Virus record (IMG/VR): IMGVR_UViG_3300025018_000073
Location: 1-36,441 of that record
Strand: one strand, 5' to 3'
Length of the DNA: 36,441 nt
DNA from: a virus
Lineage: Duplodnaviria; Caudoviricetes
Positions within the stretch are counted from its first letter, which is position 1; the number at the start of each line of letters is the position of its first letter. Below are positions 1 through 36,441 of the stretch, piece by piece. The notes beneath the pieces were generated by a model. The model saw only the letters and a list, made by a program, of their open reading frames with translations, searched no databases and had not been told where the DNA came from. Both the position numbers and the translations under genes were made by a program.

Positions 1-120
1 ATCAAGTCCACCATCAACTTCTGTATCAACTTCTGTATCATCTACATCAAGTCCACCATCAACTTCTGTATCAACTTCTGTATCATCTACATCAAGTCCA
101 CCATCAACTTCTGTATCAAC
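1..120. repeat. Terminal direct overlap (identical to 36322-36441) inside a 45-bp coding tandem repeat
   Basis: Bases 1-120 equal 36322-36441; unit ATCAAGTCCACCATCAACTTCTGTATCAACTTCTGTATCATCTAC; indicates a circular or circularly permuted assembly broken inside the repeat. Confidence 0.95.
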
Positions 121-435
121 TTCTGTACCATCTGCATCAAGATCTGGCACAACATCTTTTATTTTATTTTTTTCATATTCTGCATCAAGATCTGCTTGTT
201 TTTTTGCTTGAGCATCTGCATCTTTTTTTGCTTGAGCATCCAATTTTGCCTGTGCTTTTGCATCTTTTTTTGCTTGTTTTTTTTCTGCATCTGTCATTTC
301 CTTAACTTTTGCAACTAATTCAAAACCATTTCTAATATAAAAACCAACATTTTCCTCTTGGATATTTGCTGTTTTTCAAAATTGTACACCATTAAATGTT
401 CTATTTGTAACATTTACTACTTTTACTAATTTCAT
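1..435 (-). CDS. Low-complexity protein downstream of the major capsid, 5' part (continues across the junction to TAA at 36250)
   Basis: ATG 435 MKLVKVVNVTNRTFNGVQFGKTANIQEENVGFYIRNGFELV, then Ala/Lys-rich segment, then acidic (VDDTEVDTEVDGGLD)n repeats; open across the circular junction. Confidence 0.8.
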
Positions 436-483
436 AATAAAAAAATTATAAATATAAAATGTATTATAATACAATACTTTTTT

Positions 484-520
484 ATAGTATTTTGTTTCCT
501 GTTTTTTTCAATGTCTTTTT
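484..520 (-). promoter_or_regulatory. Late-type promoter AAAGACA-TTGAAA-16bp-TACTAT
   Basis: One of 8 copies of the AAGACATTG motif with a 16-bp spacer, each upstream of a structural gene. Confidence 0.6.
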
Positions 521-527
521 AATCAAT

Positions 528-568
528 CAAAAGAAAAAACCCAACCTGTGATGGTTGAGTTTTCTTTT
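528..568 (-). terminator. Intrinsic terminator after the major capsid gene
   Basis: Imperfect inverted repeat aaaacccaacc / ggttgagtttt flanked by A/T tracts, 26 bp past the capsid stop. Confidence 0.6.
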
Positions 569-593
569 AAGGTTAAGGATTTTAAACTTAAAA

Positions 594-1763
594 TTATCTA
601 ACTTTTGCATTTTTCAAAAGTCCTGTCATTTCTTCATTTTCAACTTGAAAATCTAATCTCATTGTAATCACAAAATCTGTTGCTCTTTCTTTTGGCACTC
701 TATCTGGCTCAATTGTAATATCTCTTTGTATACCATATATAAAATTATATGATGGTGTAAGTATTACATCTGCCCCATCTGATGTTGTTTCTGTGATTGT
801 ATTTTCTGTTGTAACTGTATATATATAACCAAATGGTAATGCATCTGTAAGTGCAAGATGTGTGACATCTGTAACTGTATCAATTGTTGTTGTAAATTCT
901 TTGTCTTGATCAAGTGCAATTGTAATCTCATCACCTGCTGTTGCACCTGTTGTATCATCAACTGTTATGCTTGTTGCTCATGCAACTGGTGATGCTGTTA
1001 ATGTTGCTGTGAAACCACTTGCAACTGCAACTACTCTATCAATAGACATTAAATTTGCTTTTGTAAAATCAATCCCAAATGCACCATGTTTATTTACAGT
1101 GTTATTTGATGCCTCATATTTTACTTCATAATCAATAGCAAGATCATCTGGCATATACCATTTATTTAATACTTGTCTGTATTTTGTAGCGATTGATTTT
1201 CTAACTTTTGCAAGTTTTTCTTTATCAATATATCTATCTGTAAAAGTTCAAGTATCTGATGCATCAACAACAACTCAACTTGCCTCAATTTTTTTAATGA
1301 AACCATCAAACATTTGTAAAAGAGATGTTGGACTTGTAAGTTTTCTTGAGTATAAAGATACTCTTTCAAGTTGGTTTGCAACTTTTTTTGCAACCATTTC
1401 CATCATGTGTTCTTTAAATGCTGATCCTTCAATATTGTCTTCTAATTCATCATCCAATATTCTAACTTCCCCAATTACTTCTTGTGCAGTAAGAGTGATT
1501 TTTGTTGGTGTTGCTGTCGTTCTTTTACCTGTATCAAGTGCAACTCCTCTTTGTGCTGGATATAAAATTTCATCTGATATTCAAATTTTTCAAATAACCT
1601 TTTGAGGTTTATTCATCCTTACAACTCTTGCTGATTTTAAGATCACACTTTCATCAACTATATAGTCAATAAATTTGTCTGCTTGTTCTTCATTTAAGTG
1701 TATAAGAGATGAACTATCACCACCATTAAACACTTTATCAATTTTTTCTGCTTTAGTTGGCAT
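594..1763 (-). CDS. Major capsid protein (HK97 fold, PBSX XkdG-like), 389 aa
   Basis: With TGA=Gly: LNEEQADKFIDYIVDESVILK..VIGKIGISDEIL..DDELEDNIEG..FDGFIKKI..NFIYGIQRDITIEPDRVPKERATDFVITMRLDFQVE; follows scaffold/protease. Confidence 0.9.
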
Positions 1764-1823
1764 AATAATTATATATTATAATATAAAGTAAAATATTTTT
1801 GCATGTATTGATTTAAAAAATCA

Positions 1824-2255
1824 CTAATTTAAAATTTCTAAACTATCCCAAATATTTTCTCATTGTTTTTCAACAACTTCTGTTGCTTGTTTTGAGATAC
1901 CTTTTGCACTTTCAACTGTTTCCAATCTTTTAATGATTGTATCATTTCAAGTTGCAATTGTTTCTTTTAACTCATTAACTTGATCTATAAGACCTTTTAT
2001 TGTATCTGCACTTATATTCAAAGATGTGTATTTTTTAATTTCAACCATTGCTTTTTCAAGTTTTTCTTGATTTTCTTTTTTAGCAATAGCCTCTGCATCT
2101 TCTCATGCTTGTGTTGTTTCAACTGCCTCATCCATTTCCTTTGTAAGGATTTGAATTTCTGCCATTTTTTCAACAACTTCATCCATTTTTTGTTCTTTGA
2201 TAAGTTCAATCATTTCTTGGTTTAAACCTGCCAACTTTTGGATTTTGTCTTTCAT
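1824..2255 (-). CDS. Capsid scaffold-like coiled-coil protein, 143 aa
   Basis: E/K-rich helical protein ending RLETVESAKGISKQ...IWDSL, resembling the C-terminus of XkdF-type proteins; directly upstream of the capsid gene. Confidence 0.7.
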
Positions 2256-2312
2256 AATCGCTTTACTATTATAAAATAAAAGTTTTTAATGTAGTGATTT
2301 TACATTATCTTT

Positions 2313-2350
2313 ATAATGCAAATTTATACTTTTTTTTCAATGTCTTTTTT
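2313..2350 (-). promoter_or_regulatory. Late-type promoter AAAGACA-TTGAAA-16bp-CATTAT
   Basis: Repeat motif upstream of the scaffold/capsid pair. Confidence 0.55.
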
Positions 2351-2539
2351 AATTACAAGAAAATCTTTGTATCAATCTGATAATTTTTCCAATTTTTCCA
2401 AATTTTCTTTTGATAATAATGGTGCTTTTGCCATCTTAAATATTGAAAAACTTGTCTCTGCCTCTGCAACTGCTGGCTTTTTACCTCTTGATATTAAAGA
2501 GATCCTGTTTACAATTACATCTTTTATATTGAATACCAT
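2324..2539 (-). CDS. Small head-morphogenesis protein (XkdF-associated ISL..PA segment)
   Basis: MVFNIKDVIVNRISLISRGKKPAVAEAETSFSIFK; reads through TGA 2372 to TAA 2324; alternative start at 2557. Confidence 0.6.
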
Positions 2540-2582
2540 TTTTAATAAATTAAACATATAAAATATTTTTAAGATCTAAAAT

Positions 2583-2981
2583 TTATGATCTCATCATTTC
2601 CTCTCTCACTCAAATACCCTCAATTGATATTCACACAAAATCTCAATCTTTTATTTCTTTGTATGTATCATCATCAAATTTAATACCAACAACCCATGCT
2701 CATTTTGGTATTGTTTCAAGTCAAACTGGTATCTCAACTGGTGCAATAAAACTCTCAACAAATTCTGCTGTTTCAATATCTGTCTCACTTTCATGATCAA
2801 CATTTACTGCTTTTGTGTTCAAATTTCTGACAAAATCATGTGCTGTTTTTGTAATCTCATCATCTGTGATCACATCACCATTTCTGTCTGTTTCAAATGG
2901 CACAAGTGCAACAAATAAAACTGTGTTAAAACTATTATCTGTTTTAATTATTTGCATCTTTTGATCTTTTTTTTCTGGCAT
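2583..2981 (-). CDS. Prohead serine protease, XkdF-like, 132 aa
   Basis: LVPFETDRNGDVITDDEITKTAHDF..NVDH..VESFIAP..IPKGAWVVGIK..IKDGDFVGISIEG (several Gly encoded by TGA). Confidence 0.85.
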
Positions 2982-3012
2982 ACTTTTTTTAAAAAAAATA
3001 AAATACATGATC

Positions 3013-3050
3013 ATAATAAAAAGACACTGATTTTTTACAATGTCTTTTTT
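3013..3050 (-). promoter_or_regulatory. Late-type promoter AAAGACA-TTGTAA-16bp-TATTAT
   Basis: Repeat motif upstream of the protease; here AAAAAGACA also occurs inverted inside the spacer. Confidence 0.6.
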
Positions 3051-3053
3051 AAT

Positions 3054-3293
3054 TTATATATAATTCCAAAAATCAAATTTTGGATCTGCTTTTCAATCAT
3101 ATTTCCATGATTGACCATCTCTTATATCATCATCATCTCATTGATCATCAATTATGATGTCTTTTCACTCTGAATTTTCCAAAATAGCCAATATTTCGCT
3201 CTCTGGTAGCTTTTGCACATCTTTGAGGTATAATCAATCAACTTTGTGTCAATCAAGCCTGTATGCCTCAATAATTTCATCAACATTTTTCAT
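3054..3293 (-). CDS. Small acidic protein, 79 aa; candidate immunity partner of the MuF peptidase
   Basis: ATG 13 bp after the MuF stop; D/E-rich; function inferred from position only. Confidence 0.6.
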
Positions 3294-3306
3294 TTTCTAA
3301 AAATTA

Positions 3307-4968
3307 TTAAATAAAAGGATCAAATCAAATTGATTTATAAAAATCTTTCATTGCTTTGTATATTTCTGGCAAAATTTCTTTTATAATTTCATTATTCATA
3401 AAATATGCCTCATTCAGATGTGCAAAAAATTCATGTGCCTGCATTTCTGTAATACTATTTAATTTTCATGATTTTAATGTAATATCAAAAATATTTTTTG
3501 ATCATCTGTAATATCTTGCACCATGTCATGCTCAAAGTTGCTCTCTTGTCATTGATCAAATAAGATCATAAAAAGATAAAACATGCTCTGATAATTGTGG
3601 TGATGTAATAAGTGTCAAAACTTCTTTTTCTCTAATCTCCCATCATGTTTGTGGTACAAATATTTTTCTCTTATATGTCAATATTTCCTCTTTCATGCTA
3701 TATCATTTTACTTTTTCAAGACTTGGTATTTTTTCAAATATCTTTTTTGCATATCATAATGCTGTGAGTTTTTTTAATTTCAAGATCTCTTTTATATCAT
3801 CATTTGTTTTATAAAGATCTAACATTTCATCAACACTATCTGTAAATAATACTTTAAATTTCAATAAATTTTCCTCTTTTGGTATTACAACATTATCAAA
3901 AAATGCATGTCATAACTCATGTGCCTCTGTGTATTGTTTTTCATATTCTGATGCCTGCTTTCACATATTCAATTGTTTTCAAAGGTTTTGCCAAAATGCT
4001 CTTTTTTTTGTTTTTATATAAGTGATTTGTTTTCAAATTGCATTAAAATATGTTGCTGGTACAACTTGTGTTGATAATTTATCATAATTTACTGGTTTTA
4101 TTCACTCATCAAATCATGTAAATACTGGCACCTCTGATTGTGTTTGATCAACAATATCTGCATTATCATTTGTCAAACCATAATCATCTGGTTTAAATAA
4201 TCTATAAACAACATTGCATCTGCATCATGGAAATCTTGTTGGCCTTGCATGTCATGATGCAAAATCTTGCTCATATTCAATCCATCACTCGTTGTCATTT
4301 TCTAAACATCAATCTGTTGTCCTGTCATCTCTGTGTGAGATCCATTGTTTCCATCAATCTTGATTATATTGTTTTCTATATCTGTCAAATTGTCTATCTT
4401 TTCACTCAATATATGCTTGTCAAATTTCCTGTGATGCAATAAGTGATGCTCTATAATTTGAAAAACTATAATCTCTTTTAAGTTCATTTGCAAGTTTTTG
4501 GTATCACCAACCATTTTCAATTCCTTGTGATATTACATTGTTGATCCTTTTTCTTGAATAATCATCAATGCCTTTGATCCTTGCTCATGCAAACTCATTT
4601 GCATATTTCAAACTATCTCATGGATCAATCCCAAATGTTGTATCAATTTTAATATCTTTTTTAAAAGATGCATTTAATTGTTTTGCTCAAATATTAAATC
4701 CATCCCTCATCATTTTTGAAAAAGATGCAAAATTATTTGTTGAATATTCTTTGGTAATAAATTGTTTTTGATCAATAAAAAGATCATTAAATAAAACCTG
4801 TCTATTATCTTTTAACTCTTGCAAAACTAATTGATACCATCTCCCCAACATTTTCTCAAGTATCTTGATATATTTTTTTTGCAATTTTATTAAATCTGAT
4901 CATCAAAGGTTGTAAAGTTTTTCTTTTTCCTTTTGTATCTTTATTTTATAAATTTTCAAATAAGTCAT
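3307..4968 (-). CDS. MuF (SPP1 gp7-like) minor head protein with C-terminal zinc metallopeptidase domain, 553 aa
   Basis: RASLIASQE..WKQWISHRDDRT..C..PTRFPGCRC (MuF core), then EAHELGHAFFD (HExxH) and HGARYY..HEFFAH; between portal and protease. Confidence 0.85.
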
Positions 4969-6256
4969 TTTCTAAGTCTGTTAAATGATTATAAAATGAT
5001 CAAGCCTCTTTTTTTAATATCTTTGCAACTTGTTGATCTGCTTTTTCCTCACTCTCTGTTTTAAGTTCATCACCTCAATCAATTTTTGGATACCCAATTT
5101 TTTCTCTTACTTCATTTGCTGTTAAAATTCAAGATTTTTTATATCATGTCAATACTTCCATTTGCTCTTTTTCATCTTTTGTATCAATGAAACTATAATC
5201 AAGATCATCAACTTTATATCACTCTGAAAATATTATTTTAAAATCTTTTAAAAGTTGGTTTTGTGCTGGTATGATTGTAAACTCATTAAAAGTCTCCTTT
5301 GATGTTTGAGATGTTGATTTGTTTGAATTATCACTTAAAAGCATATCATAAGGTACATTTAATGCAATTGAAATACTCTTTAAAAGTTCTTTTCTATAAT
5401 CAATAAATGCATTTGCATCAATTTCATGCTCAAGATCTAATTGGCCAACCTCAATATCAACAATTGCTGTTGAAAAAGCATTGTCCACACCTTTCATTTT
5501 TGATTTAATAAACTCTTTTAAAACTTTTTTATCTGCAACCGAAAAAGATTTTTTTTCATTTTTTGGAAATATCATTTTTGCTTTGATCATCCCATTTTCA
5601 AAACCTTTACTGTAATATTTATCAATTTGCTCAATTAAAATCAATTGATCAATTGTGCTTTCATAATAAGATGCTCAATAATATTTTGTCCTCAAAGATG
5701 TATTTTTAAACTGGTATACTTCGTTTAATTCTGGATTGAAACCACATCATTTTCATGTATTTTTCAACTCATTTGATAATGCTTTTGATCACTCATATAT
5801 TGCAATCTTATCTGCTCTTTTATCCTTTGGTGTAAAAGCATTAAAATAAACAACATCTGTGCCAATTTGTTGTTTATATCAATCACCATCCTCCATAATC
5901 AAAATTGTATCATTTAAAATTGGCAATAAATCAACAACTTTATCTGTACCATCTCTAATCACTTCAAAAAAAGCATTTCAACAAAGCACTTTATTTCTGT
6001 TTAAAAATTCTTGATCAATATTATTTAAAATTTTCAATAATTCTACATCATTTGTCTCAAAACCACTTGCAATTGCTGTTGCAATTTTATCTGTCAATCA
6101 TCAAACAACAAAACTATCATAATATAAATTTATAAGAGTTGAAAATCAAATGGCTGGCGTTCTTGTACCAACTCAAATTTGTTTTTTTTCTGCTTGTTTT
6201 GATCTTGGATCAATTGATTTTATAATTTCAATTGTATCAATTGTTTTTTCTGGCAT
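4946..6256 (-). CDS. Portal protein (PBSX XkdE/HK97-like), 436 aa
   Basis: CGNAFFEVIRD..YYGASY..ISIALNVPYDML..IIPAQ..GILTANEVREKLGYPKIDGGDEL; downstream of TerL. Confidence 0.9.
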
Positions 6257-6289
6257 TTTTTTATAAATTAAATATATAAATCATACTAA

Positions 6290-6325
6290 AATATATTTTA
6301 TTTCTGTTTTTATTCAATGTCTTTA
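6290..6325 (-). promoter_or_regulatory. Late-type promoter AAAGACA-TTGAAT-16bp-TATATT
   Basis: Repeat motif upstream of the portal gene. Confidence 0.55.
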
Positions 6326-6466
6326 TTTTTTAGATTTTCTTTTTTGTCTTGCTTTTAATCTTTTTTGTTGTGATCTTTTTATTTGAGCATCTGTTTTTAT
6401 TATTGGCCTTTTTAAAAGATCCATAAAATCAATATTTGTTGTCCAATCAAACCATATATTTTCCAT
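6323..6466 (-). CDS. Small basic hypothetical protein, 47 aa
   Basis: MENIWFDWTTNIDFMDLLKRP..K/R-rich tail. Confidence 0.4.
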   Translation of the reverse strand: MENIWFDWTTNIDFMDLLKRPIIKTDAQIKRSQQKRLKARQKRKSKK

Positions 6467-6473
6467 AATTTTT

Positions 6474-6599
6474 TTAATTATTTTTTAAATAATCATTTAC
6501 TTTTCTTAAAAATAATATCTCATCATTTGAGTAATTATCTTTATTTACTATTTTTATATATTTTATAACTACATCAAGTTCTTTTTTTGAAATTTCCAT
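6474..6599 (-). CDS. Small hypothetical protein, 41 aa
   Basis: Open frame, packed against the next gene. Confidence 0.3.
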   Translation of the reverse strand: MEISKKELDVVIKYIKIVNKDNYSNDEILFLRKVNDYLKNN

Positions 6600-6649
6600 A
6601 TATATTTTATTTATTATTTATTAAAAATTTTTTCATTTTTTTAAAAAAT

Positions 6650-6780
6650 GTAAAGTAAAGTAAAGTAAAGTAAAGTAAAGTAAAGTAAAGTAAAGTAAAG
6701 TAAAGTAAAGTAAAGTGTACTCGCCTATACAAAGCCTTTCAAAGCCTATATATAGCCTATCTAGTAAGCTAATTTAAGCC
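6650..6780. repeat. (GTAAA)13 pentanucleotide array followed by ~10-bp-phased AGCCT-type repeats, non-coding
   Basis: GTAAA x13 at 6650-6714, then cgcctatacaaagcctttcaaagcctatatatagcctatc; AT-rich flanks. Confidence 0.9.
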
Positions 6781-6841
6781 ATTATTTTAAAATATTTTAT
6801 TTTTTATAAATTTTAGTATTTTTTTATTTTATTTTTTTAAA

Positions 6842-6970
6842 TTATTTAACATCAAAACCTATTTTTTTGATTTTATTTTGATTTTCTATATTTTGTAAAT
6901 CAATATTTAAAAGTTTTATTTCATATTCTTTTTTTGCAATTTTCTTTTGTAAATCAATTTTATCTATCAT
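6842..6970 (-). CDS. Small coiled-coil hypothetical protein, 42 aa
   Basis: MIDKIDLQKKIAKKEYEIKLL..KKIGFDVK. Confidence 0.4.
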   Translation of the reverse strand: MIDKIDLQKKIAKKEYEIKLLNIDLQNIENQNKIKKIGFDVK

Positions 6971-6985
6971 AATCTATATTTAAAA

Positions 6986-7459
6986 TTAAATATCATATTT
7001 TTTTATTGTTTTTTCCATCCATTTCATATTGTCAATATAAATTTTTGTCATTGTTTTTTCCTCATCTGTAAATTTTAAAGCATCCATTAAATGTTGAATT
7101 GTCCAACCATCAAATGTTGGTAAAGCATCTCAACTCTCTAATCTAGCCAATGCTCTTTGATCTGTTTTGATCTCTTTTACAAGATCTGACAAATCAATCT
7201 CAAGTTTTAATCTTTTATATCTGATAAATGTTCAAAATAATGATGGTGTTTTTGGATACCACTTTTTTAAATTATCTTTATAAAATGCATCTCTATCAAG
7301 TTTAAAAAAATCATATAATATATCCAAAGTTGTTTTATTATATTTTTTCCAATCTCTTTTTAATATAGAATAAAATACACCTGTACAAACTCAAGTTTTA
7401 TTGTGTAAATCTTGGATTGTGTTTTTGTCCAAATACTCTCTTATTTTTTCAACTAGCAT
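6986..7459 (-). CDS. XRE-type helix-turn-helix regulator (probably two HTH units), 157 aa
   Basis: FGTFIRYKRLKLEIDLSDLVKEIKTDQRALARLESGDALP is XRE-like; N-terminal TIQDLHNKTGVCTGVFYSILK is also HTH-like. Confidence 0.7.
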
Positions 7460-7488
7460 ATTTAATTTGATAAATAATAAAATTATTT

Positions 7489-8976
7489 TTAGACAAGTTC
7501 AACTCATCCTCACTCATTTTCACCATCCAACCGATCCTGTGCTTTTTTGAGTGCAATTACAAGTGCATCCATCTCATCATCATGCTCAACATCTGGATAT
7601 TGTGTGATTTGCTCAATTACTGTATCTTGTCACTGATTGAGAAAATAAACATCTCAAACCTCAATTTGTCCTGCAACTCAAAGCAATCTTGTGTGTTTAT
7701 CTTTATGTGACCATACACCCTGAATTGGTAATCATCTTGCTTTTAGATCATCTGTCAATTTAACCTCAACATTATCCTCTTTTACAATAACATCTGGCTC
7801 AAATCTATTATTTATATTTATAATAAATTGCTCAAGGTTTCTTGGTGATAATTTTACACCTTTTGAGTAAATAACATATTTTTTATACTCTTTTACTCAA
7901 AGTACACACAATCATGTAAAATCTGACCTCTCTTTTGTTTTCGTTGCTGGATCAATTGCAAGTATTGTATAATCAAAATCAAGTGGTGGTACATAATATC
8001 TGATCCACTCCTCTTTTACTGTTTTATCTGCTGTATTTAGTGGTATATTTCTAAACTCTTGATTGAAATAAGCTGTCCCAATCCCTTGTTTTCTCATTTC
8101 CTTTCAAGTCTTTGGATCTTTTACAATTTTTCAATCTTTTCTCTCCATTAAACTTTTTTTATTCCACATATCTGGCCACAATATATTTTCAAAATTATCA
8201 TCACATGCTTGATACTCAATTGTTGGCCATTTTTTATCATCTCTCAATTGTTTTACAAAACAAAGGTTTCAAACTATTGTACCCAATGCAACCATCCTAC
8301 CTCATGGCAATAAAACATTATATAATGATGTAAAAGACCACTCCAAAAACTCTCTGGCCATGCGAGGATTTTTCACATCCTTGTTGTCTTGAGGATCATC
8401 CATGATGATCTCTTTTGGTCTTGATCATCTGATTGGTTGTCATCTTGTTACTGTTTCAATATAAGATTTATTTAAAAACTCCAACTCTTTTTGTCTCCAT
8501 TTATTCAATCTTTTATCTTTTGTATCATCACTATTTGTTGGTACAATATTTCCAAAAATATATGTAATTTTTTTATTTGTTTCAAGTTCTCTCCTAATTT
8601 TTCACAATCATTTTTCTCAAAGATTTTTTGATGCAACATATACAATACTCCATCATGGAAAATATAAGATCCTCCAAAGCATATAAATCAATAATGCTGT
8701 TGTTTTTCAATGTCATCTAGCAATGATAATATTTATATCATGCATCTCCTCATCTGTCAAAAGATCCCATATTTCATAATGGAAATCTGGTGTCTCAATA
8801 AATCAATTTGATCATTGTTTCCGATGCATTAAATAATAATCTGAAAACCAACCAATGTCATGGTATCATTTACAAAAGACATATTGATTATAAATCTCTG
8901 CTGGCATATCATCCAAATATTGATCTAATTTTGAAACCTCTTTTTTTGACAATATTTCATACTTTCAATAAATCAT
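7489..8976 (-). CDS. terL: Terminase large subunit, 495 aa
   Basis: ETPDFHYEI; Walker A IARGHGKTT (both Gly are TGA); RGSRPKEIIMDDPQD Walker B; nuclease motifs AIDPA..SDFTG and HDDEMDAL. Confidence 0.95.
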
Positions 8977-8999
8977 GCATTTTGCATTTAAAGGATAAT

Positions 9000-9887
9000 T
9001 TATTTTTGTTTAATCTCTTTTTTTTCTCTCATTTCCTCCAACCATCTCTTTGCCTGTAATCAATCATTTACAATCTCTGTTGGCTCTCATTTTTCAAGTT
9101 TAACATGCTTTAAAATATTGATAATATCAAAGTGTCACAAATAAGGTTTTATAATCTTATCAACAACAACTTTTTGCTCAATCAATTCTCATGTTTCTTT
9201 GTCTCTGATATTAAATGCTTTTCTGATCTCTCAATCTAATCATTGATCCAAAATCATACTTGTTAAATCCTCCAATCATTTCACATGTGCTTGCTCAAGT
9301 TTATTAAAAACCTCATCCCATTTTTTTTGCATATTTGATTTAAAATTTTTCAATGCCTCAAGTTTTAAATCCTCTTGAATTTTCTTTTTTTCAACTCACC
9401 ATCACTTACTTTTTTCCAAAGCATTTCAATTATCTCCTGTATTTATACCATACATACTCTTTAAAAAAGGTGCAACATCTATAAAATCACTCTCAAAATA
9501 TTCCTGTTTAATAACATCCCAATTATACTTTGCTTTTGGATTTGGTTTTTTCTTTTTTTCTGTTTTTTCTGATCATTTTTTTAACATTTTTTTAACTGAT
9601 TTGTTTGCTTTTTTCAAATCTTTTACATGTTGTGACATATTTGCATTTAATTTTTGATCAAAAGTATACCATCATTTTATCTGATCAATATTTTCCCACA
9701 ACTTAAAAAATCAAATATTTGCCTCTTTTGTTTTGTATAATATTTTACAAAATCATGCTGTTGGATCATTTATTTCCAATACTTCTCACTCATATCATCA
9801 AGACATAAAAAGATCTCCTTTTGATGGCAAAGGAAATCAATTGACAAGTTTTTCATTTTCATTTTTATTTTTTGGTGTAATTGCCAT
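9000..9887 (-). CDS. terS: Terminase small subunit with an N-terminal extension (alternative start 9638), 295 aa
   Basis: KYNWDVIKQEYF..KKVSGW, C-terminal KLEKGEPTEI; immediately upstream of TerL; frame open from 9887. Confidence 0.7.
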
Positions 9888-9929
9888 AAATTTTTTTATA
9901 ATAAAATAAAAACTATAATCTTTATATTG

Positions 9930-9962
9930 ATTATAGTTTTTTTATTATTTATTTCAAGTTTT
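9930..9962 (-). promoter_or_regulatory. Sigma70-like promoter AAAAAC-TTGAAA-16bp-TATAAT with overlapping inverted repeat
   Basis: -35 at 9957-9952, -10 at 9935-9930; inverted repeat aaaaactataatc / gattatagttttt spans about 9908-9941. Confidence 0.75.
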
Positions 9963-9977
9963 TATATTTTCTTGATC

Positions 9978-10175
9978 TTAAATAAAAAATTCTTTTACAT
10001 GATCAATTTTTATATTTCATTTATCAAATATTGATATACAAAATGTTTTAAAATTTACATCATCTTTTACTTGCTGTACTTTTTCATGTAATTTTAAAAA
10101 GTCTCCTCATAATCTTGAAACCATTACAATATTATTTACAAAATGATTTACTTTTTCATGCTCTGGTAATTCCAT
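9978..10175 (-). CDS. Hypothetical protein, 65 aa
   Basis: Open frame under code 25, tightly packed. Confidence 0.5.
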
Positions 10176-10176
10176 A

Positions 10177-10506
10177 TTACTTGTTATTTATAACATAAAA
10201 TATTTTTAATTCTGCACCATGTACCTCTGCAACTTTTTTCATATTGTTGATGGTAATTTCTCAAGCAATAAACTCATCAATCATCACTTTTGTAAATGGT
10301 TTTGATGTCCTCAATGATACTGTTAAAACTTCATGATATAAATCATCAATGATCTTAACTCAATAATTATTTGCAATTGCTTTCCTTTTATTTTCACATG
10401 CAATAAGATCATTTAAAGCATTTTTTTCTGTATCTCAAAATCATACTGGACTTTCTTGAGTATTTTTAAAATCTTTGAAAGTTGCACATATTTTGTCACC
10501 ATCTTT
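10177..10506 (-). pseudogene. Start-less in-frame continuation of the 10507-10815 gene after a TAA
   Basis: KDGDKICATFKDFKNTQESPVGFGDTEKNALNDL is protein-like and open for about 109 codons with no early ATG. Confidence 0.45.
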
Positions 10507-10815
10507 TTATTCTCAATCATCTTGATCAATATTTTCTCAATCATCTTGAACATCTTTAAATTGTAAAAATATTTGTGTGTAAATTTCTTGATCTGGATTT
10601 TCTTTTTTCAATTCATCAATAAGATTTTTAAACTGAATATCAAAAACTGATCTGTAAAAATGTTTTTGTGTGATTTTTTTATCTTTTCTATTGTTAAATA
10701 GTAAAAGCATTTGTATTGCATCAATCTTGCCTGTAATACCAATTTTTACTGGTATTGTATCTATTTTTGTCATTACATCTCAAACAACATAATAATCTTT
10801 TATATCAATAATCAT
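10507..10815 (-). CDS. Hypothetical protein, 102 aa
   Basis: Extends track ORF 10537-10773 in both directions through TGA. Confidence 0.6.
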
Positions 10816-10854
10816 AAAATTTTTTTTAGAATTTAATAAATTACAAGCCCCATT

Positions 10855-11271
10855 TTAGAATGGGATATCTTCAATTGAAATCTCATCATTGAAACTTCCA
10901 TCATTTACATTATCTTTTGAAATTTTCTCAATCTCTGATCAATCTTTTTTTGCACCTCATAAAAACTCAATTTTTTCAACATGTACCTCTGTTTTATATC
11001 ATTTTGATCAATCATCCTTGTCCCATGATCTTGTTTTTGATTTTCACTCAATATAAATTTTTTGACCTTTTTTCACATAATTTTCAAGTAAATCTGCTAA
11101 TTTTCAAAATGCAACTATATTGTGAAAATCTGTGACCTGTTTTTTTTCTCATGATTGATCCTTGTAAAATTCATTTGTTGCAATACTTGTAATTGCAATT
11201 TTTGTGCCTTTTTCTGTTGTTTTTATTATCACATCCTGTGTGATATTTCAAATTAAAATTGATTTATTCAT
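10855..11271 (-). CDS. ssb: Single-stranded DNA-binding protein, 138 aa
   Basis: MNKSILIGNITQD..SIATNE..TDFHNIVAFGKLA..KKGQKIYIEGK.KTRSW; acidic tail EISIEDIPF. Confidence 0.95.
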
Positions 11272-11294
11272 TTTTAAAAAATTATTAAATTAAA

Positions 11295-11621
11295 TTAAAC
11301 TTTATTTATTCTATCTGATCAACACTTTGCACAAATACAATGTTTACTCTTTGCTCTGTATCAACTGTAAATCAATCATGGTATAATCATTAAACACCAC
11401 AAGATCAATTCTAAAAAAATAGATCCATTTGTGATTGTTTTTCATTTTCACTCATAATAACAATGAGTACAAAAAACCTTTTGAAATAATCATGGTTTTA
11501 CTTCCACTCATTTCCATTTATATTTTGTATATTGATAATCTCAACAATTTTTACATTTAATTGCTGTCATCAAAATTTTTTCTCAACATGATATACAAAT
11601 TTTTGTATTATTTCATTTCAT
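11295..11621 (-). CDS. Zinc-ribbon membrane protein, 108 aa
   Basis: CISC..CKNC double ribbon, then CTHC - hydrophobic hairpin GSIFLELILWCLMIIPGLIYS - CAKC. Confidence 0.7.
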
Positions 11622-11624
11622 AAA

Positions 11625-11930
11625 TTAAAAATTATTAAATAATTTTAAGAAAAACTTAAATACTCTATATTTAAACTTTTTAAATTCAAGATCTTTTGGA
11701 TTATATGGTTGTTTAATTTCAATATATTCTGCCTCATCTGATAAAAAATTTATCAATTTTTCACAATCTTTGCAATAATATTTATTTACAACTGTTTTTC
11801 ATGTTTTCTAAACATCATGCCTTGTAAAAATTTTCTTTGTTTTATCTGGCATAATATCACCACCACAAGTATGGCATAAATGTTTTTTGTTTATTTTTGT
11901 AAACACTGTCCCCAAAAATAGATCTCTCAT
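11625..11930 (-). pseudogene. Zinc-finger protein interrupted by an in-frame TAG at 11808-11810
   Basis: CHTC lies before and YYCKDC after the TAG in the same frame, which stays open to TAA 11625. Confidence 0.55.
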
Positions 11931-11952
11931 AATAAAAAAGTAAAAATATAAA

Positions 11953-12582
11953 TTAAATTTTGGTAATATTGTAAACTCAACCACAATTATTTTTATTTCA
12001 ATATCTTGCAATGTCTCATCTGATCTCCCATGTAGTTCATGGCTTATAAACTGGTGTTTTTTGTCTAAATCTCCAATTCATTTCATCCTCTACTTGGTAA
12101 ATTCAATCACATAATCATCATTTTAACTCAACTTTATCTCCAAAATTTATTCACATTTCCCATCTTTTTAAATTTACAAGTGCAATTGTTTTTATTCATT
12201 GCCTATACATCCAACAAATATCTTTGCCACTTGCTCAAATACAAGGTGTTGCATCATTTTGCCAAACATCTCAAAGATCATAATTTGTAAAATAATATTT
12301 ATGCTCTTTTTCCACTTTGGTATTTTCCGAAATGGAAACAATCACTTTTTTTTCAACTGTTTCCTTTTTGGAAATAATTGGATCTTTTTTTTCTGCATAA
12401 GCATCTGGCACAATTTCAATTTTTTTATCTTTTATTTTTTGTATTTCCTCTTTTATTGTATCTTGTATTTTTTCCAATTCTATTTGTTTTTCTTGTATAT
12501 TATTATTTTGCTTGACTTCATGTCATGAAATAATGATATAAATTGTTAAAAGCAAAATTATTGTAAAATAGTATTTTTTCAT
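11953..12582 (-). CDS. Membrane-anchored or secreted 3D-domain (lytic transglycosylase-like) protein, 209 aa
   Basis: N-terminal hydrophobic helix; TNY..QNDATPCIGASG..IA..FGDKV..IYQVEDEMN.R..DI matches the 3D-domain pattern. Confidence 0.75.
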
Positions 12583-12591
12583 AAAATTGGT

Positions 12592-12972
12592 TTAATTATT
12601 AAAATCATTTGCATCCTCAAACATCAACGATCTCAAACTTGAATTTTCTTGCTCAAGATTTTTTACTTGATCAATTTCTAAATCCAAACTTTTTTGCAAT
12701 TCATTGATTTTTGATCTAATACTTTTTTGATCCTCAAGACTTTTTCAAATAATTTTTAAATTTTCTGATTGTTTTTCAACAAGGATCTCAATTTTTGTTT
12801 TTTGGATAATATCTTGTTTTACTTTACCAATCATTTGATTTTCAATTATTTTATTTATGATCAAAACAAGTATAAATAATATAATAATTGATAAAAAAAT
12901 CTTTTTCTTATTTTCTTTAATAATGTTTTTTGTGTTTGATAATAAGATTATCATTTTGTTTTTATTTTGCAT
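12592..12972 (-). CDS. Single-TM coiled-coil protein, 126 aa
   Basis: IFLSIIILFILVLII followed by a heptad-rich region. Confidence 0.65.
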
Positions 12973-12993
12973 GTTATTTTTTTAATAATAAAA

Positions 12994-13191
12994 TTATAAT
13001 TCAAGTCAAAGATTTTCTTTGATCTTTTTTAAACTTTGTATACTTATTTTTTCCCTTTTTCTAAATTTAAACAAGCTTGTTTCTGTTAAGCCTACCTTTG
13101 TCATCAACCCTGCAATAGTTAAAAGATTTTTTCTTTGATAAGTTTTCAACTTATTATCCATTGCTTTTGTGTATTTTATACCTTTAATCAT
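12994..13191 (-). CDS. Cro/XRE-like small HTH protein, 65 aa
   Basis: LTIAGLMTKVGLTETSLFKFRKREKISIQSLKKI; first gene after the promoter at 13253. Confidence 0.65.
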
Positions 13192-13225
13192 ATAATCTTT
13201 TTAATATTAAAATATTTATATTTCT

Positions 13226-13260
13226 ATTATATGTTTTTTACTTATTATTTCAAGTTTTTT
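13226..13260 (-). promoter_or_regulatory. Early-type promoter AAAAAAC-TTGAAA-16bp-TATAAT
   Basis: -35 at 13253-13248, -10 at 13231-13226. Confidence 0.8.
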
Positions 13261-13264
13261 TATA

Positions 13265-13567
13265 CTATTTTTCATAATTTGTTCTAAAATTTCATATATA
13301 AAACTCTGTTTTAAAATGTTTTTCAATCACTGATCTGATTTCATTTCTCTTTTTATATCAAAGATCAACCCAATTTTTATCAATATTTACAATCCCTCAA
13401 ATATGTGTTTTTTGATTTATTTTTTTATCATATAAGTCAAAATAAACTTTGTTTTTTTGAGATATTGATTTTCTAAAAAATAAAAATCTTTTTTCTAAAA
13501 TTAAATCAATCATTTTTGTATGTTTCAAATATGTGAAACCTTGTGCAATTACTATATATTTATACAT
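13265..13567 (-). CDS. Hypothetical protein, 100 aa
   Basis: Open frame under code 25. Confidence 0.5.
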
Positions 13568-13583
13568 AAATATTAAAATTAAA

Positions 13584-14006
13584 TTATAAATTTTCAAAAT
13601 ATTCTATTTGTTCAATTGCATGTTTATGTCAATATCAAATACAAGCCATTGTATTGTCAATTTTAGATAAAACATCAATCCATTTTATTTGATCATCACT
13701 TATTTTGGATGGTGATGCTCAAAGTTTTCAATTTTTTAAAACTTTCTTTGGCAATTTCATCTCTAAAAATAATAATGATCATCTCTTTAATACTATAAAT
13801 ACATCACACAATCATGCATTTACTCAAGTCATTGTATTTACTGTTTTTTGTTTTACACTTGTTGTATATGTTGAGTTTGGTATTGCTGTGTATTTATATT
13901 TATTTTTTTCTAAATATAACACTAATTTTGCTTGCTCAAGTGCCTCTGGTTTTAACCAATTGAAATATTTATCAAATAATTGTAATAAATATATGTATTT
14001 ATTCAT
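13584..14006 (-). CDS. VRR-NUC domain nuclease (Holliday-junction resolvase-like), 140 aa
   Basis: EALEQ..AIPNS..GVNAGLCDVFI..LFLEMK..SDDQIKWI. Confidence 0.85.
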
Positions 14007-14157
14007 GAAATTATTTTTAAAATATAAATTCTATTGATCAATCATCTTTAATAATATATAATTTTTCAAGTTTTACATCTATAAAAACAATCTGATCTGG
14101 AAACTCTTTTTTTAAGATCATCCCTTTGTTTTTCTAGGATCATAAATTTTTCTGTAC

Positions 14158-14823
14158 TTATTGTCATGATCAATCATTTATAATATAATTTACATATCAT
14201 GGCATGCTCTTTGTTTTGTAATCAATCCATCCATCAACTTCTGGCAATTGATTAACTTTTATCCTTGTTTTACTCAAAGTTCTTTGTTTTGTTGTTGATT
14301 TTATAACATAATATTGTGCAACATCCCAATCTCAATTTAGAAAATCAAATATCCTTTTTTGTGGTACTCAATATATACCATGTTTGATCTTATTTCACCC
14401 CAAATCTGTTTCCCTATATAACAACCCAAAATTGGCAATCCTGTTTAAATTTCAATATTCTGTATGTGTCAAATTTAAATCTGTGATCTTTATTATATTT
14501 TTATGCTCTCAAGTATTTTTTTTCCAATCAACAACATAATCAAGAATTTTTTGTAATGGTGGTATAAATGATCTTGAAAAAGATATTTTTTGATATTTAA
14601 TCATTGATCAACAAATATCACAATTTTCAAAATAATTTTTATCAACATCAAGTATAAGTCAATCATAATCCATGTGGATGTGTGATTTTTCTTTTTCAAT
14701 TTTTGCTTTCTCATCAATCCACTCTTGGATGTGATCTATTGTATCTCCTTGCAAATATGCCTCATTGTATTGATCAACAATTTCTCTGGCAATCTCAAAT
14801 TTATTTTTTAGCATCTGTTTCAT
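14158..14823 (-). CDS. Hypothetical protein with a CxxC, possibly DNA-binding, 221 aa
   Basis: Long open frame under code 25; CDICG; YGNLNRIANFGLL. Confidence 0.65.
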
Positions 14824-15061
14824 ATTTAGGAAATAAAAATGTTTCAATATATTCTTTTGTCATATCCTCCCATGTTGAAAGGATTTTATTTGTATTTATT
14901 ATATCTGCTCTATACAAAGCAATTCAAAGTGATTGTGTAAAAGATCAACCAAATTTTTCAAATACTTCTGCAATATCTTCTTTTGCAAATCTGTATCTTT
15001 TATCATCTGTTTCAACAATCACTCAAATATGTGTGATTATATAGTTTTTTATTTTTGACAT
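14801..15061 (-). CDS. Hypothetical phage protein, 86 aa
   Basis: FGGSFTQSLGIALYRADIIN..W motif. Confidence 0.65.
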
Positions 15062-15297
15062 GATATTTTTTTTAATAAATTAAATATTCCTCTCCCTCTT
15101 TTTTTTGTAACTCTATTTATAAATAATCATGTTGTAATCCAAAAATCAAAATTTCAAATCATAAAATATCAATTGGCTTTCTCAATGTATTCAATTTTAT
15201 TTTCATCCAATAAAGCTTTTGATCTTAAATAATTTTGCTCTTTTTTCTTTTTGGATGCCTCATTTATTTCTCTCCATATCTCTCACTCTGATCACAT
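15049..15297 (-). CDS. Hypothetical phage protein, 82 aa
   Basis: DFWITTGLFINR..RGRGIFNLLK. Confidence 0.6.
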
Positions 15298-15316
15298 AGT
15301 TTATAAAATTATTAAA

Positions 15317-16284
15317 CTAAAATGCAATATCTGATATATCATCCTTTATATATTGGAAAAAATGTTCAATTACTGAAATTGTCCATCAATTTCAACACAT
15401 TTTAATAATTTGGTTATCACTAACATCAAATTTATACCAATCTGGCACTGCTTGTAATTTCATATATTCTCATGATGTAAGTTTTCTTATTTTTAAATCC
15501 TCCATAATTACTCACATATTTAATGATGTTGTAAGAGTTCAAGATTTTCATTTTTTCACTCTCCCTCTTTTTGTTTTACTTTCTGGGAAATCTAAAATCA
15601 CACTATCTCACCACCCCCCTCAATCCATCATTGTTTTGTTGCATTTCTAATATGTAATACATTTTTTTCTTGATCGACTTTAAAAACAAGTTTATTATAT
15701 AAAACATCATCAATATAATATTTTGATCCTGGATCTTTAATTAAAATATCTTTTAATAATATATTTTTATTTTTTGGTTGATTTACTTTTATTTGTTTAT
15801 ATGTTCAATCATTTTGTAATTTTCAAAACCAATACAATCTATCTCTATTTTATGCTGTCAAAAGTCATGAATTTATTTTTATTGGTTGTATTCACAAATA
15901 ATCTGATATTACATTTTGCCACTCTTTTTTCATTACAACATTTTCAAGAAAAAAATATTTTGGTTTTGTTTCTTTTAATAATCTTACATATTCAAAAAAT
16001 AAAGCACTTCTTGGATCATTAAAATTTAATCATTTTCATGATCTTGAAAATCATTGACATGGTGATCATCAAATAAGTATATCAAAATCACAAAATCAAT
16101 TACTATAATCTAATCATTTTATATCTCAAAGATGTATCATTTCTGGAAAATTTGTTTTTGCAACATATATTGCATGTTTATCAATTTCACTTGCAAAATA
16201 TTCATCAACCTTTAATTGAATATTTTTAAGTGCTATTTGGCCACAACTCATACCATCAAATAATGATAAAACTTTTAATCACAT
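15317..16284 (-). pseudogene. C5 DNA cytosine methyltransferase with a nonsense codon and a frameshift
   Basis: VLSLFDGMSCG, ASEID, IGGSPCQGFS, LENV, C-terminal GNGWT; in-frame TAA at 15850-15852 in TA*NRDRLYW; frame change at a G6 tract (15614-15619). Confidence 0.85.
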
Positions 16285-16299
16285 AATTATTTTTTATTA

Positions 16300-16527
16300 C
16301 TAACATAAATTATCAAATATTTCTTGGATTGTTTCATCTGTTACCTCATCTCTGTATCTCCATCCAAAATATTCCTCACACTCATCACAAAATCTTTTAA
16401 AAGTGATATATTTATTTTTATTCAACTCTATTTGTGAATATTTATCACCTCATTTTTGTGTTTTTAATCTATTTAATTGATATTTTAATCTTTTAAATCT
16501 CAAGATTAAATCATCTCAATACAACAT
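16300..16527 (-). CDS. Hypothetical protein, 75 aa
   Basis: Open frame under code 25. Confidence 0.5.
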
Positions 16528-16662
16528 TTACATCCCTTTACATCACATAATATTATTTATATTATATATTATTTGTTACAATATCAAATTTATCTAAATT
16601 TTTTCTGTAATTGGTTTTTTAAATAATAACTTTTTAAACTTTTTTTTACTCACTTTTTATTT

Positions 16663-16845
16663 TTAATAATATAAAGTAATTTCAATTTTAAAACATATCC
16701 AACCAAAATCTATACTAAAAGTATTATTTGATCATTTATATAAATTTATAAATGGTAATACATAAATTGGAAACCACCAATCACATATATATCTAAAATT
16801 TATTTTTACACTTTTATTTTTTACAATTTTTACATCATTGCTCAT
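16663..16845 (-). CDS. Hypothetical protein, 60 aa
   Basis: Aromatic-rich, YVLPFI..IDFGW. Confidence 0.45.
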
Positions 16846-16849
16846 GTTT

Positions 16850-17092
16850 TTATCTTAAAATATAAAATAAGTCTCTCAATACACTTTCAACCTTTGTTAA
16901 ATAGTCTAAAATTTCACTACTATTTGCACAATTATATTTTTTTAAAACTTCTTTTTCTTTTTTATATCATGCAAGCAACTCTGTTGCTGTATTTTTTTTC
17001 TTATAAGTTAAAAAAGTTTTATAGATCTCAATTTTTTCATTTTCAAGATCATTTTTAATATTTATAATTTTATCTTTTAAAAGTTTTTCCAT
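16850..17092 (-). CDS. Hypothetical protein, 80 aa
   Basis: Open frame, tight packing. Confidence 0.5.
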
Positions 17093-17101
17093 CTGAAAAT
17101 A

Positions 17102-17224
17102 TTATATATTACAACTTATTCAATAATTGCACTCAATTTGTTTTGTTTGATAATCTAAATATCAAACTGCAAAGATCAATAATATTAAAGTGATCCAAAT
17201 AATTATATTGTTTAAAGTTCTCAT
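17102..17224 (-). CDS. Small single-TM protein, 40 aa
   Basis: MRTLNNIIIWITLILLIFAVGYLDY. Confidence 0.45.
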
Positions 17225-17352
17225 AATTGCAAATTTAATACTAAACAATTTAATCATGAAACAATTAAATCTGGACATCTATATCTTGTTGGATTTTCAA
17301 CAACTTGATCAATTTTTTTCAAAATTTTATCTATTCTTTTTTTATTACTCAT
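17212..17352 (-). CDS. Small protein, first gene of an early operon, 46 aa
   Basis: ATG in ACAATACCATG context just downstream of the promoter at 17434. Confidence 0.5.
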
Positions 17353-17406
17353 GGTATTGTGTAATTATTAAAGTAAAATATTGACTTGTTTTACAAGTAC
17401 AAAATA

Positions 17407-17442
17407 ATTATATCATATTTTATTTATATTTCAAGTTTTTTT
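17407..17442 (-). promoter_or_regulatory. Early-type promoter AAAAAC-TTGAAA-16bp-TATAAT (leftward half of a divergent pair)
   Basis: -35 at 17434-17429, -10 at 17412-17407. Confidence 0.8.
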
Positions 17443-17496
17443 ACACTTTTTTTCTTGTTTTGTTTCATTTTCTTTTAAAAATATGATAATAAAGGC

Positions 17497-17533
17497 AAAA
17501 AAAACTTGATTTATTTTATTTAATTTATATAAT
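17497..17533 (+). promoter_or_regulatory. Plus-strand promoter AAAAAAAAC-TTGATT-16bp-TATAAT
   Basis: -35 at 17506-17511, -10 at 17528-17533; same architecture as the minus-strand early promoters; no protein gene downstream. Confidence 0.75.
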
Positions 17534-17539
17534 TATTTC

Positions 17540-17611
17540 GCATGGTATTGTATAATAAATCATTATACAATTTTAAAAAAGAGGTGTGGTTTATCCAACA
17601 CCCCTTTTTTT
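17540..17611 (+). ncRNA. Putative trans-acting antisense small RNA, ~72 nt
   Basis: Bounded by a promoter and a hairpin+U7; 5' CAUGGUAUUGUAUAAUAAAU is complementary to several early start-codon regions; internal hairpin 17547-17571. Confidence 0.6.
17575..17611. terminator. Bidirectional intrinsic terminator
   Basis: A6-gaggtgtgg-tttat-ccaacacccc-T7; ends the minus-strand replication operon and could end the plus-strand RNA. Confidence 0.75.
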
Positions 17612-17749
17612 ATTGTTTATTTTTTTTATATATCAAATTGAATAAATATACTCCAATTGTTTTTCTGTGAAAGGATGATCAATATAATATAAATCATCAT
17701 CTGAAAACCCCTCATCACTTTTTATTTGCTTTTGCATGGCTTTAAAGTG

Positions 17750-18259
17750 TTATTTAATTTTTAATTTTAAATATTGATTTAATTTTTCAATTGTTGTCTC
17801 AAGTCAAAAATCTTTCTCTCTTTTTTCCAACTCTTTCAAAACACCATCTCTATATATTAAAAAGTTTTTTTTCCTGCCATCAAGTGTTTGATCCATTGCT
17901 TTTTTTATTTTTTCTGCAATTTTTTCTCTCCTTTTTTCATCATCATGCAATAATTTATAATAAAGATCATTATTTGTTTTTTTAAGATCCTCTTTTTCTG
18001 TGTGTGACATTTCACAAAATCTCTTGTCTTTTTTTGGTTGCTCAAGTGATAAATATCTTGTTTTTCATATTTTATCCTCTATTGCTGAAAATTTTATAAA
18101 TCTCCTATATTTTTCACTATTAAATCAATCCTCTCATTTCATTTTTAATTGACTTTCTATTATTAAAAAATCCTCATATTTTAAATCAATTTCAAAAATT
18201 TCTCATTTCCATGTTTTTAAAATTGTAATCTCACTTTTTAAATTGTTGTTATTCATCAT
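17750..18259 (-). CDS. Hypothetical protein coupled to the replication initiator, 169 aa
   Basis: Start overlaps the initiator 3' end; extends track ORF 17804-18010. Confidence 0.65.
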
Positions 18260-18969
18260 GATTTATTATTATTAAAATAATTTGATCATCATTTTTTGCT
18301 CCATTTTTTTTCATTTGAAATAAAAGTCCCAAATCTTCTTGTAACTTCAAATGTTGTCTCAAGATCATATTTAATTTTTGTCATTGATTTATTTGGCTCT
18401 GTCCAATATTTTACAAAAGTTTTTCATAATACATCAATATCTTGATCTGATAATCAATGTTCTTTTTTTATATAATCTCTATTTATATTTTTTGTAAGTT
18501 TTATAAATTCATTTGTTTTTTCAATTATAATTTCTGATCAAGTTTCTTGATCTGTTTGGTTATGTAAAGTTAAGTAAGGTATAGTTAAGTTAAGTAAAGT
18601 AAAGTAAGGTAGGCTTTCAAACCCTTTCAAAGCCTTTATTATTGGCTCTGGTATACTGTTAATAATTCTTTGCATCCCTTTTATTACATTTGGATTATTT
18701 GCTTGATTTTTTGCAAAGTTTTTTAATATAATCCAATCTTTTTCTTTTAAAATTTTTCAATCTTTTTCAAATCTTGTCAAAATCTTATTAACCATGTCTT
18801 TGTCAAATCATGTCTCATAAGCAATCCTTTTTATTTTTATTTCATAAGCACCTGCAATATTACAAAGTGGATTTGATAATAAATATAAAAATATAAGTTT
18901 CTCACTTGGATCAAGATCCTCAATATATGGATCTGTCCAAAAACTGTCATTTATTATTCTTTGTGTCAT
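18238..18969 (-). CDS. Phage replication initiator / replisome organizer, 243 aa
   Basis: RIINDSFWTDPYIEDLDPSEKLIFLYLLSNPLCNIAGAY..IAYETG; internal pentamer repeats; C-terminal FVKYWTEPN..TFEVTRR. Confidence 0.85.
18563..18636. repeat. Degenerate GTAAA/GTTAA pentamer repeats plus two CTTTCAAA within the initiator gene; candidate origin
   Basis: gtaaagttaagtaaggtatagttaagttaagtaaagtaaagtaaggtaggctttcaaaccctttcaaagcct; lambdoid-type origins lie inside the initiator gene. Confidence 0.6.
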
Positions 18970-18995
18970 GGTATTGTACAATAAATAATTAAAAT

Positions 18996-19124
18996 AAAAA
19001 AAACCAAACTAATGTTGTGAGTATAGTTTGGTTTTACACCTGTCAAATTTTTACTTTGGCAAGTTACATATTGAGTTTTGATCACAACTTCAAAACTCAA
19101 CATGCAACCTCCGAAAAGGTGCAT
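18996..19124 (-). ncRNA. Structured leader/attenuator RNA upstream of the replication initiator (four hairpins, last is terminator-like)
   Basis: Stems at 19102-19124 (UUCG loop), 19071-19100, 19041-19061 and 19000-19035 followed by a U tract. Confidence 0.7.
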
Positions 19125-19129
19125 ATATA

Positions 19130-19163
19130 AGTATATATAATATATAAATAAATCAAGTTTTTT
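19130..19163 (-). promoter_or_regulatory. Early-type promoter AAAAAAC-TTGATT-15bp-TATACT
   Basis: -35 at 19156-19151, -10 at 19135-19130; predicted start coincides with the base of the first hairpin. Confidence 0.6.
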
Positions 19164-20466
19164 ATAAATCAACAACATCATCCTCTGTATATTCTGCTGT
19201 TTCTTTTGGTTTAAACTGTGCAATCCACTCTTGATATACTGTGATACCTCAATCAAATGATTGATCAAATATATTTGGCATAAAATCATCTTTTTCAACC
19301 AATAATTGATATAATCTTTTTATTGTTTGTTTGTAAAATATCAACCACATATCAAGTAAATATGATTGATCATCAAAATCAATAATATACTCATATACAA
19401 CTGGTTTCAATTCAATTACTCATTTTTCCAAAAGTGCATCTTGCATCATTGCATTTGTCATGTATTTTCAACCATTTCATTTTGCCCAATCAATATCATT
19501 TTTATCACACTCTGATCTCAACTCTGGTTGATACATTGTTGGTGGTTTTGGATCTGATGGTTGTATCTCAATAATCAATGCCTTTTTTGGCCTCTTTTCA
19601 AAGGCTGTAAAGCATCAAAAGAAATATGTTGATCATTGCATGTCATACTCTGGTTTTATTGTCTCATCTGATGATAATAAGCCCTTAAATTTCCAATCCA
19701 CAATGATCAAATCTAAATCTTCATCCTCAAATACTGCATCAACAATAAATTTTACTGGTAAATCAAGCACAACTCAATCAAGATCAAAAATATCCAAAGT
19801 TTGGTTGTATTCTGCTGATATAAGTTTCCAATTTTTAACTTTTGGATAAACAAATGCAAACCAATTTTTTAATCACATTTCAATCCCCTCTAATATTTTT
19901 TCAATTGATCATGTTGTACCATATTTTATAAAATCATCAAGTTTCTCATCTTTTTTCTTATGTTTTGAAATTGCTTTTTTTATTTTTTCTCATATTTCCT
20001 CAATTTCCTTGTCTTTTATTTGCATTTCTGTAAATACATTTAGTTTATCTTTTTCATCTTGTACTTTTTTATAATCATTTACGAGTTTAAAAATGTCATC
20101 ATATCATCAAAATGCAATCATTGTTTTTGAGTTCCAAAAATCATCTGGTTTTTTATTTTTTGTAATATAATCATCTTTTGCATATTGTTGAGCATTTTTG
20201 ATCACTGCACTCATTGTTGTTTCTGGATCTTTTGCATATAGTTTCCTCATTTGCTCATCCTGTAAAAAATGTTCAACTCAAAAATGACATGATTTTCAAA
20301 TTATTGTTGCAACATAAACTCAATTATCAAACTCATAATTGATATAATGCTTTAAAAATAATGCCTCATTATTCCTCAACTCTTTCATTGAGGAAAATGA
20401 TAAATATTGTATTCATGCACCCATTAAACTGTCTCTGGTATTATTTGCCAATATATTATTTATCAT
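19162..20466 (-). CDS. PD-(D/E)XK nuclease (recombination exonuclease partner of Bet), 434 aa
   Basis: YLSFSS..IGKSCH..LPVKFIVDAV..IIVDWKFK..QGSTY; adjacent to RecT/Bet. Confidence 0.8.
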
Positions 20467-20496
20467 GGTACTGTATTTAAAAATTAAAATATTATT

Positions 20497-21480
20497 TTAG
20501 TAAACTATTTTTACAATTGCTTGATCAATTTTTGCAATAAATTCATCTGCTTGAGCAACTGTCATCTCTTTTGCACTTTCAACATTAAAATATTTATTCA
20601 TTGTTGCTTTTCTTTTTCTCTCACTTTCCTCAAAATTCCATCCACTTTTTTCTGCAAATTCTTTCCATTTTATTTGTACTTGTTTTATTTTATTCGATGG
20701 TAAAGCATCCTTTACTCAATTTAAAACTGTATATGGTGTAATATTATCTGGCATTGCATCAATAATCTCATCAAGTGGATTTTTTGCATCAAGTTCCTCA
20801 TCTGTAATATCAACAACAATATCCACTTTTTTTGCTGGTGTTTTTTTAATTTTTGGCTTTTTTTCAATATCTTCTGGTGTATCATCTTGATTATCTTGAT
20901 CAACTTGTCAATCAATGATGTCTTTTTCATCTCTGTTTGCAATTTCCTCTGCAAGATATGGTAATGATCAAAGTTCGCTTGGAAAACATAATCTAAAACC
21001 TTGTCAAATAGCAACTTTTTTGATCATAAATTTTCCTTTTGTATCCCAAATTTTATTTAATTTTCTTACTTTTGTGAATTTATCAAAAAAATATCATGCA
21101 AACTCATCAAAATCAATCTCCCAAACAAAAGGATTTGTCCAATCTTTTCTGTGTATTGTTACTCTTGCACCTGCAATTGATCAATCATCATTTTTAATTA
21201 CTTCACAACTCCAACCATTTAAAAGTCATGTTGCATTTGCTTTATCAATATAAACTTGGTATCAAGTAATTATTGAAAAATTATCACCATATCAAACTGC
21301 ATAAATTTCTCTTTTAAATGGATTTAATCCATTTGCTTTTGCAATTTGTAAAAACAAATTTTGTTGTTTTTCATTGATTGGATCTTTTAATCAAAAAAGA
21401 TACTCTTTCAATGTTTGCTCATCAACTGTCACAATTGCAACTTGTTGATCCTTACTCTTTGCCAATTCTTTTCCTGTCAT
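20497..21480 (-). CDS. bet: RecT/Bet single-strand annealing recombinase, 327 aa
   Basis: FLQIAKANGLNPFKREIYAV..IITGYQVYIDKA..GARVTIHRKDW..W..FMIKKVAI.QGFRLCFP. Confidence 0.9.
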
Positions 21481-21530
21481 GGTATTATATATAAGAAAAT
21501 AAAATTTATCTCTTTTTTTGAGACAAGATG

Positions 21531-21566
21531 ATTATATTTATTATTTATTTTATTTCAAGTTTTTTT
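21531..21566 (-). promoter_or_regulatory. Early-type promoter AAAAAAC-TTGAAA-16bp-TATAAT
   Basis: -35 at 21558-21553, -10 at 21536-21531, upstream of bet. Confidence 0.8.
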
Positions 21567-21582
21567 ATAGTTTTTTTACATT

Positions 21583-21786
21583 TTAATAAATTCATCTAGC
21601 CTCCAAAAGTTCTCTTTGCCATTTTATAGTGTCTCTTTGGATGGTTTCATATTCTGATGCACAGACATTATTTTGGTACTCTGTACCCTGTCATGAAAAA
21701 TATAAATATTCACAATTTATACTCTCATTTTCAACAATTCATACTGGTGCAAAAAATATTGCAAAGGTTATTATAATTTTTAACAT
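21583..21786 (-). CDS. Small exported protein, 67 aa
   Basis: MLKIIITFAIFFAPVGIV signal-like N-terminus, two Cys. Confidence 0.55.
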
Positions 21787-21867
21787 GGTATTATAATTAA
21801 AATATAAAATATATTCAATTAAAATTTATTGATTTTATTTTGATCATGTATTTCAATTGACAATATA

Positions 21868-21896
21868 ATTGTATCATTTAAAAAAAATAAATGCAA
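21868..21896 (-). promoter_or_regulatory. Promoter TTGCAT-17bp-TACAAT with extended TG
   Basis: Between the late terminator and the 21786 gene. Confidence 0.45.
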
Positions 21897-21936
21897 ATTA
21901 TGTGTGCATTTTTTTAAATAAAATTTAAAATAAATT

Positions 21937-21963
21937 AAAAGATGGCTTTTTATGGCCATCTTT
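21937..21963 (-). terminator. Intrinsic terminator ending the tail/lysis operon
   Basis: aaagatggc / gccatcttt stem 10 bp after the peptidase stop, followed by a T run on the minus strand. Confidence 0.8.
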
Positions 21964-21972
21964 GTGTGTGCA

Positions 21973-22827
21973 TTATTTTTGTAAATTTTCAATTTTTTTT
22001 AATAATTCTTTAATAATTATTAAATTTTTCTCATCTTGTCTATACATGACTGCCATTACTTCTTGTCTTGACATTGGATCTCTTGGATTTAATCAATTCC
22101 AATTCCCTTTTTTAAATTGCTTTTTTGCTCACTCAAGATCTATATTTTCCATGATTTTTTCTTTATATGATAAAATTTGATCCTCTTGATCAATTAAACT
22201 AAATTTTCATCCAAATAATAAATTAAAATCTGTATATTTTAAATAAAATTTTCCATGATCATATTTTTCTGGTCAATAAGAATTTTTAATAATAAAACAT
22301 CAACCCTCATAGTTATCATCAAATCAAATTATTAAAACTGCATGTCATGATCAACTATTTCCTCATAATACAAAAGGTGCTTTATATCATAAACTCCATT
22401 TTATTTTATTTGATCAAACAACAATTGGTCTATTTTTAAATATTGAGTGTTTTGCCTCATCAACTGTCTCAATTAAAGCCCATCATTTAATCAATCACAT
22501 ATCTCTGGCTGTCTTTGGTCAATCTGATACCATTGCACCTTTTTCAACATCAAGTCTACCTAATTCAAGTGCTTTTAATCAAAGATCTTTATTGTTTATC
22601 CTCACATCTGATCACTCCAAAAAGTTTTCCTCATTACTTCAATGTCATGTTGAATAAAAAACACACATATTTTTTGTTATTTCCTCCAATCATTGGTTTT
22701 GATACTCAACATTATCAAGTAAAACTTTTGATGGTAATTCTGATCATAATTTTATTTCATTTTCAAAAACTGATCAATATTTATAATCTCTCTCATCTGG
22801 TATATCAAATGCAAAATCTTTTATCAT
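21973..22827 (-). CDS. Papain-like (C1) cysteine peptidase with SLH-like C-terminus; candidate lysin, 284 aa
   Basis: PDERDY, QNQG..MC, GHAVLIIGFDD, KNSYG catalytic motifs; C-terminal WNGLNPRDPMSRQEVMAVMYR. Confidence 0.8.
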
Positions 22828-22970
22828 TGTCAAAAAATTATAGAATAAATTTTGTTTTCAATTTCCTCTATTTCCAAAAGGATTTCTCAAACCATTTCAA
22901 CATCCTTTGCTTTAAATAAACACTCATCAAGAGTATTTATTGTCATCTCTAATCTGATCACTTCATCCAT
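22821..22970 (-). CDS. Small acidic hypothetical protein, 49 aa
   Basis: Fills the gap between the two peptidase genes; stop overlaps the next start. Confidence 0.5.
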
Positions 22971-22992
22971 AATAAGTTTTTAATAAGATAAG

Positions 22993-23472
22993 TTAAAACT
23001 TTAATAAAAATCAATCAATTTCAAGTAATTTTGCAAGCTGTCATGGATTTATAAATAAACTATTCTGTGGACATAAAAAACTTGCCTCTTGTAATGCTCT
23101 TGCACATATTTCACTACAAAACCAATCTCACTCACCTTTTACATTAAAATTTAATGTCTGTGCAAATACAATGCCCCACCAATTATATCAATTGTTTTCT
23201 TGTCTTTTACAAAAATTTAATATTTTATCATATTGCCAATCATATACATCAAGATCAATAAAATCCCAATTATAATCTTTAAATTTTATTTTTTTAAATC
23301 TCACTCATTTATCCTCCTCACTTGATGAAAAACTTTGTCAATCCTCAAAAACCAACTCAACATGTGAATATCATGCATATCTTTGAGATAAATTTTTTCT
23401 TTGTTTCCATCTGATCAATTTTCAAAACAAAGATTTTGAATTTTTATAAAAAGCAACTCTTATTTTTATCAT
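22993..23472 (-). CDS. Permuted papain-like NlpC/P60 (YiiX/YaeF-type) protein, 159 aa
   Basis: YSHVELVF..GVRFK..YNWWGI..WFCSEICARAL..INPGQL. Confidence 0.8.
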
Positions 23473-23484
23473 AATAATATTTTT

Positions 23485-23910
23485 TTATAAATATAATGCA
23501 TCAATCTCATTTTTACAATCTAATCTTTTTTCTTTGATCCAATTAAATATATATTGTCAATCTTGTATCTCTAATAATTCACTCTCTGTAAAATCTCTAT
23601 TTTCTAATTTTGCAAATGTGTTTATTTCAATAATTCTTGCACTCATATTATTTTGAGTATAATATGGATATTTTTCTAAAATAATTTCATTATATTTTTG
23701 TTTAATCTTATTTATTTCATTTAATAAATATTTTTGTTTTTCATCCTCAAAAATTATTCAATCTGGTGTACTTGTTATAATTTCGTTTTTTTCATAATCA
23801 TAAAAACAAACAAATCATAATTTTATATATAATCTTTGATCAAATGTTAAATCAATTTCTTGCTCATTTAATCATTGTAAAATATACATTTTTCCATTTT
23901 GTATTCTCAT
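23485..23910 (-). CDS. Putative tail fibre assembly-type protein, 141 aa
   Basis: Directly after the tail fibre; IILEKYPYYTQNN motif. Confidence 0.5.
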
Positions 23911-23911
23911 T

Positions 23912-25912
23912 TTAATTATTTTTAAAAAGTAATATATCTGTATCTGAAATTGCTTCTCAATAACCAAACATTTTTCAAATAGTCAATCAAGAGTGTATTT
24001 TACTTATATTTCAATATCTTGAAACTTTTTTACTTTCATCTAATAATCAATCCTCTTGTAATATTCAAAAAAATGTTGATAAATCTTGTATTTTTCAATC
24101 TACATATAAAAAATTTCAAGCTGTATCGTTCCATGCATAAAATTCTCAATTTTTCATTTTTATACATTTTCTTTGAGCTGTATTTGCTGTAATATATGTT
24201 TCACTATCTTTTATTAAAACTAAATCTGCAATACTAAAAATATAATAATATCTACCATTTCAAGTTCCATCATAATCATAAACTGAAACAATAAACTTAT
24301 TTGTATCATACCATTGTAAAAAATCTGGTGAATGATTAACTCACATATCAATAATATTTGAAAATTGAAATCATAAAGTATCATCATATCTAACAAATTG
24401 ACATCTTCAATATGTATTATATAATCAAACCCAAAACATTTCTCTACCATTTCATCAAACTGCTAAATTATTGTCTCAATATCTTATTGTAATACTTGTT
24501 AATCATGGATTATATAATAATGTCTCATTTGAAAAAGTTATATTATGTCAAACACATGTGATTTTACATGCATAAATATCAATCTGACTTACATTTTTAT
24601 GGAAAATAACTGCTCAAACATCCTCTGCCCATGATGTTATTGGTAAAGGTCATCATGATAATCAATAAGAATTTGTAATAGTATATCTTGTCCCATTTGT
24701 AACTATAACTTTTGTACTTGTATTTATAGTTAATTTTTTAATATAATTTGCATTATATTGCACCAATAGTGTTGTATCTGTCATTCTGCATCAAGAGTTG
24801 AAATTTCAAACTGCTCAAGTAACATCAATTGATTGATATGCTCAATGAGTAAATACTCAAGTTGTTGGATTAAATTCGGAAATAGTACAATATAAATAAT
24901 TACTTCAATTTGTATATAAAAATACAAAAATATTATTTCACATTGGTATCATACTTGTATAAGTAAAACTTGTTGATGTTGTAACTGATGTTGTTAAAAC
25001 TCCTGCTGATCTTCTATAAGGAGTTCAATCAATATTAAATCAATAAACAAAAGATGTCCGATAATTTCCTGTTGATCAATCATTATAAGCACTTAAAACA
25101 CAAAAATTTTCCTCATCAATTTTAAAAATGTTAAATCATATTCCATTAACAACTCATGCTGTATTTACATTTAAACTTGTAAAAGCAACTAAGTCTAAAT
25201 AGTCAATTTTTCAAGTATTTAATAATTTCACCATCTCTCATGATGTTAAATTATTTGCTAATTGATAATTTTTCAATGCATTTTGTATATTTTCAATTTT
25301 TATTTTTTTATTTCAAATACCATCAAATATTACTCAAAAATCTCAATATTTTCATATATCCTCTGATAATACATCAATATCCAACTCTGCTGGTGGCATA
25401 TTTTCAACTGGTATAAGTCAATTTCAATCAAGTAATAAAAGAGTATTTGCAATATTAAATGTATTTCATTGTAAAGTTGCATTAAAATGATCTGATAATT
25501 TTATTGCAACTCTATCATCTCAAACAACATCTGAAATAATATCATATAATGCAACAAAATTTAATGATGGATATGTACTTGGATCTGTTGTTATTTCTCA
25601 AAGTCAAGTCCCATTTTCATTATTTAAAGTTCCATCATCAATTTTATCTTGATCAATAACAATATATACTTTTTTTGTCCCACTCATATCAACTGCAACA
25701 TTTTCTGTATTTTCAAAAGTTGCTAAAAAAGTGTCTCAATTTGATCTTGTACATTTTATCAATGCCTTTCATGGTAAAATTTCTGCACTTGCACCACTTC
25801 ATGAAATACTAAATCCCTCAATAATACCTTGTTGAATTGTTGCCAAAAATCATGCTGTGAAATCTTTATCATAATTGATATTATTTCCATTTAATATTCA
25901 AACTCTTTGCAT
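23912..25912 (-). CDS. Tail fibre / receptor-binding protein, 666 aa
   Basis: Long T/S/N/G/Y-rich beta-type ORF after the baseplate genes; frame checked at the ends and spot-checked internally. Confidence 0.75.
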
Positions 25913-25944
25913 TTTTTTTAAATTTAATAAATAAACTTTAAATT

Positions 25945-25980
25945 ACTATAATTTTTTACTCATTTTATTCAATGTCTTTT
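25945..25980 (-). promoter_or_regulatory. Late-type promoter AAAGACA-TTGAAT-16bp-TATAGT
   Basis: Repeat motif upstream of the tail fibre. Confidence 0.6.
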
Positions 25981-27034
25981 ATTGTAATTCAAGTGTTTTT
26001 AATCTTTGTTGGATCTCTCATACTTGCTCAATAATATTTTTACTATATATTTTTGATGATGATAATTTATATGTAATTTTTGGTAAATCTCATCAAATAT
26101 ATTGTTTTTCAACAATTTTCATTGATCAATCAAAAAACATTATATCATTTCAAACAAATATATAAATATAAACAAGATCTCACAAAAATGCTTGGAAAAA
26201 ATCATCAACAATTGCTGTCACATCAAATTCTCATCAACTTTCCTTGTGATCATCCAAATATGATGATGTTGTTGTTGTATCATCTCATGATGTTGTAAAA
26301 CTACTCTCAACCAATCAAAATTCTGCAATACTTATTATATCATAATCCTCTGTATAATTTGATCATGATTTTCAAATCACTCAATTTGCCAAATTTTTTC
26401 AATCATTTGCCATTTTTACACTGTCAATTGATCTATCATCTGGCTCATTTATATCATATCTATACTCAATAAAATTATCTCATATTGTTTTATTTTCTCA
26501 AATTGTATCTTTAAATTTTAAAATACCATCAAATGTTTGAAATTCATATCAATTTAATGCAAGATCTTTTAAAATTTTTAAAAATGTTTCTGCTTTTTTA
26601 TATGTTTTTGATGTTAATGTTGTAATTCCACAATCTAAAACAATATTTGTATTATATCTTGTATTTATTGCATCCAGAATTGTTTGTAAAATTGTATCAA
26701 CACTTTGATTTGTAAATGTATAATCTACATGCAAAAGTCTCCTTTCAAATAAATGCTCAAAACTTTCAAGTTTTATACTTGTTTTGTCCAAATCTGCATC
26801 AAATCATCTAATCACTCAATCAAACATCAATTTTTCTTCATTTCAAATTTGCATATTTATTTTAACTCTCCTATATTCTTTTAAATAATTTCTGGTACAA
26901 TATGGATTTGTTTGATATAATCAAAAAGATGCTGTTGAAATATCATTGAGTTTATTTTGGATATTCATATCTAAAATATCCTCAACTTGTGCAATTATAT
27001 CATTATTTTTATCATAAATATATGCAATAAACAT
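25979..27034 (-). CDS. Baseplate hub / minor tail protein, 351 aa
   Basis: Follows the distal tail gene; KLNDISTASF..FDGVIRG.. Confidence 0.7.
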
Positions 27035-27048
27035 GTTTTTATAAATTA

Positions 27049-27921
27049 TTAAAGTAAAACATCTCTGTATTTAATATCAATATCAAAATCACTCTCAACT
27101 AATCATCCATCATCATCATAAATTGAAAATGTTGTTGAAAATTTTGCTTTTGGCCATGTCGATCATGCAACCCTGCTTGATTTTATATTTATACCATTTT
27201 TTGTAACTTCAAATGTATTTGAATTTATCACAATTATATCATCTACAACTGCATCAATATCAAGTGCAAAAAATGTGCCATCTGTTAAATTTTTTATCAT
27301 CAATAATGTGTTTATCTCTCATTTTACTGTCAAAGTAATTTCCAAAGGTGCATCAATATTACCTCATGTGATAATCTGGATCTCATTAAAATTATCATCC
27401 ATTTTAAATCAAAGTTTTGCTCAAAGTTTAACTCATCCATAAAATCACTCTGATCATTGCACCTCTTTTTGATCAACATTATAATATCTTGGATCTTCTG
27501 ATTGTAAAACAACCCTAAATCTCCTCGTTGCTCAAGCCTGCCAATCATTATCATTTATATCAATTGACAAAGGCTCTTTTATTTTTGCATTTATTTGCCA
27601 TCTCCTATCTTGCTCATCTGTAACAATAAATGGTAAAAGTTCAACTTGATTTGGTACTCATTGCAATGCAAATAATCACTCAAGATAATCAATACCTTTG
27701 CTTGATCAAATTTGATCATCTGCAATAATCATCCCCTCAATTGAAATCCTGCGACCTCTTGCAAAAGTTGGTGATAATTTAACACCATGAAATCATTGCA
27801 CATTTGTTTGCTCATCTGATATATCTAAAGACTTCCATTGTATTACATCAATACCAACTCTAAAATCTCAAGTTGTTTTTGAGATTGTTTGGCCATTAAA
27901 TTCAAAAGATTTTCAAATCAT
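27049..27921 (-). CDS. Distal tail protein (Dit)-like, 290 aa
   Basis: Follows the tape measure; QGFHG..RGRRISIEG..GSTWP..YRD. Confidence 0.7.
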
Positions 27922-27939
27922 AATATAAAAATTAAAAAA

Positions 27940-30900
27940 TTAAAGTTTCCATTTTGCATAATCAATAAATCATTTTAAATCTGCTCATCAATTTACTGTA
28001 ATATTATTATTTTGAGTTTTATTTGTTGTGTTTGTATATCATCAATCTGCAAATCATCTGCCTCTTGAATTTTCTAAACTGTCAAATAGTGGCCTCATGC
28101 TATTTACCATCCATTTTGGTGCAACCCACTCTCATTTATGTACAACTCATGCAACCTCATTTGCTCATCATGATCATGTAAATCAACCACTTGCAAATCA
28201 TTGTCATCCTCATTTTACTGCATTTAATTCTCTTTGTTTTGCAATTGCTGTATTGATCTGATTGATCAATGTTGCATATTCTGTTTCAATAGCTGTAATA
28301 TTTGCCAATTGTATTGCTGTGGTACTATTTGATAGAGTGATTGTTGCATCTGCAATTTCTTGTTGTTGTAATATTATTGCATCTTTTTGTGCTGTAAGTT
28401 GTATTTTATCTCTAGCAAGTTTCATGATCAATTCTTGCTCCTCTTGACTTAAATTTAAAAATCTTTCATTTGCCAAAATTTTATCCAATTCTTGTTGATC
28501 TAATTTTTTTAAATCCAAAAATGTTTTATTGATCCTTTGTAAACTTTCAAGTTTTGTTTTTTCTGCCTCAAATTCTTTTGTTTGTGCATCAATCTGGATC
28601 TGTGCATCCTCTTTTGTTTTTTCTGCCTCACTCAATCATGCTCTCCTTTGTGCCTCAAGTCTTTGTGCCTCTGTTGTATTTGCAACAATAAACTCTTGCT
28701 CTTTTAATATATCTGTTTTTTCTTTTTCAAGATCTGTTAATTTTTGTTGATTTTCAAGACTTATTCACTCAACTTGCAATGATTTTAATTGATCATTATA
28801 TTTTGCGAGTGTAAGTTTTTGACTTTGTTTTGTACTTTCACTTGTTTTTGATGTATTTTCATTTATTTTTAATTGTAATAATGAGATTTTATCTTGTAAT
28901 TCTGCAATTTTTTCTTTTTTTGTTACCTCATCCTCTAAACTATTTGTCTTTGCATCTGCAATATCTGTCTCAATATCTGCAAGATTTTTTGCAAGTTCAA
29001 CTCATCTTTGTGCAATATCAACTGCTGTCTCTGATTGTATTTTTCAAATTGCATCCTCATATTTTGTGGTGCTGTCATCCAATTCTTTTCAAATTGCTCT
29101 AATACTGTCCTCAATATCTTGATTATATTTTTTTGTATCCTCTGCAAGTTTTTCTGATGCTTTATTGACATCCTCAATTTTTTTCTCCCAATCTTTATAT
29201 AATGTTTTTACTTGATCAATTGTATCTTTTGCAACTTTTCATTGTTGTCCTGTTTTATCTTTTGCATCATCCACTGATCATTTGTATTTATCAATAAGAT
29301 CTAAAATACTAAAATATCATTGCTCATAAAGTTTTGCATTTTCCTCTGCTTTTTTTGCCCCCTCCTTTAAACTTGTTTCAATTCTTTGGTTTCACTCAAC
29401 AACATTTTCTCAAAATTTATTCCAATCATTTCACATATCTGAAAAAGCCTCTTTTGAAACACCAACAATATTGTCAATTCAATCTCAATAATTATTTGCA
29501 ATATTTCAAAAACTTGCTCAAATTCCTGCATAATTTCATTTAATATCTGATCAAAATTTTGCAAAATCATCTTTTAAATTTCCAATTGTTTTTCAAATCT
29601 TCAACTCAAAAGGTTTGAAATCTGCATCTCAAAGTCATGCAAGTCTATTTATATCAATTCATGGTACTTTATTTATTGCATCAATTACTTTATTTAATCA
29701 TTTTATTGCAAGGTTTCATGCTTTTTGCATAGCAACTCAAACATTTGTTGCAATACCTTTAAATACTCAAACAAGTGCCTCTGCAAGTCACAACCATAAA
29801 TCTCAAATTACTTTTACTGATAAAACAACAACATCAATGATACTCTTAAAAGTTCAAACAATAGATGTATATAAAATATTCCATCAATCTCAAATACTTT
29901 TAAAAAATGCTTTCCAAACTTCAATTTGTGCTCAAAGTATTATTACAAGGATTTTAAAAAGAGATTTTATTGCTGTTACAATCAAGTTTACACCAACTCA
30001 AAATCATTGCACAATTTTCATAAAAACAAAAGCAAATCATTGCATGTCATTGCTGTTTTGAGTTGATCATGTATTTATAAAAGAAAATAAGCCTCAAAAA
30101 GTTTTAAAAAGATCTCAAATCACTGATCAAATAATTTTCCCTGTTTCCACAATAGTTGTGATAATTGCTCAACCATAAGATGACACAAAAACTGTAATAT
30201 TTTTTAAAAGTCATGCTGTTGATCATGCGACATCTTTTCATGCATTTGCAAAAACATCTTTTATTGCACCTCTCAAACCTTTTAATTGATTTGCAAAACT
30301 GTCTCATGTTTTAATTGCATCACCTTGTGCATTGGTTGTATTATCAAGTAATAACTGATAAGTTGCAAGGGCTTTTTGGGCTTTTGTCAATTCTTTTCAC
30401 TGATCTTGTAATCATAAGCTATATGCTTTATTTTGCACATCTGACTCACTAATAACAATTCAAAGGGATTTTAATGCCTCTCTCTCTCATGATAATGCAC
30501 TTGTAAATGCTCCAATTACTTGCTTATCTGATGCATTATTAAAAGATGCAACATCAATTGCAAGTTGTGTTAATCACAAAGATAATCCATCAACTTCACT
30601 TTGTGCAAGTCATAATGGTGCGAGTACATTTCAAACATTACCTCAAAAAATCATAAGATCCAAACTTGATCTATTTGTTGCTTTTGCAAGATTATCAAAA
30701 TTTTGCTTTACTTTTTCTGATCAATTAAAAATTACATCAAATTTACTTGATGTTTCCTCAAGATCTGATCAAAGAGAAAATAATGATTTTGTAAAACTTA
30801 CAATTGCTGTAATGCTAAAAACTTTTGCAATCAATCATCATAATCATGCAAAAGCACTTTTTATCTTTCATGATCATTTCACTGTTTTATCTGTAAAGTT

Positions 30901-31014
30901 TTGCTCAATACCATCTCAAGTCTTTTTAAACTCTGTTTGTACTTGTTTTGTTGCCTTGTTTAATGATTTATCATCAACCTTTACTCAAACTGACAACTCA
31001 CCAATATTTGCCAT
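27940..31014 (-). CDS. Tail tape measure protein, 1024 aa
   Basis: MANIGELSVGVK..SDLEETSSKFDVIF..AIDVASFNN..SALSGEREALKSLGI..GDAIKT; C-terminal GFASGGFTG..AGVVH.GEWVAP. Confidence 0.92.
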
Positions 31015-31037
31015 AATTCTTTTTTAAAAAAATAAAT

Positions 31038-31568
31038 TTATTTATTATAAAAATCTAAAAACTCTTTTTTAAATCATTTTTTATCTGGGCTTTTTGAATT
31101 TCTGTTTTTTTCGTATTCTTTTTGTCATGTTGTATATGGTAAATCCTTATATTGTTTCATAAAATATTGATATGGCCATTTTCTCATCTCTGACAAATGT
31201 TGTTTTAAATAATGCATCATTTGTCCCTCAATTATATGGAAATCATCCAACATATCCTCAACCTCTTTTTTTGGATCTTTTTTTTGTTTATTTTTAAATG
31301 CTTGGATCTTTTTTTGAGTATCTGTCATTTTATCCATCAAATCCTCATTTTTTCACTCATTTTCTTGTCAAAGCAAGATCCTCATAAATTCTCTTGATTG
31401 TCTTGTATTTAATAATGGTGCTTGATCATTAAACTCCATAAATATTTTATCCAATCATCACTCAAGATCTATATTGATATATAAATAATCCTCAAGTGTA
31501 AGATCTCAACAATAAAAAGTTTTTCCATGATATAAAAAAGTATTTTTTTGCCTTATCAAAGCTGTCAT
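31038..31568 (-). CDS. Tail assembly chaperone (second, T-like ORF), 176 aa
   Basis: Position before the tape measure; overlaps the preceding ORF in the -1 frame. Confidence 0.6.
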
Positions 31569-31834
31569 TTTTCAATCTTTCATTTTGTATAAGTTATAAA
31601 TGCAAATAATTTATCTTTTGTGATATTTGAAACATCAACATTTTTATTTCTTATCTCAAGAATTTCTTTACAAATTGGTTTCCATTGATCAACAAGATCT
31701 CTTTTAAATATTCAAGTTTTTATATTCAATATTTTTTCAATTATTGCAATTGGTATGTCTCAAACTTCATACTCAATACCATTTATTTTAATCAAATCAA
31801 TTTCCTCATTTGCATCAAGATTATATATTGTCAT
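31553..31834 (-). CDS. Tail assembly chaperone (G-like), 93 aa
   Basis: MTIYNLDA..IKINGIEYEVGDIP; follows the major tail gene. Confidence 0.65.
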
Positions 31835-31871
31835 ATTTTATTTTTAAATAATAAAAAAACTATTCTAAAAT

Positions 31872-31907
31872 AGAATAGCTTTTTATTTATTTTATTCAAT
31901 GTCTTTT
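31872..31907 (-). promoter_or_regulatory. Late-type promoter AAAGACA-TTGAAT-16bp-TATTCT, -10 inside hairpin ctattcta/tagaatag
   Basis: Repeat motif; inverted repeat 31860-31878 may also act as terminator for the major tail gene. Confidence 0.55.
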
Positions 31908-31909
31908 GA

Positions 31910-32686
31910 TTATACAACATCTTGCTCATCATATATTCTGAATAAATTTTGAGATCATGCAACTGGATATGCTTTTATTTCTACTGGTATATTTAATGCA
32001 TCATCTGTCGTATCATCTGATAAGAAAGTTGCATCAATTCATGCTCTATTGTAACCCTCATAAAATTCAATCCCAAATACTTTTCCATCTTCATCTGTGT
32101 TTTCAAACTTAAATCTATTTGTTGCAAGAGTTTTAATTATATCTCTATATAATTGCTCTTTTCTTGCTAATGGTGTATAACTATAATCTGCATCAAGTAC
32201 AAGTGCATTTGCTGTAATTGGCATTATATATGTGTATCAATCTGATCCAACAAACACTCTGTAATTTGTATTTAAAACAAGAGGTGTACCATCTGCATCA
32301 ATTACTATTGATGTAACTTCTGTATTGTCTCCATTTTTAAATGCAAGTTTTATTGGTTGATCAACTGTCCATCAAGTTCAAAGAGCCTCACCAACCACTG
32401 GTGTTGGTGTACCATCAATTGTTGAATAATCTGCAATCCCATCAATTGCTTGTAAGTTATCCAAAACAAATTCATATAAATTTGCACTAAAAACAACTTC
32501 ATCAAGTTTTACTTTTGGTGGCATTTTTGCATTATCCACAATAAGTTCAATTATTGATTTTGTAACATTTAAGTTTGCATCTTTTAATGCTCAAAGATTG
32601 ATCCATGTTGATCAACCATCTGATGACATTGAAAATATACCACTTCAAAATCTAACTGATTTTACTTTTTGTACACTATTTTGCAT
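31910..32686 (-). CDS. Major tail (tube) protein, 258 aa
   Basis: MQNSVQKVKSVRFGSG..INLGALKDA..RFKFENTDEDGKVFGIEFY..FRIYDEQ; after the tail terminator. Confidence 0.8.
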
Positions 32687-32719
32687 AATTTTATATTTAA
32701 AAATTAAAAGTAAATTATT

Positions 32720-33100
32720 TTAGCTTTCGCCATCCTCAATCATTTTTATATGTACTGTAACATGGTTTCAAAATGTTCAAGTTTCTTTGTCAAATGTTTC
32801 ATCAAATCACATAACATCACAAAATTTCACTGGTGCTTTTTTTAATCCATTGAATATTGAGGAAATCACCCCCAACATTATTTCATTGTCATTTATAGAT
32901 TTTCACCAAATACTGATCTGTATATATTCATTTCTAATACCCTTTAGATCAAGTTTTCATTGTGTAACTCTATTATAAACAATCAATGGCCATGCACTGT
33001 TTAATGGTGCTGTATTTGGATATATTCTTTGACTAACATATCATGACAATGTGGTATTGTTTTTAAGTTTATCAAAAACAAATTTTTTTACATTGATCAT
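32720..33100 (-). CDS. Tail terminator / completion protein (DUF3168-like), 126 aa
   Basis: VSQRIYPNTAPLNSAWPLIVYNRV..IQISIWG. Confidence 0.8.
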
Positions 33101-33107
33101 ACTTTGT

Positions 33108-33143
33108 ATTATTATTAAATAAAATTTTTTTTCAATGTCTTTA
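33108..33143 (-). promoter_or_regulatory. Late-type promoter AAAGACA-TTGAAA-16bp-AATAAT
   Basis: Repeat motif upstream of the tail terminator/major tail genes; weak -10. Confidence 0.45.
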
Positions 33144-33506
33144 TTATCAATTGATCACTTGTTGAAATCTTTTTGTAAAATTTCTTAAAACTTCATCTTT
33201 ATTATCAATCAATCATTTTCTTAAAAATGATCTTGGTTGCATGTGTGCTGTGCCAAATTCCAAAAACTCTCAATATTCTGCCTCACCCTGTTTTGTACCA
33301 ATTATAAACTCAAATTTTGAAATCTCTTGGTAATCAATGGATTTTTTTAGATCTCATGTGACTTTTACTTTTATGTTTTTTGGCAATCTTTTTGGATCTC
33401 TTGGTGTGATCTCAATTATTTTTTCTTGTAATAATTGGATACTGTCAAGCAAAGCCATTGCCATTGCTCTGTCAACTTTTGCTGTATCCATTTTCATTTC
33501 TGACAT
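33144..33506 (-). CDS. HK97 gp10-like neck/tail component, 120 aa
   Basis: TP..TGDLKKSI..AEYGEFLEFGTAHMQPRSFLR. Confidence 0.85.
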
Positions 33507-33507
33507 A

Positions 33508-33873
33508 TTATTTTATTATTACATCAACTAAAAGCAATAAATGATCATCAACACCTCCAAATCATGGTGCTTTATTTGTAAACTTTACATCATACCATAA
33601 ATTGTCCTCATCCTTTATTTTATCTCAAATATTGATTGTTGGTCACAATTCAAGCCTTACTTGATGAGTTGTTTTTATATATTCAACTTTATTTTCAACA
33701 AAAGCATCATATCTTTGATTATTTAATAATAAAAGACATTTTATTCCTGTTGTGGTAACTGTTGGCCATGTTTTTGCAACTTCTCAAATATCATTTTGTG
33801 TTTCAACTTCTGCATATACTGAAATTGTTTTGTTGAAATCATTTTTAAAACTGCTTAAAAGACTTTTTCACAT
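33508..33873 (-). CDS. Head closure / head-tail adaptor, 121 aa
   Basis: QNDIGEVAKTW..INIGDKI..YDVKFV..DHL; position. Confidence 0.7.
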
Positions 33874-33876
33874 ATT

Positions 33877-34434
33877 CTATACAATTAAAGGATTTAAAGT
33901 TTTGTAATTATCCAAAGTTTCTCTGAAATCAACTCATTTTCCTCAAGCCATTTCATCTTTTGAAAAATATGTTTTGCTTAAAGTTTCAATTCTCTTTGAT
34001 TTAATATTTGCCTCATTTCATGATACTGGTGTATTATCCCAAAGATCCTTGCAAACCTCTAAACAAGCCTGCTCAATATCATAAATCTCTGCAAGTGTGT
34101 CATATCAAGCATTATACTCAATATATAATGTTGCATCATGATCATCTGGTAAATATATAATATTTCAATCAATTCTTGTATATGCCACATCTAATCAATC
34201 AACATTGTCATATTTTAATTTGACAATATCATTTACTGGTCAAATATTTACAATCAAAATATTATCTCAATCAACAACAATATACTCTGTATATTTTTTT
34301 GTTTCAAGATTATATCACAAATATTTATCAAATTGTTGAGTACATCTTTTGATCACTTTTGCCAAAATTACATCTGATGCTGTATCTACAATCCCCAAAT
34401 ATTCTTTTAATGTGGCAAGTGTTGTATATTCCAT
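33877..34434 (-). CDS. Head-tail connector (gp6-like), 185 aa
   Basis: YTTLATLKEYLGI..YNAGY..DIEQACLE..IKSKRIE. Confidence 0.8.
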
Positions 34435-34476
34435 TTTTAAATATAAAGTATTAAAAATTATTTTCTTTGTAATTAT

Positions 34477-34510
34477 ATAATACAAGGATGATTTTTTTTC
34501 TCAATGTCTT
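34477..34510 (-). promoter_or_regulatory. Late-type promoter AAGACA-TTGAGA-16bp-TATTAT
   Basis: Repeat motif upstream of the connector gene. Confidence 0.55.
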
Positions 34511-34513
34511 GTT

Positions 34514-35158
34514 TTAATATAATAATCATGCAATCTTATATGATAAAATTTCAAGATCTTTTTTCATTTCCTCATTACATGATCACATCTCATCTTTTGT
34601 ATAATCAATCCCAAAAAATCAAATTGGATGTGATTGTGCATCAAACAATCAAATTACAAAAATTGATTTTATATTTTGTTGTTTAAACATTTGATAAACT
34701 CAAAGATCCTCACATTTAAGATCCTCAATATCTTTAATGCACATTACTTGTTTTTGTAAAATTTTTAAGTTTGTAAATGCAAACATCCCAACTGGTAAAT
34801 TTTGCAAATCTTTTTGATTTTGTTGTATATTTTCATTTACAACCTCAAAAGTATTTGATGCCTTTAAAAAATCTATTCATGAAATTGAATGTCCACCATT
34901 GTGATACTCAAAAATATATGCCCTATCCCCTTTATATTCATATAATGCTTTATACAATAATTGATGTATAATTGTGCTTTTTTTTATTGTTTCTGGCCAT
35001 TTTTCTTTTAGATCTTTTGCATAATCTCTCACAATTTTACTCTCAAGTTTTTTATAATATAAATTTACTATTTTTGCCATATAATATAAAACAAAACCTG
35101 TAATTAAAAAAGTGATCCCATGGTTTTCAATCAAAATTATTGTATTTTCTATTGTCAT
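34514..35158 (-). CDS. Single-TM + GAF-like domain protein, holin-like (T4 T architecture), 214 aa
   Basis: TM GITFLITGFVLYYM; DRAYIFEYHNGG..SNTFEV..IKSIFVIGL..PIGFFGIDY. Confidence 0.65.
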
Positions 35159-35200
35159 TATAGAGATTTTTTAAAATAAAATAAGTGCATGGTATTATTT

Positions 35201-35941
35201 TTAATCAATAACAACATGGCCTTGTACTGTGACATGAAATTCTGTCAGTCCAATTAAATTATCTTGGATAATTATTTCTAATTGCTCATTTTTTTCTGGA
35301 TCTAATCTCACAACAACTCAATGATTTTCTTGTCAATTAAAGTGTTTTATTATTTTTAATCAATAAACTCATGATGGTGCTTTTGTATCATATTGTATAT
35401 ACTCACAATGATGTGAAAATTCACCATTTGTTTTTGCATTAAATATTGATTTAAAAACTCAATCTTTTTTTCTTAAAACAAGTCATTTTGCAAGTTTTGG
35501 TAATGATCAAAATAATCAATTATCCATTGGGGATCAACTTTCCATGTGAAAATTTACTTTTAAAATATCAAATTTCACATCCAATCAAACTGGTGTTACT
35601 CTAAAAACTTGTTTTGTTATCGATCAATCAATATTCATTTCTTTTGTTGTCCTTTGTGATGATGTATTTATTGTAAAACCATAATCAAAAGGTCTATCAA
35701 TTGTGACAACATTTCATGAAACACTTAAAACCTCTGCTTGGAAAAAATTTGATCACTCCTTTAAACACATTAAATTCCCACTTACAAATCAATGTCATGC
35801 AACAAATGTTGCTGTATATGTATCCATTACAACTGGTGAAGATAAAGTGACATTATTTAATAATTTACAAAAAAACACATCAACAATCTCTGATGATTGA
35901 TCTTGGATATATACATCATTTTTAATTATACCTTGTCTCAT
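35201..35941 (-). CDS. Putative virion accessory/decoration protein, 246 aa
   Basis: Beta-rich ORF in the head operon; QDQSSEIVD..GHGFVSG..VTIDRPFDY..FGSLPKLAKG..VQGHV. Confidence 0.6.
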
Positions 35942-35942
35942 T

Positions 35943-36227
35943 TTATGTTGTAATTATTCTAATATTATCATTTATTTCTGTTTCTGAAATAAAAGAAATC
36001 CTGTGTATATTATCTGTTTTTATTTCAAGATCATTTCATGGAAATAATTTATATCAATTTTCAACTGTTGCATTTTCTCAATTTTCAATATAAACATTAT
36101 ATTTTCAAAGGTTTTGTATTGTAAATCTATAAAAATTTACCTCTTTATCTGCTGTGAATTGATCATATTTTTTACCTCACAATAAAGTGTGTAATTTTGT
36201 TGATGTCAATGGTATTGATACCCTCAT
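35943..36227 (-). CDS. Small beta-rich putative virion protein, 94 aa
   Basis: IQNLG..VYIENG..ATVENGYKLFPG. Confidence 0.6.
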
Positions 36228-36249
36228 TTTTATAGATTTACAAAATAAA

Positions 36250-36441
36250 TTATTTTATTGGTGCTTTCGCATCAAGATCTTTATTTAAAATGTCTAATTC
36301 TGCATCAAGTCCACCATCTACATCAAGTCCACCATCAACTTCTGTATCAACTTCTGTATCATCTACATCAAGTCCACCATCAACTTCTGTATCAACTTCT
36401 GTATCATCTACATCAAGTCCACCATCAACTTCTGTATCAAC
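36250..36441 (-). CDS. 3' part of the junction-spanning acidic repeat protein (starts at 435)
   Basis: ..VDGGLDAELDILNKDLDAKAPIK* in frame with the repeat. Confidence 0.75.
   Translation of the reverse strand, partial: VDTEVDGGLDVDDTEVDTEVDGGLDVDDTEVDTEVDGGLDVDGGLDAELDILNKDLDAKAPIK

Follow-up and report, generated by a model that had tools for sequence, protein, structure and literature searches.

Genome organization and relatives

The window (the whole stretch of DNA analysed here, 36,441 nt) is a complete circular siphophage record of 36.4 kb from groundwater, with a 120-nt terminal overlap. Its ORFs stay open only if TGA codes for an amino acid (genetic code 25), which points to a Gracilibacteria or Absconditabacteria host (PMC10746230, PMC9297842), and we infer such a host for this phage. 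All identifiable protein genes are on the minus strand, as a sequence-only reading of the window had claimed, and include those coding for terminase, portal, capsid and tail proteins, Bet/RecT, an exonuclease, a DnaD-like replication initiator, and SSB. The regions upstream of the genes are A/U-rich, with no visible Shine-Dalgarno motif. There are no integrase or partition hits among the 53 window proteins or the 28 + 7 scanned proteins of relatives, and no antirepressor hit among the 53 window proteins. A putative phrog_8 regulator (157 aa, 6989–7459) is encoded between the terminase and portal genes; it is about 80% identical in four relatives and has a weak match to a 434-repressor-derived domain (E 0.034).

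Several other features of the genome are recorded here as observations. A 65-aa protein (12994–13191) has its own early-class promoter and is 58–68% identical in relatives; it has no family hit in domain or family searches and looks HTH-like by eye. The sequence for a C5 DNA methyltransferase (15317–16284) is spread over two ORFs of 144 and 104 aa, separated by an unassigned interval. At 6646–6760, GTAAA repeats in non-coding DNA lead into an AGCCTT/TTCAAAGCCT stretch; this segment resembles a repeat segment within the initiator gene (18560–18640) and is possibly a second origin or a titration site.

Protein searches recovered another three phages in which the early region is present (G001, G002 and G004), a late-region fragment (G003), and the metagenome fragments L226 and L227. 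The exonucleases of the relatives are about 60% identical and the terminases 71–79% identical. L225, apparently the window's own record, and duplicates of G004 are excluded from all counts. A capsid search added late-region fragments only, the GenBank phages contain only distant terminases (about 20–24% identical among the matches listed), and GTDB genomes have no relative of the exonuclease. Contigs from four other DNA runs are short, mostly identical pieces, none of which spans the locus described below. Overlapping samples of 251 and 400 Patescibacteria genomes yielded no code-25 genome, and neither did 10 picked ones, using patterns that may be too strict.

A predicted small RNA opposite to the early genes

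Downstream of the replication operon, and back-to-back with an early promoter, is a unit with its own plus-strand promoter, a short seed, a hairpin, and a terminator (Table 1). G001, G002 and G004 all carry this unit in the same place and orientation, opposite to the genes.

Table 1. Features of the small RNA locus and its predicted targets in the window.
Feature	Coordinates	Strand	Remarks
A-tract and sigma70-type promoter	17497..17533	+	TTGATT 17506-17511, 16-nt spacer, TATAAT 17528-17533
Early promoter	17407..17434	-	Back-to-back with small RNA promoter
Predicted small RNA	17540..17611	+	~72 nt; 66-96 nt in relatives
Invariant seed, 13 nt	17540..17552	+	Nucleotides 2-4 are the anti-AUG
Hairpin 1	17547..17571	+	Covers 3' half of seed; loop length varies among relatives
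Likely bidirectional intrinsic terminator	17575..17611		On the minus strand also ends replication operon
Predicted target: replication initiator start	18967..18986	-	ATG 18969; strongest site
Predicted target: Bet/RecT start	21478..21491	-	ATG 21480
Predicted target: exonuclease start	20464..20476	-	ATG 20466
Predicted target: start of 67-aa gene	21784..21795	-	ATG 21786; no assigned function
Predicted target: start of first gene past divergent early promoter	17350..17360	-	ATG 17352; slot tagged in 4/4 phages
Possible sixth target: 10-codon upstream ORF	35188..35198	-	Stop overlaps ATG of gene 35158
Weaker candidate target: 48-aa gene start	17735..17741	-	ATG 17737; 7 bp including one G:U

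The promoter TTGATT-16-TATAAT at 17506–17533 has the position and consensus matches that the sequence-only reading gave it, and is the sole plus-strand member of a class of five sites (AAAACTTGA-N18-TATAAT), the other four being on the gene strand. The class has no matches in 100 shuffles, although the pattern was drawn from the sites themselves, and a generic consensus promoter scan (128 sites versus 113 expected) does not by itself single out this site. All three relatives with the early region have a TTG-16-TA..T arrangement 6–7 nt 5' of the seed, and the -35 elements of the small RNA and early promoters are 72 nt apart in the window and 73–83 nt apart in the relatives. The class promoters at 13257 and 9961 precede genes without the start-codon tag described below, and the promoter preceding the initiator has a spacer of just 15 nt. 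We also note phased TATAAAAA-type A-tracts 5' of the early-promoter -35 in all four phages (17434–17460 in the window, and the homologous positions), which are possibly UP elements or regulator sites.

The seed (nucleotides +1 to +13) has an identity of 1.00 over the four phages, compared with 0.37–0.48 in its flanks. The segment 17540–17611 folds into a free 5' end, hairpin 1, and the terminator (z -4.2), reproducing the fold proposed earlier for 17547–17571. Pairing in hairpin 1 is kept among the relatives while the loop changes, and the hairpin is more stable on the small RNA strand in three of the four phages, G001 and G002 owing this to G:U pairs; the window is the exception, with the opposite strand better by 1 kcal/mol. 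The free toehold is reduced to 5 nt in G001 and to about 3 nt in G002. The window terminator folds at -16.8 kcal/mol on the minus strand versus -13.2 on the plus strand, in line with a caveat of the sequence-only reading. The stem is stronger on the gene strand in all four phages and the U-run is longer on the small RNA strand in all four, a combination that fits a bidirectional terminator. The 3' end of the replication operon overlaps the terminator of the predicted RNA, and complementary read-through would pair with the RNA at -29.2 kcal/mol.

The absence of a real ORF, also claimed earlier, stands in that no ORF across the unit is conserved on either strand among the four phages compared, but the seed's own ATG does open a 67-codon plus-strand frame in the window, which shrinks to 3 codons in the relatives. 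On the gene strand, the ORF at the seed has 5–16 codons and is not conserved. A peptide-coding role was rejected. Rfam has no match over the window locus at E<=5, and none at the gathering score in the loci of the three relatives.

A seed-plus-terminator scan of the wider collection finds a promoter at the right distance in four homologous loci (three phages) and in none of the 76 other hits, and a promoter-plus-seed scan for seed variants gives 55 hits, with no homologs among those screened by genetic code. Among the matches listed, a scan with the seed finds only the twin of G004, and a structure scan recovers only the three known relatives. A promoter-CAT-terminator screen of loci of at least 8 kb returns the G002 and G004 copies only, and is insensitive, as it misses those of the window and G001. 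The more distant code-25 phages G408–G411, three of them incomplete, lack GCATGGTA (0/4).

Complementarity to early start codons in the window

The sequence-only reading had listed five gene starts as complementary to the 5' end of the RNA. Its coordinates and matches for them hold, and these are ranks 1–5 among the 56 curated starts for pairing with its first 21 nt, the best partner being the initiator start (-25.2 kcal/mol), which lies 1.4 kb upstream of the RNA locus. Among the 1104 other ATGs, only two reach the weakest of the five, one of which belongs to the 10-codon ORF overlapping gene 35158. The pattern CATGGTAYTRT, which is post hoc, occurs seven times in the window, always on the plus strand (shuffle mean 0.07): in the RNA, at the five starts, and at the additional site 35188–35198, which was overlooked in the earlier target list. 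Independently of any choice of motif, permuting columns -4 to -1 over the 59 called starts, with the criterion of any 4-mer with at least two G/C at five or more starts, gives P = 0.00015 (0.015% of 20,000 runs). The predicted target set comprises the initiator, Bet, the exonuclease, and genes without an assigned function.

The tag is absent within 40 nt upstream of the gene 35158 homologs in four relatives. Gene 35158, whose ATG is overlapped by the stop of the 10-codon ORF (35158–35190), codes for a 214-aa product with a hydrophobic N-terminus to which family searches gave no name; it is possibly a holin-type protein.

Distribution of the tag among the phages

TACC immediately before ATG, which we refer to as the tag, is present at 19 of 99 early-region starts and none of 137 late-region starts in five records, genes having been called heuristically and the early/late borders in the relatives set by us; the corresponding p = 2e-8 is overstated, as the genomes are related and three of the 19 tagged starts are paralogs. 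Whole-RNA co-folding at or below -8 kcal/mol gives a similar picture, with 25 of 101 early starts versus 2 of 116 late starts (three starts having been added by hand). Two features outside the four bases used to pick the tagged starts also agree with pairing: a C at +4, opposite the first G of the RNA, is present at 13/19 tagged versus 27/183 other starts, although at none of the five window targets, and Watson-Crick matches at -5 to -9 number 55/95 at tagged starts versus 344/915 (p = 1.6e-4). The sequence-only reading had also emphasized G:U pairs; four of the five window deviations are indeed G:U-compatible, but over the 19 tagged starts G:U accounts for 10 of 40 non-Watson-Crick positions versus 104 of 571 (p = 0.29), and a general G:U bias across the phages is rejected. 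Two unrelated code-25 phage loci have the tag at 0/24 and 0/11 starts.

With the seed identical in all four phages, only turnover of the targets is visible among them. G002 codes for Sak4 in place of Bet, and its start is tagged and is the best-ranked site. G001 and G002 have initiators of a type different from the window's, which are tagged and rank first and second; overall, the initiator start is one of the two best sites in three of the four phages. The exonuclease of G001 and both the initiator and exonuclease of G004 are untagged, and Bet of G004 ranks only seventh of 56. The copies at targets are locked to start codons and not to promoters, have one hairpin arm only, and many are within operons. 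The amidase start is tagged in L226 and L227, and partly in G002, which in L226/L227 would be a lysis-gene exception to an early-only tag; as both fragments stop short of the RNA locus, they are excluded from the early/late tally. As further observations, three tandem paralogous genes for repeat proteins (L232 15502–16924; G002 31501–32923) are each tagged at the start, and CACT or ACT, which narrowly misses the tag, often precedes the ATG of late genes in G001 and G002 (12 of 137 late starts).

The initiator leader

The leader of the initiator is structured and ends in a terminator-like hairpin and U-run (window 18995–19156, minus strand; L223 11320–11465; L226 5262–5450; L038 12435–12630). 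It contains an upstream stretch of 7–8 nt complementary to the hairpin loop (19088–19082 with 19020–19014 in the window), the sequence of which differs between the window, G002/L226, and G004, and the leader is possibly a terminator/antiterminator or kissing-loop attenuator. Some of the leaders have weak seed-like matches. In G004, an ATG in the leader 68 nt upstream of the untagged initiator pairs with the seed at -15.6 kcal/mol (L038 ~12555; G004 9275); it opens an 18-codon ORF and may be a chance occurrence.

Proposed mechanism and alternatives

The sequence layout, the conservation of the unit, and the distribution of the tag are direct observations. The unit has its own promoter, a conserved seed, an intrinsic terminator and no conserved ORF, and the RNA is complementary to several translation starts above chance, all features of trans-acting small RNAs. 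From its occurrence in three relatives, the early/late contrast, and the turnover of its targets, we consider it likely that the unit is a real, conserved gene for an antisense small RNA, probably a repressor acting on the start codons of early genes. That the RNA is transcribed, pairs with these starts and represses them is what we infer from the sequences. Some observations count against it, namely the lack of any variation in the seed, the relatedness of the four phages, the untagged starts of the initiator and exonuclease in G004 and of the exonuclease in G001, the stronger terminator stem on the opposite strand in 4/4 phages (as with hairpin 1 in the window), the missing +4 C in all five window targets, and the shrinking toehold in G001 and G002.

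In the proposed mechanism, the host sigma70 polymerase would fire the small RNA promoter alongside the early promoters that share its class, giving an RNA of about 70 nt. Its free 5' end would base-pair over the AUG of tagged early mRNAs and block their translation. The unpaired 5' nucleotides would nucleate on ACCAUG(C), and pairing would then extend upstream, opening hairpin 1. As the upstream regions are A/U-rich and without a Shine-Dalgarno motif, the AUG and the bases immediately preceding it are what an antisense RNA can cover, and covering these together with the A/U-rich upstream stretch would exclude the 30S subunit. With a promoter of the same class firing at once, the RNA would accumulate with time and genome copy number, which favors a delayed brake; given this mechanism, the most likely role, to which we give about even weight, is a gene-dosage-dependent, delayed brake on replication, recombination, and other early functions. 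Superinfection exclusion would be a side effect of such a brake.

The sequence-only reading proposed an RNA-only repressor and immunity switch that would hold a carrier or lysogen-like state or shut off early genes. A conserved antisense RNA aimed at early starts is supported; a repressor made of RNA alone is a mere possibility, given the putative protein regulator (phrog_8), the lack of integrase and partition hits, and the untagged initiator and exonuclease of G004. A version of this, in which the same molecular mechanism serves immunity in a non-integrated carrier state, silencing replication and some lysis genes until complementary read-through from the replication operon switches it off, is possible, though we regard it as rather unlikely. 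It agrees with the position of the unit in all four phages, divergent from the early promoter where a repressor gene is usually found, with the ranking of the initiator in three of them, with the tagged amidase starts, and with the overlapping end of the operon, from which read-through would be a perfect sponge for the RNA; against it are the lack of integrase and partition hits in the scanned proteins, the phrog_8 regulator and the untagged G004 initiator, together with the invariance of the seed, whereas immunity determinants usually diversify. The broader joint reading is slightly more doubtful: a protein-free switch in phages of CPR bacteria, with an anti-AUG RNA in the repressor slot silencing a regulon defined only by the tag until antisense transcripts running on from the replication operon turn it off, the phage being a non-integrated carrier; new genes would gain the tag by a few point changes.

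Explanations that do not invoke an antisense RNA fare worse. The tag could be a generic strong initiation context for host ribosomes, a concern raised in the sequence-only reading, with the copy at 17541 as a dead gene start; ACC and ACT occur fairly often just before the ATG in the relatives, also in late genes (5 and 12 of 137 late starts, respectively). However, this is improbable, since the tag itself is absent from all 137 late starts, among them those of capsid and tail genes, which the same ribosomes translate, and from both unrelated code-25 loci, the short gene-strand ORF at the seed is not conserved, and the opposite promoter and the hairpins are left unexplained. We attach equally little probability to the motif being an operator that a phage HTH protein binds as double-stranded DNA: hairpin 1 forms an inverted repeat in the window and the phrog_8 regulator, with its weak 434-repressor-derived domain match, is encoded, but the distance separating the two arms differs from one relative to another, G:U pairs in the arms are specific to one strand, and the single-armed copies at targets follow start codons and not promoters, many of them mid-operon. 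The least probable is that the working RNA is gene-strand read-through, a sense decoy for a protein binding ACCAUG on mRNAs; the better folding on the gene strand of the terminator, and of hairpin 1 in the window, would suit it, but the motif then lies beyond a strong terminator, the orientation of the conserved promoter is opposite in 4/4 phages, and hairpin 1 breaks on the gene strand in G001 and G002.

Comparison with known regulatory RNAs

The predicted anti-start-codon RNA resembles C4 of phages P1 and P7 (RF01695) and P22 sar in being a small phage RNA pairing with a phage mRNA and blocking its expression; sar is described as blocking translation initiation of ant (PMC12197685), and C4 as needed for full ant repression (PMC8198154). 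Each of these has a single antirepressor operon as its target and works next to a protein repressor, whereas here one seed is predicted to act on several starts spread over the early region, no antirepressor (ant) operon is among the predicted targets, and the C4 covariance model does not match the window RNA. Phage P4 represses its own replication genes through an RNA, CI (PMC4825925). CI is processed from the target transcript and acts by premature termination through seqA/seqC, whereas the unit described here has its own opposite promoter in 4/4 phages and matches start codons on separate transcripts. The P4 CI and P1 C4 precedents cited in the sequence-only reading thus hold as analogies, but the RNA belongs to neither group.

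Plasmid copy-number antisense RNAs (CopA, Inc, pT181/pIP501) control an initiator and report gene dosage (PMC5415839), and the predicted control of the initiator is similar, the window initiator also having an attenuator-like leader. Those RNAs are cis-encoded with one fully complementary target, whereas the RNA predicted here would act in trans on many targets through a short seed, and its locus lies downstream of the initiator start, not opposite a rep leader. Its architecture resembles that of OmrA/OmrB-type small RNAs, with a conserved 5' seed, a 3' terminator, and several targets near translation starts (PMC2588501), but it is phage-encoded and always in register with the AUG, and its targets appear to have acquired a shared tag. 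Lambda PreS/LPR1 is a phage-encoded trans-acting small RNA touching replication (10.1101/2024.10.31.621285); it is described as acting on host genes and raising dnaN translation, unlike the self-directed RNA predicted here.

The phage antisense RNAs in these papers are directed at one phage transcript or at host genes, and in the literature searched, mostly papers outside subscription journals, we found no description of this RNA, nor of any RNA by which a phage targets many start codons in its own genome. Here, a single seed appears to address a whole early regulon through a start-codon tag, and the tag is re-acquired when genes are swapped. The regulatory RNA would come from phages that infect code-25 CPR bacteria, in which gene control has barely been studied, and it suggests a general way of repressing the translation of mRNAs that have no Shine-Dalgarno motif.

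Follow-up and report, generated by a model that had tools for sequence, protein, structure and literature searches.

What controls the replication initiator of this phage is the question raised by the short interval in front of its gene. The window, by which we mean the whole stretch of DNA analyzed (36,441 bases), is a complete virus record with direct terminal repeats, and all of its long genes lie on the minus strand. Its long frames are open only when TGA is read as glycine, as in NCBI table 25, which points to a Gracilibacteria/Absconditabacteria host; an initiator homolog (L106) lies inside a Gracilibacteria assembly. To our knowledge, hardly any work has addressed how phages of CPR bacteria regulate their genes. 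A reading of the letters alone (here, the sequence-only reading) had proposed that a transcript starting near position 19124 folds into four hairpins, two of them with complementary loops, and ends in an intrinsic terminator before the initiator gene, as either an attenuator/antiterminator or a structured RNA absent from the catalogues. Here we follow up this proposal computationally, in the window and in related leaders.

Results

A predicted leader RNA with a stable fold precedes the initiator gene

The leader lies between an exonuclease-like gene and the initiator gene (Table 1), whose product gave no match in Pfam. A search for tyrosine and serine integrases, which detected the controls in 14 and 12 of 14 genomes, gave none in the window phage or in the two syntenic relatives described below. 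Elsewhere in the window, about 14 tandem GTAAA units occur in an intergenic gap at 6640-6716, with a degenerate version inside the initiator gene at 18545-18621; these repeats are possible origin iterons. A AAAGACATTG(A/T)A motif, a probable late promoter, is repeated on the minus strand upstream of structural genes (near 2340, 3040, 6320, 25975, 31905, and 34505) and is present in one of the relatives, L410, too. A C5 cytosine methyltransferase gene (15317-16284, minus strand) appears as two ORFs, of 144 and 104 aa, separated by 218 nt.

Table 1. Positions of the leader parts, the flanking genes, and the predicted sRNA in the window
Feature	Position	Strand	Details
Predicted trans-acting sRNA	17540..17612	+	Promoter-like site 17506-17533, two hairpins, U tract
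Replication initiator/replisome organizer	18238..18969	-	243 aa in code 25; PHROG 6251 (E 3e-17), PHROG 1701 (E 5e-16)
Predicted sRNA target	18967..18986	-	20 contiguous pairs (one G-U) over the initiator AUG
U8 tract, predicted termination site	18996..19003	-	After 8-bp core stem
P4, terminator-like hairpin	19000..19035	-	12-nt loop: UACU 19023-19020 plus CACAAC 19019-19014
Internal promoter-like TTGACA-15-TATACT	19020..19046	-	Perfect -35; this phage only, by eye absent in L410 and G001
P0, closing helix	19035..19123	-	19123-19117 with 19041-19035; mutually exclusive with P1, abuts P4; in minimum-energy and centroid folds
P3, weak hairpin	19040..19062	-	Unpaired in centroid fold
P2, 20-bp hairpin	19062..19109	-	8-nt loop 19089-19082 shows pairing strand GUUGUG, 19088-19083
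P1, UUCG-capped hairpin	19103..19123	-	Early alternative fold (growing-chain folds)
Predicted promoter (putative activity)	19130..19156	-	-35 TTGATT 19156-19151, 15-nt spacer, -10 TATACT 19135-19130; +1 near 19124
Exonuclease-like gene, upstream of leader	19162..20466	-	PHROG 1218 (E 9e-7); position conserved in both syntenic relatives

The 129-nt strand from 19124 to 18996 folds to −48.2 kcal/mol (z = −7.73), a stability equaled by none of 200 shuffled sequences, and the opposite strand reaches only −37.1 kcal/mol. The proposed start near 19124 is consistent with the promoter-like TTGATT-15-TATACT at 19156-19130. Two of the four proposed hairpins, P2 and P4, are present, although P2, which carries the GUUGUGA loop as claimed, has 20 bp (19109-19062) rather than 11 bp; of the other two, P1 is absent from the minimum-energy fold, and P3 is weak and lies outside the centroid fold. 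The four-hairpin fold (−31.1 kcal/mol) falls 4 kcal/mol short of the fold in which 19123-19117 pairs with 19041-19035 (−35.1 kcal/mol). P1 is nevertheless the first hairpin to form as the chain grows and is outcompeted later by the closing helix P0 together with the longer P2. It is probably the counterpart of an optional 5′ hairpin with a YCGR loop that occurs in 13 of the 39 leaders of the family described below, a raw count taken without a chance control. P2 by itself reaches −25.5 kcal/mol (z = −8.4), compared with −16.8 kcal/mol on the opposite strand, and its G-U pairs favor the sense strand.

P4 consists of an 8-bp core with three G-C pairs (−7.3 kcal/mol), followed by U8, and its 12-nt loop includes a YUNR motif within UACU (19023-19020). 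It thus has the makings of an intrinsic terminator, a stable hairpin directly before 7 to 8 U residues, with a loop longer than usual; a simple terminator scan, limited to loops of 3 to 8 nt, did not call it. The initiator ATG (18969) lies 26 nt beyond the U tract and 30 nt beyond the end of P4. RNA from the internal promoter-like site would start inside P4 without the 5′ arm of the terminator, and could in this way bypass it. The view that the structured RNA is missing from catalogues held up: Rfam searches gave no match for the leader or the syntenic loci, and none at the gathering threshold for the window, where only generic hairpins appeared below threshold.

The loop coordinates given by the sequence-only reading proved exact. 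The P2 loop GUUGUGA (19088-19082) is complementary over 7 nt to the P4 loop UCACAAC (19020-19014), a match that random 8-nt and 12-nt loops of the same composition reached in 0.15% of 200,000 trials. Since pairing in the family begins after UACU, the seventh pair (A-U) probably has no counterpart there, which leaves a probable homologous kiss of 6 bp. Nested pairing of these strands yields −22.0 kcal/mol against −48.2 kcal/mol (here and below, energy comparisons of alternative folds leave out pseudoknot loop costs), and because it is 26 kcal/mol worse, only a loop-loop kiss (free duplex, −8.9 kcal/mol) is possible in the window, without strand invasion.

Two syntenic phages carry leaders of the same layout

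Leaders at the same position, before initiators of other families, were found in two relatives, L410 (RecT 67%) and G001 (exonuclease 59%), the latter leader being read across the terminal repeat of its record. Each has a promoter-like site of the same type and position as that of the window, a last hairpin followed by a U tract, a multibranch insert whose closing helix abuts that hairpin, and, further upstream, a strand that can pair with the hairpin loop. L410 combines the canonical loop UACU-CGCAAGGC with U5 and a 7-bp partner some 75 nt upstream (terminator, −33.0 kcal/mol; antiterminator, −33.2 kcal/mol), and G001 combines a noncanonical loop with an 8-bp partner and U6 (terminator, −35.0 kcal/mol; antiterminator, −39.8 kcal/mol). 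In both leaders the upstream strand copies the 5′ arm of the terminator, and its pairing extends into the 3′ arm, so that it can displace the 5′ arm. An antiterminator working by strand invasion is therefore available to both relatives, whereas the window copy is restricted to loop-loop contact. A U-tailed hairpin whose loop pairs upstream is kept in all three syntenic phages with different letters, a small sample that supports a shared attenuation logic and forms the main support for attenuation in this lineage. With its canonical loop and distant pairing strand, L410 is also a bridge to the more compact leaders described next.

A covarying leader family with a UACU-YRY-AA loop

Initiator homologs were gathered from three collections, yielding 118 distinct upstream regions, that of the window included. 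In 11 of the other 117, there is a hairpin whose loop begins with [U/C][A/U]CU-YRY-AA and is complementary to a UU-RYR strand upstream of it. With a strict detector, the element was reported in 7/118 initiator upstream regions versus 11/3126 background windows, and a looser detector in 9/118 versus 14/1484; the remaining members were recognized by eye. Viral contigs were also scanned, independently of any protein, with two patterns that left two letters free per side (chance match, 1 in 4). In this blind test, at a preset hairpin cutoff of −9 kcal/mol or better with at least 9 enclosing pairs, complementary triplets were present in 31 of 39 distinct hits with such a hairpin, compared with 14 of 52 hits lacking one (Fisher P = 7e-7). 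A stricter cutoff of −14 kcal/mol, picked after seeing the data, left 29 hits, all of which match (29/29) and which form 25 clusters at 70% stem identity. We define the family by 39 members, namely, these 29 pattern-scan leaders and 10 protein-found leaders, with L102 excluded for its divergent loop and L074 for its weak detector hit. The leader of L102 (1390-1490, plus strand) has a loop, CUAGCGG, that is complementary both to an upstream hairpin loop and to a segment just before the ATG.

In the alignment of 34 members, each of the 272 pseudoknot cells is paired, and both sides vary in 6 of 8 pairs; because the scan patterns fixed the first five pseudoknot columns in the scan hits, only the last two columns are a free test. 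The upper stem covaries as well (8 of 9 pairs vary on both sides in 14 members of equal length), and family stems contain 65 G-U pairs versus 11 A-C mismatches, which favors the sense strand. The expectation, set beforehand, that loop complementarity would be conserved with covariation in related leaders was thus borne out in the 39 members. These data leave little room for GTTGTGA/TCACAAC as DNA half-sites of a dimeric protein, or as a chance match, with the hairpins unrelated to it. Half-sites of a dimer would covary too, and the window copy has no close homolog; such a reading is nonetheless hardly credible, given that one copy always sits in a hairpin loop right after UACU, that the stems covary with a G-U bias to one strand, that non-hairpin matches stay at chance level, and that six triplets are used.

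Letters left free by the patterns are conserved too (an A in 27/29 and a G in 27/29), with six different triplets in use, and 6 of 69 alignment columns are invariant. Such conserved letters would fit an orphan riboswitch in which a small molecule binds at the junction of the ACU bridge, the U-G closing pair, and the conserved A that precedes the pairing strand, stabilizing the pseudoknot and turning the gene on. That one core would serve two expression platforms with near-balanced energies, that the topology resembles the guanidine-IV riboswitch as presented in the available part of its description (PMC11611296), and that unrelated proteins lie downstream all speak for this reading. We nevertheless consider it quite unlikely, as the six invariant columns are all explicable by a U-turn plus pairing and G001 achieves the same with another loop sequence. 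Searches with the full family model (R1) also gave no match in five entries or in two 151-genome samples of the host lineage; they were run without a positive control, and absence does not follow from them. A tRNA-sensing role for the anticodon-like loop CU-NNN-AA was considered and rejected, because the six triplets would correspond to four different amino acids (Val, Ala, Met, and Ile) in front of one and the same gene class.

An ORF follows 28 of the 29 pattern-found members: 15 belong to initiator/helicase-loader PHROGs of several unrelated families, 7 encode HNH endonucleases, 1 is of an unknown family, and 5 have no match. With such unrelated proteins downstream, it is unlikely that the product regulates its own synthesis. 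Judging from homolog context, the hosts of family members would be CPR bacteria. Rfam gave no match at E 0.05 for 20 member loci, and model R1 applied to 100 loci returned no new member beyond the known ones.

Likely output of the compact members

In the compact family, the pairing strand lies 14 to 31 nt upstream of the loop, the loop tail is R-G-C-G, and the stem starts 0 to 1 nt past the pairing strand in 36 of 39 members. On geometric grounds, this spacing would make a cis pseudoknot impossible with the full stem, so that the lower part must open; the median cost of opening the lowest 7 nt is 10.1 kcal/mol compared with 9.6 kcal/mol for the duplex, loop costs ignored. The element stands directly upstream of a same-orientation gene in 38/39 members, its stem ends 7 to 18 nt before the start codon in 34/38, and an exact TATAAT occurs within 60 nt upstream in 23/39. 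A U-run of at least 5 follows the stem in only 3 of 39 compact members, for which reason translational control is likely there. A terminator was accordingly rejected as a family-wide feature, and the attenuator/antiterminator reading stands for the syntenic phages without extending to the family.

The pseudoknot could be real and yet act post-transcriptionally everywhere, on ribosome access or as a shield against 5′-end decay, the U tract being an AU-rich spacer. This would suit the compact leaders well: their stems end close to the start codon, 36/39 have no U-run of 5, and the nearby TATAAT places the pairing strand near the 5′ end. We judge it rather unlikely in view of the U5 to U8 that follow the hairpin in the three syntenic phages, the 30 nt between the window hairpin and the AUG, and the upstream strand that, in two of these phages, copies the 5′ arm of the terminator and can displace it.

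The tight spacing of strand and stem also bears on whether the RNA works in trans. The terminated 129-nt RNA would then be the product, the loop of one compact RNA would bind the 5′ strand of a second molecule and so act as a concentration (copy-number) sensor, and the initiator would be expressed by read-through or from the internal promoter-like site. The promoter-to-terminator arrangement and TTGACA-15-TATACT are in keeping with this, and a strand that abuts the stem base in 36/39 members would bar full-stem pairing in cis and allow head-to-tail stacking. However, the position directly upstream of a same-orientation gene in 38/39 makes the proposal very doubtful, the shortest spacer of 14 nt is about what a cis pseudoknot would need, and long-linker variants permit pairing in cis.

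Finally, a cis-encoded antisense RNA may target the leader, much like in the IncI/IncB or pIP501 replicons, the upstream strand mimicking the antisense loop. Its loop has the YUNR motif, which is described as a pairing enhancer in antisense recognition loops (PMC4485353, available part), it precedes an initiator, and the three phages lack a tyrosine/serine integrase. We regard this as highly improbable: no opposite-strand promoter of this phage's type occurs from 18730 to 21459, and no leader peptide was found among the ATG-started ORFs of at least 40 aa. A conserved antisense promoter was likewise rejected for the family, opposite-strand TATAAT being scattered and present in 13/39 members versus 9/50 control loci (P = 0.14). 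Sequence patterns thus gave no cis-antisense signal over the P4 loop, neither as an opposite-strand promoter at the locus nor as positional enrichment in the family.

Other initiator leaders were encountered during this survey. Eight unrelated ones (L043, L067, L088, L138, L150, L173, L182, and L190) have an upstream strand complementary over 7 to 12 nt to the loop of the last hairpin, and from these the loop-pairing design seems to have arisen many times. A recurring multibranch leader in L046, L128, L129, L132, and L136 has (G)UUACUCC at its 3′ end, and another, with GGGGGAUG...GUGAUCUC, recurs in the Verrucomicrobia-type loci L107-L116 and L174-L198.

The window copy as a probable long-range variant

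P4 carries the first nine family loop letters in the family pairing register (UACU-CAC-AA), an upstream strand pairs with it (GUUGUG/CACAAC, 6 bp versus 8 bp in compact members), and the element lies between the −10 element and the start of the initiator gene. Its spacing departs from that of the family, the strand being located 47 nt before the stem, inside P2, and its loop tail is C-A-U-U. Model R1 did not match the window copy at E values up to 10, and a 13-nt loop matrix placed it outside the top 25 sites of the window. A hairpin-only model (R2), built without the window or L410, ranked P4 first in 69.8 kb (16.2 bits, E 0.034), followed by the L410 hairpin (E 0.067) and an unrelated site (14.4 bits). 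Together, these comparisons lend moderate support to family membership and suggest that the window copy is probably a long-range variant rather than a typical member.

The closest initiator homologs do not have the element: a leader is missing from L124 (88%), and that of L043 (79%) folds differently. No copy of the exact long-range version was found in 37 loci scanned. Another scan for the long-range version gave 74 loci with 57 distinct matches, 17 of which passed a loose hairpin filter; only L279, L288, and L254 were plausible by eye. None of these fell below E 6 with R2, and they are not counted as members. The leader had no blastn match to named phages, and neither this search nor the pattern scans nor a scan for the sRNA pattern (below) found a close homolog with the same P2 hairpin. 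One chance pattern match (L323 and L324) is a CRISPR-like array in a viral contig, with a 77-nt period (59 and 31 matches) whose repeat contains GTTGTGA and TACTCACAAC.

A predicted sRNA as a possible second layer

The 5′ end of the predicted sRNA is complementary to five early ACCAUG start regions (18969, 17352, 20466, 21480, and 21786). The initiator start pairs best of 55 starts (−27.2 kcal/mol; next, −18.5 kcal/mol), in agreement with the earlier claim that the leader is stacked on the strongest sRNA target. Homologs of the sRNA are present in L410 and G001, and a scan with its pattern returned 13 loci, namely, G001, L410 plus a duplicate, and 10 apparent chance matches. Each initiator start pairs best with the sRNA of its own phage. 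The converse, a preference of every sRNA for the initiator of its own phage, does not hold: the L410 sRNA scores −13.6 kcal/mol with its own initiator versus −16.2 and −17.7 kcal/mol with other starts. As the site lies downstream of the U tract, the sRNA would act on read-through RNA only, which suggests a second layer in series with the hairpin switch rather than its trigger.

Discussion

The reading we favor, with a probability of roughly 0.5, is that the stretch is a cis-acting initiator leader working as a transcription attenuator, whose U-tailed last hairpin would stop most transcripts by default. P4 and U8 would terminate most RNAs; in the remainder, CACAAC would leave the polymerase and pair with the P2 loop before the 3′ arm is made, and this kiss would hinder completion of the terminator and allow read-through, as for guanidine-IV. 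Read-through transcripts would next encounter the sRNA of the phage, and it would mask the initiator AUG. In the compact family, the pseudoknot would open the lower stem and free the region 7 to 18 nt before the start codon, the same switch with a translational output. As to the trigger, our first guess is co-transcriptional folding kinetics with a fixed low leak, and our second a ligand or protein. What counts against attenuation in the window is that the 20-bp P2 hairpin locks the upstream strand, so that the terminator cannot be invaded, and a 6-bp kiss could as well stabilize P4 as hinder it. The core of the terminator is also weak, with only 8 bp, three of them G-C, under a 12-nt loop.

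Attenuation before an initiator gene has precedents. In pIP501 and pT181, an antisense RNA drives the choice between terminator and antiterminator; here, in contrast, no cis-antisense RNA was found, and the competing strand lies inside the leader. In the guanidine-IV riboswitch, a kissing-loop contact competes with completion of an intrinsic terminator, and stem elongation uses up the linker and disfavors the kiss sterically, according to the available part of the source (PMC11611296). The leader would resemble it in the contest of kiss and terminator, and the compact family resembles it in the geometry of steric loss. It differs in having no Rfam match and no known ligand, in preceding phage replication and HNH genes instead of exporters, and in that most members have no terminator. 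The repZ leader of the IncI-alpha plasmid ColIb-P9 and the rep leader of IncB plasmid pMU720, as far as the accessible text of PMC4705826 goes, place the loop upstream and its partner beside the Shine-Dalgarno sequence, with a leader peptide as trigger and Inc antisense RNA as block. Common to those systems and ours are a loop-to-strand pseudoknot in an initiator leader that would switch expression on and a U-turn-type loop. In our element, however, the loop is downstream and the partner upstream of it, there is no antisense promoter signal, and no leader ORF was found, none of the ATG-started ORFs of at least 40 aa (the range of the ORF list) beginning in the leader. The leader of T4 gene 32, a phage gene of DNA metabolism, likewise has a pseudoknot at the 5′ end of the mRNA, and this pseudoknot nucleates binding of the gene's own product (PMC10690425, in the part available); the proteins downstream of the UACU-YRY-AA family, in contrast, are unrelated to each other.

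We found no description of the element in the literature covered, which did not extend to the alignments of PMC10690425 or the supplement of PMC5737381; the accessible part of 10.64898/2026.09.22.753630 contains nothing relevant to it. A table of Fremin 2023, in the available part of that source (PMC10690425), lists candidates upstream of HNH, NUMOD4, and DUF4373 genes, and the UACU-YRY-AA family may therefore be among them, although six of its loop motifs had no match in the part of the supplementary files that was available.

The comparative sequence data indicate that UACU-YRY-AA is a real and new RNA family, of a known mechanistic kind and with a function that is a prediction. Its core of about 55 nt is strongly covarying and uncatalogued, keeps its position when the initiator gene downstream is exchanged for another, and is found before HNH endonucleases too; it is also amenable to in vitro work without culturing host or phage. 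A bolder and fairly improbable reading would make it a riboswitch-like class of CPR-bacteria phages, in which one pseudoknot core with a terminator or ribosome-loading output licenses replication and homing endonucleases on a host signal and, in the window, is stacked on the AUG-covering sRNA as an all-RNA replication brake of an integrase-free phage. If the pseudoknot gates expression, one RNA core would be reused with termination and translation outputs, and the discovery of a ligand would make it a phage riboswitch for DNA replication. The leader is likely an RNA switch, one that would limit the output of the initiator protein.
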